Of a stretch of 64,000 bases of DNA, positions 1-64,000 are shown piece after piece. Numbering within the stretch: position 1 is the stretch's first letter; each line of letters opens with the position of its first letter. The notes beneath the pieces were generated by a model. It ran no database searches. It was not told where the DNA came from and was given only the letters and a program-made list of their open reading frames with translations. The position numbers and the translations under genes were made by a program. Source of the DNA: Bacteroidales bacterium. Its GTDB lineage: Bacteria; Bacteroidota; Bacteroidia; Bacteroidales; WCHB1-69. The DNA lies in NCBI GenBank assembly GCA_017615595.1, contig JAFZZT010000046.1, forward strand, positions 4,746-68,745. Direction: 5' to 3'.

Positions 1-172
1 CACAGAGCGTGATGTACCAGGCGTTGTAATGGCCTAGTCCAACCTCGGCGTACCAGTCTTGGTTGGTGAGGCAGACCACCGGCAGGGCGATCAGAAAGAT
101 CAACACCGGAATCTGTCCTCTGTATTTGAAGAGGAGGTTGCCTGTCCGTTCGAATTCCTGTATGAGTGCCAT
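1..172 (-). CDS. partial CDS (first 57 codons, continues beyond window start): small hydrophobic membrane protein, family not assigned
   Basis: ATG at 172-170 (minus), open to position 1. Translation is MALIQEFERTGNLLFKYRGQIPVLIFLIALPVVCLTNQDWY..., with one clear TM helix. A TATTTTTG box (rc of 192-199) lies about 20 nt upstream. Too short for the ORF track. Confidence 0.4.
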   Translation of the reverse strand, partial: MALIQEFERTGNLLFKYRGQIPVLIFLIALPVVCLTNQDWYAEVGLGHYNAWYITLC

Positions 173-200
173 CAATAGATTTTTAAGGCTGCAAAAATAA

Positions 201-228
201 AAAAAAAAGACTTTCCTCAAAAGGAAAG
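201..228 (-). terminator. intrinsic terminator downstream of rplS
   Basis: Hairpin ctttcc(211-216)/ggaaag(223-228). On the minus strand it is followed by a run of 8 T (rc of 201-208). Confidence 0.6.
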
Positions 229-255
229 CCTAATGTCTTTGCTGACAAGCTATTA

Positions 256-609
256 TTAGCCTCTTCTCTCTTTGATACGAGCTTTCTTACCCGTGAGGTT
301 TCTCAAATAATAGATGCGAGCTCTGCGAACCACACCGCGTTTGTTCACGGCGATGCCAGCGATCAGCGGAGTGTCAAAACGGAACACTCTCTCCACGCCG
401 ATGCCGCCGGAGATCTTTCTTACCGTGAAAGTCTTGTTGGTGCCTTCGCCTTTGATTTGCAGCACCACACCCTGGAATTGCTGGATTCTCTCTTTGGAAC
501 CTTCTACAATTTTATAGGAAACGGTGATGGTGTCGCCGGCTTTAAATTTCGGAAACTCATTCCGCGTAATGAAATTGTCCTCTACGTACTGAATCAATTC
601 GTGTTTCAT
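256..609 (-). CDS. rplS: 50S ribosomal protein L19
   Basis: 117 aa. The KFKAGDTITVSYKIVEGSKERIQQFQGVVLQ and TFTVRKISGGIGVERVF blocks are typical of bL19. A TATTTTTG box (rc of 652-659) lies upstream. Confidence 0.95.
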   Translation of the reverse strand: MKHELIQYVEDNFITRNEFPKFKAGDTITVSYKIVEGSKERIQQFQGVVLQIKGEGTNKTFTVRKISGGIGVERVFRFDTPLIAGIAVNKRGVVRRARIYYLRNLTGKKARIKERRG

Positions 610-898
610 CTCTTTATATTCTTTTATTTATTTCACTTTTTTTCAAGGCTGCAAAAATACACTTTTTTTCTCTACTTTCATCTTTCGCCATCATTTTTTT
701 CTTTGGAAGATCATTCTTGCTGTTGTTTAAATATATCATTTTGATAACTAGATAATTAACAAAATATAAACATGCTATCAACAGGATACAAACCTCTTGT
801 CAACAATGGAGCGACACGAGAATTCCCATTGTTTTCCACGATTTTTCGGAGAAAAGACAGATATTTTTTGCATTTTTGCACCTCAAAACCGTTACGAC

Positions 899-1825
899 AT
901 GAATCAGACGCTGCAGACCTGGGACGCCCAGGATTGGACATATCGATTTGCCAAGGCGCAGAAGCCGTACAGTCACCCTGTCATCAAGCAGTTGCGGCAG
1001 GAGGTCTTCTTTCACACGACCCAGGTAGTGAAGGACGGTGCTTATGTGCGGGAAGACGGCCAGGAGATGGCGTTGCCGCTGAGCGATCATCTTGCGGAGG
1101 GCACTTGCTTTTACAGTCGGAAGCTCCCCAGACAGGAAGGGGCCGAAACGTATCAAACGAACTTGGAGGTGGTGCCGCGCGACTGTCTAGCGGTTGCCCG
1201 CGCCTTGGTCTTGGAGCAGCATCTGGAGGTCTGTGTCCTCAACATGGCGAGTGCCACCATGCCGGGCGGCGGCGTGCTGAACGGTTCCGGCGCGCAGGAG
1301 GAGTATCTCTTCCGTTGTTCCGACTACTACCGCTCGCTATACCAATATATTGACTTCGGCCACATGTTCGGGGTGGCGCGCGCCCAGGACTCCTACCCTA
1401 TGCACAAGCAGTTCGGGGGCATCTTCAGTCCGGCCGTGACCGTCTTCCGTGACACGGAGGCGCGAGGCTACGCCTTGTTGGACGAGCCCTTCCACGTGAA
1501 CTGTCTCGCGGTGGCCGGCGTCAACCATCCGACCACGGTCATGCGGGACGGCGAGGAATGGATCGCGGACTCCGTGCTACCCACACTGTACAACAAGATG
1601 CGCACCCTGTTCCGCATTGCCATGGCACACCGGCAGAAGACGCTCGTGTTAGGCGCTTGGGGCTGCGGCGCCTTCGGCAACCCACCCCGCCACGTCGCAC
1701 GGCTCTTCAAGGAGATGCTGGCCGAACCCGAATTCGAGCACGCCTTCCAGCACATCGTCTTCGCCATCAAAGGCGGTCCCAACGGCGGCAACTACACGCC
1801 ATTCAAGGAAGTGATACTGGGGTAA
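899..1825 (+). CDS. bacterial-type poly(ADP-ribose) glycohydrolase-like macrodomain protein (TIGR02452/DUF2263 family)
   Basis: The ORF track begins at 797. I prefer the ATG at 899 (MNQTLQTW...), which lies just after a T-rich TTTG-containing promoter-like stretch. It has the PARG signature GGG-x8-QEE (MPGGGVLNGSGAQEEYLFR) and the diphosphate loop AWGCGAFGNPP. Confidence 0.75.
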   Translation: MNQTLQTWDAQDWTYRFAKAQKPYSHPVIKQLRQEVFFHTTQVVKDGAYVREDGQEMALPLSDHLAEGTCFYSRKLPRQEGAETYQTNLEVVPRDCLAVARALVLEQHLEVCVLNMASATMPGGGVLNGSGAQEEYLFRCSDYYRSLYQYIDFGHMFGVARAQDSYPMHKQFGGIFSPAVTVFRDTEARGYALLDEPFHVNCLAVAGVNHPTTVMRDGEEWIADSVLPTLYNKMRTLFRIAMAHRQKTLVLGAWGCGAFGNPPRHVARLFKEMLAEPEFEHAFQHIVFAIKGGPNGGNYTPFKEVILG

Positions 1826-1835
1826 ACAAAACAAA

Positions 1836-1860
1836 AAAGGCGGTCGATTTGACCGCCTTT
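1836..1860. terminator. hairpin terminator shared by the PARG-like gene (+) and tRNA-Lys (-)
   Basis: 10-bp stem aaaggcggtc(1836-1845)/gaccgccttt(1851-1860). The minus-strand reading is followed by tttttgttttg. Confidence 0.6.
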
Positions 1861-1863
1861 CAG

Positions 1864-1936
1864 TGTCCCCTCAGGGACTCGAACCCTGGACCCATTGATT
1901 AAGAGTCAATTGCTCTACCAACTGAGCTAAGGAGAC
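1864..1936 (-). tRNA. tRNA-Lys (anticodon CTT)
   Basis: The reverse complement reads GTCTCCTTAGCTCAGTTGGTAGAGCAATTGACTCTTAATCAATGGGTCCAGGGTTCGAGTCCCTGAGGGGACA (73 nt). It has a 7-bp acceptor stem (one G-U), a GGTTCGAGTCC T-arm, anticodon loop CTCTTAA and discriminator A. No encoded CCA. Confidence 0.93.
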
Positions 1937-2007
1937 ATCTCTTAATCGTTGTGTTTAACGAGGCGCAAAAGTATATTTTTTTTTTATCTTTGCAAAAAAA
2001 AATTCAC

Positions 2008-2547
2008 ATGAAAATCTACACCAAAACAGGAGACAACGGAACGACCTCATTAGTTGATGGATCAAGGGTTTACAAAGACGATATGCTGCTGGAAGCATAC
2101 GGCACCATCGATGAACTGAATGCACATATCGGGATGGTCATCGCCCAAAAACCGGAGGATTTCCTCACCAAAGTGCAAAATATGCTCTTCGTGGCAGGCA
2201 GCCTGCTGGCCACACCCACCCAAGAATGGGACACCTATTTCAAGGATGTTCGACTGGCAGAGTTCACCTCGGAAATTGAACACGAAATCGACCGCATGCA
2301 AGCCGAACTTCCCAAGATGACCGGCTTCATCCTACCACAAGGAAACCAACTGATCGCCACCCTCCATGTGTGCCGCACCGTGTGCCGAAGAGCGGAACGA
2401 AATATCGTCAGACTCATGCGCAACGACACCCATTATCAGGACATTCAAAAAATGACAAATCGACTCTCCGATTATCTATTTGTACTGGCCAGATTCTACC
2501 ACAAAGAAATGGGCGTTGACGAAATTAATTGGAAATCAATAAGATAA
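2008..2547 (+). CDS. PduO-type ATP:cob(I)alamin adenosyltransferase
   Basis: Start moved to the ATG at 2008. MKIYTKTGDNGTTSL...EAYGTIDELNAHIG is the canonical N-terminus of this family. A TATCTTTG box lies at 1986-1993. Confidence 0.85.
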   Translation: MKIYTKTGDNGTTSLVDGSRVYKDDMLLEAYGTIDELNAHIGMVIAQKPEDFLTKVQNMLFVAGSLLATPTQEWDTYFKDVRLAEFTSEIEHEIDRMQAELPKMTGFILPQGNQLIATLHVCRTVCRRAERNIVRLMRNDTHYQDIQKMTNRLSDYLFVLARFYHKEMGVDEINWKSIR

Positions 2548-2633
2548 AATTTATATAATTTTTGTCATTTGTATAAAAAATATATTATTTTTGCCGCCTC
2601 AAAAAAGACCATTATAACCCAAAAAAAATTGTC

Positions 2634-2855
2634 ATGTATTGGACGTTAGAATTAGCAACAAAATTGGAAGATGCCCCCTGGCCGGCGACTCGCGATGAGC
2701 TGTTAGATTATGCTATCCGTTCCGGCGCTCCAATGGAGGTCATTGAGAATCTTCAGGAGATAGATGATGAGGGAGAGACCTACGATTCCATCATGGATCT
2801 GTGGCCTGATTATCCCACGAAGGAGGACTTTTTCTTCAACGAGGACGAGTACTAA
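2634..2855 (+). CDS. small DUF2795-like protein
   Basis: 73 aa, acidic. The segment WPATRDELLDYAIRSGAPMEVIENL resembles the DUF2795 core. Followed by a strong terminator. Confidence 0.5.
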   Translation: MYWTLELATKLEDAPWPATRDELLDYAIRSGAPMEVIENLQEIDDEGETYDSIMDLWPDYPTKEDFFFNEDEY

Positions 2856-2902
2856 TCGTCTGACGGACCACATTATTAGAAAGGGTCCTTGGAAAAAATC
2901 TG

Positions 2903-2936
2903 AAAAAAAACGCGCTAACATGGCGCGTTTTTTTTA
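2903..2936. terminator. bidirectional intrinsic terminator between convergent genes
   Basis: Sequence aaaaaaaa-cgcgc-taacatg-gcgcg-tttttttt, with an A-run on one side and a T-run on the other. Confidence 0.7.
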
Positions 2937-2955
2937 TTCTGTCCAACTGGCAACT

Positions 2956-5025
2956 CTACTCTGCAATGACGACCGCGCCACCGCCCGGAGCCAGCTCCAA
3001 GGTCAATACGTCTGCTTGACGGATGCTGTAGGTCTTTTTTTGATAATCCACCCCTTTTCTGTGGGCATTTGGCCCGTCCGTGAAGGTCGTGACACGTCCC
3101 TCTTGGACGCCCAAAGCGGAAAGGTCAACCTTGACCTGACGCCGCGCCCAGTCATTGATGGCACCGACATACCAGACATTGCCTTTACGGCGGGCGATGA
3201 CGACATAGTGCCCGACCTCGCCATCCAAGACTCGCGTCTCATCCCAGACGGTGGGCACTTGGGCAATAAACTCCGTGCATTCAGGTTCCTGCAGGTAAGC
3301 GGTCGGGGCATCGCACAGCATCGCAAACGGCGCTTCGAAAATGACGTACTCGGCCAGCTGGCGGCAGCGCGTGCCCTGACTCATCGGCTCGCTCCATACG
3401 GGCGCATAACAGCCCTTCGAAGCATTTCGCATAGCTCCCTGGGTGAAGTCCATCGGTCCAGCCAGCATCCGGATGAAGGGGATGGTGACCTCGTATGTGA
3501 CCATGTCTGTCTCGGCGCCAGCCCACTTGCACTGCTCCAGCCCAAAGACGCCCTCGTAGTTTAGCACATTGGGATAGGTCCGGCTCAGACCAGTCGGCTT
3601 ATAGGCCCCGTGAAAGTCGATGAAGAGATGATATTTGGCCGCCATGGCTGCCATCCGCTCGTAGAAGTTGACCACAATCTGGTCGTCACGGTCCATGAAA
3701 TCGACCTTGAAGCCCTTCACGCCCATCTCGGAATAGTGCCGACACACCTTCTCCATATCCTTGTCCATGGCAGCGTAGCCCGCCCACAGGACGATGCCCA
3801 CGCCCTTGGAGTCGGCATATTTCACCAACTCCGGCAGGTCTATCTCCGGCACTACCTGAAAGAGGTCGGCCTGCTTGTTGACGGCCCAGCCCTCATCCAG
3901 AATCACATACTCTATACCCTTCTCCGCAGCGAAATCTATATAATATTTATAGGTATCGTTATTAATGCCAGCCTTGAAGTCCACGCCCCAGATGTTCCAG
4001 TTGTTCCACCAGTCCCAGGCCACCTTGCCGGGCTTGATCCAGGACAGGTCATTCACCTTGGAGGGTTCGGACAGCAGATAGACGAGGTCGTTGTCGGCCA
4101 GCTCTTTCTCTTCGGTGGCGATGGCGATCACGCGCCACGGGAAAGCCCGCGTGCCAGCGGTCTTGGCGATGTAATCCTCGCGCTCCTTCACCACATACTG
4201 CAGGTTGTTGTGTCCGCCCTGCTCCCATTTCTTAGGCAGCGGGGCAAAGACACCCTCCAAGGAATGGCCATACACATGGTGCAGGTACATGCCCGGATAG
4301 TCGTGCAGGTCAGCCTCTGTGATCACAGCCATACGGGTGTGCAATTTATCGAGATTTCTTTCCAACAGCTGCTGATATCCCTGGGCCACCAACATAGGGA
4401 GGAAGGCCAACCGATAGTCATCCATCTGTTCCAGCGGGATCTTGGTGTAGGTATTTTCAAAAGAGGTGCAGAACTGCTCCGAGAAGTCGAAGTCTTGAGC
4501 TGCCGGACGGTTTACATAGGGGACAAACGCCTCCGTCTCCCGATAGCGGCCTTCAAACGGCTCCGGCGCTCCTGGCGAAAAATTGAACCCTGCTCTCTCG
4601 TTTTTCACCACAATGGAATCCTTCATATTGGTCACAAAGCGGTATGCCACCCCGGAGTTATAGGCGCGGAAGACCACCTGATAATTTCCTTTAAAACTGA
4701 TGGTCAGTTCATTATAACTATCTAGGACCTTTGCTTTCTTGTAAAAACAAGCATCCACTATTCTATTCACAGACTTCCGCTCCGTCTTGACGACTTTCGG
4801 ATAGACACCCAAGACGGTGCCATCACCCAGTTCCAGGCCAATATTGGAGGGTATGATAAAAGGGTACTTGTCATTATCGGACGTATAGACCGAATATTCA
4901 AGCAAATCCGAGCAGTTGATTTTCACAATCAGGTTACCGCTCGGGGAGGTCAGCTTGTGCTGCTGGGCGCCAACCTGAAGGGCGCAACACAGGAAAAGGG
5001 ACAGAAATATTGTAAAATGCTTCAT
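2956..5025 (-). CDS. glycoside hydrolase family 97 (alpha-glucosidase/SusB-like)
   Basis: 689 aa with a signal peptide. Blocks GIEYVILDEGW, GVKGFKVDFMDRDDQ and HGAYKPTGLSRTYPN match GH97 as I remember it. Confidence 0.8.
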   Translation of the reverse strand: MKHFTIFLSLFLCCALQVGAQQHKLTSPSGNLIVKINCSDLLEYSVYTSDNDKYPFIIPSNIGLELGDGTVLGVYPKVVKTERKSVNRIVDACFYKKAKVLDSYNELTISFKGNYQVVFRAYNSGVAYRFVTNMKDSIVVKNERAGFNFSPGAPEPFEGRYRETEAFVPYVNRPAAQDFDFSEQFCTSFENTYTKIPLEQMDDYRLAFLPMLVAQGYQQLLERNLDKLHTRMAVITEADLHDYPGMYLHHVYGHSLEGVFAPLPKKWEQGGHNNLQYVVKEREDYIAKTAGTRAFPWRVIAIATEEKELADNDLVYLLSEPSKVNDLSWIKPGKVAWDWWNNWNIWGVDFKAGINNDTYKYYIDFAAEKGIEYVILDEGWAVNKQADLFQVVPEIDLPELVKYADSKGVGIVLWAGYAAMDKDMEKVCRHYSEMGVKGFKVDFMDRDDQIVVNFYERMAAMAAKYHLFIDFHGAYKPTGLSRTYPNVLNYEGVFGLEQCKWAGAETDMVTYEVTIPFIRMLAGPMDFTQGAMRNASKGCYAPVWSEPMSQGTRCRQLAEYVIFEAPFAMLCDAPTAYLQEPECTEFIAQVPTVWDETRVLDGEVGHYVVIARRKGNVWYVGAINDWARRQVKVDLSALGVQEGRVTTFTDGPNAHRKGVDYQKKTYSIRQADVLTLELAPGGGAVVIAE

Positions 5026-5066
5026 AACGAATGGACTGGTTTGACGAGGTGTTTATTCTGAGGTGG

Positions 5067-5762
5067 CTATTCTTCCATGGGCATCGGAGGTTGCTCGTCA
5101 TCCTGCGAGGAGGCATGAAAATGATCCTTCATGGGCTTGTAGGTGACGACCAGCATGACGACAACGAACAAGGCGAAAAGACCGAGCAGGACGTATAGCA
5201 GGACATTGCGGAGCTGATGGGGATTCCGGTGCCGGGGCACTGGCACAGGCTCCGGGTGATAATCTTCCACGATATCATAGGTACTCAAGTCGCCGTCATC
5301 ATAGAAAGTGTCTGAATAAAAGATCGTCAGTCCGGCAGGCTCGTTGTTGGGAGTCGAGGGCAGCACCTCGATGGTAACGGACTTCAACGGCATCTTTTTG
5401 TCGCCAACGGTAATGTTATTAGCCGGGATAGTGAAAGTTCCGACTGTATCTGCCACGAGGTAGAAGATGGTTTCTCTACGGGTTTTGGTATAGCGCTTGC
5501 CATTCTCCACCTTGACGGCGCTGCTGGCATTGGAGGCCTGGCCATTCACCATGAAAGGGCCAAAGTCGGGATCGTTGACATCCGTCTTGGCATTGGTGAT
5601 GATCGTATAGGTGAAGAGCTCCCCCTTGGCCACCTGCTTGGGCGCACGCACCTCACAGGTCGGCTTGAAGGACTTGTTCTGCGTCTGGGCTGCGATCGGG
5701 GACTGCAGCCATACAAACAATAAAGAGATACATATAATAATATATGCTTTGCGTGTATTCAT
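5067..5762 (-). CDS. BatD-like protein, short form: one BatD-type beta domain plus a C-terminal TM anchor
   Basis: 231 aa. Signal peptide, BatD-like segment (APKQVAKGELFTYTI...GTFTIPANNITV), then a TM helix (LLYVLLGLFALFVVVMLVV). Confidence 0.5.
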   Translation of the reverse strand: MNTRKAYIIICISLLFVWLQSPIAAQTQNKSFKPTCEVRAPKQVAKGELFTYTIITNAKTDVNDPDFGPFMVNGQASNASSAVKVENGKRYTKTRRETIFYLVADTVGTFTIPANNITVGDKKMPLKSVTIEVLPSTPNNEPAGLTIFYSDTFYDDGDLSTYDIVEDYHPEPVPVPRHRNPHQLRNVLLYVLLGLFALFVVVMLVVTYKPMKDHFHASSQDDEQPPMPMEE

Positions 5763-5767
5763 TCCGG

Positions 5768-7135
5768 TTAGATTTTATATGTTTTGGCTTTGCTTTTGGC
5801 AGATTTGTTCCCATCATCAGAGGGGCGTGTGGGTCCCGGGGTCACCTCCAGATGATATTCTTGAGAGGTGATGATCTTATGCGTGCCGGTGTCATAATCA
5901 TAGTAATAGTATGAGGCACTGGGGATATAGTAGGTCCCTTCCGACCGCGGGATAATCGTGAACTGGAAAGTCTTGGTCCCCGTGATATAGTCGCCTTTGG
6001 CCACGATATTCTCCACCACCTTTGGATAGGTGACATCGCAATCATCGGGGAAGGTGATGTCGAGGTCATCGGCCTTGATCTCATGGAGGTTGCCGCTACC
6101 CGAGACGGTCACGGAGAGCACGACCCGCTCATTGACATGGCACTCGGTGCGGCTCAGGTTGGAGGTCATGGAGAAACCACCCACCACTTCTGTCTTGGCA
6201 GGATTAGAGCCGGGCAGGGCCTTCACCTTGACGGAGATGTCATTCGAGGTCAGAGAGACCTCCTTGGTGCGATAGGAGGAGATGTTGCCCCAGAAAGGAT
6301 CCTTCACCACGGCCGGCACGCGGATTGCTAGGTTTACATTCAACTTGGGAATCGTCAGTTTGCCCGTTTTGGTGGGATAGAAGGCCGTCTGTTTGAAGAC
6401 AAAGACGGTGTAGCTTTTCCCGTTGACCGTTTCGGTGGTGCGGTTCTGGCGGGATAGATTCAGCGATCCGATCCAGAAATCCTCGGAATAGTTGTAGGAG
6501 GCGCGCTCGACACTATAGCCGGAGATATCCTCTTTCACATACAGTTTGTATGTAACGACAATCCCCTCCCCTTGGAAAGCTTCCATCTTGGAGGAAGAGG
6601 CTTGGATAAAGATGTCGTTTTTGCCTATCTTGTCCTCAATTTGCACTTTCCCTTTCTCGGAAGGCTGCTCTTGAGGCTGTCCCCACTGAGGAAACTCAAA
6701 AGATGGGAAATCCTGGCCCCAGCCAAACTGGCTCTGGCTCTGGCTTTGGGCATTTTTGGAGACGGTAACCGTCACGGAGTTGCTCTTCACCACCTTGCCG
6801 TCGATAGACATGGTCACCCCCGGAATAGTGAAGGTGCCCTCTTTTTTGGCAGACAGGTGATAGGTATAGGTGTAGGTCGTATGTTGATCCACCTGGCCGT
6901 TGACCATGGAGATCGAGGTGCTGGTGCCTATACTCGGTCCGCTCACCAACTCGAATTTGCCGAAGTCGGTGGAGACGATCTCTCCTTGGCTGTTCACCGA
7001 CACCGTATATTGAAAAGGTCTGTCCAAGGGAACTTCGGAGGGTGCCTTTGCCGTACAAGACTCCTGGGCCACAGCCGTCAGGAATGGCACTATCATGCAG
7101 CCAATCAACGCAATAAAACATCTAACATTTCTCAT
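5768..7135 (-). CDS. BatD family (oxygen-tolerance-type) secreted protein, no TM anchor
   Basis: 455 aa with a signal peptide. Repeated BatD-like modules (PFQYTVSVN...EGTFTIPGVTMSIDG; GKLTIPKLNV; EGTYYIPSASY). Confidence 0.55.
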   Translation of the reverse strand: MRNVRCFIALIGCMIVPFLTAVAQESCTAKAPSEVPLDRPFQYTVSVNSQGEIVSTDFGKFELVSGPSIGTSTSISMVNGQVDQHTTYTYTYHLSAKKEGTFTIPGVTMSIDGKVVKSNSVTVTVSKNAQSQSQSQFGWGQDFPSFEFPQWGQPQEQPSEKGKVQIEDKIGKNDIFIQASSSKMEAFQGEGIVVTYKLYVKEDISGYSVERASYNYSEDFWIGSLNLSRQNRTTETVNGKSYTVFVFKQTAFYPTKTGKLTIPKLNVNLAIRVPAVVKDPFWGNISSYRTKEVSLTSNDISVKVKALPGSNPAKTEVVGGFSMTSNLSRTECHVNERVVLSVTVSGSGNLHEIKADDLDITFPDDCDVTYPKVVENIVAKGDYITGTKTFQFTIIPRSEGTYYIPSASYYYYDYDTGTHKIITSQEYHLEVTPGPTRPSDDGNKSAKSKAKTYKI

Positions 7136-7194
7136 AGAATAACGATTTTAAACAAAAGCCCTTGAGTAACGAGAAAATGGCGTTTTTATTGTGG

Positions 7195-7830
7195 CTATTT
7201 CCTGCCAAAATCGGCGGGGATTTCGCCCCACGCAGGCGTGTTCCATTTGTAGATAGGAGTTGTATATACATTGTTGCGCAGCCAGTATTCGGCTCTGTTG
7301 AGCAGGTCGAAAATCGCGGCATTCTCCTCCGTAGGCAGGATGACCGACTTATGCTTTTTATTGCGCACCCAGGCCATGGCAGTCACACTGTCACTATAGA
7401 TAGGGATATTGAGATTTTTCTGTTTCAGGAGGGCGAGGCCGTGCACCAAGGCAAGGAACTCGCCGATATTGTTGCTGGCGCCGGGAAATGGACCCTTGTG
7501 GAACCAGAGCTCCTTTGTGCCGGTGTGTACCCCGCGATATTCCATCACCTTCGTGACGGAATTCCAGGCAGCATCCACCGAAAGACTCTCCAAAATGGGT
7601 TCTCCCGCGGCTGTGGCACCCCGTACCGGCGATTTGGCCACAGGAGGGTTCTTCTTGTAATACAGCTCATAACCATCCGAAAAAGCCTCCTGAGCCTGGT
7701 TCAACGTCTCGAAAGACTTGTACTTAGCACCCTCAAAATGGACCACCTGACGTTTGCACTCATCCCACGTTTCATACACCCCCGGATTGTCACCAATCCA
7801 AACTACATAATATTTGTGTTTTTTATTCAT
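7195..7830 (-). CDS. rnhA: ribonuclease H1 with N-terminal hybrid-binding (viroplasmin-like) domain
   Basis: YYVVWIGDNPGVYETWDECKRQVVHFEGAKYKSFETLNQAQEAF is the HBD motif. The C-terminal half has RNase H blocks (LSVDAA..., NNIGEFLALV, IYSDS). Confidence 0.85.
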   Translation of the reverse strand: MNKKHKYYVVWIGDNPGVYETWDECKRQVVHFEGAKYKSFETLNQAQEAFSDGYELYYKKNPPVAKSPVRGATAAGEPILESLSVDAAWNSVTKVMEYRGVHTGTKELWFHKGPFPGASNNIGEFLALVHGLALLKQKNLNIPIYSDSVTAMAWVRNKKHKSVILPTEENAAIFDLLNRAEYWLRNNVYTTPIYKWNTPAWGEIPADFGRK

Positions 7831-7897
7831 TTTATTAATTTTTTTTGTATTATTGCACTTTCATATTTCAAAAATGCAAAAATAACTATATTTTAAT

Positions 7898-8422
7898 ATG
7901 ATTCAACAGCAATTCAAAAAAAATATCATTTTTTTCGCAACCATAATTTTGATTGTAATATGCTGTATAACAACTATTTCATGCAATAGAACCCAGTTCG
8001 GCAAGAAAGCACAGGACACAATTGTCACCCATGAGTTCCCCAACACCAATTGGGCGTTCGAAGAGCGGGTTTTAACATTTGGATTTGACAATTCCGACTC
8101 CACCGCCAACTATCAAATCGGATTTATCCTTAATTATGACAAGCAGCATGTGACGATGGACGAGGTTCCCATCACGGTAACACTGGAAGCTCCTGACGGC
8201 ATGGAAACCTTTGTCACGAGCACTATGAGACTGAAAGAGGACAATCCGGAATACATGAAAGAAGTGAATGGAATGACAGAGTTGGAAGTGGTGGCCTTCC
8301 CGAAGAAAAACCTGAATCGGAAGGGTCTCTACAATGTTAAAATTTACCGAAAAGCAGATAAAGCTGACAATTATGGTTTCAACAAGCTTTCTCTACGCGT
8401 CTCTAAGCTCAAAAACGACTGA
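7898..8422 (+). CDS. lipoprotein, possibly GldH-like
   Basis: 174 aa. Lipobox-like TTISC. The overall pattern (W..E..L.F.F, Y....I..NY, P.G, GLYNVKIY, LSLRV) resembles GldH, but the assignment is weak. Confidence 0.4.
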   Translation: MIQQQFKKNIIFFATIILIVICCITTISCNRTQFGKKAQDTIVTHEFPNTNWAFEERVLTFGFDNSDSTANYQIGFILNYDKQHVTMDEVPITVTLEAPDGMETFVTSTMRLKEDNPEYMKEVNGMTELEVVAFPKKNLNRKGLYNVKIYRKADKADNYGFNKLSLRVSKLKND

Positions 8423-8473
8423 AACTAACATCCCCAGAATTAAAAAAGACAATAACAATCAAAACTCACTATA

Positions 8474-9250
8474 ATGAAGCAAACAAAAAATAAAGTACTG
8501 CTTGTTGACGAAAGCGAAAACTTGTTGTATGTAATTAAAGATTACTTGGAGTTGTCCGGATACGCGGTTTACGACTTCATGGACGAGAAACTGGCTGAAA
8601 AATCCCTTTCGAGTCATGGTTACAACCTTTGTATCATCGACATCATGTCCAAAGGCAAAGAGGATTTCTCCCTCTTGCAGGAAATCCGCAAAAACAACGA
8701 CCTTGTGCCTGTCATCATTTTGACAGCCAACACCTCCAAAGAGGACAGAATCAAAGCATTCAAATATGGATGTGACGATTACATCACCAAACCGTTCTCC
8801 ATTGAGGAGCTCGAATTGCGCATGCAGGCCATTCTGAGACGTTGTTCCCCGTCTCCCGACAAGATTTCCTCCATTTATGAGGACAAGATCTACAAGATGG
8901 GACATTTTGAATTCAATTACTCCAGCATGCAGCTCATTCACCCCAAATGCACACGCACGTTGACCCGCAAAGAGGCTCGACTGCTGCAGCTGCTCCTCGA
9001 GCACAAGAACAAGCTCATCCCTCGCGAGATCATCCTCAAGGAAGTGTGGGGCGATGAAGACCATTCTGTCAGCAGAAGTATGGATGTATTCCTGACCAAA
9101 CTCCGCACCTACTTACAAATTGATGACGAAGCATACATCCTCCCCAAAGAGAGTGGCAAAAGAAAAACCGTTTACAAAGACGGCTACGAACCGCTCGTGG
9201 AGATCGTCAACTTCCATGGTGCCGGTTATATGCTGAAAGTCAAGGAATAA
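8474..9250 (+). CDS. OmpR-family response regulator (receiver plus winged-helix)
   Basis: Receiver blocks KVLLVDESE, LCIIDIM, VIILTA and DDYITKPF. Trans_reg_C-like C-terminus with an insertion. No adjacent kinase. Confidence 0.85.
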   Translation: MKQTKNKVLLVDESENLLYVIKDYLELSGYAVYDFMDEKLAEKSLSSHGYNLCIIDIMSKGKEDFSLLQEIRKNNDLVPVIILTANTSKEDRIKAFKYGCDDYITKPFSIEELELRMQAILRRCSPSPDKISSIYEDKIYKMGHFEFNYSSMQLIHPKCTRTLTRKEARLLQLLLEHKNKLIPREIILKEVWGDEDHSVSRSMDVFLTKLRTYLQIDDEAYILPKESGKRKTVYKDGYEPLVEIVNFHGAGYMLKVKE

Positions 9251-9258
9251 CAACCAAT

Positions 9259-10134
9259 ATGAACATAGACAAACTTTTTGACGCTGTCGCCGAAAAGGGG
9301 CACGTCTGTGTCGGTCTGGACACCGACTATGGTTATCTGCCGGCTGCGATGGCAGCCCGTTATCCAGATACCTCAGAGGGCCTTTTCCAGTTCAACAAGG
9401 CCATCATAGACGCCACCCTGGACGTGGCGGCGTGCTACAAGGTCCAGATCGCCTATTATGAGTCCTACGGCATCAAGGGATTGATGGCGTATGCGCGCAC
9501 CCTGTCGTACCTGCGCCAGCGCGGGGCCATCTCCATTGCCGACATCAAGCGGGGCGACATCGCCAAGACTGCCGAGATGTATGCCAAGGCCCACTTCGCC
9601 GGCGAATTCGAGGCCGACTTCATCACGCTCAATCCCTACATGGGCTTGGACAGTCTGTCGCCCTATCTGCCCTATCTCAAAGAGCAGGGCAAAGGCGTCT
9701 TCGTGTTGATCCGCACCTCCAACGAAGGAGCTAAAGACATCGAATACTTGCCTCTTGAAGATGGACGGCGGGTGTATCATGCGGTTGGCGAAAAGCTGAA
9801 CACTATGGGCAAGGAGTTTCTTGGCCATTGCGGCTATTCCGCCATCGGTGGCGTGATGGGTTGCACGCATGCAGACGAGGCGGCAGAGATCCGTTCGCTG
9901 CTGGACTCGACCTTCTTCCTGATTCCGGGCTACGGCGCCCAGGGTGGCAAGGCTGAGGACATCGCCAAGTATCTGAAACAGGGCAACGGCGGCGTGGTCA
10001 ACTCCTCCCGCGGCATCCTGCTGGCCTACCGCAAACAGGAACACGGCGAAGAGGACTTTGCGGGTTGCGCCCGCGCCGAGGCCATCCGCATGCGCGACGA
10101 CATCCTGAACGCCGTCCGCTCGCAAGGACTCTGA
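9259..10134 (+). CDS. pyrF: orotidine-5'-phosphate decarboxylase (type 2)
   Basis: 291 aa. Has VCVGLDTD, IADIKRGDI and FITLNPYMG blocks. Lies directly upstream of pyrK/pyrD. Confidence 0.85.
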   Translation: MNIDKLFDAVAEKGHVCVGLDTDYGYLPAAMAARYPDTSEGLFQFNKAIIDATLDVAACYKVQIAYYESYGIKGLMAYARTLSYLRQRGAISIADIKRGDIAKTAEMYAKAHFAGEFEADFITLNPYMGLDSLSPYLPYLKEQGKGVFVLIRTSNEGAKDIEYLPLEDGRRVYHAVGEKLNTMGKEFLGHCGYSAIGGVMGCTHADEAAEIRSLLDSTFFLIPGYGAQGGKAEDIAKYLKQGNGGVVNSSRGILLAYRKQEHGEEDFAGCARAEAIRMRDDILNAVRSQGL

Positions 10135-10135
10135 C

Positions 10136-10930
10136 ATGGACTATGCAGGGACGCATCTTGCGCCCCTGCCACAATTGATAACAAACGTGAAATATTTTCA
10201 ATCCACCGTACTATCCAACATACAGCTCACCGATGACATCTTTGTCGTGCAGGTAGTCCGCCATGGCGCTCCGGTCTCGGCCGGACAGTTCTTCATGTTG
10301 AAATGCTGGGACAAAGAGCTGACTTTGATGCGTCCCATCAGTGTCTATCAGGCCACCGAAGAGACCTTGTCCTTCATGTATCGCGTAGTCGGCGAGGGCA
10401 CCCGCAGATTGTCACAACTCCAAAAGGGAGACGCCATCTCGCTGTTGGGAGGTCTGGGCAACGGCTACCCGCTCGACCAGCTTCACGGACATATTGCCGT
10501 TGTGGGCGGAGGTGTGGGCATTCCCCCACTCTCCCTGACTGCCCGGATGCTCCAGGCGCAAGGAGAGACCGTGGACGCATACCTGGGCTACCGCGACCAG
10601 CTCTTCGCCATCGAGGCTTTTGAGCCCTACTGCCGCGACATCTTCGTCTCCTCCGAGCATGGACCGGAAGGCTATCGGGGCTTCATCACCGACCTGCTGA
10701 AAGCGGAGCAGTACGACGCTGTGCTCACCTGCGGTCCGGAAGTGATGATGCGCAAGGTGGCCCAGCTATGTGCTGAGAAGCAGGTTACCTGCTGGTGTTC
10801 CATGGAGCATCGCATGGCCTGCGGTATCGGCGCCTGTCTCGGCTGCAGCATCCCCACCTCCGAAGGCATGAAACGGGTCTGTAAAGACGGCCCTATCTTT
10901 TTATCCACCCATCTGTTTCAAGAAGTATAA
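10136..10930 (+). CDS. pyrK: dihydroorotate dehydrogenase electron-transfer subunit
   Basis: FAD/NAD-binding fold plus the C-terminal 2Fe-2S motif MACGIGACLGCS...CKDGP. Starts 2 nt after the pyrF stop. Confidence 0.85.
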   Translation: MDYAGTHLAPLPQLITNVKYFQSTVLSNIQLTDDIFVVQVVRHGAPVSAGQFFMLKCWDKELTLMRPISVYQATEETLSFMYRVVGEGTRRLSQLQKGDAISLLGGLGNGYPLDQLHGHIAVVGGGVGIPPLSLTARMLQAQGETVDAYLGYRDQLFAIEAFEPYCRDIFVSSEHGPEGYRGFITDLLKAEQYDAVLTCGPEVMMRKVAQLCAEKQVTCWCSMEHRMACGIGACLGCSIPTSEGMKRVCKDGPIFLSTHLFQEV

Positions 10931-10932
10931 CC

Positions 10933-11835
10933 ATGGCAAATCTGCAGACCACCGTCAACGGGATAACATTCAAGAACCCTATCATCGCCGCCTCCGGCAC
11001 CTTCGGGTTTGGGGAAGAGTACAACCAGCTGTTTGATGTCAACTGCTTAGGCGGCATCAGTTCCAAAGGACTCACACTGAAGCCCAAGGACGGCAACCTA
11101 GGCATCCGCGTCTATGAGACTCCTTCCGGCATGATGAACAGTGTCGGCTTGCAGAACCCGGGTATCGAGGCTTTTATCGAACATTACATCCCGGTGATGC
11201 GGCAGTGGGACACCGTCTTGATCGCCAACATGGGCGGGCACAGCATGGACGACTACGTGACTGGTGCGGAGATGCTCTCCCGTGCCGACATCGACATGCT
11301 GGAGCTCAACATCTCCTGTCCCAATGTCAAGAGCGGGGGCATGGCCTTCGGCATCAAAGCGGATGTGGCCGCCGAAGTGGTCACTGCCGTGCGCAAGGTA
11401 TGCCGGAAGCCATTGATTGTCAAGCTCTCGCCCAACGCCGAGAACATCGTGGAGATGGCCCAGGCGTGCGAGGCTGCAGGGGCTGATTCTTTGTCATTGG
11501 TCAACACCTTCCAGGCCATGGCCATCGACATCCATCGGCGGAAGCCCATTTTCAACAATGTCTATGCCGGCCTCTCCGGTGCGGCCATCCGCCCCATCGC
11601 CCTGCGGATGGTGCATTCCGTTGCCAAAGCGGTCCAGATCCCCGTCATCGGCTTAGGCGGCATCACCAGCGCCGAGGATGTGCTGGCCTTTATGATGGCC
11701 GGCGCCTCCGCCGTGCAGATCGGCACCGTCAACTTCACCACGCCCGATGCAGGAAAAATCATTGTGGAAGAGCTCAACGCCCTCTGCGAACGAGAGCATA
11801 TCGAGAACATCCAGGATGTTGTGGGAGTCATCTGA
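10933..11835 (+). CDS. pyrD: dihydroorotate dehydrogenase B catalytic subunit
   Basis: Blocks NPIIAASGTFGFG, NISCPNV, LSPN and GLSG. 300 aa. Confidence 0.9.
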   Translation: MANLQTTVNGITFKNPIIAASGTFGFGEEYNQLFDVNCLGGISSKGLTLKPKDGNLGIRVYETPSGMMNSVGLQNPGIEAFIEHYIPVMRQWDTVLIANMGGHSMDDYVTGAEMLSRADIDMLELNISCPNVKSGGMAFGIKADVAAEVVTAVRKVCRKPLIVKLSPNAENIVEMAQACEAAGADSLSLVNTFQAMAIDIHRRKPIFNNVYAGLSGAAIRPIALRMVHSVAKAVQIPVIGLGGITSAEDVLAFMMAGASAVQIGTVNFTTPDAGKIIVEELNALCEREHIENIQDVVGVI

Positions 11836-11844
11836 TCCCACCCA

Positions 11845-12813
11845 TTACTCCTTCTCATAGACCCCAAAGACAAAATCACTGGGGTTCTTCCGCAGATAGT
11901 CATCTTCCAGACGAAAGAGCATCTCCAGCTGCGCTGATGTCTTCTCATCCTCCAACAGGAAGTGATGGGCTATGTCTTTCAGCAAAGGCATCAGCAAATT
12001 GCCGCCATAACCCTTTTCTTCCACAACCGTGAACCTACGATGTATCTCCGGCAAAATACGCTCCGAATCCACACATTCAGATGGATCAGACAAGCGCATG
12101 CGCAAGAGCCCTGAACCATAATATCGGTTCTTTTGAAGTTTCGTCTTGTAAATGGCCTTATAGGACGGCTCCAGTCTCGACAGACCTTCGTTGATGGCAG
12201 CAAGCTGTCCCTTGCCGTATTGCATCCTGTCGGGGCCCACATATTCATTGATCACCAGCTTGCCGTGGGGCTTCAAGACATTCCACATCCTGGCGACAAA
12301 CTGGTCCATCGGTTTGAAATGATGCAACGACTGGTGAAAGAAAACGATATCGTAGGTCTCTTCAGGTATTTCGTAGGAGTAGATGTCCTCCGGCAGAAAA
12401 TGCATATTCTTCAACCCGTAGTTGCCTGCTTGGCGCGAGGCTTCTGCCAAAAGATTTTCGGAAAAATCGACACAGGTGATGTCCCAATCTGGGTTCAGTT
12501 GTGCCAGCATCAATTCATGGCTACAGACGCCGGACCCGATGGAGAGCATCTTCACACCATAATCAGGAAAGGAGAATTGGGTGGAAAAGTATGACTCATA
12601 CCCCGAGCTTTCATCTCCTGTAATGAGCTTGTTCCAACGTTTCCGCACAGCGGGCACCTGCGACCAATCGCTCGCGGGAATCTCGGTATCATTAAAACTG
12701 CTCTTCGTTCTCTTGGACGATGAGAAAGAGAACTTGCTCATCAAGAACGGGAGACCGCGCTGTGCTGATTTGATGTAAACATCTCTAATATCTTCAAGCG
12801 AAACGACACGCAT
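11845..12813 (-). CDS. class I SAM-dependent methyltransferase
   Basis: Motif I-like MLSIGSGVCSHEL and a DIVFFHQSLHH block. The ORF track start (12840) is a TTG, so I prefer the in-frame ATG at 12813. The start remains uncertain. Confidence 0.65.
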   Translation of the reverse strand: MRVVSLEDIRDVYIKSAQRGLPFLMSKFSFSSSKRTKSSFNDTEIPASDWSQVPAVRKRWNKLITGDESSGYESYFSTQFSFPDYGVKMLSIGSGVCSHELMLAQLNPDWDITCVDFSENLLAEASRQAGNYGLKNMHFLPEDIYSYEIPEETYDIVFFHQSLHHFKPMDQFVARMWNVLKPHGKLVINEYVGPDRMQYGKGQLAAINEGLSRLEPSYKAIYKTKLQKNRYYGSGLLRMRLSDPSECVDSERILPEIHRRFTVVEEKGYGGNLLMPLLKDIAHHFLLEDEKTSAQLEMLFRLEDDYLRKNPSDFVFGVYEKE

Positions 12814-12978
12814 TTTGAACAATGGGGTTTGAAAATGCAAAGGTACTATTTTTAGCGGATATTCAAAAAATGTGTACCTTTGTGGCCTGAAAAGAACGGG
12901 GTGATCGGAGGACGGCGCGCGCTATCGGGGATAAGTCACCCAGAAACATAGCGATTATTTAACACAATCATACTGACA

Positions 12979-13461
12979 ATGAAAACCTTAGAACTCACTT
13001 CCAAAGTATTTGAATATGAGCGGGAAGAGCTTCCGCACGACGTGGCCATGTTGTTAGCCAAGGCTGAAGAGGCGGCCACCAGAGCTTACTCCCCCTACTC
13101 CCGCTTCCAGGTAGGTGCTGCCATCTTGCTGAACAACGGCGAGATCGTCACGGGCAGCAACCAAGAGAACGCCGTCTATCCCTGCGGTCTCTGTGCCGAA
13201 CGCACCACGGCCTTTGCCGCCTCCGCGAAATACCCGGAAGTGCCCTTCTCCAAGATCGCCATCACCGCCATCAACCCGGACGAGCCTCTGGCCATTCCGG
13301 TGTCGCCCTGCGGAAGCTGCCGGCAAGTGCTGTATGAATATGAGCAGAAATTCCAACAACCCATTGAGGTCATCCTCTCCGGGCAGACAGGACCCATCTA
13401 CATCTTCCATTGTGTAGCAGACCTCTTGCCCTACACTTTCCACGCAGGCTTCCTGCCTTAG
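12979..13461 (+). CDS. cdd: cytidine deaminase
   Basis: Zinc motifs CGLCAER and PCGSCRQVL. 160 aa. Confidence 0.9.
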   Translation: MKTLELTSKVFEYEREELPHDVAMLLAKAEEAATRAYSPYSRFQVGAAILLNNGEIVTGSNQENAVYPCGLCAERTTAFAASAKYPEVPFSKIAITAINPDEPLAIPVSPCGSCRQVLYEYEQKFQQPIEVILSGQTGPIYIFHCVADLLPYTFHAGFLP

Positions 13462-15194
13462 GATTTCTGAAACTGGTCTTTGGCCTTCAGATTCTTCATA
13501 AACGCAGACTCAATAAACGAGAACCTGCGCAAGGTGTTATTGGAGAACACCATAAACACAATCACCAATAACGTGATCAGGATGATAACCCACTTGGTAT
13601 AGCTGAAGAACTTCACCAAGATGGAGAAGACAAAGAATCCGGCAATGATAAAACGCAAGATGGTCCAGACGGTGATCACCACCACATTACCCTTGTTGAG
13701 CTTAACCAGCTCCATGTAGAGTTCCCGCGTCTTCTGGTTGTTATAGACAATACCATAGAGAAATGGCGTCATCACCAGCAGAACGCCGGCCGCAAACAGC
13801 AGATTGTACCACCATTTTGGAATCTTCTGCAACAGTTCTATCTTCCCAACGAATGGAACCAGATAGTTGAAAATGACAAACAGCAGCGCAACACTGACCA
13901 CCGAGAAAATCAACACTCGGGGCAACGTGCTGGAGATGATGCTCTTCCAATCCTTTTTGCCAGACTCATTACCCAGAAGAGAGTACTCGTCGAGACGAGA
14001 CTTGAGACTGGGCGACATCTTTCTATCCAAGAACTCATACATCGGCTTACCGGCACGAATCCAATAGGGTGTGGTGAAGGTCGTGATGACAGAAGCGGCG
14101 ATGATGACCGGATAGATATAGGATGGCATCACCCCTTGGGCGACACCCACGGACGCGATGATGAAGGCGAACTCACCAATCTGGGAGAGCGTGAAGCCCG
14201 TCTTGACAGAGTCCTCCAGGTTGGCCCCCGCCAGCACCGCAGAGAGTGTGGAGATAAAGGCTTTGACAATCAGCGTGATGAGCACCAACGACAATACCAG
14301 CTTCCAATATTGCTGCAACACAGACGGATCGATCATCATACCGACAGAGACGAAGAAAATGGCGCTGAAGAGGTCTTTGATGCTCTTGGTAAGTTCTTCA
14401 ATACGATGGCTCTCCACCGTTTCCGAGAGAATGGAACCTATGACGAAGGCACCGAGAGCGGAAGAGAAGCCCACCTTGTTGGCGATGATCACCATGCCGA
14501 AACAGAGTCCGATGGAGATGATCAGCAGGTTCTCGTCGTTGATATATTTCTTGGCGGCTCTAAAGAAGGAAGGGATCACATAGATGCCGATGACAAACCA
14601 GAGGATAAGGAAGAAGACCAGCTTGACGATGCTCATCACCATCTCTTTGCCGGGGGAGGCGTTCTTACTGGCGGCCACGGTGGACATCAAGACCATCATG
14701 ACCACGGCCACGATATCCTGGATGATCAGCACCACCATGGTGAGGTCGGCGAAGGACTCCCCTTTCAGCTTGAGGTCATCGAACGCTTTGATGATGATGG
14801 CGGTGGACGACATCGACAGCATGCCGCCGAGGAAGATGCTCTGCATGATATCCCAGTCCATGATCAGGCCGAGCAGCACGCCCACGCCCATCATGCCGAG
14901 GATGCCGACAAAGGCTGTCACAAAGGCTTTGCTGCCCACGGAGAAAAGCTTTCGGAAGCTGAATTCCAGGCCCAGTCCGAACATCATGAAGATGATACCG
15001 ATCTCGGACCAGACCTCCACATCGGCCACATCGGTGACGGTAGGAAAGATGTTCAGGTGCGGTCCTACGAGAAAACCGGCCACGAGATAACCGAGTACCA
15101 AGGGTTGTTTGAGGAGTTTGAATATGATCGTGACGACGCCTGCGGAAATAAGGATCAGGGCGAGGTCGGATACGAGACGAAGGTTTTCAGACAT
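13458..15194 (-). CDS. cation:proton antiporter (CPA2/Kef-type, no KTN domain)
   Basis: 578 aa polytopic protein. N-terminus LILISAGVVTIIFKLLKQPLVLGYLVAGFLVGP is typical of the Na_H_Exchanger family. Its stop overlaps the cdd stop (convergent genes). Confidence 0.8.
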   Translation of the reverse strand: MSENLRLVSDLALILISAGVVTIIFKLLKQPLVLGYLVAGFLVGPHLNIFPTVTDVADVEVWSEIGIIFMMFGLGLEFSFRKLFSVGSKAFVTAFVGILGMMGVGVLLGLIMDWDIMQSIFLGGMLSMSSTAIIIKAFDDLKLKGESFADLTMVVLIIQDIVAVVMMVLMSTVAASKNASPGKEMVMSIVKLVFFLILWFVIGIYVIPSFFRAAKKYINDENLLIISIGLCFGMVIIANKVGFSSALGAFVIGSILSETVESHRIEELTKSIKDLFSAIFFVSVGMMIDPSVLQQYWKLVLSLVLITLIVKAFISTLSAVLAGANLEDSVKTGFTLSQIGEFAFIIASVGVAQGVMPSYIYPVIIAASVITTFTTPYWIRAGKPMYEFLDRKMSPSLKSRLDEYSLLGNESGKKDWKSIISSTLPRVLIFSVVSVALLFVIFNYLVPFVGKIELLQKIPKWWYNLLFAAGVLLVMTPFLYGIVYNNQKTRELYMELVKLNKGNVVVITVWTILRFIIAGFFVFSILVKFFSYTKWVIILITLLVIVFMVFSNNTLRRFSFIESAFMKNLKAKDQFQKS

Positions 15195-15206
15195 GTTATT
15201 TGTAGT

Positions 15207-16001
15207 TTACACTCTATTTAACAAACACAACACAATGGCTCCAGCGACGATGGCTAAACCAAAGCTAAGCAAGGTGCCGACCAATACATATTCAGACTTA
15301 TTCGTGGCACTATCTTTAAAACGCAGGAGCGATTTCGCAGCCAGCAGGAAGCCGATGGCTTCAAACTGACCAAAGAACATAAAGATCAAGGTAAGCAATC
15401 GCTCCACATCGCCAATCACATGCCCTGCATTAGGCAGATCTTGAGACGATTCCGACGAATCGGCATCGTTCCCCTCCGGTGAAATCTCTCCAACCTCATG
15501 GTCATGTGGACACTTGATTTGGGCATTGGCCAGGATTGCACCAATGATAATATTGGCCGGACGCAAACAAAAAGCAAACGCCGTGATCCAGAGCAAGGTG
15601 GAGTTCGATATCATATTGAGCGGGGTGACCAGACCGTCGTCAAAGAAAGGAACTTTATATTTCACCGTACTACCGAACCAAGCGACCACCGCACAAATGA
15701 CCACCAAGTGTAACAATTGGTCGATAAAAAATACCCAAGGGATATTTTTGAAGTGAGACTTCAATCCGTCAATAACGCCATGCAGCACCGCAATGACCAT
15801 GGAGGCCCACCAGAAATCAAAGGTGTAGGGATACAACAATGACAGCATCCAAGAGAAGAAGAACGTGATGGCCACATGCACGTACAAGTGGGGCGACTGA
15901 AATCCACTTTTAGCCTTATCTTGGCAGGATTTACCTGTCTGTAGATAAAAATCGCTGATAATATGGGCCAGAATCTGTAATATGAGAAGTTTAGTCATCA
16001 T
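15207..16001 (-). CDS. DUF3307 (SatE-like) polytopic membrane protein
   Basis: 264 aa. Motifs AHIISDFYLQT, LHGVIDGLKSH and IDQLLH. Overlaps the upstream SatD-like gene by 11 nt and lies 12 nt upstream of the antiporter. Confidence 0.65.
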   Translation of the reverse strand: MMTKLLILQILAHIISDFYLQTGKSCQDKAKSGFQSPHLYVHVAITFFFSWMLSLLYPYTFDFWWASMVIAVLHGVIDGLKSHFKNIPWVFFIDQLLHLVVICAVVAWFGSTVKYKVPFFDDGLVTPLNMISNSTLLWITAFAFCLRPANIIIGAILANAQIKCPHDHEVGEISPEGNDADSSESSQDLPNAGHVIGDVERLLTLIFMFFGQFEAIGFLLAAKSLLRFKDSATNKSEYVLVGTLLSFGLAIVAGAIVLCLLNRV

Positions 16002-16698
16002 TTTTAAAGTTTAGCGATTCATAATAGAGCACCGTCTGTTCCAACGCATTCCAGCCGACAGCCGTACTATGCTGGTTTACCGCCGATTGCTTGATATGCA
16101 GGATTTCAGCTATCTCCAGTTCTGTTTTTCCGGAGAGTTTATGATATAAGACCTCGCACTGACGGGCATTCGCCTTTCGAAGCAAAACGTCCATAAGGCC
16201 CAGCAGCACATTCATCTGTTGGGTCAAGGAGTCGTCATGCGCTTTGAAGAAGAGCGTATTCTTCACCACCGCCCGACCTTTTTGGGAGGTCCCCTGGTAT
16301 TCCATCAGACGTCCGGCGTAGTATATGGCCTCGCCATCCAGCATATCACGCTCTTTGTCAGCGACGGTCATTTCGCCCAGGCCTATGGCTATTCGGATGC
16401 CATATTTCTGGAAAAGGCTTCTTTTATTCTTCAATTCGGGAGTTCCTTCCACCGCATCATTCAAAGGCATCTGTTTCACCAGGGTCTTCAACCTCAAGGC
16501 TGTACGCAGAACCTTGTGCGGGTCGGACAAGAAAATCTCCACGGCGTCTCCTTTGACAATCCTACCCCATTGTATGGTCGTTTTGTCATTTTCGAGTTCA
16601 CTCAAGAAATGGCGAATGCGCTGGTTCAGCACACTCTTCTCCTCCAAGGACAAGGAGGAAGAGGAGACGATATCTGCCGAGATAGCTGCTTGTATCAT
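15991..16698 (-). CDS. SatD-like regulator: nucleotidyl-cyclase-like N-domain plus sigma70-region-4/LuxR-type HTH
   Basis: 235 aa. ISADIVSSS, KGDAVEIFL and IRIAIGLGEM resemble class III cyclase-fold landmarks. C-terminal HTH is CEVLYHKLSGKTELEIAEILHIKQSAVNQH. The pairing with DUF3307 is the known SatD/SatE gene pair. Confidence 0.55.
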   Translation of the reverse strand: MIQAAISADIVSSSSLSLEEKSVLNQRIRHFLSELENDKTTIQWGRIVKGDAVEIFLSDPHKVLRTALRLKTLVKQMPLNDAVEGTPELKNKRSLFQKYGIRIAIGLGEMTVADKERDMLDGEAIYYAGRLMEYQGTSQKGRAVVKNTLFFKAHDDSLTQQMNVLLGLMDVLLRKANARQCEVLYHKLSGKTELEIAEILHIKQSAVNQHSTAVGWNALEQTVLYYESLNFKNDD

Positions 16699-16715
16699 GA
16701 TAAATATTTTGGGTG

Positions 16716-16723
16716 CAAATATA
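16716..16723 (-). promoter_or_regulatory. -7 box (TATATTTG) of the SatD-like operon promoter
   Basis: The rc of 16716-16723 is TATATTTG, matching the Bacteroides TAnnTTTG consensus, 18 nt upstream of the ATG at 16698. Confidence 0.55.
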
Positions 16724-16729
16724 CATTTT

Positions 16730-16809
16730 TTATAAGCAAATACACTTATAAAAACAATTTATAAGTAAAAAAGCTTATAAAACACATTTATAAGCAATTA
16801 CACTTATAA
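16730..16809. promoter_or_regulatory. three phased palindromic operator-like sites, TTATAAG-N8-CTTATAA
   Basis: Perfect 7-bp inverted half-sites at 16730-16751, 16759-16780 and 16788-16809, with a start-to-start period of exactly 29 bp. Site 1 covers the expected -33 region of the SatD-like promoter. Site 3 overlaps the galE stop codon. Confidence 0.6.
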
Positions 16810-17856
16810 ATTACATCCATGAGAAGATTCGGAATCCAGATATTGCTCCCATTTCCAGGCGCTCTCCATCATATCATGCACATTATAGCGGCAGTGCCAA
16901 TGAAGGAGGGTATTGGCGCGGGAGCTGTCGCCGTAGATGGCGGGGATGTCGCCAGCGCGGCGGCCGCCGATCTCGTAGTTGAGCTTATGGCCGACAACCT
17001 CCTCGGCGGCCGCCAGCATCTCCATCACAGAGACGCCGTTGCCGCTGCCCAGGTTGAAGACCTCGCACTGTTGCTCATTGCGGTGCTCAAGCAGGTAGTC
17101 CATTGCCTTGACATGTGCGTCAGCGATGTCGGAGACATGCAGATAGTCACGAATGCAGGAGCCGTCGCGGGTGTCGTAATCGGTGCCAAAGACCTGCATA
17201 GAGGGCTGTTTGCCGGAGGCCACCCGCATGATGATGGGCACCAAGTTGTTGGGCTTGTCGGGCGAGAGTTCGCCATTCATGCCGGACACGTGCGCCCCTA
17301 CGGGGTTGAAATAGCGGAGGATGAGCGCGTTCATATCGGGGTTGGGCACCATCATATTGCGGATCATCTCCTCCCCTATCTGCTTGGTGTGGGCATACGG
17401 GCAGAAGGCCTGCCCCATGGGGGTATCCTCGCTGACAGGCAGATTCTTGACTTCGCCATATACCGAGCAGGATGAAGAGAAGATCAACGCACGGACATCA
17501 AAGCGCTGGCAGGCCTCCAAGACATTGGCCAGCGCGCCCAAGTTGTTACGATAATACATCAGCGGCTGCTCCACCGACTCGCCGACTGCTTTGTAAGCCG
17601 CAAAGTGGATGATGCCTTCAATGCCGGGATTCTCTTCAAAAACACGGAAGAAAGCCTCTTTGTCACAAATATCCACACGACAGTTCTTCACCTTGACCCC
17701 CGTGATACGCTCCACCCTGGCCATCGTTTCCGGAGTGCTTCGCACATTGTTATCCACAGAGATCACTTCATATCGGCCACTTTGTATCAGTTCGATGATG
17801 GTGTGGGAGCCAATATAGCCACAACCGCCTGTTACCATTATCTTTTTCATGTCCAT
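16804..17856 (-). CDS. galE: UDP-glucose 4-epimerase
   Basis: Has VTGGCGYIGSH, a YAHTK (YxxxK) motif and an SDR extended family layout. 350 aa. Confidence 0.9.
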   Translation of the reverse strand: MDMKKIMVTGGCGYIGSHTIIELIQSGRYEVISVDNNVRSTPETMARVERITGVKVKNCRVDICDKEAFFRVFEENPGIEGIIHFAAYKAVGESVEQPLMYYRNNLGALANVLEACQRFDVRALIFSSSCSVYGEVKNLPVSEDTPMGQAFCPYAHTKQIGEEMIRNMMVPNPDMNALILRYFNPVGAHVSGMNGELSPDKPNNLVPIIMRVASGKQPSMQVFGTDYDTRDGSCIRDYLHVSDIADAHVKAMDYLLEHRNEQQCEVFNLGSGNGVSVMEMLAAAEEVVGHKLNYEIGGRRAGDIPAIYGDSSRANTLLHWHCRYNVHDMMESAWKWEQYLDSESSHGCNL

Positions 17857-17871
17857 GACATTCTTTAGTTT

Positions 17872-18678
17872 CTAATAATTGACTGTGATTTCGCCCACGC
17901 ACTTGCCTCGGTTGGTCATCTGGTAAATCCGGGTACCTACTACTAACATCGGCTCGGCGAGTTCCTTGTGGGAGTGTCCACCGATGATGATGTCTATGCC
18001 AGGCACGAGGCGGGCGATGTCGGTGTCGCTTATCTGTCCTTCTATGAGTCCAAGATGCGAGAGGCAGATGATCATATCACAGCCTTTCTCTTGCAGCTTG
18101 GCCACCACGAGATTGCCCTTGACCACGGGATCCTGATAGGAAACCTCCTGCGCAATCTCCGGCGACACCAGCGAGTTCAGATCTACCCCCAGACCGAAGA
18201 TACCGATTTTAAGGTCGCCCTTCTTGATGATCACATAGTCTTTTACTGCGCGTCTCAGGGCTTTGTTGTGAAACAGGTAGTTGCAGCACACCACGGGGAA
18301 TTTGGCCTTGCGGATGCGCTTGGCCAACTCAGCGGAGCCATTGTCGAACTCATGGTTGCCCAGCGTGGCGGCATCATAGCCCATCTGGTTCATCAGGGTG
18401 ATCTCCATATAGCCTTTGAAAAAATTGAAATAGGGCGTTCCTTGGGAGAAGTCGCCGGCATCCAGCAACAACACGTTGGGATGGTTCTGGCGCACCTCGT
18501 TGATGTAGGCGTCACGGCGGAGAACGCCACCCACATTGGTGTCGGCCTTATAGGTATAGGGCTCTATCTGGCTATGGGTGTCGTTGGTATGCAGGATGAC
18601 CAACTCACGATTCTGCGCATCCACGTTCATGAAGAGCGCGCAGAGAATGATTATCAGCGTGTATCTGAGAATATTCAT
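17872..18678 (-). CDS. metallophosphoesterase (5'-nucleotidase/UshA N-terminal-type), secreted
   Basis: Start moved to the ATG at 18678 (MNILRYTLIIILCALFMNVDAQ is a signal peptide). Motifs HTNDTH, DAGDFSQGT, GNHEFD and GGHSH. Confidence 0.8.
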   Translation of the reverse strand: MNILRYTLIIILCALFMNVDAQNRELVILHTNDTHSQIEPYTYKADTNVGGVLRRDAYINEVRQNHPNVLLLDAGDFSQGTPYFNFFKGYMEITLMNQMGYDAATLGNHEFDNGSAELAKRIRKAKFPVVCCNYLFHNKALRRAVKDYVIIKKGDLKIGIFGLGVDLNSLVSPEIAQEVSYQDPVVKGNLVVAKLQEKGCDMIICLSHLGLIEGQISDTDIARLVPGIDIIIGGHSHKELAEPMLVVGTRIYQMTNRGKCVGEITVNY

Positions 18679-18829
18679 AATCACAATAAAAAGCCTGCAA
18701 AGGTACATAAAATTCCAATAAGACGGACAAATTAAATCCCATGGAGAAACGGAAGGACAGGGCACAAAAAAAGCAGAGCTTGGACTCTGCTTTTTCTCGT
18801 CAAAAAATTATTACTATATGGTATAGGGG

Positions 18830-19903
18830 TTATGCGTAGAGTTCCTCGAAGATCTTGCGCAGCTCAGGGCTTTCGCGCAGTTCTTGCAGAGTGAATTCAG
18901 CATGTCCCTTCGTATAGCCGTTACCCATGATCATGTTCACATCGCTGCCGATGCCTTCGGCACCGAGGCTAGCCTTGGTGAAGCTGGTGGCCATGGAGAA
19001 GAAATAGACGATACCGTCGTCTTTGGTGCAGAGCACAGCGGTCATCTCCTGGTCAGGAACGTTGACGCAGTTGATGGTGACGTCGGCCATCTTGCCGTTG
19101 GTGAGTTTTTCGATGAGTTCATAGACCTGCACCGGGGTCATGCCAGCGGCAGACTCCACGATATCGCAAAAGCCGAGGTCTTTGATACGTTGTGTGCTTT
19201 TCGGGCTGTTGGCAATACCGATCACCTTGCCGGTAACGCCCACGCGCTTCTTAGCCTCGTAGCAGCAGAGCATACCGCTCTTACCACCAGCACCGAGGAT
19301 AACAACGGTCTGGCCGTATTGGCACAGCTTAGCCGTTTGGGCAGGAGCTCCAGCCACATCGAGTGCGCTCAAAGCGAGCTTCTCAGGCATGTCGGTAGGG
19401 ATCTTGGCATAGATACCGCTCTCGAAGAGGATAGCCTTACCCTTGATGTCCACTTGGTCCACTTCCGGACGAATCTCCAGAATCTCATCGATACGCAAAG
19501 GAGTCAACGAGAGACTGACCAGTGTGGCGATGCGGTCGCCTTCCTTGAGATCAATCTTGCCCTTCAAGGCATCACCGATCTTCTCTACACGGCCGAGCAA
19601 CATACCACCAGAACCAGTACGGCGGTTGCGGTGCTTGCCTTGCAGTTCAACATTCAACAACATCTCTTTCTTCACCTCTTCCATGACAGCTTCCACGCTA
19701 GCGCCTTCGCCAGCTTGCTGTTTGGCATAGTTGTGAATATCCGTGAAGGATGCTGAGTCTATATTCAACGTCTGAACATCAATCAATATCTCGTTGTCAT
19801 AGATCTCATCCATGTTGTTGTCAATCTTGTTGGCAGGCTGCGGAAGAACGCCTTTGGGTTCGATGACACGATGAGTGCCGTATTTGTTGCCTTTCTTTTG
19901 CAT
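18830..19903 (-). CDS. kdd: L-erythro-3,5-diaminohexanoate dehydrogenase
   Basis: Start moved to the ATG at 19903. N-terminus GNKYGTHRVIEPKGVLPQPANKIDNNM..IYDNEILIDVQTLNIDSASF matches my memory of Kdd. Rossmann segment VVILGAGGKSG. Confidence 0.7.
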   Translation of the reverse strand: MQKKGNKYGTHRVIEPKGVLPQPANKIDNNMDEIYDNEILIDVQTLNIDSASFTDIHNYAKQQAGEGASVEAVMEEVKKEMLLNVELQGKHRNRRTGSGGMLLGRVEKIGDALKGKIDLKEGDRIATLVSLSLTPLRIDEILEIRPEVDQVDIKGKAILFESGIYAKIPTDMPEKLALSALDVAGAPAQTAKLCQYGQTVVILGAGGKSGMLCCYEAKKRVGVTGKVIGIANSPKSTQRIKDLGFCDIVESAAGMTPVQVYELIEKLTNGKMADVTINCVNVPDQEMTAVLCTKDDGIVYFFSMATSFTKASLGAEGIGSDVNMIMGNGYTKGHAEFTLQELRESPELRKIFEELYA

Positions 19904-20035
19904 ATTGTTTTGATTTATAATTTGATAAAAAAAATCTAGTGCCTTTAGCAAGCGAGTGCAAAAATAGTGATTTTTTTGGAATAATTAAACTACCGTAAAA
20001 AAATAATCCACAATGAGATGTTTATTAAATACATC

Positions 20036-20818
20036 TTATTGATTTTCACTATTATACAATGTATTTCCTTGAATAAAATCGCTCATCAGCCGGTAAATCT
20101 CCTGCCATCGGGGGTCGGTCAGTGCCTGGAGGTGTCGGCCCATCACCGCCTCGTCCCCGCGACAGGCGGGACCGGTCTGCGCCTCCCTTGGCGGAAGGGT
20201 CTGCAGCTTAGTCACGGTCTGCTCCAGCAACGGCAGGATAAGGTCGAGGCTCATCTCGTGTTGTTGCAGGATATCCTGGGCGACCACACACATAGCGTTG
20301 GAGAAGTTGCAGGCGAAGACGGAGGCCAGATGCGCATAAAAACGCTGGTCGCCATTCAGCAGCCGGACCGTGTCGGACAGGGCACCCGCAAGCGACATCA
20401 ACAACTCGCGATGCGGCCCCGCGTGGTCACACTCGACACACAAGGGCACTTTGAGCGCCGACATGTCCGTATTTTTGGAAAAGGTCTGCAGCGGATAGAG
20501 GACCCCATAATGCTCCGCGTGTGGCGCGAGCGTCTCCTGCGGCACAGAGCCTGCCGTATGCACCGCAAAGGGCATCTTAAAGGGAATCCGCGACAGCACT
20601 TGCGGCAGCGCATCATCGCGCAAGGCGAAGATGAAGATACGACAACGCGGGTCGAGCTGCGCAGGGTCGTCAACCGCCTCGGCACCCACAATGGCAGCCG
20701 CCGCACGGGCATGATCCATCTGCCGGCTATAGACCTGCGCCACCGGGAAGTCCGGACAGCCGCGAAGCCTCTGCAACAGCCAAGTGGCCACATTACCCGA
20801 TCCAACCAGACATATCAT
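20036..20818 (-). CDS. Rossmann-like plus DUF2520 domain protein
   Basis: MICLVGSGNVATWL N-terminal dinucleotide fold. 260 aa. Overlaps the upstream gene by 1 nt. Confidence 0.55.
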   Translation of the reverse strand: MICLVGSGNVATWLLQRLRGCPDFPVAQVYSRQMDHARAAAAIVGAEAVDDPAQLDPRCRIFIFALRDDALPQVLSRIPFKMPFAVHTAGSVPQETLAPHAEHYGVLYPLQTFSKNTDMSALKVPLCVECDHAGPHRELLMSLAGALSDTVRLLNGDQRFYAHLASVFACNFSNAMCVVAQDILQQHEMSLDLILPLLEQTVTKLQTLPPREAQTGPACRGDEAVMGRHLQALTDPRWQEIYRLMSDFIQGNTLYNSENQ

Positions 20819-22482
20819 CAGTATTGGAATTTGCTGCCTCCGACAAACTCGCGCAGGATGGAGGTCCCGGGAATATCATTGACGGAGATGGAATGGAAGA
20901 ACGAGAGGAATTTCAACAGACGTCTGGCCTCAGCATACTCCGGCACCGTCTCCGGCACCTCCTGGAGGATGGGAATGGCATAGTTCTTCAAAATCCCCAG
21001 CTCAAAGATGAGCGAGGTGTTGATCATGACATCGGCATTCTCTTGGAAGGGGAAGATGTTTTTGTCTTCTCCATTGCGGACGCTTTGCCAACGTCTCAAT
21101 GTGTCCAAGGCAGAATAGCCGCGGTAGTTGTAGTCGCGCACGATACGGCGGATCAACCGGTTGTCCGTTGTCGGGATGGGATTCTGACGATCAATGGAGA
21201 TGGAGGTCAGGGCGGAGACGAAGATCTTGAACTTGAGGTCGTCAGGCACCTGCTCCGTCAGTTTGGGGTTGAGGCAGTGGATGCCCTCCACCACCATGAT
21301 GGAGTTCTCTTCCAGCTGGAGCGTTTTCCCCGTCCAGATCTTGCTGCCTTTCGTAAAATCGAAGGTCGGGATCTCCACGCATTCACCCGCGACCAATCTT
21401 TTCAACGTGTCGTTGAAAAGGGGCAGGTCTATAGCCTCCAGGGCTTCGAAGTCTTTCTCCCCTTTTTCATCCACGGGGGTCTCATCGCGCTCCACAAAGA
21501 AGTCGTCCACCGAGATCTGCACAGGCTTATACCCCAGCACCGCCAGCTGCACGGAGAGGCGGCGGCAGGTGGTCGTCTTGCCAGAGCTGGAAGGACCGCT
21601 GATGAGCACCATTTTCACATCTTTCTGCCGATGAATATCATCAGCCACCTTGGAGATCCACTTTTCCTGGAATGCCTCGGCCACCAGGATGGTTTCCAAC
21701 GCCCTACCCTCTCCGATGATACGGTTCATGTCGGTGACTGTGGCCATACCCATGAACTCCGACCAATCTTTGGACAATTTATACTGAGAGAACAACTTGG
21801 GGTTGGCATGAGTCTTAGGCAGCACTTTGATATTTTTGGCTGACGGAATTTTCAGCAAGATACCATTCTCGTACATCTCCAATCCAAACAGCTGGAGATA
21901 GCCCGTGGAAGGAACCATGAAGCCATAATAGTAGTTGATGGTGGTATCCAGACGATAGACGGATGTGAATATCCGGTTGCGATCCTTCAGGAGTTCATAC
22001 TTGTCTTCCAGTCCATACTCCTGAAATGCCCGGATGGCGTCTTCCGTCAACATCTCCACTCGCTCGAACGGAATGTTCAACCGGACAATCTTCTTCATGT
22101 GGTTGAACATCTTCTGGACGAGCTCTTCGGTAATGGGCTCATCCATATTCTCCAGCGTGCAGAATCGCCCACCCGAGATGGAGTGCTTGATGCGCAGCTT
22201 CACCTTCATCGGGAACAAATCATGAACGGTCTTGCACAGCAGCAGATACAAGGAACGAACATAGAAACCGCGGCCGGCTGTGGAATAATAGTCGAAGAAG
22301 TCGATAATAGAGGGACGATGAATCTGATAGCTCAGATCGCGCACCTTGTTATTGACCAGCGCACCCAGATAGGGCACCTCCGGCAACATCTGGTGTTCCT
22401 GCAGGAAGTCATACAACTTCTGTCCAAAAGGAGCATACACCAGACTGTTGGTATTCTTACAATATATGGGTACTGTTTGCAT
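20818..22482 (-). CDS. nucleoside kinase (TGS-like N-domain plus uridine-kinase-type P-loop domain)
   Basis: P-loop ISGPSSSGKTTT. 554 aa, an architecture common in Bacteroidales. Confidence 0.65.
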   Translation of the reverse strand: MQTVPIYCKNTNSLVYAPFGQKLYDFLQEHQMLPEVPYLGALVNNKVRDLSYQIHRPSIIDFFDYYSTAGRGFYVRSLYLLLCKTVHDLFPMKVKLRIKHSISGGRFCTLENMDEPITEELVQKMFNHMKKIVRLNIPFERVEMLTEDAIRAFQEYGLEDKYELLKDRNRIFTSVYRLDTTINYYYGFMVPSTGYLQLFGLEMYENGILLKIPSAKNIKVLPKTHANPKLFSQYKLSKDWSEFMGMATVTDMNRIIGEGRALETILVAEAFQEKWISKVADDIHRQKDVKMVLISGPSSSGKTTTCRRLSVQLAVLGYKPVQISVDDFFVERDETPVDEKGEKDFEALEAIDLPLFNDTLKRLVAGECVEIPTFDFTKGSKIWTGKTLQLEENSIMVVEGIHCLNPKLTEQVPDDLKFKIFVSALTSISIDRQNPIPTTDNRLIRRIVRDYNYRGYSALDTLRRWQSVRNGEDKNIFPFQENADVMINTSLIFELGILKNYAIPILQEVPETVPEYAEARRLLKFLSFFHSISVNDIPGTSILREFVGGSKFQY

Positions 22483-22497
22483 CGTAACGGATTTTGC

Positions 22498-24129
22498 TTA
22501 CATTTTCACTCTCTTGAACATTCTGTCCCAACGGATCTTACCCTTCTCGCCGAAGGATTTGTACTTATCCAGGGAGAGCCACACCATAGAAGGATGTCCC
22601 ACCACATGGTCTTCCGGCACGAAGCCCCAGAAGCGGGAGTCGGCGGAGTTGTGGCGGTTGTCACCCATCATGAAGTAGTAGTCCATCTGGAAAGTATAGC
22701 TGTTGGCTTCTTTGCCATTGATGAAGACCTTGCCGTCCTTCACCTCCAGCTTGTTGCCCTCATATTGGCGGATAATCTGCTCATAGAGGACGATATTCTT
22801 AGCGTCAAGGCTCACCGTGGCGCCCTTGGCCGGGATGGTGATGGGGCCGAAGAAGTCCTTGTTCCACGGATAATCCGGAGAGTGCGGGAAGATGGCGGGA
22901 TCGTACTGGCCGGCAGAGTCCTGATAGCATTCCACCATGAAGCCCATCTTGCGGATCTTGTCGCACTGTTCTTTGTTGAGACGGTACAGCACCGTGTATT
23001 GATCCACTCTTTGGGCATCATCTTCATTGACATCCAACTCCTTGCGCTTTTTCTGTGAGAGTTGCATGCCATTGGGATGGAAGACGAAGTAGGCGAACTG
23101 CATCCGTCTGGGGTTCTCCACTGCCTTGCCGTTGATATAGACTTGCTTATCCACAATCTGGAGTTCGTCTCCAGGCACAGCGATACAGCGTTTCACATAG
23201 TTCTCGCGCTTATCGACAGGGCGGTCGATGACGTGGTACTCATTCCAGACAGCCTCACGGCCTTTGCCCGGGTAGTAGGCGCCGGCGTATTTTTGCTGGA
23301 AGTACTGAATCATATCGGGACTATAACGGCCCATGACATCACGTTTCTCCTCTGGAGAGGCTTTGGGGTTGAGCATCGCCTCGAACTCCCGGACGATGGC
23401 ATAGTAGCTCTCGGCCTTGCGCTCCACCGCCACCGTGTCGCCATCGGGGTAGTTGAAGACCACGACATCGTTGTTGCGCACGGGCCGCAGTGCCTTGGTG
23501 CGCATATAGGGCAGTTGGATGATCTTGGAATAGGACTTCACCTCAGTCTTGGGCAAAGTGTTATGGATAAAGGGAATCGCCACCGGCGTATTGGGCATGC
23601 GCACGCCGTAGGAGAGTTTGGACACCGTCAGGAAGTCGCCCACCATGAGGGAGCTCTCCATGGAAGAGGTGGGAATGGTATAGAGCTCAAACCAGCAGAG
23701 GCGGATGATGTAGGCCAGCGCCACCGCGAAGATGAGGGCGTCACCCCAGGAGCGGGCGCTGCTTTTCTTCCACTCCGGCAGCTGAGCGATGTATTGTTCC
23801 TTCTTGGAGAAGCCTAAATACGGCAGATAGACGAAGAAAAACAGTGTACCGAGGATCAGTGCACCGTATCCATTCTTGTTGAAATGATGGATAGTCTCCC
23901 AGATGATGTAGAAGAACATGAAGATATTGAGGAAGGGGATGAGGAACAGCAGCATCCACCACCATTTCTTGCGGATGACCTGTCGGATCCAAAGCCATAC
24001 ATTATAAAAAGGAATCAAGGACTTCCAGGGTGCTATACCGGCCTTGCGGAAAATGCCCCACAAACCAACATGGGTGCATATCAGGAAGATGATGCCGATA
24101 ATCCAGAGTGCGGTAGTCGAAATAAGCAT
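22498..24129 (-). CDS. lepB: signal peptidase I with N-terminal DUF5684-like membrane extension
   Basis: S26 blocks PTSSMESSLMVGDFLTVSKLSYG and GDNRHNSADSRFWGFVPEDHVVG. Confidence 0.85.
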   Translation of the reverse strand: MLISTTALWIIGIIFLICTHVGLWGIFRKAGIAPWKSLIPFYNVWLWIRQVIRKKWWWMLLFLIPFLNIFMFFYIIWETIHHFNKNGYGALILGTLFFFVYLPYLGFSKKEQYIAQLPEWKKSSARSWGDALIFAVALAYIIRLCWFELYTIPTSSMESSLMVGDFLTVSKLSYGVRMPNTPVAIPFIHNTLPKTEVKSYSKIIQLPYMRTKALRPVRNNDVVVFNYPDGDTVAVERKAESYYAIVREFEAMLNPKASPEEKRDVMGRYSPDMIQYFQQKYAGAYYPGKGREAVWNEYHVIDRPVDKRENYVKRCIAVPGDELQIVDKQVYINGKAVENPRRMQFAYFVFHPNGMQLSQKKRKELDVNEDDAQRVDQYTVLYRLNKEQCDKIRKMGFMVECYQDSAGQYDPAIFPHSPDYPWNKDFFGPITIPAKGATVSLDAKNIVLYEQIIRQYEGNKLEVKDGKVFINGKEANSYTFQMDYYFMMGDNRHNSADSRFWGFVPEDHVVGHPSMVWLSLDKYKSFGEKGKIRWDRMFKRVKM

Positions 24130-24158
24130 AAGGTTTCTTTGTTTTTGAGATTATGATA

Positions 24159-24896
24159 CTATGATTCTAAGGTTTCAGAAAATGAGCAGACGGTGCCGGG
24201 ATGTTGGACGAGCCAGAGTGCCGTGCGGATAGCGCCGGCAGCAAAGCCCTGTCGGCCGTGGGCGTTGTGGGTGATGGTGATCTCATCTTCCGGAGAGCTC
24301 CAGTGGATCTCATGGATGCCGGACACGTCTCCCACACGGTGCGCCTGCACTGGGATGGTGGCATCGTCCAGGGGTTGGCCCTCATCGAGCTGCCAGCGAG
24401 AGTAGCCGGGATGCTGGGCGATGATGCCTTGCGCCAACGTGATCGCTGTGCCACTCGGCGCATCCTTCTTGGCCGTGTGGTGGGTCTCTTCCATCGTCAC
24501 GGCATACTGGCCATAGCGGCTCATCTCGGCAGCCAGCCACTGGCTCATGCGGTTGAAGAGATAAACCCCTATGCTGAAGTTGGTGCCATAGACGAGCGAT
24601 GCCTGGCAAGACTTCGCCTTTTCCACGATCTCGTCCAGACGGTCGTACCAGCCGGTGGTGCCGACCACGATGGGGACGCCAGCCTCAAAGGCACGGAGCA
24701 TATTGGAGACCGCCACAGAGGGCATGGAGAAGTCGATGGCCACATCCGCCGTGCGGAACGCCGCCATCTGCGCCTGCCACTCCTCTTCATTGTCGATGAC
24801 AGCCACAATCTCCTGTCCGGACTCGCGCAGCATGGATTCCACCATCCTGCCCATCTTGCCATATCCTAATATTGCAAACTTAATCTTCTCGTTCAT
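24159..24896 (-). CDS. dapB: 4-hydroxy-tetrahydrodipicolinate reductase
   Basis: Has ILGYGKMG and the motif ETHHTAKKDAPSGTA. Confidence 0.9.
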   Translation of the reverse strand: MNEKIKFAILGYGKMGRMVESMLRESGQEIVAVIDNEEEWQAQMAAFRTADVAIDFSMPSVAVSNMLRAFEAGVPIVVGTTGWYDRLDEIVEKAKSCQASLVYGTNFSIGVYLFNRMSQWLAAEMSRYGQYAVTMEETHHTAKKDAPSGTAITLAQGIIAQHPGYSRWQLDEGQPLDDATIPVQAHRVGDVSGIHEIHWSSPEDEITITHNAHGRQGFAAGAIRTALWLVQHPGTVCSFSETLES

Positions 24897-24914
24897 TTTT
24901 CAAGATAATAAATG

Positions 24915-25490
24915 TTACCAGCGCAACTGCAGATTGAGGCCAAAGGCATATTGTCTATGGGTGTAATCTGGCATCACCAGAGGCTGCCAGTGCAAACTCA
25001 AATCATCGGAGACATCAAAATAGTACAGATGGGCGTCCACCATGGCATCGATGAAGTTCAGCACATAAACGACTGCCGTTGCGGCGATGGAGATTTCCAG
25101 ATTCCGCCGCTGTTTATTCTTCATCTCCAGAAGATTCTCGTCAGAATATTCCGCCAGGGTGAAGTTTTGCATCGTCACTATTCCGTCTCGGCGATAGATA
25201 AACTCATTCCGATAGACCGTCATCTTATGGGCAGAGCGCCAAACGAAATAGCCGGTAGCAGCCAATGCGCCATAGACGATAGGCAGTTTCCAATACTTCT
25301 TGTTATAGATCTGGCCTCCGCCTGGAACGATGGAACAAAGGATCGCCGTGGTGGGCGAATGTTTCACCACCTTGACGGAATCAGCAGGGGCAACGCGGGA
25401 TGTGGTCGTATCTATCAGCTCTTCCTGCGCCTGCAAAGAGAGCATTATCAAACAGCAGATAACGGACAATATCCAGCATTGAATTCTCAT
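24915..25490 (-). CDS. DUF5683-like membrane protein
   Basis: SIVPGGGQIYNKKYWKLPIVYGALAATGYF block. Sits in the conserved position between parB and dapB. Confidence 0.55.
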   Translation of the reverse strand: MRIQCWILSVICCLIMLSLQAQEELIDTTTSRVAPADSVKVVKHSPTTAILCSIVPGGGQIYNKKYWKLPIVYGALAATGYFVWRSAHKMTVYRNEFIYRRDGIVTMQNFTLAEYSDENLLEMKNKQRRNLEISIAATAVVYVLNFIDAMVDAHLYYFDVSDDLSLHWQPLVMPDYTHRQYAFGLNLQLRW

Positions 25491-25519
25491 ACCCGATACA
25501 AACGTAACATGCAGCCGGT

Positions 25520-26392
25520 TTATTGCAACTGGTCGATGATTTTCTTCAGTTCTTCATCTGAGGAAAAAGGTATGGTGATGGAGCCTTTGCCTGTAATGTC
25601 CTTTTTGATTTTCACTTTGGTCTTCAGCTTCTTGGAAAAATCGGCCTGGAAGGCGCGCACCTCATCGGAAAGGGTGATCTTCACCTTCGGTTTGGCGGGC
25701 TCTAGTTCGTTGCGCAGTTTCTTGACCTCCAGCTCCGTCTGCCGGACAGAGAGGTTCTCATCCACGATCTTTTTGATGACTTTCTGCTGCAGGGCGGCAT
25801 CCTCGAGGACTACGAGCGGGAGGGCATGGCCCATGGAGATGAGGCTGTCGCGAACGGCGACCTGTGCGGGGGTGGAGAGGCGCAGCAGTCTCAGGTAGTT
25901 GGAGATGGTGCTGCGGTCTTTGCCGAACTTCTCGCTCAGCTCTTCCTGGGTGAGATGACACTCCTCCACGAGCATCTGATAGCTCATGGCCACATCCAGA
26001 GGGTTCAGGTCGGCGCGCTGGATGTTCTCCACAAGCGCCATCTGCACCGACTGCATATCATCGACAGTGCGGACGAAGGCGGGAACCTCTGTCAGCCCTG
26101 CCATCTTGGCGGCGCGATAGCGGCGTTCGCCGGAGATGAGCTGGTAGCGGCCGCCCTCCACGGGACGGACCGTCACGGGCTGGATGAGACCGTATGTCTT
26201 GATAGACTGCGCCAAGCCCTCCAGCAGCTCCTCGTCAAACTGAGTACGGGGCTGGAAAGGGTTCGCATCGATAGAGTCGATTTTGATATAGCTGTTGCCG
26301 CCGGGATGGGCGGAGGGCTGGACCGAGGAGATGTTGACATTCCCCAAGATGGCCTCCAGGCCCCTGCCTTTAGGTTTCTCTGTCTTATTCAT
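25520..26392 (-). CDS. parB: chromosome partitioning protein ParB
   Basis: Blocks GLEAILG, LIQPVTVRP, SGERRYRAAK and ENIQRADLNP. Confidence 0.9.
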   Translation of the reverse strand: MNKTEKPKGRGLEAILGNVNISSVQPSAHPGGNSYIKIDSIDANPFQPRTQFDEELLEGLAQSIKTYGLIQPVTVRPVEGGRYQLISGERRYRAAKMAGLTEVPAFVRTVDDMQSVQMALVENIQRADLNPLDVAMSYQMLVEECHLTQEELSEKFGKDRSTISNYLRLLRLSTPAQVAVRDSLISMGHALPLVVLEDAALQQKVIKKIVDENLSVRQTELEVKKLRNELEPAKPKVKITLSDEVRAFQADFSKKLKTKVKIKKDITGKGSITIPFSSDEELKKIIDQLQ

Positions 26393-26402
26393 GGTGTTGT
26401 GC

Positions 26403-27176
26403 TTAAATCGTATATCCGTTTTTGTTGAGGAACTCCGTAGCGAGGTTCAGGTAGTTTCTGAAGCCTGTGGACCTCACATCATAGAGCACGATAGGCTTGC
26501 CATAGCTGGGGGCCTCGCTCAGACGCACATTGCGGGAGATGATGGTGTCGAACACCAGGTCCTTGCAGTGAAGACGCACATCATCGACCACCGCATTGGA
26601 AGACTTGATACGGGCTGTGTACATGGTCAGCAGGATGCCTTCAATGGCCAGCGCCGGGTTCATGTTGGTCTGGACGATGCGGATGGTGTTCAACAGCTTG
26701 CCAAGGCCCTCTAGGGCGAAGTACTCGCATTGGACAGGAATCAGCACCGAGTCGGCGGCCACGAGGGCGTTGAGGGTAATCAACCCCAGGGAGGGCGCGC
26801 AGTCGATGAAGATGAAGTCGTAGTCGTTCTTCAAGGAATAGATGGCGTCTTTCATGCGATACTCGCGGCGCTCGTAGGAGATCATCTCCAGCTCGGCACC
26901 CACGAGGTCCATGGTGGCGGGCAAGAGATGCAGCTGCTGGATGTCGGTAGGCTGGATGGCCTCCACCGCCAGACGATTGTTGACGATACAGTCGTAGATG
27001 GAAATGGTCTCTTCCGTGCTCTCAAAGCCGAGACCGCTGGAGGCGTTGGCCTGCGGGTCGGCATCGATGAGCAGCACCTTCATGTCGAGCGCAGCAACAC
27101 AGGCAGCCAGATTGACCGCCGTTGTCGTCTTGCCCACACCGCCTTTCTGATTTGCGATGGCAACAATCTTACCCAT
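26403..27176 (-). CDS. parA: ParA/Soj ATPase
   Basis: Deviant Walker A IANQKGGVGKTTT. 257 aa. Confidence 0.9.
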   Translation of the reverse strand: MGKIVAIANQKGGVGKTTTAVNLAACVAALDMKVLLIDADPQANASSGLGFESTEETISIYDCIVNNRLAVEAIQPTDIQQLHLLPATMDLVGAELEMISYERREYRMKDAIYSLKNDYDFIFIDCAPSLGLITLNALVAADSVLIPVQCEYFALEGLGKLLNTIRIVQTNMNPALAIEGILLTMYTARIKSSNAVVDDVRLHCKDLVFDTIISRNVRLSEAPSYGKPIVLYDVRSTGFRNYLNLATEFLNKNGYTI

Positions 27177-27514
27177 TACAACGTGAAATCAAGGTTGGAA
27201 AAATCCTGGTCCAAGTCACGTTCGTTCAGTTTCTCCTCGGTCTCGAAGTTCACCTCCTCAGGGACTTTGCCCGTGTTGATAAACTCAACCATACCGTTCA
27301 GAGCATTCTGGAACTTCTCAAAATCCTCCTTGTACAGGAAGACTTTGTGCTTCTCGTAGAAGAAAGTGCCCGTAACATCATTGAACTTACGCTTGCTTTC
27401 CGTAATCGTTAAATACATTTCACCCGTCTTCGTACTCTTCACATCGAAGAAATACGTTCTTTTACCTGCCTTTACAGCGCGAGATAAAACTTCATTCTTG
27501 TCTTGATTTTCCAT
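27176..27514 (-). CDS. DUF3276 (PUR-alpha-like nucleic-acid-binding) protein
   Basis: KAGKRTYFFDVKSTKTGEMYLTITESKRKF block. Its stop overlaps the parA start. Confidence 0.7.
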   Translation of the reverse strand: MENQDKNEVLSRAVKAGKRTYFFDVKSTKTGEMYLTITESKRKFNDVTGTFFYEKHKVFLYKEDFEKFQNALNGMVEFINTGKVPEEVNFETEEKLNERDLDQDFSNLDFTL

Positions 27515-27573
27515 AATTATTCGTTTTTATTCATCAACTCAATGATGGGGCTCATCATCTTCGTCAAAAATTA

Positions 27574-29511
27574 TTATTTGGATTTCTTTTGTTGTTGTCT
27601 TTGCATCTGGGCCTGCTGCTTCTGCAGTTCCTCCATCTTGATCTGCCATTTCGACTTCTTCACCGGCTTTTTCATGTTGGCCTTGAGCTGCTCGTGCAGT
27701 TTCTCATCATCGACAGCCACACGGAAAATCCACATCTGCAAGAACGTGAAGATGTTGAACAGCAAGTAATAGTACGTCAATGCGGAAGCGAAATTGTTGA
27801 ACATGAAGAAGAACATGATCGGCATCATATACATCATGATGCTCATCATGCGTTGTTGGTCTTTATTGCCTTGGGTGGGGTTCATCAGCTTGTTGTTGAT
27901 CCACGTATAGACAATGGTGGCGATGGTCATGAGGATCGTGAAGAGGCTCAAGTGGTCGCCCAGCAACGGCACATGATGGGTAAAGTTCCAGATAGAATCG
28001 TAGGTGGAGAGGTCCTCGGCCCAGAGGAACGACTGTTGTCGCAGCTCATAGGAGGCCGGGAAGAAACGGTACATGGCGATGAGGATCGGCATCTGGAGCA
28101 GCATGGGCAGACATCCGCCAGCGGGCTTCACACCCGCACTGCGATACAGGGCCATGGTCGCCTGCTGTTTCTTCATCATGTCCTCCTCTTTCGGATAGCG
28201 TGCATTGATGGCTTCAATCTCCGGCTTCAGCACACGCATCTTGGCGGACGACATGTAGGTTTTGTAGCTGACAGGCAGCAAGACGACCTTCAAGGCTATC
28301 GTCAGCAGCAGGATGATGATGCCGTAGCTCAGACCATAGACCTCCAGCCAGTTGAACACCGGGATGATGATGAAACGGTTGATCCAATGAAGCAGGAAGA
28401 AGCCCCAGCCCAGCGGCACCTGGCGTTCCAGTTTCATCTTGTAGGTCTTGAGCAGCCGGTACTGGTTCGGGCCCACATACATCGACATGTTGAAGGAGCC
28501 CTTGTTCAGATCAGGCATCTGGAAGTCGAGGTCGGCCTTGCAGTACTTGAGCACCTCGCGCTCCTCCTTGTCGGGGGCAGTGGCTGACAGCGTGCCGGAA
28601 TCAAACGCCTGCTCACCGTCAACAATCAGCGTGGCTGTAAAGAACTGCTGTTTGAAGGAGACCCACTTCAGAGGAGAGGTAAAATCCTTCGTGCCACCCT
28701 TGCGTTCGTCTATATTGCCAACCTCCTCCGTGTTGTCCATGTAATAGACGGAGGTGAGGTTTTTCTCATTCTCGTAGTTCTTCTCCACATTCTTGGGCTC
28801 GGCGTTCCATTCCAGCGTATAGTTGTGCTTGGTAGGATACAGATAGGGCTCCATGTTGACGAAACGCACCTTGTAGGTGAACATGTAGTCGTCCGGAGAG
28901 AACGTATAGAGATACTCGATGTAAGAGTTGACGTTGAGGGTCTGGCATTGGTTCGAGTCGCCCTGGTTGTTGGGGTAGATACGCAGCGACAGGGAATTGT
29001 GCTCCTCGTCCACCACGAGAGTGTCCGCGCCCATCTCGGACAAGAAGATGCAGTCGCGGGTACCAATCTCGGTCTGATCGCGCAGCTGCAACTTGATGTT
29101 AAGATCGTTGGTGCCGCCCTCAAAGACTTCCATCAAAATCTTGGCGGAATCTTTGGGCGTGTAGCGGTACACGTCCTTGAGGCAGACTTTGCGAAGGCAA
29201 CCGCCCTGCTTGGCGAAATAATACCAAGCCTTGTTGGTCTCCACCACATAGTCGTCCATGTTGGCCAGCTGCGGTGTCGAGAACTGCTGCTGAGCCACCG
29301 GAGCGGGGGCCGCCGTATTGTCATTCAGTGAATCTTGGGCTGTCAACGAGAGCGCCTGCGCGATAGAATCTTCCTCCTGTCGAGCCATCTCCTCAAGAGC
29401 TTGCTGCTCTTGTTCCTGCATTACCTTCCTGGCTTTGTTGGACTGATAGAAGCTGAACCCAAGGAACAAGCCAAATATCAGCAACAATCCAATAACCGTA
29501 TTTCTATCCAT
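27574..29511 (-). CDS. yidC: membrane protein insertase YidC
   Basis: The track ORF (831 aa) reads through upstream. The real start is the ATG at 29511 (MDRNTVIGLLLIFGLFLGF is the TM1 anchor). It has a large periplasmic domain, then a conserved C-terminal 5-TM core (PLGWGFFLLHWI..., GGCLPMLLQMPILIAMY). Confidence 0.88.
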   Translation of the reverse strand: MDRNTVIGLLLIFGLFLGFSFYQSNKARKVMQEQEQQALEEMARQEEDSIAQALSLTAQDSLNDNTAAPAPVAQQQFSTPQLANMDDYVVETNKAWYYFAKQGGCLRKVCLKDVYRYTPKDSAKILMEVFEGGTNDLNIKLQLRDQTEIGTRDCIFLSEMGADTLVVDEEHNSLSLRIYPNNQGDSNQCQTLNVNSYIEYLYTFSPDDYMFTYKVRFVNMEPYLYPTKHNYTLEWNAEPKNVEKNYENEKNLTSVYYMDNTEEVGNIDERKGGTKDFTSPLKWVSFKQQFFTATLIVDGEQAFDSGTLSATAPDKEEREVLKYCKADLDFQMPDLNKGSFNMSMYVGPNQYRLLKTYKMKLERQVPLGWGFFLLHWINRFIIIPVFNWLEVYGLSYGIIILLLTIALKVVLLPVSYKTYMSSAKMRVLKPEIEAINARYPKEEDMMKKQQATMALYRSAGVKPAGGCLPMLLQMPILIAMYRFFPASYELRQQSFLWAEDLSTYDSIWNFTHHVPLLGDHLSLFTILMTIATIVYTWINNKLMNPTQGNKDQQRMMSIMMYMMPIMFFFMFNNFASALTYYYLLFNIFTFLQMWIFRVAVDDEKLHEQLKANMKKPVKKSKWQIKMEELQKQQAQMQRQQQKKSK

Positions 29512-29580
29512 ACTAACAAATAAAATTGGCTGCAAAAATACAAAAAATAATTGTATTATTGCAGCGAAATCATCATCCTT

Positions 29581-30765
29581 ATGAACTCGAACCATTTTTT
29601 TGTATGGATGCTTACACTCAGCCTGTTGTGCGCAAATCTCGCAGTGACGGCACAGAATGACACCATCCCTTTCCTCTACCGGGGGCACCTGTATGTTAAC
29701 GCCACCATCAACGACACCATCAGCCTCGGCATCATATATGACACCGGGGCCTCCGACCATTTCGGGGTGGACTCTGTATGGCTGGCCCATTCCGACTGGA
29801 CGCCCACGGATATGGGCACTGCCCGAAGCGGAGGCGGGGCCGGTTACATGACCGTCCCCCTCATCCTGGATTCCACGAAAGTAAACATCGGCACCATCCA
29901 GGAACAATATGCCATGGTTCCGGTCTTCAAGCTGCGGGACGTGTTGGACTGCCATCTCGACGGCATCAGCGGCATCAAAGGGATTACCGACCACCCGTTG
30001 GAGATCAACTTCGAGCAAAATTTGATGATAAAGCACAAAAACGGCCTGCCCGACACGAAAGGCTACCAACAGATTCCCATCCGATATGAAAACACCCGTA
30101 TACTGCTACAGGTAGAGACTAATATCGGGGGCACTCTTGTCAAAGGATGGTATCTGATGGACACGGGCAGCGGCGGCACCGTCACTTTCACAGCCCAAGC
30201 CACCAGCCTTTTTCAGCTCGACACCATTTCCGGCAAAAGATACATCAGCGATGTAACCCAAAACGGTCTTGGCGACAAAAAACAGGAATACTATGTCAGC
30301 ATGATGCCCGACCATATCATCATTGGGAGTGACACCATCTTTGAAAGACCCATCTCCTATATTCCGGAAGGTGTGGGGGCCTTAGGCTACGCGAAATACT
30401 TAGGGGTGATTGGCAACGGCATCTGGTCAAGGTATAACATCATCATCGATGTGGAAAACGAGGTGCTCTACCTGCGTCGTTTCAAGGAGTTCACCCCGCC
30501 TATACCCACCTATGACTATACGTTCAGAAACCGCACGGACATCTGCAAAGGATGGGTTGTCTCAGGGCTGATCCGGGCGGGCGATGCAGTCAGCGCAGGC
30601 ATGGCCTTGGGCGACACCATCATCTCCATCAACGGAAGAAATGTGACCGACTATTCTTGGGATGAGGAATGGGACATCGACACCATCCCTATGCAGGTGC
30701 TGGACATCATAGGCATCGACGGCAGCGAAAAGCGCATCACGATAGCGGCAAAGCGGTTGTGGTAG
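29581..30765 (+). CDS. secreted retropepsin-like aspartic protease with two DTG lobes and a C-terminal PDZ domain
   Basis: Start moved to the ATG at 29581 (signal peptide). Two active-site-like motifs, IIYDTGASDHF and YLMDTGSGGTV. PDZ-like segment GDAVSAGMALGDTIISINGRNV. Confidence 0.6.
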   Translation: MNSNHFFVWMLTLSLLCANLAVTAQNDTIPFLYRGHLYVNATINDTISLGIIYDTGASDHFGVDSVWLAHSDWTPTDMGTARSGGGAGYMTVPLILDSTKVNIGTIQEQYAMVPVFKLRDVLDCHLDGISGIKGITDHPLEINFEQNLMIKHKNGLPDTKGYQQIPIRYENTRILLQVETNIGGTLVKGWYLMDTGSGGTVTFTAQATSLFQLDTISGKRYISDVTQNGLGDKKQEYYVSMMPDHIIIGSDTIFERPISYIPEGVGALGYAKYLGVIGNGIWSRYNIIIDVENEVLYLRRFKEFTPPIPTYDYTFRNRTDICKGWVVSGLIRAGDAVSAGMALGDTIISINGRNVTDYSWDEEWDIDTIPMQVLDIIGIDGSEKRITIAAKRLW

Positions 30766-30784
30766 AATATTAGCGGTTGGCTGA

Positions 30785-32320
30785 TTACTTCTTGAACGGC
30801 AACGAAATCATAAAGGTACTCCCCTTCCCTTCGATGCTCTGCACCTCGATTTTTCCTTTATGCATGGTGACAATCTTCTTCACATAGCCCAATCCGAGTC
30901 CGTAGCCCTTCACGTTATGCACGTTGCCCCTCGGCACACGGTAGAAGTTGTTGAAAATCTCAGGCAGTGATTTCTTCGGGATCCCGATGCCTTTGTCGGT
31001 CACGGAGAGCATGAAGTATTTCTCGTTGGAGAGGGTGTTGATGAGGATTTCAGGGCATCCCTGGGAGTACTTGATGGCATTCTCCACAAGGTTAACCAGC
31101 ACATTAGTTAAATGCTCTTTGTCTCCGAATATCTTGTAGTTATCTGCATTCAGCGCCAGATTCAGCGTGCCTTGATTGCTGTTCACGAGCAGGGCGATAC
31201 TATCCACCACTTTGCGAACCAGCTCATGCATGTCGATCAACTCTATGTTCATCTTCACCTGCCCTTTTTTCAATTGTGCGATCTGCAGAATATTGGTGAC
31301 CATGGATTGCAGACGCTCGTTTTCATCCCGGATGATGTTGACGTATGTGGCTTGCAGTTCCGGGTCGCTCTTGGTCACGGAGTCGCCCATGGCCTCACAA
31401 GCCAAGGAGATGGTGGAGATGGGGGTCTTGAACTCATGCGTCATGTTGTCCACGAACTCGTTGGTCACCTCCGACACCTTTTTCTGCCGATACATGGAAT
31501 ACAGTGAGACAAACGAGATGGCGGAGACCAGGAAGACCAGGCACAGAATCATGATCACAATCGTGCTCATACGCTGCAGGAAGATGCCTCGCTCCGTAGG
31601 GAAATAGAGGATGATATAGTGCGGCGAGCTGACCTTCTCGTTGTATTTCAAGCGAAACACATAATCACTCTTGAGCATGACCTCGCGCGGGATAGTGGCG
31701 GGCTCCACCACAAACTCGGTCGTGAAAGCATTATACAACGCAAAATCAAACTTGGCCTCGATGGTCTCTTCCCGCAAGGCCTCCTTGATCAGGTTTTTCA
31801 AAAAGCTGGGATTCAAAATATCCTTGGTGGTGCTGTCAAGCTGCACCATATTGACATCCACCTTCTCGAGAAAACTCTCCGGAACATTCTCCTGCTTTTT
31901 GGGAGACCAAGGATCCTTATAGAGCGGGAACAGCATCCGGAAGGAGTCGCTGAAGTAGGTGGTGTCACTGGAAACGACACGCACATTGTCCTCCTTGAGG
32001 TATATTTCCGTCATGATCACCCCTATGGGTTGATTGTTAGTACTGTCTATCAAGAACTTACGGGAGTGTTGCACCGAGACGACATCGGTGGTGTCGATAG
32101 ATTCCGTGAGCGTGGAATCCGCCACAGGCATCAACGTGTCGTTTTTCAAGATAGCATCGATCTGATTCACCACAGTATTGCCAGCCGTCAGCACCTCATT
32201 CACAAAGATGCTGCGTTGCACCTTCTCCGCCTCCGTGTAGAGCTTGAAGATGGCGAGGATCAAGAAAAAAGTGGTGACGATAACCACGAAAAACAAGGAC
32301 ACTATAATACGTTTCTTCAT
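30785..32320 (-). CDS. sensor histidine kinase (2 TM, HisKA plus HATPase_c)
   Basis: H-box MTHEFKTPIS, N-box LVNLVENAIKY, G-boxes DKGIGIP and GYGLGLGYV. No adjacent response regulator. Confidence 0.85.
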   Translation of the reverse strand: MKKRIIVSLFFVVIVTTFFLILAIFKLYTEAEKVQRSIFVNEVLTAGNTVVNQIDAILKNDTLMPVADSTLTESIDTTDVVSVQHSRKFLIDSTNNQPIGVIMTEIYLKEDNVRVVSSDTTYFSDSFRMLFPLYKDPWSPKKQENVPESFLEKVDVNMVQLDSTTKDILNPSFLKNLIKEALREETIEAKFDFALYNAFTTEFVVEPATIPREVMLKSDYVFRLKYNEKVSSPHYIILYFPTERGIFLQRMSTIVIMILCLVFLVSAISFVSLYSMYRQKKVSEVTNEFVDNMTHEFKTPISTISLACEAMGDSVTKSDPELQATYVNIIRDENERLQSMVTNILQIAQLKKGQVKMNIELIDMHELVRKVVDSIALLVNSNQGTLNLALNADNYKIFGDKEHLTNVLVNLVENAIKYSQGCPEILINTLSNEKYFMLSVTDKGIGIPKKSLPEIFNNFYRVPRGNVHNVKGYGLGLGYVKKIVTMHKGKIEVQSIEGKGSTFMISLPFKK

Positions 32321-33333
32321 AATCCTGCTAGATTTTTAAGAAAAGTGCATGTTTCATCCAAATATCCGGCACTTTGGAAAGCAGCGCCGAGCTCCACCCC
32401 GTCTTTTGTTATATCTTTTTTACTTTCAACAAGATATATATCTAAAAAAGAGTGTTCTAGCTGTTTCTTCACCTCCTCCATGTCCGAATAAAACACATAA
32501 TGGATAACGCCGACTGGCGGGATTTCTTGTGTTTGCTCCACCAACAAAAAAGTACCTGCATCCATGTAGTACTTCTGGCTCATCAGGCGGATGGACTTTT
32601 GATATTCCAGATGATTCAGGAACTGGTGATGCTGCTGGATAGAAACACTCTGCTTCTGGATAGCCTGCAACAACGGAACAAAGTCATAACCATCTGGCAC
32701 ATAGATCGTTCTCACAGACTGTCGGGCCCGGCCGAAGAAACGGACCATGTCCTTTGACAATTGCAACAGGTCGTCTTCGGATTCTTCTCCAGTCAGCACG
32801 GCGACAGAGCCTTGGCGGGGACGTATCAAGTGTGGGGTGTCTGGCAGATAGCGTTCCCAAACGGCCGTATTGCCTTCCATCTCATTCACGATAACCGCAT
32901 CGCAATGAGGCAGTTTCTCCACCACGCGCATGCGGCCGCGAAGCAGCGGCTCCAGCGTTTCAAGCTCTTGGATCATCATCGGCAATAAAACGCTGTCGTC
33001 TGGATGTTGCTTGATGACACAGTCGAACCCCATCAACACCGCGCAGAGCATGTCGGCAAAAGCGGACAACGGGGTCCTGCCATCCGGCACCAAGCCCACA
33101 GTCCGAACAGGGAATCTGTCAAAAGTAGAATTAAACCTATTCTTTAGGTAATCAATATCAAGTATCTCTGCAATAGACATTAATGACATGCTGCAAAACT
33201 CTGGCGTAAACCAAGGATTTTGCAGATACTGTCGTTGGATAAGAGGTTCTTTGGATTGAAAAGAGTCGTCCGCTTTCAGCTGAAAGCCGAGGTTGGCGAA
33301 AGGGTATATCGTATCGTTTTTCAAGGGCAACAT
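32317..33333 (-). CDS. LuxC-like acyl-CoA reductase family protein
   Basis: 338 aa. The N-terminal NPWFTPEF block and overall length recall the Bacteroidota acyl-CoA reductase (LuxC) family. 4-nt overlap with the kinase gene. Confidence 0.45.
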   Translation of the reverse strand: MLPLKNDTIYPFANLGFQLKADDSFQSKEPLIQRQYLQNPWFTPEFCSMSLMSIAEILDIDYLKNRFNSTFDRFPVRTVGLVPDGRTPLSAFADMLCAVLMGFDCVIKQHPDDSVLLPMMIQELETLEPLLRGRMRVVEKLPHCDAVIVNEMEGNTAVWERYLPDTPHLIRPRQGSVAVLTGEESEDDLLQLSKDMVRFFGRARQSVRTIYVPDGYDFVPLLQAIQKQSVSIQQHHQFLNHLEYQKSIRLMSQKYYMDAGTFLLVEQTQEIPPVGVIHYVFYSDMEEVKKQLEHSFLDIYLVESKKDITKDGVELGAAFQSAGYLDETCTFLKNLAGL

Positions 33334-34787
33334 CAGCGGACCTCCTCACAGACTTCGTGCATGATGTTCGCGATTTCGTCAGCGGGGAAGACTGGGATGA
33401 TTCCCTCCCGTTGCATATCGTCCACGATTTGGCGGGTCTGGTAGATGTCGTGGGAGGCGATGTCATAGACCTCCTGCCAGGTGCGTTGCTTGCGGGCCAC
33501 GCCTTGGCTGATAGCCTTCATGGCCACGTCTGCGGCCACCGTGGGGAACATGTCCGTATCCATCATCGTAGGCATAATATGCTCTGTGTTAATTCCTTGG
33601 CGTTCCGCGTAATCGGCGATGGAGTGTGCGGCACAGATGGCCATCTCATCGGTGATCTTGCGGGCAGAGACCAGCAGGGTGCCCTTCAGGATGGCGGGGA
33701 AGCACATCGAGTTGTTGACCTGGTTGGGGAAGTCGCCGCGGCCGGTGGCCACGATATAGGCGCCTGCCTCCTTGGCCTCGTACGGATAGATCTCGGGCAC
33801 GGGGTTGGAGCAGCAGAAGACGATGGACTTCTCGGCCATGAGGGAGATCCACTCCTTCTTGATGGTGTCGGGACCGGGCTTGGAGAGGGCCACGAGCACG
33901 TCCGCGTTGCGGAAAGCCTCCTCTTCGGTGGCGATGCGTTGCGGGTTGGTGGACTGGCAGAGCTCCCACTTGCGGTAGTAGCGGGTATCCTGACGGCAGT
34001 CTTCCCTACCCTCGTGCAGCGTCCCCTTGCTGTCGAAGATGATGATGTTGGCGGGGTTGGCGCCGTCTGTGATGAGCAGGCGCGCGATGCTGGTGTTGGC
34101 CGCGCCGGCGCCATAGAGCACGATCTTGACATCGCCGATCTTCTTGCCCGTCAGCTTCAGGGCGTTGAGGATGCCGGCAAGGGTCACACAGGCGGTGCCT
34201 TGCGCGTCATCGTGCCACACGGGGATGTCGCAGGCCTCGCGCAAGTCGTCCAGCACCTTGTAGCAGTTGGGCTGGGAGATGTCTTCCAAGTTGACGGCAC
34301 CGAAACTGTGCTGCACCATCTTGACAAACTCGATTATCTTTTCGGGCTGATGTTTGCCATTCTCGTCCCGACTGTCGATGCAGAGTGGCACGGCATCCAC
34401 GCCACCGAGATATTTCATCAGCATGGCCTTGCCTTCCATGACGCCCAAGCCGCCCGGCGGGGTGCAGTCGCCATCGCCCAGCACTCGCGTGCTGTCGCTG
34501 ACCACCGCCACCATCTGAGCACGGTTGCTCAGCAGGAAAGAGGTGTCGTTGTCGTCACGAATGGTGGTGGAGACGGCCGACACGCCCGGCGTGTACCAAA
34601 CGTTGAACCAGTTGAAACCATATACCGGCGCCTTCGGCAAGGTCTGCATCTTGCCACCATAGAAACGATGCGCAGCAAGGGACAATTTCTTATAAAACAA
34701 AGTCTTGGCTTTCGCCTTTTGTGCTTCTGTAAAATCTTTTGGAAACAAAGCATCCAAATCATCCATGGAAAGAATCGGGTCTGTCAT
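33333..34787 (-). CDS. NAD(P)-dependent malic enzyme (no PTA domain)
   Basis: The track start (34808) is a TTG. I prefer the ATG at 34787, downstream of a TATCTTTG box (rc of 34809-34816). Blocks VAVVSDSTRVLGDGD, GGLGVMEGKAMLMK and LYGAGAAN. Confidence 0.85.
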   Translation of the reverse strand: MTDPILSMDDLDALFPKDFTEAQKAKAKTLFYKKLSLAAHRFYGGKMQTLPKAPVYGFNWFNVWYTPGVSAVSTTIRDDNDTSFLLSNRAQMVAVVSDSTRVLGDGDCTPPGGLGVMEGKAMLMKYLGGVDAVPLCIDSRDENGKHQPEKIIEFVKMVQHSFGAVNLEDISQPNCYKVLDDLREACDIPVWHDDAQGTACVTLAGILNALKLTGKKIGDVKIVLYGAGAANTSIARLLITDGANPANIIIFDSKGTLHEGREDCRQDTRYYRKWELCQSTNPQRIATEEEAFRNADVLVALSKPGPDTIKKEWISLMAEKSIVFCCSNPVPEIYPYEAKEAGAYIVATGRGDFPNQVNNSMCFPAILKGTLLVSARKITDEMAICAAHSIADYAERQGINTEHIMPTMMDTDMFPTVAADVAMKAISQGVARKQRTWQEVYDIASHDIYQTRQIVDDMQREGIIPVFPADEIANIMHEVCEEVR

Positions 34788-34849
34788 ATCTGTAAAATTT
34801 GGGCGCAAAGATACGATTTTTTACAGAACGAAGGTTTGGGTACAGAAGA

Positions 34850-34874
34850 TTAACGTACATCGAACTAACGTTAA
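34850..34874. promoter_or_regulatory. palindrome TTAACGT-N11-ACGTTAA in a divergent intergenic region
   Basis: Perfect 7-bp inverted repeat. It lies a few nt upstream of a TATTTTTG box at about 34880-34887, which faces the M14 peptidase gene. Confidence 0.35.
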
Positions 34875-34962
34875 AATATGTATTTTTGCTTCGTGTTTTT
34901 GAGATTTGTCTGAAATATCGAAAATCCAACATTGAGTTTATCCATTATAATCCGATATAGTT

Positions 34963-37900
34963 ATGAAAATTAAGGATTTCATAGTTTGCGCCTTGACCGT
35001 GTTGGCCGTGCCGTTGTCGGGCCAGGTGGTCTCGCATCCTATTGCAGAGGATTGGGAGTCCGGGGATTTTTCTTCCCTCTCATGGGAGCGTCCCGGTTCG
35101 CAGTATCGTTGGGAAATCACCAGCGAAGGGGCGCACAACGGCCGGTATTGCGCCCGCAGCGGCAACTACTACACGCTGAACACGCAATCGGTGTTGCAGC
35201 TGGGGGTCTATCTGACGGAGAGCGGGAATCTCTCGTATTACCGCAAGGTCTTCTCGGCGGAGGGCAGCGGCGGCTTCCTTTTCTGGCTGGACGGGGAGCT
35301 GCGCGACTCGCTGGCGGGATATGTGGATTGGAGCGAGTTCCAATGCCCCATCAGTTCGGGCTACCATGTGCTGAAGTTTTGCTATACCAAGAACCAGACG
35401 AAAAGCAAGGGGTCGGATTGCGTGTGGATTGACGACATACAGCTGCCCGAAGGCCTCATAACGCAATGGCAGACGGGCTCTTGCGAGACCCCAGACGCGC
35501 CGCAAGCAGTGGTCAGCGACAGCCAGGTGGTGTTGTCGTGGAGCAACGCCTACCATGCGGAAGATATCCTGCTTTTTGATGATGTGGAAGGTCATCCCTA
35601 CGGGGCTGTCAATTCTCCCGGCACGCTGGGATGGCGCTATATAGACGGAGACGGGGCGCCCACCGCCCCCTTCGGCGTGTTGAGTTTCCCCAACGTAGGC
35701 TCGCCAATGGCCTATGTCGTGCTGGACGACTATCTCCTCGTGGGAAACCAATACAACGTCACGGCGCATTCGGGCCACCGATTTTTCGGGAGCCCATTCC
35801 ACTCGAACATCTCCAACGACGACTGGATTGTAAGTCCGGAACTGGACTTCACCGAGCCGTTCACCTTTTCGTTTTATGCCCGCAGCTTCGCCGACCGGTT
35901 TGCGGACGAAAAATTCGTGGCGGCCTACTCCATCACAGACACCAATGCGGGAAGTTTCATCCCCTTGCACTGCGACACCATCACGACCATCGCCGAGTGG
36001 AACGAATATTCCTTCCTAGTGCCCGCCGCGGCTAAATATGTAGCGATACACTGCGTATCGCACGACCAGTATATGTTTTGCTTGGACGACCTCACCATTC
36101 ATGGACGAAGGACGAGCGGACACCCTTGCAATGTTTATCGAGACGGGGTGCTGATTGCCTCGGAGGTAACCGACTCGGTGTATGTGGACAGCCTAGCCAC
36201 CGCCGGAGCGCATTGTTATTCCATCACCTATATCTGCGGCGAGATGGAGTCAGCGCCTTCCGACACCGTATGCATCCATCTCGCTACCGGACCGGCAACG
36301 GTCACGACAGAGAAAGAAGACACCGTGCCTTACGTGTTGACGTCCGCATCCAAAGACATCAGCGACAACCACATGGCCAACACACTGGAGGAGATGCTGC
36401 GGTGGAACAAGTACCCGACTTACGGGGTTTACACCCAACTCTTGCAATATTTCCAAGACTCCTTCCCGAATCTTTGCCAGATAGACACCATTCTGGAAGA
36501 CACGCCCCATCCGGATTTGCATCACTCCATCTTCGCCATCCACATCAGCAACACGCTGGGGCAGGCCACCACGAAGCCGGCCTTCCTCTATTCATCAACC
36601 ATGCACGGGCGGGAAGTGGTCTGTTACTACATGGTGCTGCGTCTGGCGGACTATATCCTGAACCATGCGACCACCGACACCGTCGTTCAGAGGCTGCTGG
36701 ACAATGTTGACCTATACATCTGCCCGTTGGAGAACCCAGACGGGACCTACCATCAAAGCGACGACCTGATTTGGGACGACGGGGTCCATACCATCTACCA
36801 CAATTACAACAATGTGCAGCTGAATCTCAACTACCCCTATCTGCCTGGATTGGAGGGCGCAGCCAATATCCAACCCGAGACGCAAGCCATCATCGACTGG
36901 GTCACGCCCATCCATTTCGTGATGTCGGTCAACTTCCATTGCGGCGCCGAGATTGTGAACTACCCGTGGGACGCCTGGACGACCCAGCAGCGCGCCCATG
37001 CCGATGCTGACTGGTTCCGCTATACCGGCCAGAACTATGCCTCGCTATGTCATGCACAGGACACCGCCTATCTCTATGGTGATTACCGCGGGCGTTCGGT
37101 CATCGAAGGCGCCGACTGGAGCCCGCTTGTTGGCGGCCGGCAGGATTATATGACCTACTACCAGCGCTGCCGCGAGGTGACCATCGAGATGAGTCACTTG
37201 CCGCTGATCACGGACACGACCTTATTGCCCACCTACTGGGACAAGAACAAGGATGCGCTGCTGAGCTACGCGATGGAGTGCAGCTATGGATTCTGGGGCA
37301 CTGTCACGGATGCTGCGACCCACGAGCCCGTTGAGGCCATGGTGAAAGTGCTGAATCACGACCGGTTCCACTCCGAAGTTTTCTCACATCTGCCGTTGGG
37401 CGTATATCATCGTCCGATCATGGCCGGCACCTATACGGTGGAGGTGTCTGCCCCCTGCTATCAGACGGCGACGTTCACCGTCACCATCCGTCCGGGGATG
37501 GCTGTCCAGCACGACGTGGAGCTCCAGCCGCAGGTCGAGGCACCCGTAGCCTTCGACCAGTACATCTTGCCGGGGATGCAGACCACGGTGGTCGCGATGG
37601 CAGAAAACGAGGTGCATTGGTACGATTCAGACACTGCTTCGCAAGCCATTGCCGTGGGGGCTTATTACACCACGCCAGTGCTTTTTGACACGACAACCTA
37701 TTATCTCGAAGAACAGTATCAGAACGACTCGCTCCTGTGCATCAGTCCGCGCAGTGCTGTCACCGTGTATGTCCTTGACAACGTCTCTGTTTCTGAGCAT
37801 AATGAAGATTCCGAACTGAAAATTTTCCCGAATCCCACGGGAGATTTTCTGACGATAGACGTCGGTGGCGAATCCCTGCGTGCCGTGTCGGTCTATGACG

Positions 37901-38049
37901 CGGAGGGAAAACAAGTGTTGACAAAAAAGATTACGGCCTCAGGCATGCTGGATGTCACCTCCTTGAAGCCCGGCAACCACCTGCTAGGGGTGGAATATGC
38001 GGAGGGACAGTGGCGCTGGGTAAAGTTCGTGAAGATTGGGGATAAGTAG
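34963..38049 (+). CDS. T9SS-secreted M14 metallocarboxypeptidase (CPG70-like multidomain)
   Basis: 1028 aa. Signal peptide, two N-terminal beta-sandwich (MAM/choice-of-anchor-J-like) modules, M14 blocks STMHGREVV and NPDG, a CarboxypepD_reg-like module GFWGTVTDAATHEP, and a C-terminal T9SS sorting domain (KIFPNPTGDFLTIDV...WRWVKFVKI). Confidence 0.8.
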   Translation: MKIKDFIVCALTVLAVPLSGQVVSHPIAEDWESGDFSSLSWERPGSQYRWEITSEGAHNGRYCARSGNYYTLNTQSVLQLGVYLTESGNLSYYRKVFSAEGSGGFLFWLDGELRDSLAGYVDWSEFQCPISSGYHVLKFCYTKNQTKSKGSDCVWIDDIQLPEGLITQWQTGSCETPDAPQAVVSDSQVVLSWSNAYHAEDILLFDDVEGHPYGAVNSPGTLGWRYIDGDGAPTAPFGVLSFPNVGSPMAYVVLDDYLLVGNQYNVTAHSGHRFFGSPFHSNISNDDWIVSPELDFTEPFTFSFYARSFADRFADEKFVAAYSITDTNAGSFIPLHCDTITTIAEWNEYSFLVPAAAKYVAIHCVSHDQYMFCLDDLTIHGRRTSGHPCNVYRDGVLIASEVTDSVYVDSLATAGAHCYSITYICGEMESAPSDTVCIHLATGPATVTTEKEDTVPYVLTSASKDISDNHMANTLEEMLRWNKYPTYGVYTQLLQYFQDSFPNLCQIDTILEDTPHPDLHHSIFAIHISNTLGQATTKPAFLYSSTMHGREVVCYYMVLRLADYILNHATTDTVVQRLLDNVDLYICPLENPDGTYHQSDDLIWDDGVHTIYHNYNNVQLNLNYPYLPGLEGAANIQPETQAIIDWVTPIHFVMSVNFHCGAEIVNYPWDAWTTQQRAHADADWFRYTGQNYASLCHAQDTAYLYGDYRGRSVIEGADWSPLVGGRQDYMTYYQRCREVTIEMSHLPLITDTTLLPTYWDKNKDALLSYAMECSYGFWGTVTDAATHEPVEAMVKVLNHDRFHSEVFSHLPLGVYHRPIMAGTYTVEVSAPCYQTATFTVTIRPGMAVQHDVELQPQVEAPVAFDQYILPGMQTTVVAMAENEVHWYDSDTASQAIAVGAYYTTPVLFDTTTYYLEEQYQNDSLLCISPRSAVTVYVLDNVSVSEHNEDSELKIFPNPTGDFLTIDVGGESLRAVSVYDAEGKQVLTKKITASGMLDVTSLKPGNHLLGVEYAEGQWRWVKFVKIGDK

Positions 38050-38167
38050 AGGATAAGATTTGGGGGTTGCAGACTTACTATGATCCAAATTGATATTTTT
38101 GAAAAAAAAGTTTTGACGAGTCAGATAAATGTGTATGTTTGCTGCTTTTAAACAAACAATCAAAACA

Positions 38168-39400
38168 ATGAAAAAGCGTTTCACCTTATTTTTGACTATA
38201 ATCACCCTTATGACCACTTCCCTGCGGGCGCAGAGCGATCTGGACATGAACTCGCTATTGTCGCAGATCAATGCGGACAGTTTGTTGCAGACCGTGATGG
38301 ACTTGCAGAATTTCGGCAGTCGTTTCGCCCTGCGGGAAGGAGGTAACATAGAAGTGGCCGAATACTTGGTAGAGCGTCTGCACCGTTACGACGTCTCGGC
38401 GGTCATCGACAGCTTTCACCATGACGGGTACTTTTGGTTAGGAGGCTATTATGACCAGTGGTTTTACAATGTCAAAGGTATCCTGCCGTCTGCGAATCCC
38501 GTTGACGACTCCATTGTGATTGTGGGTGCACATCTGGACGCCATCTCCTATGACCACTCCAACTACTCGTTACAAGCCCTGGCGCCGGGTGCCGACGACA
38601 ATGCCTCCGGCGTGGCCGTCATGATCGAATTGGCGCGCATCTGCCACGCCAACCACCTGCAGTTCCACCGAGACATCCACTTCATGGCTTACGACGGAGA
38701 AGAGCTTGGCCTTTTCGGCAGCTACTACGATGCCGAAGCACGACTCATTGCTGAAGAAAATGTGAAACTCATGATCAACAACGACATGGTGAGCTTCCAG
38801 CCCGACAACGACTGGCGGCTCACGCTGCACTGGTACTCCAACGCCATGGAACCTCTACATCGAGCCGCAGAGCTCTGTGCCCAGTACACCGACATCGAAC
38901 CTTACATCCCAGATGTAGCCGACAACACAGATGCTGCCTACAGCGACAGTTACGCATACTATGTCAAGGGTTTCCCTGCCGTCTTTGCCATTGAATACAC
39001 CTTCTCCACCTCCTACCACACGGATCATGATGTCGCCGACTCCAACAACTACGCTTATCATGCAGACGTGGCGCGATACAACATGGCCCTGCTGGCAGAC
39101 TATGCGCTGTGGTCGAATGGCACGGGCGTGGAAGAGCATGAGACAACCACGTCCTTGTGTCTATCTCCCAACCCTGTGAATGACAGAGCCGTGCTACTGT
39201 ACCAGAACGAAGAAGGCGCCATCGCCAGCATCTCGGTGTATGACATGACTGGACGTCTTGTGCTACGGCAGGACGAGCAGGGAGACGTATCTGGAACACA
39301 CCGTACCGAACTCAACCTGAGTCATTTACCATCGGGGTTCTATATCTGCCGCCTTCAAACGCCCTCCCGCGTGGAGACCGTGAAGTTTGTCCGCGAGTGA
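38168..39400 (+). CDS. T9SS-secreted M28 family aminopeptidase
   Basis: Start moved to the ATG at 38168 (MKKRFTLFL... signal peptide). M28 blocks GAHLDA, GADDNASGVAVMIELAR and DGEELGLFGS. C-terminal sorting domain LSPNPVNDRAVLLY...GFYICRLQ...VKFVR. Confidence 0.8.
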   Translation: MKKRFTLFLTIITLMTTSLRAQSDLDMNSLLSQINADSLLQTVMDLQNFGSRFALREGGNIEVAEYLVERLHRYDVSAVIDSFHHDGYFWLGGYYDQWFYNVKGILPSANPVDDSIVIVGAHLDAISYDHSNYSLQALAPGADDNASGVAVMIELARICHANHLQFHRDIHFMAYDGEELGLFGSYYDAEARLIAEENVKLMINNDMVSFQPDNDWRLTLHWYSNAMEPLHRAAELCAQYTDIEPYIPDVADNTDAAYSDSYAYYVKGFPAVFAIEYTFSTSYHTDHDVADSNNYAYHADVARYNMALLADYALWSNGTGVEEHETTTSLCLSPNPVNDRAVLLYQNEEGAIASISVYDMTGRLVLRQDEQGDVSGTHRTELNLSHLPSGFYICRLQTPSRVETVKFVRE

Positions 39401-39506
39401 TTCTACACGCAGATCTCGCAGACAACTGCAAAACAGAAATCTCCATAATCTTTTTCTCAAGGATAGTCTATTTTTGCGTACTTTTGCCGCTTCAAAGTAA
39501 AAAACA

Positions 39507-40919
39507 ATGGTTTTTAGCAGCACACTCTTCCTATTCCTTTTCCTGGCGGTGTTTCTGGTGATATACCACCTGACACCGGCGAGATGGAAGAACCTTGTCC
39601 TGCTCCTCGCCAGCCTGGCTTTTTACGCTTGGGGCGCACCGAAATTCATCTTCATCCTGTTGGGTTCCTTAATCCTCAATTTTTACATTGTCAGGAATAT
39701 GAGCCAGCAGACCCAGCATCGTAAAGTAGGACTCGTTCTCTCCCTGCTTTTGAATCTCGGTCTCCTCGCCTACTTCAAATACGCCAACTTCTTCGTGGAC
39801 AATCTGAATCACCTGATGGCAGCCGTCAACCTCAAACCGGTGGCCTGGATGGAGGTGGCGCTGCCCATCGGCATCTCCTTCTTCACCTTCCAGTCGCTGA
39901 CCTACACCATCGATGTGTACAGAAGAGTCCACGCACCGCTGCGCCACCTCCACGACTATCTGCTGTACATCCTGATGTTCCCGCAACTGATTGCTGGTCC
40001 TATCGTGCGATTCAACACCATCGCGGACGACATTGAGGACCGGCGGCACAACGACACCATCGACAACAAGCTCTACGGGGTGTATCGGTTTGCCCTCGGA
40101 CTTGCTAAGAAGGTACTCATCGCCAATATCTTAGGCGCTCAGGTGGATCAATTCTATGCGCTCCCGCACGAGCAGGTCACGGGCACCATCGCACGCATGG
40201 CCGCCCTCACCTACTCTTTCCAGATCTATTTCGACTTCAGCGGCTACTCCGACATGGCCATTGGCCTGGGATATCTGCTGGGATTCAAGTTCCCCGAGAA
40301 CTTCAACAACCCATACACTTCGCAGAGTGTCAGCGAATTCTGGCGGCGGTGGCACATCACCCTCGGCGCCTGGCTCAAAGACTATCTCTACATTCCGCTC
40401 GGCGGCAATCGCGTGCGTCCGGCACGCATGTACCTGAACCTGGCCATCGTGTTCGTCATCTGCGGCATCTGGCACGGTGCAGGCTGGAACTTCCTCATCT
40501 GGGGCATCTGGCATGGCTTGTTCATCGTCAGCGACAAGCTTTTCCTGAACCGATGGCTCTCCAGAGTGCCGAGAATCTTGCGCGTGCTGCTCACCTTCAC
40601 CGTCGTCACCATAGGCTGGATATTCTTCCGCAACGATCTCTTCGGGGACGCCATCTTCTACATAGGCAAGCTCTTCGACTTCCACCACACCGCAGCCCAG
40701 CTGACTCCCGAGTTCATCACCGTGTTCTGTCTGGCTGTGTTCTTCTCCTTCTTTACTCTCTGCAAGCCAGGTCTCAAATTCGAGAGCATCTGCTATGCGC
40801 CCGAAAGACCCGAATGGCAACACTATGTGTCGTTTTGCTGCGCGCTTGTGCTCGTCATCGCCTCCGCAAGCTATCTGAGCGCATCCGGTTTCAATCCTTT
40901 CATCTACTTTAAATTCTGA
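39507..40919 (+). CDS. MBOAT family O-acyltransferase (AlgI/DltB/PatA-like)
   Basis: EFWRRWHITLGAWLKDYLYIPLGGNR block with the catalytic His. Polytopic, 470 aa. Confidence 0.85.
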   Translation: MVFSSTLFLFLFLAVFLVIYHLTPARWKNLVLLLASLAFYAWGAPKFIFILLGSLILNFYIVRNMSQQTQHRKVGLVLSLLLNLGLLAYFKYANFFVDNLNHLMAAVNLKPVAWMEVALPIGISFFTFQSLTYTIDVYRRVHAPLRHLHDYLLYILMFPQLIAGPIVRFNTIADDIEDRRHNDTIDNKLYGVYRFALGLAKKVLIANILGAQVDQFYALPHEQVTGTIARMAALTYSFQIYFDFSGYSDMAIGLGYLLGFKFPENFNNPYTSQSVSEFWRRWHITLGAWLKDYLYIPLGGNRVRPARMYLNLAIVFVICGIWHGAGWNFLIWGIWHGLFIVSDKLFLNRWLSRVPRILRVLLTFTVVTIGWIFFRNDLFGDAIFYIGKLFDFHHTAAQLTPEFITVFCLAVFFSFFTLCKPGLKFESICYAPERPEWQHYVSFCCALVLVIASASYLSASGFNPFIYFKF

Positions 40920-40923
40920 CGCT

Positions 40924-42039
40924 ATGAAAGGAAGAAAAACCGTTCTCTATATCATTTTCCTGATCACGCTGCTGCTGCCCTTGCTGCAAGCGCTCACCCG
41001 ACTGGTTCCTGAACGGCCACTTGCAGGGGCCTATGTGCCTCACGAGAGGCCCTCGCTGACCGCCAAAAACTGGTTAGACGGCTCCTTCCAAGCGGATTTC
41101 GAGCCCTACACAAACGAGCACCTTGGATTTCACAATAGTTTGGTGAGACTGCGCAATTTATTCTGCTTCAAGGTATTTCACCAAACCAACGCACAGAACG
41201 TAGTGCTCGGGAAGGAGAACTATCTGTATGAACAGGACTACATTGACGCACACTACGGTACCGATTTCATCGGACGTGACCCCATCCTATCCCAAGTGAA
41301 AAAGACGCGGGAGCTACAGGATCGCCTGGCTGCAAAGGGCAAAACCCTCATCGTGTTTTTAGCGCCCAGCAAGGCGGACTTCTTCCCTGAATACATCCCA
41401 AAATCTCTTCAAAAGACTGAAACAGACAATACCAACTACAAGATATACAGCCAATTGTTAAAACAATATGGAATTAACGTCATTGACTACAACGCCTATT
41501 TCCTATCGCAGAAACAGCGCTCGCCCTACCCTCTTTACCCACAATATGGCATCCACTGGAGCGATTATGGCATGGTGAACGCCACCGATAGTCTTTTGCG
41601 CTATCTCCGTCAAAAAGGTGGGTATCATCTATCAAAACTGGTCATTGACGAGTACAAAATCAGCGAGGAGGCTCAAAAAACAGACTACGACCTAGGGGAT
41701 CTGCTCAACCTTGCAGGGAAGCAGCTGCATTGTTATCCTCTCTGCTATCCCAGCTGGCACTGGGAAGAAGACACCACCACGCCCAAACCGACCCTCACCG
41801 CCATCTCCGACAGCTACTACTGGGCCGTCTTCAACATGGGGATACAGCAATTCTGCTTTAATGGAAGTTTCTGGTACTACAACAGTACCGTTTACCCCGA
41901 GAGCTACACGTCAGCGACAAACACCTCTGATTTGAATATGAAAGAGGAGATCGAGAAGACAGACATCTTCCTCATCATGAGTACCACTCCAGGGTTGAAG
42001 ACCTTCTCTTGGGGAGCTCTTGACAGTCTGTTACAATAA
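40924..42039 (+). CDS. membrane-anchored AlgJ/AlgX/PatB-like SGNH-type partner of the MBOAT protein
   Basis: N-terminal anchor, IVFLAPSK and YGIHWSDYG (D/T-H-W-like) blocks. Lies 4 nt downstream of the MBOAT gene. Confidence 0.45.
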   Translation: MKGRKTVLYIIFLITLLLPLLQALTRLVPERPLAGAYVPHERPSLTAKNWLDGSFQADFEPYTNEHLGFHNSLVRLRNLFCFKVFHQTNAQNVVLGKENYLYEQDYIDAHYGTDFIGRDPILSQVKKTRELQDRLAAKGKTLIVFLAPSKADFFPEYIPKSLQKTETDNTNYKIYSQLLKQYGINVIDYNAYFLSQKQRSPYPLYPQYGIHWSDYGMVNATDSLLRYLRQKGGYHLSKLVIDEYKISEEAQKTDYDLGDLLNLAGKQLHCYPLCYPSWHWEEDTTTPKPTLTAISDSYYWAVFNMGIQQFCFNGSFWYYNSTVYPESYTSATNTSDLNMKEEIEKTDIFLIMSTTPGLKTFSWGALDSLLQ

Positions 42040-42048
42040 TCCGCGCAC

Positions 42049-43227
42049 TTATCGCATCACCTCCGCGACAATTATCACCTTCTCTTCTTTGCCGAGGGTA
42101 GTGCCGATGACGAACATCTGGCCACCGTCCCGTATCTTCAAACGGTTGCGGAGCTCTTCGGCAGAGAGTGGGAAGTTGCGTACCGCCACGTTGGCCTGCG
42201 GAATCTCCGCCGCGAGGGTTTTGATGGTATGCTTGTGGAAAGGCATGGTCTGGACAACCTTGAAGATACGACCCGGGAAGTCGGGAACCGCTTCGTCCGA
42301 GGTGTAGAGATGCGTGCTCGGGGCCAGCTTGCGGACGGGATAGCGCCGTGTCAACGTCTTATAGCCTCCCGCCTTCATGATGGCGGCATGGGGTTCGTAC
42401 AGATATGGGCCAACACTGTCAGCCAAGGTTGGGACTGTTTGTGCTTCCTCTTCCGGAGTGAAGCAGAAGGGTTGCGTCTCACGCTTCCCGATGTTGACCG
42501 CCGTGAAAGTTAACGGTTGGGCCTCCTTTGCCAAGATAAAGAGCAGCTCCTTGCACTCCCCTTCGACAGCCACCACCTGCACGGCAGTGGTCTCCGGCAG
42601 CTGGCGCAGCGCCTCGCGGATATCCAGCATAGGAGACAACTTCAGCATGATGCCCTTAGAGGCCTTTTCCAAGAGCAATGACTTGTTCGCGACCACATCG
42701 GGCACGCACTCCGACAGACTGACGACCCGCCGTCCGTGGGTGTCGCGGCGGGACGGGTCCACATAGAACCAGTCAACAGGGCCAAGCTCCGGCAGAGCCT
42801 CTTCCATCGTTTTTGTCAGCACCCCCACATTTTGAATACCCATCACGCCCATATTGTGGTGGACCATCTGCGCCAATTCCGCATTGGGCTCTACATACCA
42901 GCCCTTGTCAAACCGGCTGGCAAACTGGATGGTGTCAACTCCAAATCCGCCGCTAAGATCGGCGAAGGTGCCACCGGCTATCAAGGATGCTTTATAGCGA
43001 GCCGTGGCCGTGGAAGAGCACTGTTCCATATTGACGGTCGGAGGATATACTATTTCCTGACAGACATAGAAGTCCGGCAGCTTGTCTTGGGCCTTCTGTC
43101 TACCCTTGATCTGCTGCAACGCAAAGGGAAGGTTCACGCCTGCCGGGGCCGGTTGCAGGGCCAGACGGGCCACATCCTCATCGGCATGGGCCAGCACATA
43201 TTGCCGAGTCTGTTCATCGTACAACAT
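42049..43227 (-). CDS. class I SAM-dependent methyltransferase with THUMP-like C-terminal domain
   Basis: FADLSGGFGVD motif I. 392 aa. The N-terminus YVLAHADEDVARLAL is typical of this Bacteroidales family. Confidence 0.6.
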   Translation of the reverse strand: MLYDEQTRQYVLAHADEDVARLALQPAPAGVNLPFALQQIKGRQKAQDKLPDFYVCQEIVYPPTVNMEQCSSTATARYKASLIAGGTFADLSGGFGVDTIQFASRFDKGWYVEPNAELAQMVHHNMGVMGIQNVGVLTKTMEEALPELGPVDWFYVDPSRRDTHGRRVVSLSECVPDVVANKSLLLEKASKGIMLKLSPMLDIREALRQLPETTAVQVVAVEGECKELLFILAKEAQPLTFTAVNIGKRETQPFCFTPEEEAQTVPTLADSVGPYLYEPHAAIMKAGGYKTLTRRYPVRKLAPSTHLYTSDEAVPDFPGRIFKVVQTMPFHKHTIKTLAAEIPQANVAVRNFPLSAEELRNRLKIRDGGQMFVIGTTLGKEEKVIIVAEVMR

Positions 43228-46200
43228 CAGGCTTCGGATTTTATCACATGATTGAGCTTCTCCAGCCAGTGCAGTGCCGCCCGGATGGTGGGGACATTGT
43301 GGACGATGAACACCAGATGATGGTTGATCTCCTTCAACTGGATGAGCGGATGATTGCGTTGCATGAAGGACAGCACACGGCCGAACTCCTCCGTCTGGAA
43401 GTACTTGGAGCTGGCGTTTCCGGCAAAATGTCCCATGAAGGTTTTATTCTTCAACACCACCTTTTCAAAATGAAGGTCACCGGCCAGCAGGCGAAGAGGC
43501 ACGCTCAGCATCAGTTCTTCAGTCTTGGCAGGCATCTGTCCGAAGATATCGACCACCTTCTTCTTGAATGCCTCCAGCTTATCCAGATCCTTGATAGCCT
43601 CCAACTCTTTGTAAAGGCTCATGCGTTCCGACACGCTGCTGACGTAGTCGGTGGGGAACATTGCCTCGACATCGGTCTCCAACAGACACTCGCGCCGCAG
43701 GATCGCGCTGTTATCGGCAGGCTTGTCCTCTCCAAGTTCCTCACTGCCCTCATCGCGCATCTCCTGGATGGCCTCGTTGAGGATCTTCTGATACATTTCG
43801 TAGCCCATTTCGTTGATGAAGCCGCTCTGGTCGGCGCCGAGGATGTCGCCCGCGCCGCGGATGTCGAGGTCGCGCAGGGCTATCTGGATGCCGCTGCCGA
43901 TCTCTGAGAACTCCTCGATGGCCTTCAACCGTTTCTGGGCGTTGTTGTTGAGGAACTCAAACGGTTTGGTGAAGAGATAGCAGTATGCCTTCTGGTTGTT
44001 GCGCCCCACCCTGCCGCGCAACTGGTGCAGCACGTTGAGGGCAAAGTTCTGGGCATCATTGACGATCATGGTGTTGGCGTTGACAATGTCGAGGCCCGAC
44101 TCCACGATGGTGGTGGAGACCAGTACATCGTAGCGGCCCTCGATAAAATCGGTCATGACTTTCTCAAGTTCATCGCCCTCCATCTGGCCATGGCCCACCA
44201 CAACACGAGCCGTAGGACAGAGCCGTTGCACCATGCCCGCCAGCTTCTGGATGTCCTGTATCTTGTTGTGGACAAAGAAGACCTGTCCGTGGCGGTCCAG
44301 CTCGAACTGGATCGCTTCGCGAAGTATCTCCTCGTCAAAGACATGCACTTCCGTCTGGATGGGCAAACGGTTGGGCGGTGGCGTGGAGATGACCGATATG
44401 TCGCGGGCTCCAATCAAGGAGAACTGCAGGGTGCGTGGGATGGGCGTGGCCGACATGGTGAGGGTGTCCACCGAGACGCGCAACTCGCGCAGCTTCTCCT
44501 TGGCCCCTACGCCGAACTTCTGCTCTTCATCAATGACAAGCAGTCCCAAGTCTTTGAACACCACATCCTTGCTCAGCAGACGGTGTGTCCCTATCAAAAT
44601 ATCAATCTTGCCCTCCGCCAGCTCTTTCAGCGTGGCCTTGATCTCTTTGTTCGTCTTGAAACGGTTGACATATTCCACGCGACACGGCATATTGGCCAGA
44701 CGGTCACGGAAGGTGTTGTAGTGTTGCAATGCCAGCACGGTGGTGGGCACGAGCACGGCGACCTGCTTGCTGTCGCACACGGCCTTGAAGGCGGCACGGA
44801 TGGCAATCTCCGTCTTGCCGAAGCCCACATCCCCGCAGATGAGACGGTCCATCGGACAAGAGCTCTCCATATCTTTCTTCACATCCTCCAGCGTCTTGAT
44901 CTGGTCAGGAGTGTCTTCGTAGATGAAGGAGGCCTCCAACTCTGTCTGCAGGTAGCTATCCGGCGAGAAGGCGAACCCCTTGCGGGCCTTGCGGGCGGAA
45001 TAGAGCTTGATGAGGTCGATGGCCAACGCCTTGACACGCTTCTTGGTACGCTCCTTGATGCGCTCCCAGGTGCCCGACCCCAGCCGGTGCAGCTTGGGCG
45101 CAGTGCCCTCCTTGCCCACATACTTGCTGATCTTATGCAAAGAATGGATACTCACATAAAGGATATCCCCACCCTCGTAGGTCAACTTGATGACTTCGTG
45201 CTCTTTGCCGTTGATTTCCGTCTTCTCCAGACCCTGATACACGCCGACACCGAAGTTAATATGGACCACATAGTCCCCGGGTTGCAGGTCGTAAATCTCT
45301 TTGATGGTGAAGGCCTCGCTCTTCTTGTAACGGTCGCGGAGCACCACACGCTCCTGCTTCTCCAAAAACTGGTGGTCGGTATAGACGGCCAATTTGCGAT
45401 CTTCATCGCTGAAGCCCTCATGCAGTTGGTATCGCAGCGGTGTGTAGAGATGCCGGATGTCGTAATTGGTGGCATTATGGCGGTTGTATTTCTCCAAAAG
45501 ATCCTCCATGATCTTCTCGAGACGTTCCTGCTGCGAGGCGCTCTCGGAGAGGAAGACGCTCTCCACCCCCTTTTTATAATTCTCAATCCATTCCAAGAAC
45601 AGATAGTCGAAACTCTTGCCAAAGTTATTCTGCGGCTTGGTATGGAAATGCACCGACAGGTCGATCACCGTTTTGGGCGGCGTGTTAACCAGGATATGCG
45701 CATACTTAGGCCATCCCTTGTCAAATTCCTTCTTGGGGATGAGGAGATCCTCCACGGGAAGGGCAATCGGAGCATCCGAGTCTGCGGAGGCCGGCCGGGC
45801 AGCCAACTCGGAAGCGGTATTCTTATAGAGGGCATCTATCTGAGAACCAATATCCTGCGGACTATGCATCCACAGAACCGTATCTTCGGGCAGATAATCA
45901 AAGAGCGAAACACGCTGTGTCTCCACCGCCATATTGCTGATATTGGGCATAATACAGATCTCTTCTTTATCGCAGATAGAGAGCTGTGTCTCTGGGTTGA
46001 AGAAACGGATGGAATCAATACGGTCCCCTTCCAACTCAATACGGTAAGGATACTCTTCCGAAAAGGAGAAGATGTCGAAGATGCTGCCACGCCAGGCGAA
46101 CTGTCCGGGCTCTGTTACAAAATCTTCCTGCTGGTACTCCAGGTCATAGAGATACTGGAGGAAGACATCCACGGGGATCTCGGCATCTTTCTGAATTCTA

Positions 46201-46655
46201 AAGGTATTATCGAGAATATAATGCTGATTGACAATCCGTTCAGCGACCGCCTCCGGATAAGAGACAATGATGGAAGGGACCTCTTGATTGGTAAGTTTGT
46301 GCAGCAACTCGGCGCGAAGCTTCACGTTGGCATTGTTCAGTTCTGCGGAGGTGTGGGCACGCCGGAACGAGGAGGGCAGATAATGGACGCGCTTGAGAGG
46401 CAACGGTCGGTCTTTGTCTTCCAAAATGCGCTCTATGTCGTTGTAGAGATAGGCGGCCTCCTCTTTGGACTCGGCGATGAAAAAGTGTAGGCGGTCCTGT
46501 TCCTGCACTGTTTGCGCCGCCAGCAAAGAAAAGGAGGAGCCTACGAGTCCATCCACAGCAATAGCAGGGCGCGAGGATTTGTCCCCGAGCCTTGACTTCA
46601 ATTGAGAAACCTCTTTCGAGAAGAGTTTTTGTCTTAACTTATCAACTGTTATCAT
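43227..46655 (-). CDS. mfd: transcription-repair coupling factor
   Basis: Start moved to the ATG at 46655 (MITVDKLRQ...). Helicase motifs CGDVGFGKTE, DEEQKFG and MSATPIPRT, plus a TRCF C-terminal domain. Confidence 0.92.
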   Translation of the reverse strand: MITVDKLRQKLFSKEVSQLKSRLGDKSSRPAIAVDGLVGSSFSLLAAQTVQEQDRLHFFIAESKEEAAYLYNDIERILEDKDRPLPLKRVHYLPSSFRRAHTSAELNNANVKLRAELLHKLTNQEVPSIIVSYPEAVAERIVNQHYILDNTFRIQKDAEIPVDVFLQYLYDLEYQQEDFVTEPGQFAWRGSIFDIFSFSEEYPYRIELEGDRIDSIRFFNPETQLSICDKEEICIMPNISNMAVETQRVSLFDYLPEDTVLWMHSPQDIGSQIDALYKNTASELAARPASADSDAPIALPVEDLLIPKKEFDKGWPKYAHILVNTPPKTVIDLSVHFHTKPQNNFGKSFDYLFLEWIENYKKGVESVFLSESASQQERLEKIMEDLLEKYNRHNATNYDIRHLYTPLRYQLHEGFSDEDRKLAVYTDHQFLEKQERVVLRDRYKKSEAFTIKEIYDLQPGDYVVHINFGVGVYQGLEKTEINGKEHEVIKLTYEGGDILYVSIHSLHKISKYVGKEGTAPKLHRLGSGTWERIKERTKKRVKALAIDLIKLYSARKARKGFAFSPDSYLQTELEASFIYEDTPDQIKTLEDVKKDMESSCPMDRLICGDVGFGKTEIAIRAAFKAVCDSKQVAVLVPTTVLALQHYNTFRDRLANMPCRVEYVNRFKTNKEIKATLKELAEGKIDILIGTHRLLSKDVVFKDLGLLVIDEEQKFGVGAKEKLRELRVSVDTLTMSATPIPRTLQFSLIGARDISVISTPPPNRLPIQTEVHVFDEEILREAIQFELDRHGQVFFVHNKIQDIQKLAGMVQRLCPTARVVVGHGQMEGDELEKVMTDFIEGRYDVLVSTTIVESGLDIVNANTMIVNDAQNFALNVLHQLRGRVGRNNQKAYCYLFTKPFEFLNNNAQKRLKAIEEFSEIGSGIQIALRDLDIRGAGDILGADQSGFINEMGYEMYQKILNEAIQEMRDEGSEELGEDKPADNSAILRRECLLETDVEAMFPTDYVSSVSERMSLYKELEAIKDLDKLEAFKKKVVDIFGQMPAKTEELMLSVPLRLLAGDLHFEKVVLKNKTFMGHFAGNASSKYFQTEEFGRVLSFMQRNHPLIQLKEINHHLVFIVHNVPTIRAALHWLEKLNHVIKSEA

Positions 46656-46867
46656 CTCAAATGCTCGCCACCGGGCTGAGCAGCCTTCATTCTTTGATCC
46701 ATTGCAAACCTCAAATTTGCAGCCGCAAAAGTAAACAAAAAAAAGACACCCGCGGCAGGCCTCTCGCAGCATCTTGTTTTAGGGTTGGAAAAACAAATAT
46801 TTTTTTGTACTTTTGCCGCCGTTTTTTTCAAACATATTTTATTCACTAATTTAAAAATTACAAAACA

Positions 46868-47470
46868 ATGAAATCAGTATCTATTAGCGGTTCTCCGAGA
46901 GAGAACGTAGGGAAAAAAGATGCAAAGTCACAACGCAGACAAGGTATGGTTCCTTGCGTCATTTATGGTGGCAACGAGCAGAAACTCTTCCTCGTGGATG
47001 AGAAACAATTCGCCAAATTGCTTTACACTCCTGAAGTAAGATTCGTGGAGCTGGAGCTGGACGGCAAAATCACCAAAGCCATTGTCCAAGACACGCAATT
47101 CCATCCCATCACCGATAAGTTATTACATGTTGACTTCCTCGAAGTCGTGGACGGCAAGCCCATCACCATTGAGATCCCGTTCAAGGTCAAGGGTACCTCC
47201 CCTGGGGTTTTGAAGGGTGGTTCTTTGAAGAAGAGAGTTCGCAAGATCAAAGTCCGCGGCCTTCTCGAGAACATTCCGGAAGAGATCACGGCCGACATCT
47301 CCAACTTGGACATCAACCAATTCATCAAGATTGGTGACTTGTCTTTGGACAACCTCACTATCGTTGACAATCCCAACAAGGTTATCGTCATCGTCAACCC
47401 GACTCGTAACGCTGTTGCATCTGCTGAAGGCGAGGGTGAAGGCGAAGAGTCTGCTGAGGCAGAGGCTTAA
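46868..47470 (+). CDS. rplY: 50S ribosomal protein L25/general stress protein Ctc
   Basis: RRQGMVPCVIYGG and HVDFLEV blocks with an acidic tail. A TACTTTTG box lies upstream. Confidence 0.88.
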   Translation: MKSVSISGSPRENVGKKDAKSQRRQGMVPCVIYGGNEQKLFLVDEKQFAKLLYTPEVRFVELELDGKITKAIVQDTQFHPITDKLLHVDFLEVVDGKPITIEIPFKVKGTSPGVLKGGSLKKRVRKIKVRGLLENIPEEITADISNLDINQFIKIGDLSLDNLTIVDNPNKVIVIVNPTRNAVASAEGEGEGEESAEAEA

Positions 47471-47516
47471 TTCTCCGGCATTAATCAATTAGTAAAAAAC
47501 TCAAAACATTTTTAAT

Positions 47517-49676
47517 ATGGCAGCAATTGGCTCAATCAGAAAACACGGTGTAGCCTTGATGATCATCATCGGTATAGCACTTCTTGCTTTTATCTTGGGT
47601 GACCTTTCCCAGGTTACACGTACTTTCTCCAATAAAAATGTGATGGCCAAGATCGACGGCAAAAGCGTGGATCAGGAGTATCGGACACTGTATGATCAAA
47701 CCACATCTCTCTTCCGTTTACTTCAGAACAAGTCCTCTTTCGATGAGAACGAGACCGCCCAGATTCACCAGACCACTTGGGCATCACTGATTCAAGAAAA
47801 GATTCTCGACAAGCAGCTCGCTGCTTTAGGTCTTTCCTACAGTTCCGACATGGTGGAAGAGCTCAAATCCGAGATGTTGGCAAGTTTGAACACCCAGCAG
47901 CCGAACCAGTACATGATGCAGTTTGCGCAGGCTTTGGCCAACCAGATTGGACCGGAGCAGACCATGGCTGTGCTTTCCAATATTGAGGAATACGGCAAAG
48001 ACGAGCGTGGCAAAGATCTGTACAACGCCTATCTGGCCATCGTCAGATATGCCGCTCTTGGCGAGAAGTTCAACCGCTACAACGCGCTGGCTCAGAACAC
48101 CCTCTATTTCTCCGACCCGCTGGCCAAACAACTCGGCGAAAACAACAAGAACGCCATGGTCACCATGATGGTCGTCAGCCCTGAGGCTCCGGCTTTCAAG
48201 GACATCACCGCCTCCGTGTCTGACAAAGAGATCAAGGATTTCTACAACACCCACAAAAACGAGTTGTTTGTAGTGACTGAGCAGAACCGTGACATTGATG
48301 TGGCTATCTTCCCCATCAACCCCTCCGCCGCTGACTTGAAAGCCATCGAAGACAGTGTGCGTGCCGACTACGCGAAGTTCTCCACTTCCGACATGGCCGC
48401 TTTCTGCACTGAGATGAACCGCAACCTCGACAGCACCTATTATAAAGAGGAAGACATCGTCCTGGAAGGTCTCGACAGCATCCTGTTCAAGGCTACTGCC
48501 GTGGGTTCCTTCATCGAACCGTTCGAGTATGAAAACTCCAGATGGTACTATGGCAAGGTGTTCGGTGCCGCCGAGCGTCCCGACTCCATCCATGTGGCCC
48601 TCATCGAGCTCCCCTACAAGAACTCCCAGAACCAGAACGAGACCCGCACCCGCAAAGAGGCTGCCGCTTTGGCTGACAGCTTGAAGGCCGTCATCACCTC
48701 CAACCAGAACAGCATCTTCAATCTGCAACGCGACTACATTGCTGGCGAGCGTACCGACTCCACCCTGTGGCTGCCCGAGCGTGGCACCATCGTAGAACTA
48801 TACAACGGCCTGATTGGCACGCCTAACGGCGGTGTCTATGTCTATAAGGCTCAAGGCGGATACCTCGTGCTCCAAGTGCTCGAGCGCACCGCCCCGGTCA
48901 GCAAACGCCAGTTCGTGCTCTTCGACTATCCGATCAACCCCTCCGATGCCACCATCAGCCAGATCAAGGCTCAAGCAACGGAATTCGCCGCCTCCATCAA
49001 CAATGCTGAGGAGCTGATCTCCAAAGCTGCAGCAAAAGGCATCCAGACCGTGAGAGGCACCGGCGTGCCCTCCATGTCCGCCTCCATAGGCCAACTGCAG
49101 AGCTGCCGCGACATCGTCTCCTGGGCATTCTCTGATGACGTCAAGAAAGACGACATCTCCGACGTGATCAATGTTGACAAGATGTTCTTCGCAGTCGCTG
49201 CCGTCAACAATGTCCGCAAGACCGGCACCCAAAAGTTCGAAGACGTGAAGGCTGACATCGAAGCCATGATGACGAGCGAGAAGAAAGCTGAAGCCATCGC
49301 CGAGAAGGTGAACAAAGACCTCGCCTCCTCCAACATGGAGACCCTGGCCACCACCTACGGTGCCCAGCTGCGCGACAGCGTTCGCCTCGTTTTCGCCGGC
49401 GACATGTACCAAAACTCCGGCGTGGATGGCAAAGCCCTCGGCACCATCTTCTCCCTGCCCACCAACAAGCCGACCGCAGTGAGCGGCAAGAACATGGTTT
49501 ATGTGGTGGATGTGAAACAAGTTGAAAAAGCTACGCCCACCAACGAGCTCTATCTGGAGAAGAACTTCCTCCAGAACCTCTTGGTCGGAAGAGAACGCAA
49601 CGAGTCCACCATCCTCAACTATCTGACCAAAGAAGCCAAGGTGATGGACAACCGCAATCGTTTCTACCAGAACTAA
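47517..49676 (+). CDS. PpiD/SurA-like periplasmic chaperone (peptidyl-prolyl isomerase family)
   Basis: N-terminal anchor IRKHGVALMIIIGIALLAFILGD, typical of PpiD. 719 aa. Confidence 0.6.
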   Translation: MAAIGSIRKHGVALMIIIGIALLAFILGDLSQVTRTFSNKNVMAKIDGKSVDQEYRTLYDQTTSLFRLLQNKSSFDENETAQIHQTTWASLIQEKILDKQLAALGLSYSSDMVEELKSEMLASLNTQQPNQYMMQFAQALANQIGPEQTMAVLSNIEEYGKDERGKDLYNAYLAIVRYAALGEKFNRYNALAQNTLYFSDPLAKQLGENNKNAMVTMMVVSPEAPAFKDITASVSDKEIKDFYNTHKNELFVVTEQNRDIDVAIFPINPSAADLKAIEDSVRADYAKFSTSDMAAFCTEMNRNLDSTYYKEEDIVLEGLDSILFKATAVGSFIEPFEYENSRWYYGKVFGAAERPDSIHVALIELPYKNSQNQNETRTRKEAAALADSLKAVITSNQNSIFNLQRDYIAGERTDSTLWLPERGTIVELYNGLIGTPNGGVYVYKAQGGYLVLQVLERTAPVSKRQFVLFDYPINPSDATISQIKAQATEFAASINNAEELISKAAAKGIQTVRGTGVPSMSASIGQLQSCRDIVSWAFSDDVKKDDISDVINVDKMFFAVAAVNNVRKTGTQKFEDVKADIEAMMTSEKKAEAIAEKVNKDLASSNMETLATTYGAQLRDSVRLVFAGDMYQNSGVDGKALGTIFSLPTNKPTAVSGKNMVYVVDVKQVEKATPTNELYLEKNFLQNLLVGRERNESTILNYLTKEAKVMDNRNRFYQN

Positions 49677-49698
49677 TTACAATTTTCTATGATAGAAA

Positions 49699-49733
49699 AC
49701 AGCATGGTGCTCCGGCATCATGCTGTTTTTTTT
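49699..49733 (+). terminator. intrinsic terminator after the ppiD-like gene
   Basis: Stem acagcatg(49699-49706)/catgctgt(49719-49726), followed by a T7 run. Confidence 0.65.
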
Positions 49734-49871
49734 ATTCCACCCTCAACAGGCACGTCTTTTTCTAACAAAACGCTGTTTATATTCTTTTTCAACCAAGATA
49801 CATTATAAGGTATAAATATAGTATTTTTGTGTTTTTTGAAGCCAAGTCCATCAAAACATACCAAAACATCT

Positions 49872-52466
49872 ATGAAAGTCACCCACTCCAGCGTTCAACC
49901 CAAACAGGCAAGTAAAACAAAAAAAGCGAAAAACACTCGTTCCCTGCAGAAATTTGCGAAAGCCAAAGCCAAAAAATCAACCACCAAAGCGCCCAAAAGC
50001 ACTAAGAAGAAAACCACAAAAGGAGATTCCGGATTCTGGAAGTTCATCTCCTCGGAGAGAATGATTCAGTTCTACGGAGCCCTTATCATCCTGTTCTCGC
50101 TATTGCTGTTTGTGTCCATCCTCTGGTTCTACCTCGACCCGCACGGCAACATGTCGTATGTGCATGACACCGCAGGGTCGTCTCCCAACATTGCCAGAAG
50201 CGTGGGGTCTTACCTCTCAACAGGCCTGGTGGAATACACCTTCGGCATCGCCTCCATCGGCTTCTCCATCTTGTTTTTCCTCATCGGCTTCAAGCTTTTG
50301 TTCAACAAAGACCTGCTGCCCCTGGGCAAGACAACGGCCAACATCATCATCTCCATGGCATGGGTCTCCATCTTTTTTGGATTGATCATCAAGAATCCGG
50401 AAAGCACCTTTATCAGCGGCTACTTCGGCAGCTATCTGGCACTCATGCTGCTCAAACTCGGCAAGCTGGTGGCAGCTCTCATCATGCTGGTGCTGTTCAT
50501 CTTCATCTTCGTCCTCTTCTACAACGTGCAGCTCAACGAACTGTTCCAAAATATCGGAGCCTCCATTCAAGCACGGCGGGAGCGCAAGCAAGCAGAGCCT
50601 AAGGCCAAAAGAAAGAGAAGGAATAGAGACGAGGACTCTCCAGAAGAGACTGTCCATCAGGATCTGGACGACCCCTATATTTCCGACCACCATGTGTTCA
50701 CCAACGAATATCTTGGCAAAAACACCTACACCTTCGAGACACAGGAAGACAAATCCGATCCTGTGACTCCGGACCCCTACCCTGCCGACAACACCCCCTC
50801 CCACACCGATGAGGTTCCCTTTGAAGTGGTCACCAGAAACTTCAAGGAAGAGCCTGTCTTGAAGGAAGAAGACAAACCCGCCGAAGAGCAGGAGCCCGTC
50901 ACCTCTTTTGAGCAGCTGAAAGACCTCGAGCCTTACGATCCGCACAAAGAGCTCTCCAACTACGAGTTCCCGTCCATCGACCTGTTGGATGACCACGAAA
51001 GCTCCGAGACAACCCAAGAGAATATCAGAAAGGAGCTGTTGGAAAACAAGCATCGTATCGAGAACACCCTGAAGAGCTTCGGCATCCCCATCAAGCGCAT
51101 CACCGCCACTGTCGGACCGACCGTCACCCTTTATGAGATCGTGCCGGAAGAAGGCGTGCGCATCAGCAAGATCAAGAACTTGGAGGACGATATCGCCCTC
51201 AGCCTGGCGGCGTTAGGTATCCGTATCATCGCCCCGATCCCAGGACGCGGCACCATCGGAATCGAAGTGCCCAACAAGAATGCCAACATCGTCTCCATGA
51301 AGGAGATCATTGAGTCCGACAAGTTCAAAAACAACAAATTCTCGCTGCCCATCGGCCTGGGCAAGACCATCAGCAACGAGGCTTTTGTCGTGGACTTGGC
51401 CAAGATGCCGCACCTGCTGGTTGCCGGCGCCACCGGTCAGGGTAAGTCCGTGGGTCTGAACGCCATCATCACCTCCTTGCTCTACACCAAGCATCCGTCA
51501 GAGATGAAGTTGGTCTTGATTGATCCCAAGAAGGTGGAGTTCACCCTCTACTCAGCCATCCAGAACTACTATCTGGCGGAGTTGCCCGACCAGTCGGAGC
51601 CGATCATCACGGACACGCAGAAGGTGGTCCGCACCCTGAACTCCCTCTGCGCCGAGATGGACCAACGCTACGACCTGCTGAAGGCCGCCAAGATGCGCAA
51701 CATCAAAGAGTACAACGAGAAGTTCTGCGCCCGCCAGCTCTCTCCGGCCATGGGGCACCGCTATCTGCCTTATATCGTCCTCATCATCGATGAGTTCGGC
51801 GACCTGATCATGACGGCGGGACGCGAGGTGGAGACCCCGCTCGCGCGACTGGCCCAGTTGGCCCGTGCCATCGGCATCCATCTCGTCATCGCCACCCAGC
51901 GTCCGTCCGTCAACATCATCACCGGCAGCATCAAGGCCAATTTCCCTTCCCGTATGGCCTTCCGTGTGGCCTCCAAGATCGACTCCCGCACCATCCTCGA
52001 TGCCAGCGGCGCCGACCAGCTCATCGGCAAGGGCGACATGCTCATCACCACCGGCAGCGACCTCATCCGTGTGCAGTGCGCCTTCGTGGACACGCCCGAG
52101 GTGGAACGCATCGTCAACCATATCGAGGCCAAGAGCGAGCTGAGCCCACTGCTTGAACCCTACGTCCTGCCCGATGTGCCCGACAAAGGCAAAGAGGACT
52201 TCTTCGACGATCCTGACGACACCTCCTCAGACGCCATCGATTCTATGTTTGTGGATGCCGCCATGCTGATTGTCCAGACCCAGCAAGGCTCCACCAGCTT
52301 TATCCAACGTAGAATGAAGCTGGGATACAACCGCGCCGGCCGCATCATGGACCAACTGTGCGAATTCGGCATCGTGGGCCAGGCCAATGGTAGCAAACCC
52401 CGCGAGGTGCTCATCAAAGACGAAGCCCAACTGAGAAACCTTTTGGCATCAAAAGGCATGATTTAA
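49872..52466 (+). CDS. ftsK: DNA translocase FtsK
   Basis: Start moved to the ATG at 49872. Lys-rich N-tail, 4 TM, motor domain LLVAGATGQGKSVGLN and LIIDEFGDL, then a gamma domain (GSTSFIQRRMKLGYNRAGRIMDQL). Confidence 0.9.
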   Translation: MKVTHSSVQPKQASKTKKAKNTRSLQKFAKAKAKKSTTKAPKSTKKKTTKGDSGFWKFISSERMIQFYGALIILFSLLLFVSILWFYLDPHGNMSYVHDTAGSSPNIARSVGSYLSTGLVEYTFGIASIGFSILFFLIGFKLLFNKDLLPLGKTTANIIISMAWVSIFFGLIIKNPESTFISGYFGSYLALMLLKLGKLVAALIMLVLFIFIFVLFYNVQLNELFQNIGASIQARRERKQAEPKAKRKRRNRDEDSPEETVHQDLDDPYISDHHVFTNEYLGKNTYTFETQEDKSDPVTPDPYPADNTPSHTDEVPFEVVTRNFKEEPVLKEEDKPAEEQEPVTSFEQLKDLEPYDPHKELSNYEFPSIDLLDDHESSETTQENIRKELLENKHRIENTLKSFGIPIKRITATVGPTVTLYEIVPEEGVRISKIKNLEDDIALSLAALGIRIIAPIPGRGTIGIEVPNKNANIVSMKEIIESDKFKNNKFSLPIGLGKTISNEAFVVDLAKMPHLLVAGATGQGKSVGLNAIITSLLYTKHPSEMKLVLIDPKKVEFTLYSAIQNYYLAELPDQSEPIITDTQKVVRTLNSLCAEMDQRYDLLKAAKMRNIKEYNEKFCARQLSPAMGHRYLPYIVLIIDEFGDLIMTAGREVETPLARLAQLARAIGIHLVIATQRPSVNIITGSIKANFPSRMAFRVASKIDSRTILDASGADQLIGKGDMLITTGSDLIRVQCAFVDTPEVERIVNHIEAKSELSPLLEPYVLPDVPDKGKEDFFDDPDDTSSDAIDSMFVDAAMLIVQTQQGSTSFIQRRMKLGYNRAGRIMDQLCEFGIVGQANGSKPREVLIKDEAQLRNLLASKGMI

Positions 52467-52528
52467 TTTAACCTTTGCATAATAAAATCGTCTAACACCT
52501 CGTTTTTTTCTCATTCAATACCATCAAC

Positions 52529-53173
52529 ATGAAAAGAATATCCTTCACCACCATACTGATTCTCATGATTGCCTTTGTCAGTGCCCAGAACACAGACGGC
52601 GGCGCCACGGAACTGCTGAAGAAAGTGGCCCAGAAGTATCAGGCTTTCACCTCCATGCAATTCCACTACACCCTAGTGACCACCAAGGATTCGAAGACCC
52701 TGGGCACCTCACAAGGCGACTTCTACCTGAAAGGCAGCAAGTACCAGACCTCCTACGAAGGGCAGACCTTCTTTTGCGATGGTGTGTCACTGTGGAACTA
52801 CCAGAAAGCCACCAACGAAGTGTCCATTTTCGAGTATGATCCGGAAGACGATGACAACATGATGAACCCCAGACTGCTGCTGAAAAGCTGGGAGAAACAT
52901 TTTCGCGCCAAGTTCATCCGAGACGAATTCTCCAACAACCAACCTGTCTCCATCATAGACTTGACCCCGAAATACAACCAGTCTTATTATCGCATCCGTC
53001 TATTCATCAACAAGAATACACTGACCATCAACAAAATAGCGGTTTACGAAAAAGACAACACCATCTATACTTACCACATAGAACAATTCAAAAGCAACGT
53101 CACGCTTTCTGACGACATCTTCACCTTCAACAAGAGCAAATACCCGGGTGTGGAAGTGAATGACATGAGGTAA
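52529..53173 (+). CDS. LolA-like outer-membrane lipoprotein carrier protein
   Basis: 214 aa with a signal peptide. Sits in the conserved position after ftsK. Has a FYLKGSKYQ..W block. Confidence 0.55.
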   Translation: MKRISFTTILILMIAFVSAQNTDGGATELLKKVAQKYQAFTSMQFHYTLVTTKDSKTLGTSQGDFYLKGSKYQTSYEGQTFFCDGVSLWNYQKATNEVSIFEYDPEDDDNMMNPRLLLKSWEKHFRAKFIRDEFSNNQPVSIIDLTPKYNQSYYRIRLFINKNTLTINKIAVYEKDNTIYTYHIEQFKSNVTLSDDIFTFNKSKYPGVEVNDMR

Positions 53174-53262
53174 CACTATAAACACAAGTTTGTTAGAAAT
53201 TTCTATATCAGCTTTGATTAAGATAAGAGAGAAGTAATTATTTTTGCTAAAATTTTAGAACA

Positions 53263-53958
53263 ATGCAGATATCCCTATTAATGGCGCAAGCCGCCGAAGC
53301 CGTGGAGGTTGCCGCTAGTCAGCCTCAAGTCAATGAAACCACCTATTTCCAACTGGTTTTTGCCAAGAACAGTCTTTGGATCATGATTCCTCTATTCCTG
53401 ATGTTGGCGTTTGCCATCTATCTCTTCGTCAAGAAGATGATTGTGCTGAATCGCGCCTCCAAGGAAGAGCACAACTTCATGAACAACATCCGCGACTTTA
53501 TCCATGACGGCAAGCTGGATTCCGCGGTGGCGCTCTGCAAGGGCAACGACACCCCGACAGCCCGTCTGATCGAGAAAGGTCTGTCCCGCATCGGACATCC
53601 GCTGGAGGACATCCGCACGGCCATTGAGAATGAAGGCAACTTGGAAGTGGAGCGTCTGGAGAAGGGCGTCTCCGCCTTGGCCACCATCGCCGCCATCGCC
53701 CCCATGTTAGGTTTCTTGGGTACTGTTGTCGGTATGGTCTCCGCTTTCCACGCCATGGCAGCCGACCCCAACAACTTCAATATCGGCACCTTGTCCAACG
53801 GTATCTACACCGCCATGATCACGACCGTGGCCGGTTTGATCGTCGGTGTCATCACGCTGGTGCTGCACAACTTTATCGTTTCCAAAATCTCCAACGTGGT
53901 CTATCTCCTCGAGGTTCGCACCACAGAGTTCATGGATCTCCTTCACGAAAACGCATAA
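53263..53958 (+). CDS. exbB: MotA/TolQ/ExbB proton channel protein
   Basis: 3 TM with a LATIAAIAPMLGFLGTVVGM block. Confidence 0.85.
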   Translation: MQISLLMAQAAEAVEVAASQPQVNETTYFQLVFAKNSLWIMIPLFLMLAFAIYLFVKKMIVLNRASKEEHNFMNNIRDFIHDGKLDSAVALCKGNDTPTARLIEKGLSRIGHPLEDIRTAIENEGNLEVERLEKGVSALATIAAIAPMLGFLGTVVGMVSAFHAMAADPNNFNIGTLSNGIYTAMITTVAGLIVGVITLVLHNFIVSKISNVVYLLEVRTTEFMDLLHENA

Positions 53959-53969
53959 AGCTCTGAGCC

Positions 53970-54410
53970 ATGGCTATCAAAATGCAAAATAAGATCGATA
54001 CAACATTCAGCGCCACATCCATGTCGGACTTGGTGTTCCTGTTGTTGATATTCTTCATGCTGACCTCCACGATGGTGTCGCCGAATGCCATCAACTTGGT
54101 GCTGCCGAAGAGCACTGCCGACAAGCAGTTGGTGACCAAGGATGTGGAAGTTTATATCAATGAAGACCTGCTGTACTTTGTCAATCCGCAAGGGTCCAAC
54201 GCGCAGCCCATCCCCTACGAGGAGCTGCTGCCCGCTTTGCAGAATGCCATTTTGCAAGACAACTCCGACAACCACTCCATTATCCTGCGCGCCGACAAGA
54301 GCGTGCCCGTGGAGAATGTGGTCGCCCTGATGGATGTACTCAACGAATTAAACGAGGGATTTCCCGAAGAACAACGTTATAAAATGGTACTGGCCACCGA
54401 AGCAAAATGA
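53970..54410 (+). CDS. exbD: ExbD/TolR biopolymer transport protein
   Basis: SMSDLVFLLLIFFMLTS anchor and a RADKSVPVENVVALMDVL block. Confidence 0.85.
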   Translation: MAIKMQNKIDTTFSATSMSDLVFLLLIFFMLTSTMVSPNAINLVLPKSTADKQLVTKDVEVYINEDLLYFVNPQGSNAQPIPYEELLPALQNAILQDNSDNHSIILRADKSVPVENVVALMDVLNELNEGFPEEQRYKMVLATEAK

Positions 54411-55108
54411 GAACGGAAATAGATCATAGAAAAGACGATATCATTCCGAGCATTGTGACGGTTGTCACGATGGCGCTCATTGTGGTGTTGCTGCTGGTGT
54501 GCAGTCTGAAATCGCTGATTCCCCCTCCCCCTCCCAAAAAGATGGTCTATGTGGAGTTGGAAGCTCCCACCACGGGAGGTGGCGGCGGTGGCGGTGCGGA
54601 TGAGCCCACCAAGACCACACACGCCAAGCCCTCGGCGCCCAACTATGCCACACAGAATGCGGTGGACGCCCCGGCGACCGCCCATGCCACCAACACGAAT
54701 CCTGACGCACAGCCCCAGCCCACCCAGACCGTGGACCAAAACGCCATGTTCAAAGGCGGTAGAGGCGGCAGTGGCAGCGGTGGCGGTGAAGGCAACGGCA
54801 TCGGCACGGGTACCGGATCTGGTCTCGGACCGGGCGAAGGCAGTGGCAGCGGTGGCGGCTTCGGCTATGGTACCGGCAGCCGTGGACTGGTGAAACAGAT
54901 CAACACCGAAGTGAATGAAGAGGGTCAGGTAGCCGTGGAAGTCCATGTGATGGCCGACGGTACGGTGAGCGAAGCCCGTGTGGTGAACAACGCCAAAGGG
55001 CGCACCACTATCACCAACACCTTCATCCAGCAACAGTGCATCCGGGAGGCCAAGAAGGCCAGATACAAACCGGGGAAGGAAGAGCTGCGGATTATCTTGT
55101 TCAAGTAG
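54407..55108 (+). CDS. tonB: TonB-family energy transducer (Gly/Pro-rich linker, TonB_C-like end)
   Basis: N-terminal anchor, PPPPPKK and GGGGGG linker, and a C-terminal EGQVAVEVHVMADGTVSEARV block. 4-nt overlap with exbD. Confidence 0.6.
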   Translation: MRTEIDHRKDDIIPSIVTVVTMALIVVLLLVCSLKSLIPPPPPKKMVYVELEAPTTGGGGGGGADEPTKTTHAKPSAPNYATQNAVDAPATAHATNTNPDAQPQPTQTVDQNAMFKGGRGGSGSGGGEGNGIGTGTGSGLGPGEGSGSGGGFGYGTGSRGLVKQINTEVNEEGQVAVEVHVMADGTVSEARVVNNAKGRTTITNTFIQQQCIREAKKARYKPGKEELRIILFK

Positions 55109-55111
55109 ATT

Positions 55112-55141
55112 ACCGCAAAGGCGCAAAGGACGCAAAGTTGC
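55112..55141. repeat. left terminal inverted repeat (30 bp)
   Basis: accgcaaaggcgcaaaggacgcaaagttgc is the exact reverse complement of 56095-56124. Confidence 0.9.
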
Positions 55142-55354
55142 GACCGCAAAGACGCGAAGGGCGCAAAGTTGCAACCGCCAAGGCGCGAAGGACGCAAAGC
55201 TGCGACCGCCAAGGCGCGAAGGACGCAAAGCTGCGACCGCCAAGGCGCGAAGGACGCAAAGCTGCGACCGCAAAGGCGCGAAGGACGCAAAGTTGCAAAC
55301 GCCAAGGCGCAAAGGACGCAAAGCTGCAACCGCAAAGACGCGAAGGGCGCAAAG
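55112..55354. repeat. tandem array, 31-bp unit x about 7.8 (consensus ACCGCMAAGGCGCGAAGGACGCAAAGYTGCR)
   Basis: Units start at 55112, 55143, 55174, 55205, 55236, 55267, 55298 and 55329. Units 3-5 are identical. Each unit holds three GC(A/G)AAG words. Confidence 0.9.
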
Positions 55355-55359
55355 AGGAA

Positions 55360-55737
55360 TCACAGGTGATTGACAATTCGTTTAATGCCATCTTTCATCA
55401 GTTCCACATTGAAGTTCAGCAACAAGCCCAATTTATATCCTCCTAACTTCAGATACGTTAAAGTTTGTGCTATATGGATGCCCGCAAGTTCTGCAACGCT
55501 CTTAACTTCTACCACAACTTTGTCCTCCACCACCAAATCCATCTTGAATGAATGTTCTATATACAAGTCGTCATATACCAATGGCAACCATTTCTCTTTC
55601 TGCACTCGTAAACCTCTTTTAAGCAATTCATAGAATAAACATTCCTGATATGGTTTTTCCAACAGCCCTGGTCCCAACGCCTTATGCACTTTCACCGCTG
55701 CATCAACAATCTCTCTTGCAATATCATTCTCTGTCAT
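55360..55737 (-). CDS. GxxExxY protein (PD-(D/E)XK nuclease-like superfamily)
   Basis: 125 aa. Reads AREIVDAAVKVHKALGPGLLEKPYQECLFYEL (GxxExxY motif: GLLEKPY), then ...MDLVVEDKVVVEVKSV...LLNF. Confidence 0.85.
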   Translation of the reverse strand: MTENDIAREIVDAAVKVHKALGPGLLEKPYQECLFYELLKRGLRVQKEKWLPLVYDDLYIEHSFKMDLVVEDKVVVEVKSVAELAGIHIAQTLTYLKLGGYKLGLLLNFNVELMKDGIKRIVNHL

Positions 55738-55753
55738 ACATTTATTTTTTTTG

Positions 55754-55761
55754 CAAAAGTA
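55754..55761 (-). promoter_or_regulatory. -7 box (TACTTTTG) of the GxxExxY gene promoter
   Basis: The rc of 55754-55761 is TACTTTTG, 17 nt upstream of the ATG at 55737, inside the AT-rich core of the cassette. Confidence 0.5.
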
Positions 55762-55847
55762 TAAAATTAATTAATATTAATATAGTTATTTAAAATTATT
55801 TTTATAACAAACCAATCTTTACGCCATTTGCGCATTTGTAGTTGCAT

Positions 55848-56124
55848 CTTTGCTCACTCTGCTCACTTTACACCCTTTGCTCTCTTTGCTCACTTTGCTT
55901 ACTTTGATCACTCTGCTCACTTTACACCCTTTGCTTACTTTGCTTACTTTGCTCACTTTGCTCACTTTACAGCCTTTGCTTACTTTGCTCTCTTTGCTCT
56001 CTTTGCTCTCTTTGCTCTCTTTGCTCTCTTTGCTTACTTTGATCACTCTGCTCACTTTGCTTCCTTTGCTTCCTTTGCTCTTCTCTTTGCAGTTGCAACT
56101 TTGCGTCCTTTGCGCCTTTGCGGT
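55848..56124. repeat. tandem array, 9-bp unit x about 31 (CTTTGCTCA / CTTTGCTCT / CTTTGCTTA / CTCTGCTCA variants)
   Basis: Continuous 9-nt periodicity, including 5 identical CTTTGCTCT units around 55985-56029. CTTTGC is the reverse complement of the GCAAAG word of the left array. Confidence 0.85.
56095..56124. repeat. right terminal inverted repeat (30 bp)
   Basis: gcaactttgcgtcctttgcgcctttgcggt is the exact reverse complement of 55112-55141. Confidence 0.9.
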
Positions 56125-56138
56125 TTAATAACAACATT

Positions 56139-57419
56139 ATGTACAACGAAATCCTAAACGACATATTCCACGCCTACCCCATGTATCACAAGGTGGGCAG
56201 CTCAGCCTACAAGGAAGGTTTGGAGAACATCGAAGCACTGCTTTCCATCATCGGCAATCCTGAGCGTAAGCTGAAAGCCATCCACATCGCCGGCACCAAC
56301 GGCAAAGGCTCCGTAGCCAACATGATGGCCTCCTACTGTCAGGAACGGGGCCTGAAGACCGGACTCTTCACTTCCCCGCATCTGGTGGATTTCCGCGAAC
56401 GCATCCGCATCAACGGACAGATGATCACTGAAGAAGAGGTAGTGGACTTTTTCCGCCAATACAAGGCACAGTTCGACCATCTGGAACCCTCCTTCTTTGA
56501 GATCACCACCGCTTTGGCCTTCCACTATTTCGTCCAACAGAAGGTGGACATCGCCATCATCGAAGTCGGGTTAGGCGGACGGCTGGATGCCACCAACGTA
56601 CTACGTCCCCTGCTCTCCATCATCACCAACATCTCCTTGGAACACACCCAGTTGTTAGGCGACACCATTGCCAAGATCGCGTATGAGAAGGCGGGCATCA
56701 TCAAAGAAGACACGCCCGTCGTCATCGGCGAGTTCCATCCCGAGAGCTTCCCAGTATTCAAAGATATCGCCGACCAGAAGAAAGCCCCCCTGTTCCTCGC
56801 CGAAGAGCATTTCGAGATTGAGGGACCGTTGTCCGACTGCACCATACGCGATACGGACGGCAACCTGCTGTACGAGCACATCCATTGTCCTTTGGAAGGC
56901 GAATACCAACGGCTGAACCTCCGCACCTTCCTGACTGCCGTTCGCGTGTTGGAAGAGCTGAGACCTTACGACAAAGACGTCGTGCGGGAAGCCATCGAGC
57001 ACCTGATCAGCAACACCGGGTTGATGGGCCGGTGGCAGGTGCTACGCCAAGCGCCACTGACCATCTGCGATGTGGGGCACAATGTGGGCGGACTGGTCCT
57101 GACGATGAAACAGCTGAGCGCCCTCCCCTGCCGCAACCTGCGCATCGTCATGGGCATGGTCAGCGACAAGGACATAGCACACATCATCCCCTTGCTGCCC
57201 CAGGACGCCGACTATTACCTCTGTCAGGCGGCCATCGAGCGCGCCATGCCCGTAGAGACCATCACGACTCTGTTTGAAGCGGCAGGACTGCGCTGCCGTG
57301 TTCACCACACCGTCATCGAAGCCTTCAAAGCCGCCGAAGCCGATGCGGCCCCTGACGACATCCTCTTCGTCGGAGGCAGCTGCTTCGTAGTCGGAGAACT
57401 ACTGGGCGCGCTTCAATAA
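56139..57419 (+). CDS. folC: bifunctional folylpolyglutamate synthase/dihydrofolate synthase
   Basis: The track start (56118) is a TTG inside the inverted repeat. I prefer the ATG at 56139 (MYNEILNDIF...). Has the HIAGTNGKGS P-loop. Confidence 0.88.
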   Translation: MYNEILNDIFHAYPMYHKVGSSAYKEGLENIEALLSIIGNPERKLKAIHIAGTNGKGSVANMMASYCQERGLKTGLFTSPHLVDFRERIRINGQMITEEEVVDFFRQYKAQFDHLEPSFFEITTALAFHYFVQQKVDIAIIEVGLGGRLDATNVLRPLLSIITNISLEHTQLLGDTIAKIAYEKAGIIKEDTPVVIGEFHPESFPVFKDIADQKKAPLFLAEEHFEIEGPLSDCTIRDTDGNLLYEHIHCPLEGEYQRLNLRTFLTAVRVLEELRPYDKDVVREAIEHLISNTGLMGRWQVLRQAPLTICDVGHNVGGLVLTMKQLSALPCRNLRIVMGMVSDKDIAHIIPLLPQDADYYLCQAAIERAMPVETITTLFEAAGLRCRVHHTVIEAFKAAEADAAPDDILFVGGSCFVVGELLGALQ

Positions 57420-57534
57420 CAGGTTGAGAGCGCCTCGACAACATCCACTTGCTTTTGTGTTATGAATTTTATATATTTGCGGCCTAATAAGAATACCGCA
57501 AAATAATAATCAAAACGCTAATAAACAATAAGTT

Positions 57535-58773
57535 ATGGCAAGCAGGAAAAAAGAACTATTCCCCAACGTTACCGATGCAGAATGGAACGATTGGAGATGG
57601 CAGGTCCGCAACAGAGTGGAGACCCTCGAAGAACTGAAAAAATATATCGAGCTGACCCCGGAAGAGGAGGAAGGCGTGAAGAAGTCGCTGCAAACCCTCC
57701 GTATGGCGATCACCCCGTATTATCTGAGTCTGATTGACCCCAACAACCCGAACTGTCCGATCCGCAGACAGGCGATCCCGACCGGCGCCGAAGTGCACCA
57801 GTCGCCCGCCGACCTGCTCGACCCGTTGCACGAGGATGAGGACTCCCCCGTTCCGGGCCTCACCCATCGCTATCCCGACAGAGTGTTGTTCCTCATCACC
57901 GACATGTGCTCCATGTACTGCCGTCACTGCACCCGCAGAAGATTTGCCGGCCAGAACGACTGTGAGTCCACACAGGATCGCATCCAGGCTGCCATCGACT
58001 ACATCGCCCGCACCCCGCAAGTGCGCGACGTACTGCTCTCCGGCGGCGATGCTTTGATGGTGGGCGACAAGATGCTGGAGTCCATCATCCAACGTCTGAG
58101 AGCCATCCCGCATGTCGAGATCATCCGTCTCGGCTCCCGCACCCCTGTGGTTTGCCCGCAGCGTATCACAGACGACTTGGTGAACATGTTGAAGAAATAT
58201 CATCCCATCTGGCTCAACACCCACTTCAACCACCCGAACGAGGTGACCGAAGAGGCCATGGCCGCTTGCGCCAGACTGGCGGATGCCGGCGTGCCGTTGG
58301 GCAACCAGACCGTGCTGTTGCGCGGCGTGAACGACGACACCGAGATCATGAAACAGCTCGTCCACGACCTCGTGCGTATGCGCGTGCGTCCGTACTACAT
58401 CTACCAATGCGACCTCTCCATGGGTCTTGAGCATTTCCGCACTCCCGTCTCCAAGGGCATCGAGATCATCGAGAACCTGCGCGGACATACCTCCGGCTAC
58501 TGCGTGCCGACCTTCGTGGTGGACGCTCCTGGCGGCGGCGGCAAGATTCCGGTGATGCCCCAGTACGTCATCTCCCAGAGCCCGCACAAGGTGATCCTCC
58601 GCAACTACGAAGGCGTCATCACCACCTACACCGAGCCGGCCGACTATCAGGAGAACACCTGCAGTCCGCTGCCCGACAAGAAGCACGTCGAAGGCGTTGC
58701 CTCCCTACTCCACGGCGAGCAGATGGCCCTCGAGCCCAACGAGCTGGCGAGAAAGAAAAGACACAGAAAGTAG
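57535..58773 (+). CDS. kamA: lysine 2,3-aminomutase (radical SAM)
   Basis: 412 aa. Has DWRWQVRNRV, the CSMYCRHCTRRR (CxxxCxxC) cluster, LLSGGDALM and the full-length KamA-type C-terminus. Confidence 0.85.
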   Translation: MASRKKELFPNVTDAEWNDWRWQVRNRVETLEELKKYIELTPEEEEGVKKSLQTLRMAITPYYLSLIDPNNPNCPIRRQAIPTGAEVHQSPADLLDPLHEDEDSPVPGLTHRYPDRVLFLITDMCSMYCRHCTRRRFAGQNDCESTQDRIQAAIDYIARTPQVRDVLLSGGDALMVGDKMLESIIQRLRAIPHVEIIRLGSRTPVVCPQRITDDLVNMLKKYHPIWLNTHFNHPNEVTEEAMAACARLADAGVPLGNQTVLLRGVNDDTEIMKQLVHDLVRMRVRPYYIYQCDLSMGLEHFRTPVSKGIEIIENLRGHTSGYCVPTFVVDAPGGGGKIPVMPQYVISQSPHKVILRNYEGVITTYTEPADYQENTCSPLPDKKHVEGVASLLHGEQMALEPNELARKKRHRK

Positions 58774-58839
58774 GGGTCAGTGAACAGTGATCAGTAGAGG
58801 CGGTATGCATACCGCCTCCTAGAAATAAAAACATAACGT

Positions 58840-58869
58840 GGTACGGTAGGATTTCTGCCGTACCTTTTT
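58840..58869 (+). terminator. intrinsic terminator after kamA
   Basis: Stem ggtacgg(58840-58846)/ccgtacc(58858-58864) plus a T5 run. A separate 22-nt perfect palindrome lies at 58797-58818. Confidence 0.6.
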
Positions 58870-58880
58870 ATTTGTTACGA

Positions 58881-59225
58881 CTATTTCAAAATGCAGGCTA
58901 AAAATCGGACATCCTTGCCGCTGTGGTTGGCGATGCTGTGGCTGGCGCCGTTGCCAGTAAACATCACGTCGCCGGCACGCATGATAGCAGTTGTGTCGTT
59001 GTCGGTAACCTCGGCCTCACCCTCCAGGATGTAGTAAATCTCGGCATCTTCAATGTGCGGGTGCTCCTTGATACGGCTGCCTGAGGGAAGGGTGATGATG
59101 TTGAACATCGACGCGCGCTCCAGCATCTCCGCCGGCGTGAGGATGATGTCCTTGCTGATACTGCCTTCAATGTTGCCCTGATTCTCAACGGTTTCGATCC
59201 GAATGTCCTGTTTGTTTTTTATCAT
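58881..59225 (-). CDS. cupin domain protein
   Basis: 114 aa. Cupin_2 motifs SRIKEHPHIEDAEIYYILEGE and GASHSIAN. A TATTTTTG box (rc of 59348-59355) implies a leader of about 115 nt. Confidence 0.75.
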   Translation of the reverse strand: MIKNKQDIRIETVENQGNIEGSISKDIILTPAEMLERASMFNIITLPSGSRIKEHPHIEDAEIYYILEGEAEVTDNDTTAIMRAGDVMFTGNGASHSIANHSGKDVRFLACILK

Positions 59226-59462
59226 TGTTTTTTATTTTTAAGGCAATAGAGGGGATTGTAGGGATGTCATATTTTGGCATCCGTGGTCAATCCATGACAG
59301 TGATAATCTGATTTATAGTGCATAAATCGGTTACATAAGTCAACCTGCAAAAATAGAAAAATAACGAATACACGAAAATCTATTATGCGGAAGGAGCGTG
59401 GCACAAACAGCAAATTAGTCTCATGCTCACGATTTTTTTCCAAATAGATTCCGATATTAGAA

Positions 59463-59518
59463 TTTTTGTATTTTTGCACCGTTGATAAAGGGAGTATCTT
59501 TATCGTAAAATTACCAAT
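59463..59518 (+). repeat. 56-bp direct repeat, copy A (53/56 identical to 62191-62246)
   Basis: tttttgtatttttgcaccgttgataaagggagtatctttatcgtaaaattaccaat. It includes a TATTTTTG box and a 7-bp hairpin. Confidence 0.85.
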
Positions 59519-59570
59519 GAGTGCAGTACTGGTAATTTCAAGAAATAGCCTGATTCATTCAGGCTTTTTT
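59484..59570 (+). ncRNA. candidate small RNA (about 87 nt, three hairpins), unknown family
   Basis: -7 box at 59469-59476. Hairpin 1 gataaag/ctttatc (59484-59504). Hairpin 2 is a 9-bp stem aaattacca/tggtaattt (59508-59538). Hairpin 3 agcctga/tcaggct (59547-59565) plus T6 acts as an intrinsic terminator oriented for the + strand. No ORF. Confidence 0.4.
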
Positions 59571-60043
59571 CTTAAGTCAAAGGCTGTTAGCAAGAATACT
59601 TTCTCTTGATTATCCCACCTTGTTTGTATGACTATCCTAAAGGTCTCACTTTCTAATATCAATTTCTTATCATCTGATTTCTTAACAGACAAATTACCGA
59701 ACTGCACAACAATCGGAATGAAATCCTCAACTTCAAAACCTAACTCTTTGATGCTTTGACCATGTTTTTCTACAATGTGCTTTAGGCCATACCCTTTATT
59801 TGTAACCGGGTCGTTTTCACCCCAAACAATGTCAATGAATCCAATGTCTTCTCGACACAACGCTTTTGGGCACTCTCCGTTTTGCACTTTCAACAAATGC
59901 TTGATTGCCATTTTAGGTTGATGCTGAAATTGGTCATAAATGGGACCAAATAATCCTACTTTTTTATTCATGTTTTTTTGTGGCAAAAATACATTATATT
60001 CCGACTCATAAAAAGATAATTTTCCAATGATTTTATATTTCAT
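59555..60043 (-). CDS. orphan protein resembling a nuclease/toxin-type module of polyvalent phage or conjugative-element proteins (tentative)
   Basis: 162 aa, AT-rich gene. Block GLFGPIYDQF...AIKHLL...IDIVWGE...GYGLKHIVEKHG. I associate the GYGLxHIxxKH pattern with Barnase/EndoU/ColicinE5-RelE-like (PBECR) modules, but this is unverified. An internal ATG (M25) is an alternative start. Confidence 0.35.
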   Translation of the reverse strand: MKYKIIGKLSFYESEYNVFLPQKNMNKKVGLFGPIYDQFQHQPKMAIKHLLKVQNGECPKALCREDIGFIDIVWGENDPVTNKGYGLKHIVEKHGQSIKELGFEVEDFIPIVVQFGNLSVKKSDDKKLILESETFRIVIQTRWDNQEKVFLLTAFDLRKKPE

Positions 60044-60143
60044 TTATTAACTATTAATTGTTAAAATTAAGATTCACAAATTTTGTTGGGAAAAGTGTGT
60101 CCCACGCCGCGCAGCGCACGATTAAAATGTAACCTTTTGGACT

Positions 60144-60268
60144 TTTTGCATCCTATTATAGAAATGTTTATTTTTGCAGCATTGTTTGCCGTTCTTGATG
60201 ATTAACGGACTTCGTACCAAGATCGGCGGGAATATGAAGTAGTAAAGAATAAAAGTCCCCTTTTTGTT
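60144..60268 (+). promoter_or_regulatory. promoter plus about 85-nt leader, copy A of an inverted duplication
   Basis: TTTG (60145-60148), 20 nt, then TATTTTTG (60169-60176). Homologous along its whole length to the rc of 62009-62137. Confidence 0.6.
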
Positions 60269-61120
60269 ATGGAAAAACATATCATTTTTATTGCCATTTT
60301 AACAGTTTGTATGGCTTTATGTTCTTGCAACAAAAACACTTACTGCGATACCGAATTGCCCACAAGCAAAGATGTACCTAATACTACTATGGCTACCGAA
60401 AACCCCTATCGAAGCCAATATCTAGTGGATTCCATCACATGGTATGACAGCCCGGACAACCACAAAGAGACCAAATACATATATGATGAAGACAACAATC
60501 TTATTAGCCGCGTTATCACGGGACAAATTCTGGAAGCGGGACTCATCCGCGACGTTCGCTATGAGACCGAATTTGAATATTCCAACGGGCTGGTATCGTC
60601 CATCATTGAAGACGGCAGAGTGACAACCCGAATTTATTATGACAATCAAGACAGAATTACAAAGATGGAGCATTATGGTAATGACGTATACTTCCACTAC
60701 CTGAATGGAAAAGTTGTCAGTATTTATTACCAAGGAAAAGATGTTTTCAGCAACGGTTTCTTTGTTTACGACGAGCACGGCGATGCCGTGAAATATGTTT
60801 CATTCAATCCTGATTTGAATTTTTTGGGTGAGCCCATCGATGGCACTTGCCATCCTCGTGAAATTAGTTTTACGTATGACCAAGGCGTTAAACCAAATTT
60901 TGGATTGGACTATTTATTTGTTTATCAACCGATTCCAGGAATGGGCACAGTGCCTGCATACGCCAGGGAGTTGTCGTTGAGCAATTTGACCTCTGGCTGT
61001 GGTTCCACTTGGACATACACTTACAACGAATTGGGTCTGCCCGTCACCATCCGCGAAAGATGGAATGGTGACACCCCTGTAAACGATCCGCATTACACCA
61101 TCTACTACAAGAAAAAATAG
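60269..61120 (+). CDS. lipoprotein with YD/RHS-like short repeats, function unknown
   Basis: 283 aa. Lipobox MALCSC. Repeated Y..D..NNLI / YYDNQDRITKMEHY / YDEHGDAVKYV segments. Confidence 0.5.
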   Translation: MEKHIIFIAILTVCMALCSCNKNTYCDTELPTSKDVPNTTMATENPYRSQYLVDSITWYDSPDNHKETKYIYDEDNNLISRVITGQILEAGLIRDVRYETEFEYSNGLVSSIIEDGRVTTRIYYDNQDRITKMEHYGNDVYFHYLNGKVVSIYYQGKDVFSNGFFVYDEHGDAVKYVSFNPDLNFLGEPIDGTCHPREISFTYDQGVKPNFGLDYLFVYQPIPGMGTVPAYARELSLSNLTSGCGSTWTYTYNELGLPVTIRERWNGDTPVNDPHYTIYYKKK

Positions 61121-61225
61121 TGATGCCGATCGTCCGCAGGTACCGCTCCCCACGGGTCGTGGAGGTCGCCCCGTCATTCCTGAACGAGGGCGAAACCGTG
61201 ATCTGGTTGAGAAGTTGACGACACC

Positions 61226-62008
61226 TCACCACCGAGATTGGCTTGTCAACCACTCCGCGTCGGGTATTGGGAGCTTCTTGAATTGTTCATTGGCAAACTT
61301 CAGGGTACAGAGAAAATAGTCCTGCACACTGCCGTCTGAAAATATTGACGGAAAAAGTCCTAGGTTTTCACGCAAATACTCCTGCAACAACTCGTTATGT
61401 ACGAGTCTGTCTTGGTACCCCAACTGCTCGCAATCCAGTTTTTCAACATCAACAGTCCGTGTGCCTAACTTGAAATGCCGATAGGAGTCTGAAAAAGATA
61501 TCGGACAACCTGACAGCTGAACATACAACCGTACCGTAGGAGCCGTCGAGGCGACATATTCCGCAGAATTAACCTGCTCTAATGTATAATAGGAGACATT
61601 CTCTCCTGTTTTCAATTGTACTTTTTCATGCGGAGCCAATGTCAATGTGTCAAATGGGAACACTTGCGACTTTTCACCAAAACGACTTGCTTCAATGCGG
61701 TTCCAATAATACTTGAAAGTTTGTGGCCGCCAGTGTTCTCCGTCAAAGTATAACTTCCCAAGCCGCAGACTGTCATAATACAGAGTGAGGAACGAATCTG
61801 TTGTATTTGTCAACGTGAAAGAGTATTGCATCACCACATCGGACAGCAGGATGCAGTCAAACGGCGCGTCCCTGCGCGGCGGTAACTTTTCAGTGCTGAC
61901 GTGGTTGACAGCAAGAGTGTCCAAGGAGATGGTGATCTGCGCGTGTCCAAGAAACGGAACAAGACACGTCACGGCCATCAGCCAGAATATATTCTTTATT
62001 TGTTTCAT
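61226..62008 (-). CDS. secreted hypothetical protein
   Basis: 260 aa. Signal peptide MKQIKNIFWLMAVTCLVPFLGHAQ. I recognise no family. Confidence 0.5.
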   Translation of the reverse strand: MKQIKNIFWLMAVTCLVPFLGHAQITISLDTLAVNHVSTEKLPPRRDAPFDCILLSDVVMQYSFTLTNTTDSFLTLYYDSLRLGKLYFDGEHWRPQTFKYYWNRIEASRFGEKSQVFPFDTLTLAPHEKVQLKTGENVSYYTLEQVNSAEYVASTAPTVRLYVQLSGCPISFSDSYRHFKLGTRTVDVEKLDCEQLGYQDRLVHNELLQEYLRENLGLFPSIFSDGSVQDYFLCTLKFANEQFKKLPIPDAEWLTSQSRW

Positions 62009-62137
62009 CGCGCATAGGGGACTTCTACTGTTAAGCCTTCACGATGCCCCACCCTGATGCGAAGTCCAATGAACATCAAGATAAGCAAACAATGCTGCAA
62101 AAATAATTCTTTTATCTATTAATAGGATGCAAAAAAT
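62009..62137 (-). promoter_or_regulatory. promoter plus leader, copy B of the inverted duplication
   Basis: The rc contains tttttgcatcctatta and ttatttttgcagcattgtttgc, identical to copy A. -7 box is the rc of 62098-62105. The leader shares tcttgatg, ggacttcg, gaag and aagtcccct blocks with copy A. Confidence 0.6.
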
Positions 62138-62190
62138 GCGAAAGGATATAGGGTGTTGAAAAAAATGGTAATGATTATCCATGTTAGTTT

Positions 62191-62246
62191 TTTTTGTACT
62201 TTTGCATCGTTGATAAAGGGAGTGTCTTTATCGTAAAATTACCAAT
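62191..62246 (+). repeat. 56-bp direct repeat, copy B
   Basis: tttttgtacttttgcatcgttgataaagggagtgtctttatcgtaaaattaccaat. Followed by a second TATTTTTG box (62254-62261) and the ATG at 62284. Confidence 0.85.
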
Positions 62247-62283
62247 AATTGAGTATTTTTGCGGCAGAAACAATTAAACTGCA

Positions 62284-63789
62284 ATGATGATGCGCAAAAC
62301 CACCTTGATTCTCGCGTTTTTAGTCGTTGTGCTGTGCGGCAGAGCGCAGGACTTCCTCACGCCGGAGTCCTACGGAATATACAACTACTTCGAAAATGGC
62401 AATGAAACCTTGTTCCGGTTATTGATTACCGGTGAAACATTCGAAGGAAGTGCCACCTGGGAGGGAGGACATTCGACTTTCTATCTCTGCACGCCCAGTT
62501 TCTCTCCAGAATATGCTTTAGTGATAGGAAAAGATCAATTGGTTTTGAACAAAGCCAAAGAAAATATCGGGTATTACATTACTGCAGAAGCATATTCCCA
62601 AGCGCCTGACTTCAACACACGAAACAAAAAGCAGCGCAAACAGATACTCAATATGATCAATCGCATGCAGTCAACCCCTGTGGACAGATTCACATTGAGC
62701 ATCTCTAAAGAACAATCCGGGTGCATAGCTACCCTGTTCAGATATGCCACCCTCACCGCCACACACCTTCAGAGCGCAACCCCTGGCATCGATGGCACAG
62801 AGTTTTACTTCAACTATAGGGAAAAACTCGCATCCGTTTGGGAACCGCAAGGTGGACGCATAGCCCAATTAGTGACCATGGCTGACAGTCTTTGTTACGC
62901 CGTAGAGCACCATGACACAGTTGTATTGAACCGACAGATGGAAGTGTGTAAAAATCTGATCCGAAGTTTCAAAAAAGAATTCCCCTTATCATATTTTCAA
63001 CATGCAGAATTCTCGTGTGTCATCTATGCTGTGCCTGGCATTTGCCATTGCAGACATGTTGGTGAAGGCTCAGAGGTGTTTATGCAGTTGGATGTTCTCA
63101 GCGACTCCGCCGTCAGCGGGGAAATCTGCTCCAACGTGTTACGTCAATACACCGATAGTCTCGCCTCTTGGTCGCGGGAGATATTTCTGATGAGCGACAA
63201 TCCCTGTTATCCCTCCGTGATCATCGACAATCACACCGACAGCGCTATTTGCATGGTGGAACAAAACGACAGGGGTTTTGAACGAAAAATCACCATGCCA
63301 GAAACCTACTGGCGCCGTGAAGTGATCCTCTCCACCGCGCAACTCCCGCCGGGACAGTACTATTTCTCGGAGGAAGCATGGAGAGATTCTAAATCATCAC
63401 TCCTGGAAGAAGCTATTGACATGTCCCAGCCTGCGGACACCGAGGAATACTACGACTCTGACGGCGCCATCGTGGAGTGGTTCTGTTGTTCTCCTGAATT
63501 TCCTGGAGGAAACGACTCTCTACAATCATTCCTAAAAAAAAATATCCAATTTCCGATAGGGTATGAAAAAGTGGTTAATGGAATCGTGTTGGTAGAAATT
63601 ACCGTGGAGATTGACGGCAGTATCACAAATCCCAGAATAAGAGTGTCGCTCACTCCAGAACTCGACGCTGAAGCCATACGTGTCGTCAAGCTGATGCCAA
63701 AATGGGTATGGCCTCACCCTGAACAATGTTATGGCGGCATCATTAGACGATGTTTCTATAATATACCCATTAAGTTTGACAACAGGTAA
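62284..63789 (+). CDS. secreted protein with C-terminal TonB_C-like domain, N-terminal 400 aa unknown
   Basis: 501 aa with a signal peptide. C-terminus PEFPGGNDSLQSFLKKNIQFP...GIVLVEITVEIDGSITNPRI...EAIRVVKLMPKW is a TonB C-terminal-type fold. Confidence 0.6.
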   Translation: MMMRKTTLILAFLVVVLCGRAQDFLTPESYGIYNYFENGNETLFRLLITGETFEGSATWEGGHSTFYLCTPSFSPEYALVIGKDQLVLNKAKENIGYYITAEAYSQAPDFNTRNKKQRKQILNMINRMQSTPVDRFTLSISKEQSGCIATLFRYATLTATHLQSATPGIDGTEFYFNYREKLASVWEPQGGRIAQLVTMADSLCYAVEHHDTVVLNRQMEVCKNLIRSFKKEFPLSYFQHAEFSCVIYAVPGICHCRHVGEGSEVFMQLDVLSDSAVSGEICSNVLRQYTDSLASWSREIFLMSDNPCYPSVIIDNHTDSAICMVEQNDRGFERKITMPETYWRREVILSTAQLPPGQYYFSEEAWRDSKSSLLEEAIDMSQPADTEEYYDSDGAIVEWFCCSPEFPGGNDSLQSFLKKNIQFPIGYEKVVNGIVLVEITVEIDGSITNPRIRVSLTPELDAEAIRVVKLMPKWVWPHPEQCYGGIIRRCFYNIPIKFDNR

Positions 63790-63880
63790 CTGCCTAAACA
63801 ACCCCTGACCATCACGAGAAACACTGTTCCCTCTTCACTGTTCACTAAAAAAAGTATCTTCGCGGCAAATTTTAATGATT

Positions 63881-64000
63881 ATGAAAAAGATTCTGATTGT
63901 GCTATTCTGCTGCCTATCAGCACAATTCGCCTTCGCCAACGACGGTGTCTTCTACGCTGCCGGCAACCAATTGATACCGATTACCGAGACAGACATCAGC
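63881..64000 (+). CDS. partial CDS (N-terminus): secreted protein, possibly DUF4424-like
   Basis: MKKILIVLFCCLSAQFAFANDGVFYAAGNQLIPITETDIS, open to the window end. An in-frame ATG at 63875 is an alternative start. Confidence 0.45.
   Translation, partial: MKKILIVLFCCLSAQFAFANDGVFYAAGNQLIPITETDIS

Follow-up and report, generated by a model that had tools for sequence, protein, structure and literature searches.

The described systems closest to the locus analysed here are the REP/REPIN-RAYT pairs, insertion sequences with their MITEs, and the IVS elements of 23S rRNA genes. The locus is a cassette of about 1 kb, found in a 64-kb stretch of DNA (hereafter the window) from a Bacteroidales bacterium (assembly GCA_017615595.1, contig JAFZZT010000046.1). 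Like REP/REPIN-RAYT systems, it combines one small nuclease-type gene with flanking inverted copies of a short repeat, is inherited vertically under purifying selection, and has gene-less counterparts elsewhere in the form of palindromic doublets and of direct, head-to-head and tail-to-tail clusters. However, its enzyme is a PD-(D/E)XK protein (PF13366) rather than an HUH Y1 protein (IS200/IS605-like, Y1_Tnp), and its repeat consists of 7-mer words at a 9-bp phase, with non-complementary free positions, no true hairpin and no GTAG/CGTC tag; moreover, neither the window nor the 237 kb surrounding 80 other GxxExxY genes contains dispersed arm copies. With IS elements and MITEs the cassette shares defined outward-facing termini (TTAACC...GGTTAA) with sub-terminal words resembling binding sites, an empty site in a relative, and gene-less miniatures of 57–260 bp. 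Unlike an IS, it encodes no DDE, HUH, serine or tyrosine transposase, its sole ORF being a PD-(D/E)XK core of 125 residues (no transposase is known that consists of such a core alone); it has no recent copies, has long been fixed at one site, and no target-site duplication was demonstrated. In 23S rRNA IVS elements, too, inverted repeats within a transcription unit enclose a small ORF whose family is patchily distributed and multi-copy, but the present cassette is not in an rRNA gene, its arms lack compensatory covariation, and its ORF belongs to a different family, as IVS ORFs encode four-helix-bundle proteins.

The cassette is located between a tonB-like gene (54407–55108, plus strand), the last of an exbB-exbD-tonB string, and folC (56139–57419, plus strand). 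The first-pass annotation described it as filling this gap entirely, and indeed its repeat starts 3 nt from the tonB-like stop codon at 55108 and is followed by the folC ATG after 14 nt. Profile evidence for TonB in the left boundary gene is weak, as its TonB_C match (E = 0.003) falls short of the Pfam cut-off, and the tonB-like call is backed by the exbB-exbD-X synteny. Both ends of the cassette are formed by terminal arms, at 55112–55152 on the left and at 56084–56124 (CTTTGCgtcCTTTGCgcCTTTGCGGT) on the right. The 30-bp perfect inverted repeat reported earlier is exact, 55112–55141 being the reverse complement of 56095–56124, and complementarity reaches 41 nt at 95%. Searching the window with this 30-mer at up to 3 mismatches gave 8 matches, all within the cassette locus (expected 0.00, from 100 shuffles), and no second copy of the cassette was found in the window.

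The two opposed arrays were confirmed by Tandem Repeats Finder. The tonB-side array (55112–55354) comprises 7.8 copies of a 31-bp unit (90% matches), each unit corresponding to one arm, i.e. ACC followed by the words CGCAAAG, CGCGAAG and CGCAAAG. The folC-side array (55848–56080) comprises 25.9 copies of the 9-bp unit CTTTGCTCA, or CTTTGC(T/C)(C/T)A (80% matches), which is the antisense arm word amplified at its natural 9-bp phase, without the C/G word flank that is otherwise invariant. A short degenerate word stretch (55820–55847) runs into this second array. Between the arrays lie the GxxExxY (PDDEXK_3) gene of 125 codons' worth of protein sequence (125 aa; 55360–55737, minus strand) and an AT-rich core with its promoter region (55738–55847). 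This core contains TACTTTTG (55754–55761, minus strand), 16 nt upstream of the GxxExxY ATG and the sole occurrence of TAnnTTTG within 55000–56200, which we take to be a promoter box of the Bacteroidota −7 type on the basis of the Bacteroides sigma-A consensus; its position is also kept in two orthologous loci (L003 and L008). The ORF and promoter described earlier are confirmed, as are the other sequence features noted for the locus. No TAnnTTTG box belonging to folC was identified inside the cassette. A scan for sigma-70 promoters and intrinsic terminators, which is ill-suited to Bacteroidota, gave no match.

The encoded protein matches both PF13366 PDDEXK_3 (137 bits, cut-off 22, E = 4e-40) and TIGR04256 GxxExxY (141 bits, cut-off 35, E = 1.6e-41). 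It contains the motifs G24xxE27xxY30 (G24LLE27KPY30), D67, E77xK79 (E77-V-K79) and Q91xxxY95, all of which are invariant in 30 relatives. The AF2 model (pLDDT 86.5) has an alpha-alpha-beta-beta-beta-alpha-beta core, with folds of Cas4 SSO0001, Pcal_0546 and the lambda-exonuclease type as its nearest matches (TM about 0.5), and with splicing endonucleases and CdiA-CT as weak ones. PADLOC gave a weak match to a Cas4 HMM and no other match, and neither the PDB sequence search nor the PHROGs search gave any. Membership of the PD-(D/E)XK superfamily, as assigned before, agrees with both the D...ExK residues and the modelled core. At the protein level only, Cas4, RecB-family nucleases and lambda-exonuclease are the nearest structural neighbours, having the motif order E...D...ExK...QxxxY in common with the GxxExxY protein, whereas the latter is half the size, has neither an Fe-S cysteine cluster nor a CRISPR context, and has undetectable sequence similarity to solved structures. 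On the basis of this model, the protein is a predicted nuclease with a minimal Cas4/RecB-like PD-(D/E)XK core. The existence of tandem-fused two-domain relatives suggests that it acts as a dimer. The PF13366/GxxExxY family is large (18,392 clusters at 50% identity, in many phyla), and the searchable literature on GxxExxY, PDDEXK_3 and PF13366 yielded only classification tables and a handful of passing mentions, with no biochemical data found.

Comparison of tonB-folC junctions identified an empty site: in one relative (L222/L223) tonB and folC are 17 nt apart with nothing between them, albeit in a distant genome with FolC only 68% identical. This shows that the cassette is an insertion into an ancestral exbB-exbD-tonB-folC operon. 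Its subsequent vertical inheritance through a family-level clade of gut Bacteroidales is shown as well: 27 related assemblies have the cassette at this very site, always in one orientation, and the GxxExxY identities to the window protein (87, 79, 76, 74 and 72%) track those of TonB and FolC. Both the protein and the words are under strong purifying selection: dN/dS of the GxxExxY gene is 0.04–0.10, with dS ranging from 0.7 to saturated, and terminal words persist at both ends of orthologous loci despite saturated synonymous divergence. Hence the earlier suggestion of an inserted selfish or mobile cassette holds with respect to insertion, but not with respect to recent mobility. The cassette is not flanked by direct repeats, although TTAA might represent either a piece of the terminus or a target duplication. 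Neither a target-site duplication nor insertion polymorphism between close strains was observed, and identical cassettes in several copies were not seen either (identical GxxExxY proteins are always in one genomic context), so that transposition is argued from architecture only. Phages were rejected as a vector, with no match in INPHARED and a single locus in IMG/VR; among plasmids, four gave matches.

These data also bear on a second suggestion of the first-pass annotation, that of an invertible segment in which recombination between the arms flips the promoter-plus-gene core. Perfect 30-bp inverted repeats around a promoter-bearing core are what such a switch would look like, but the gene is antisense to tonB and folC in the window and in all 27 related assemblies, no recombinase is present among the called neighbours within several kb, and the arms are symmetric, so that a flip would not alter what either flank receives. 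The chance that this reading is correct appears next to negligible.

Such arms also occur at many other loci. In a set of GxxExxY loci covering 80 species, the gene is flanked on either side, at distances of up to 100 bp, by clusters in which the word C-R-C-A-R-A-G recurs at a 9-bp phase and which end in TTAACC, and the words are shared by loci from Bacteroidota, Acidobacteriota, Planctomycetota and Chloroflexota. An arm is a cluster of 2–4 words with the terminus (TTA)ACC, and both gene ends have the consensus TTAACC-RCAAAG-nnC-RCAAAG, in which the spacer position adjoining the word is C in 58 out of 58 cases. Word pairs occur at 6.7/kb in the sense orientation in the 100 bp upstream and at 6.1/kb in the antisense orientation in the 100 bp downstream of the gene, compared to at most 0.15/kb beyond 1 kb, and the 237 kb of gene-chosen loci contained no arm cluster at distances above 800 bp from the gene. 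Arms went undetected in about a fifth to a half of loci, a share that varied with the search pattern, and a divergent PF13366 paralogue lacks them as well. A test for co-evolution of word type and protein lineage was uninformative, because the types CAAAG, CAGAG and CAAGG are mixed within single loci. Literature searches combining PDDEXK with TIR, or REPIN/RAYT with Bacteroidetes, gave nothing relevant, and a search with the literal arm sequence returned only unrelated primers. Nucleases bracketed by outward-facing word arms apparently constitute a large, undescribed class.

Conservation of words at a fixed 9-bp phase would also be expected if they were sites for a conserved host protein (of nucleoid, replication or sigma type), which would regulate or insulate the embedded gene and its neighbours while the nuclease has an unrelated cellular job. 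In line with this, many solo arms adjoin unrelated genes without a recurrent neighbour family, the TTTG core of the antisense word, always facing outward, resembles the −33/−7 promoter core of Bacteroidota, and the terminus TTAACCACA is identical in 8 out of 9 positions to a DnaA-box consensus, making it a putative DnaA-box-like sequence. A general host function is difficult to reconcile with an about 50-fold enrichment of the outward-facing clusters within 100 bp of GxxExxY genes and none elsewhere in the 237 kb, with identical words in phyla that have different promoter types, and with outward-facing TTAACC termini typical of element ends. We regard the host-ligand reading as rather unlikely.

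Base pairing of the arms in RNA could provide another reason for their inverted arrangement. In an IVS-like scenario, which had also been put forward before, the arms would pair in read-through transcripts from exbBD-tonB to folC, and the duplex would be cut, e.g. by RNase III, such that the cassette is excised or insulated and folC mRNA is produced. Folding of the plus-strand RNA of 55105–56100 indeed pairs the left array with the right array (MFE −259 kcal/mol, z = −4.05), folC, ancestrally transcribed together with tonB, lacks a TAnnTTTG box, and across the family 46 of 63 cassettes share the orientation of both flanking genes, many cassettes being without room for their own promoter. However, the free spacer positions of partner arms have identities of 0.29 and 0.32, against 0.25 and 0.26 after shuffling, and show no covariation; G:U-type mismatches (88) are no more frequent than A:C-type mismatches (93), most mismatches being of the transversion type. 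The arms are therefore conserved as words and not as a paired stem, which goes against the IVS-like proposal. Pairing alone does not need the conservation of word sequence across phyla, and in the window lineage the upstream arm is outside the gene's own transcript, as it lies upstream of the promoter. No relevant Rfam match was obtained in the window region (E <= 10) or in 20 related loci (gathering score). Arm pairing as the function of the cassette is thus considered unlikely; a local RNA effect at the tonB-folC locus is possible, since read-through could pair the arrays and folC has no promoter box.

In the window, the tonB-side array is found directly downstream of the GxxExxY stop codon, the place expected for a 3' UTR. 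A 31-nt unit array just behind a nuclease ORF brings to mind a system similar to type III toxin-antitoxins, in which the repeat RNA would be cut by the nuclease and would neutralise it; some PD-(D/E)XK folds are RNases, and the weak fold matches to splicing endonucleases and CdiA-CT could be seen in this light. Such systems are expected to have a direct-repeat array upstream of the toxin, whereas the general architecture of GxxExxY loci is that of two arms in inverted orientation, in many cases with just one copy on each side (e.g. loci L013 and L053), solo elements are dispersed without a gene, and PADLOC gave only the weak Cas4 match. We consider this reading highly improbable.

The arrays themselves are unstable. 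Three near-identical alleles differ over 3.5 kb by 1 SNP, one 31-bp unit and two 9-bp units: compared to the window, both L001 and L002 have one 31-bp unit fewer, and L002 has in addition two 9-bp units fewer. Among strains whose protein is identical, the number of copies of a hairpin unit of ~88 bp is 1, 2 or 3, and two strains have a segmental duplication. For the strain of the window itself, part of the difference in copy number could be an artefact of short-read assembly. We propose that both tandem arrays are lineage-specific, unstable amplifications, of an arm (31 bp) and of a single word (9 bp), respectively, produced at the arms by slippage or by the repair of breaks, and that they do not represent separate functional devices. 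Taken to its extreme, arms and arrays alike would be functionless relics of an old insertion, expanded by replication slippage; the freely varying copy number among strains and the loss of the invariant flanking C in the words of the 9-bp array fit this idea. For the arms it is very unlikely to be true, given that terminal words persist at both ends where synonymous sites are saturated, and that words recur around GxxExxY genes in 80 species. For the arrays alone it is compatible with the explanation that we favour.

Searches by arm sequence rather than by gene revealed that only about 5% of the arms have a GxxExxY gene nearby. Gene-less elements of the form TTAACC-words-loop-words'-GGTTAA were identified in 42 cases (57–260 bp), and 18 of 120 contigs found by arm contain 2–4 separate clusters. 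No recurrent neighbour family of solo arms was found except GxxExxY itself. Solo arms are absent from the flanks in gene-chosen genomes (237 kb, 80 genes), and homing of the gene into pre-existing dispersed hairpins is disfavoured because these genomes have no arms away from the gene. Integron attC sites were rejected as an identity for the hairpin units, since attC sites are not characterised by repeated words in phase, and since half-arms around the gene are the usual arrangement here.

Taken together, we give about even odds to the cassette being a fixed selfish or domesticated element, with arms that are candidate protein-recognised sites similar to terminal inverted repeats, probably for its own nuclease. 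The arms would be recognised as double-stranded DNA, in the manner of terminal inverted repeats, with the encoded nuclease, acting as a dimer, as the most likely ligand, although a host protein could also bind. They would once have moved or copied the unit, and may still do so elsewhere, and they may spawn the gene-less miniatures, as in REP/RAYT or IS/MITE pairs. A more far-reaching version, which we put forward tentatively and hold to be rather doubtful, is that of a new selfish or mobile class, in which a lone Cas4/RecB-like nuclease recognises the words and moves the unit and its miniatures by a break-and-repair mechanism unlike that of known transposases, having spread to at least four phyla before becoming fixed or domesticated as RAYTs have.

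Several practical and biological implications follow. The arms and hypervariable arrays break short-read assemblies, and many GxxExxY homologues are found on contigs of about 1 kb; the arms also generate spurious ORFs. In this lineage the exbBD-tonB-folC operon is interrupted by a 1-kb antisense insert, which makes one ask how folC, an essential folate gene, comes to be expressed. For the GxxExxY family, which is without an assigned function, the word arms provide the first candidate DNA target. If the nuclease does act on them, the family would be either a second realisation of the REP/RAYT principle, mechanistically independent of the first, or a mobile element of a new kind.

The GxxExxY cassette begins 3 nt past the stop codon of a weakly TonB_C-like gene, itself located behind exbB and exbD, and ends 14 nt ahead of the folC ATG. 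The outer 30 nt of its left terminal inverted-repeat arm (55112-55141) recur at 56095-56124 as a perfect reverse complement, and the repeat extends to 41 nt with 95% complementarity. Allowing up to 3 mismatches, this 30-mer occurs 8 times in the 64-kb window, always in the cassette locus (0.00 expected from shuffles). Tandem Repeats Finder delineated a tonB-side array of a 31-bp unit (55112-55354, 7.8 copies) and a folC-side array of the 9-bp unit CTTTGCTCA (55848-56080, 25.9 copies). The GxxExxY ORF of 125 aa lies on the minus strand (55360-55737; PF13366 PDDEXK_3, 4e-40; TIGR04256 GxxExxY, 1.6e-41), with the promoter box TACTTTTG (55761-55754, minus strand) 16 nt before its ATG; this is the sole Bacteroidota-type TAnnTTTG box in 55000-56200. 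The exact inverted repeat, both arrays, ORF and promoter of the first-pass annotation were thus confirmed. The arrays also produce spurious long ORFs, e.g. one of 328 aa at 54377-55363 on the minus strand. An intergenic gap elsewhere in the window (16729-16810) contains an AT-rich 29/30-bp tandem repeat (2.8 copies; TTTATAAGCAAATACACTTATAAAAACACA), unrelated in sequence to the arms.

An exact-protein look-up identified the window protein in ruminant-gut-type Bacteroidales metagenome assemblies. Orthologues of 87, 79, 76, 74 and 72% identity are every one located between a tonB-like gene and folC, and the gene is antisense to both neighbours in all 27 assemblies, including one (L220) in which it is truncated and the arms are kept. 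One empty site was found, in a more distant relative (L222/L223; FolC 68% and TonB 62% identical) with the same ftsK-exbB-exbD-tonB-folC order, where 17 nt separate the tonB stop from the folC ATG and arms are absent. This junction shows that the operon is ancestral and the cassette an insertion. GxxExxY divergence runs parallel to that of TonB and FolC, with a dN/dS of 0.04-0.10 and dS from 0.7 to saturation, which means long vertical residence under purifying selection rather than recent mobility. Inversion of the arm-bounded segment found no support either, given the single orientation in the 27 assemblies and the lack of a recombinase gene among the called neighbours. Of the initial interpretation, therefore, the inserted cassette stands, and the recently mobile or invertible element does not. 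In every lineage compared (the window and loci L003, L008, L013, L221 and L228), GC3 of the GxxExxY gene is 0.33-0.44 versus 0.53-0.75 for its neighbours (in the window, 55360-55737 versus 54407-55108 and 56139-57419); it has not become more like the host genes in composition, despite saturation of synonymous sites between lineages.

The residues that never vary among 30 relatives are arranged as E27...D67...E77xK79...Q91xxxY95, the motif order of RecB, Cas4 and lambda exonuclease. Among known structures, those closest to the AlphaFold model (pLDDT 86.5) are Cas4 SSO0001, Pcal_0546 and alkaline/lambda exonucleases (TM ~0.5), and PADLOC returned weak Cas4 matches and nothing else. No match was obtained by PDB sequence search or in PHROGs, and phage collections contain essentially no members of the family, which forms 18,392 clusters at 50% identity. 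Many cluster representatives are tandem-fused two-domain proteins of 250-295 aa (P0241-P0250 and others), suggesting a dimer as the working form of the single-domain protein.

An alignment of relatives, used to scan genomes sampled at one per species, yielded loci from 80 species, mostly Bacteroidota, with Acidobacteriota, Planctomycetota, Chloroflexota and others also represented. The arms proved to be a trait of the family at large: around these genes, R-C-A-R-A-G word pairs reach 6.7 per kb (sense) in the 100 bp upstream and 6.1 per kb (antisense) in the 100 bp downstream, and 0-0.15 per kb beyond 1 kb; in the 237 kb covered, every arm cluster was within 800 bp of the gene. Both ends share the consensus TTAACC-RCAAAG-nnC-RCAAAG, TTAACC facing outward, and the word variants GCAAAG, ACAAAG, ACAGAG, GCAGAG and GCAAGG are mixed inside single loci. 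The ACAAAG-type terminus TTAACCACA (e.g. L124 533-541; L145 4983-4991) is one position off the DnaA-box consensus TTATCCACA, possibly by coincidence. Orthologous tonB-folC loci share the same words at very different copy numbers, from a single arm on each side (L013) to three to nine arms separated by AT-rich sequence (L003, L008), a 9-bp array on the side opposite to the window's (L221) or complete hairpin units (L226-L229). The window arrays thus arose by amplification, specific to this lineage, of a conserved terminal arm. Family-wide, the cassette is co-oriented with both neighbours in 46 of 63 cases and opposed to both in 4, so the antisense orientation with its own promoter in the window is a minority arrangement. 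In L232-L241 (e.g. L232 1299-2984), N6_N4 methyltransferase and ResIII helicase genes enclose an arm-flanked GxxExxY gene, accompanied by two small ORFs of unknown type and by another, divergent PF13366 paralogue without arms; arms may therefore be specific to one GxxExxY subfamily. A large share of close homologues is known only from contigs of ~0.5-2 kb, as would be expected if the flanking arms and arrays disrupt short-read assembly.

The spacer base adjoining the word was C in every one of 58 comparisons between partner arms, making the word the 7-mer C-R-C-A-R-A-G. At the two free spacer positions, partner arms agree no more than arms from different elements (0.29/0.32 for gene-flanking arms versus 0.25/0.26 for shuffled partners), and across 49 alignments of gene-flanking arms, mismatches of G:U type are as frequent as those of A:C type (88 and 93), transversion types being dominant. 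What selection maintains is thus the phased, inverted arrangement of the words rather than base-pairing. This favours recognition of the arms by a protein on DNA, and argues against a hairpin or IVS-like function, with arms pairing in read-through RNA as first proposed, as their conserved role. The inverted orientation of the arms, which often occur in single copy, is at odds with a type III toxin-antitoxin system.

An RNA-level effect of arm pairing in the window lineage is possible, as plus-strand read-through RNA can pair both arrays (z = -4.05) and no TAnnTTTG box for folC occurs on its strand anywhere in the cassette (56084-56138 included), but comparative support is absent. In the empty-site relative, folC directly follows tonB; where the cassette is present, folC transcripts must either traverse the 1-kb antisense insert or originate inside it. 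In the relative L218, where folC is not beside tonB, ~100 bp of 9-bp-period GCTAAAGGC-like repeats (2830-2950; 40-130 nt upstream of folC) are followed by a proper TACTTTTG box; these repeats may be what is left of a former word array.

Over 3.5 kb, the differences between the window and its near-identical alleles L001 and L002 amount to a single SNP, one copy of the 31-bp unit and two of the 9-bp unit, assembly artefacts being possible. In the P0021 clade, the copy number of a diverged ~88-bp hairpin unit is 1, 2 or 3 among strains whose protein is identical, and in two strains (L224 and L230, 2968-3816) a segmental duplication beside the cassette has created a new tonB-like gene, an ORF of 281 aa with a weak TonB_C match between two hairpin units. 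Together with tandem duplications of element plus flank among gene-less copies, this marks the arms as local duplication hotspots. The perfect 30-nt identity of the window arms, which includes the free positions, is best explained by recent local copying of one arm onto the other.

Searched as an exact pattern in metagenome contigs, TTAACCRCAAAGNNNRCAAAG was present in at least 120 of them. Among the matches listed, GxxExxY coding sequence is near only ~5% of arms, no other gene family recurs beside them, and for 80 of 137 arms an inverted partner lies no more than 250 nt away. At least 42 distinct TTAACC-words-loop-words'-GGTTAA elements of 57-260 bp were distinguished, and at least 18 contigs carry two to four separate arm clusters. 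This is the pattern expected of miniature, gene-less derivatives, which appear lineage-restricted because genomes chosen by the gene are without such copies in the sampled flanks.

We infer that the arms are a target of the nuclease whose gene they flank; binding of the words by a host factor is a serious alternative. The closest known analogues of a GxxExxY gene with its arms are REP/RAYT and IS/MITE pairs, although membership of either fails on enzyme class. The combination of a very large uncharacterised nuclease family with phased inverted DNA words and miniature derivatives appears to be an undescribed association.
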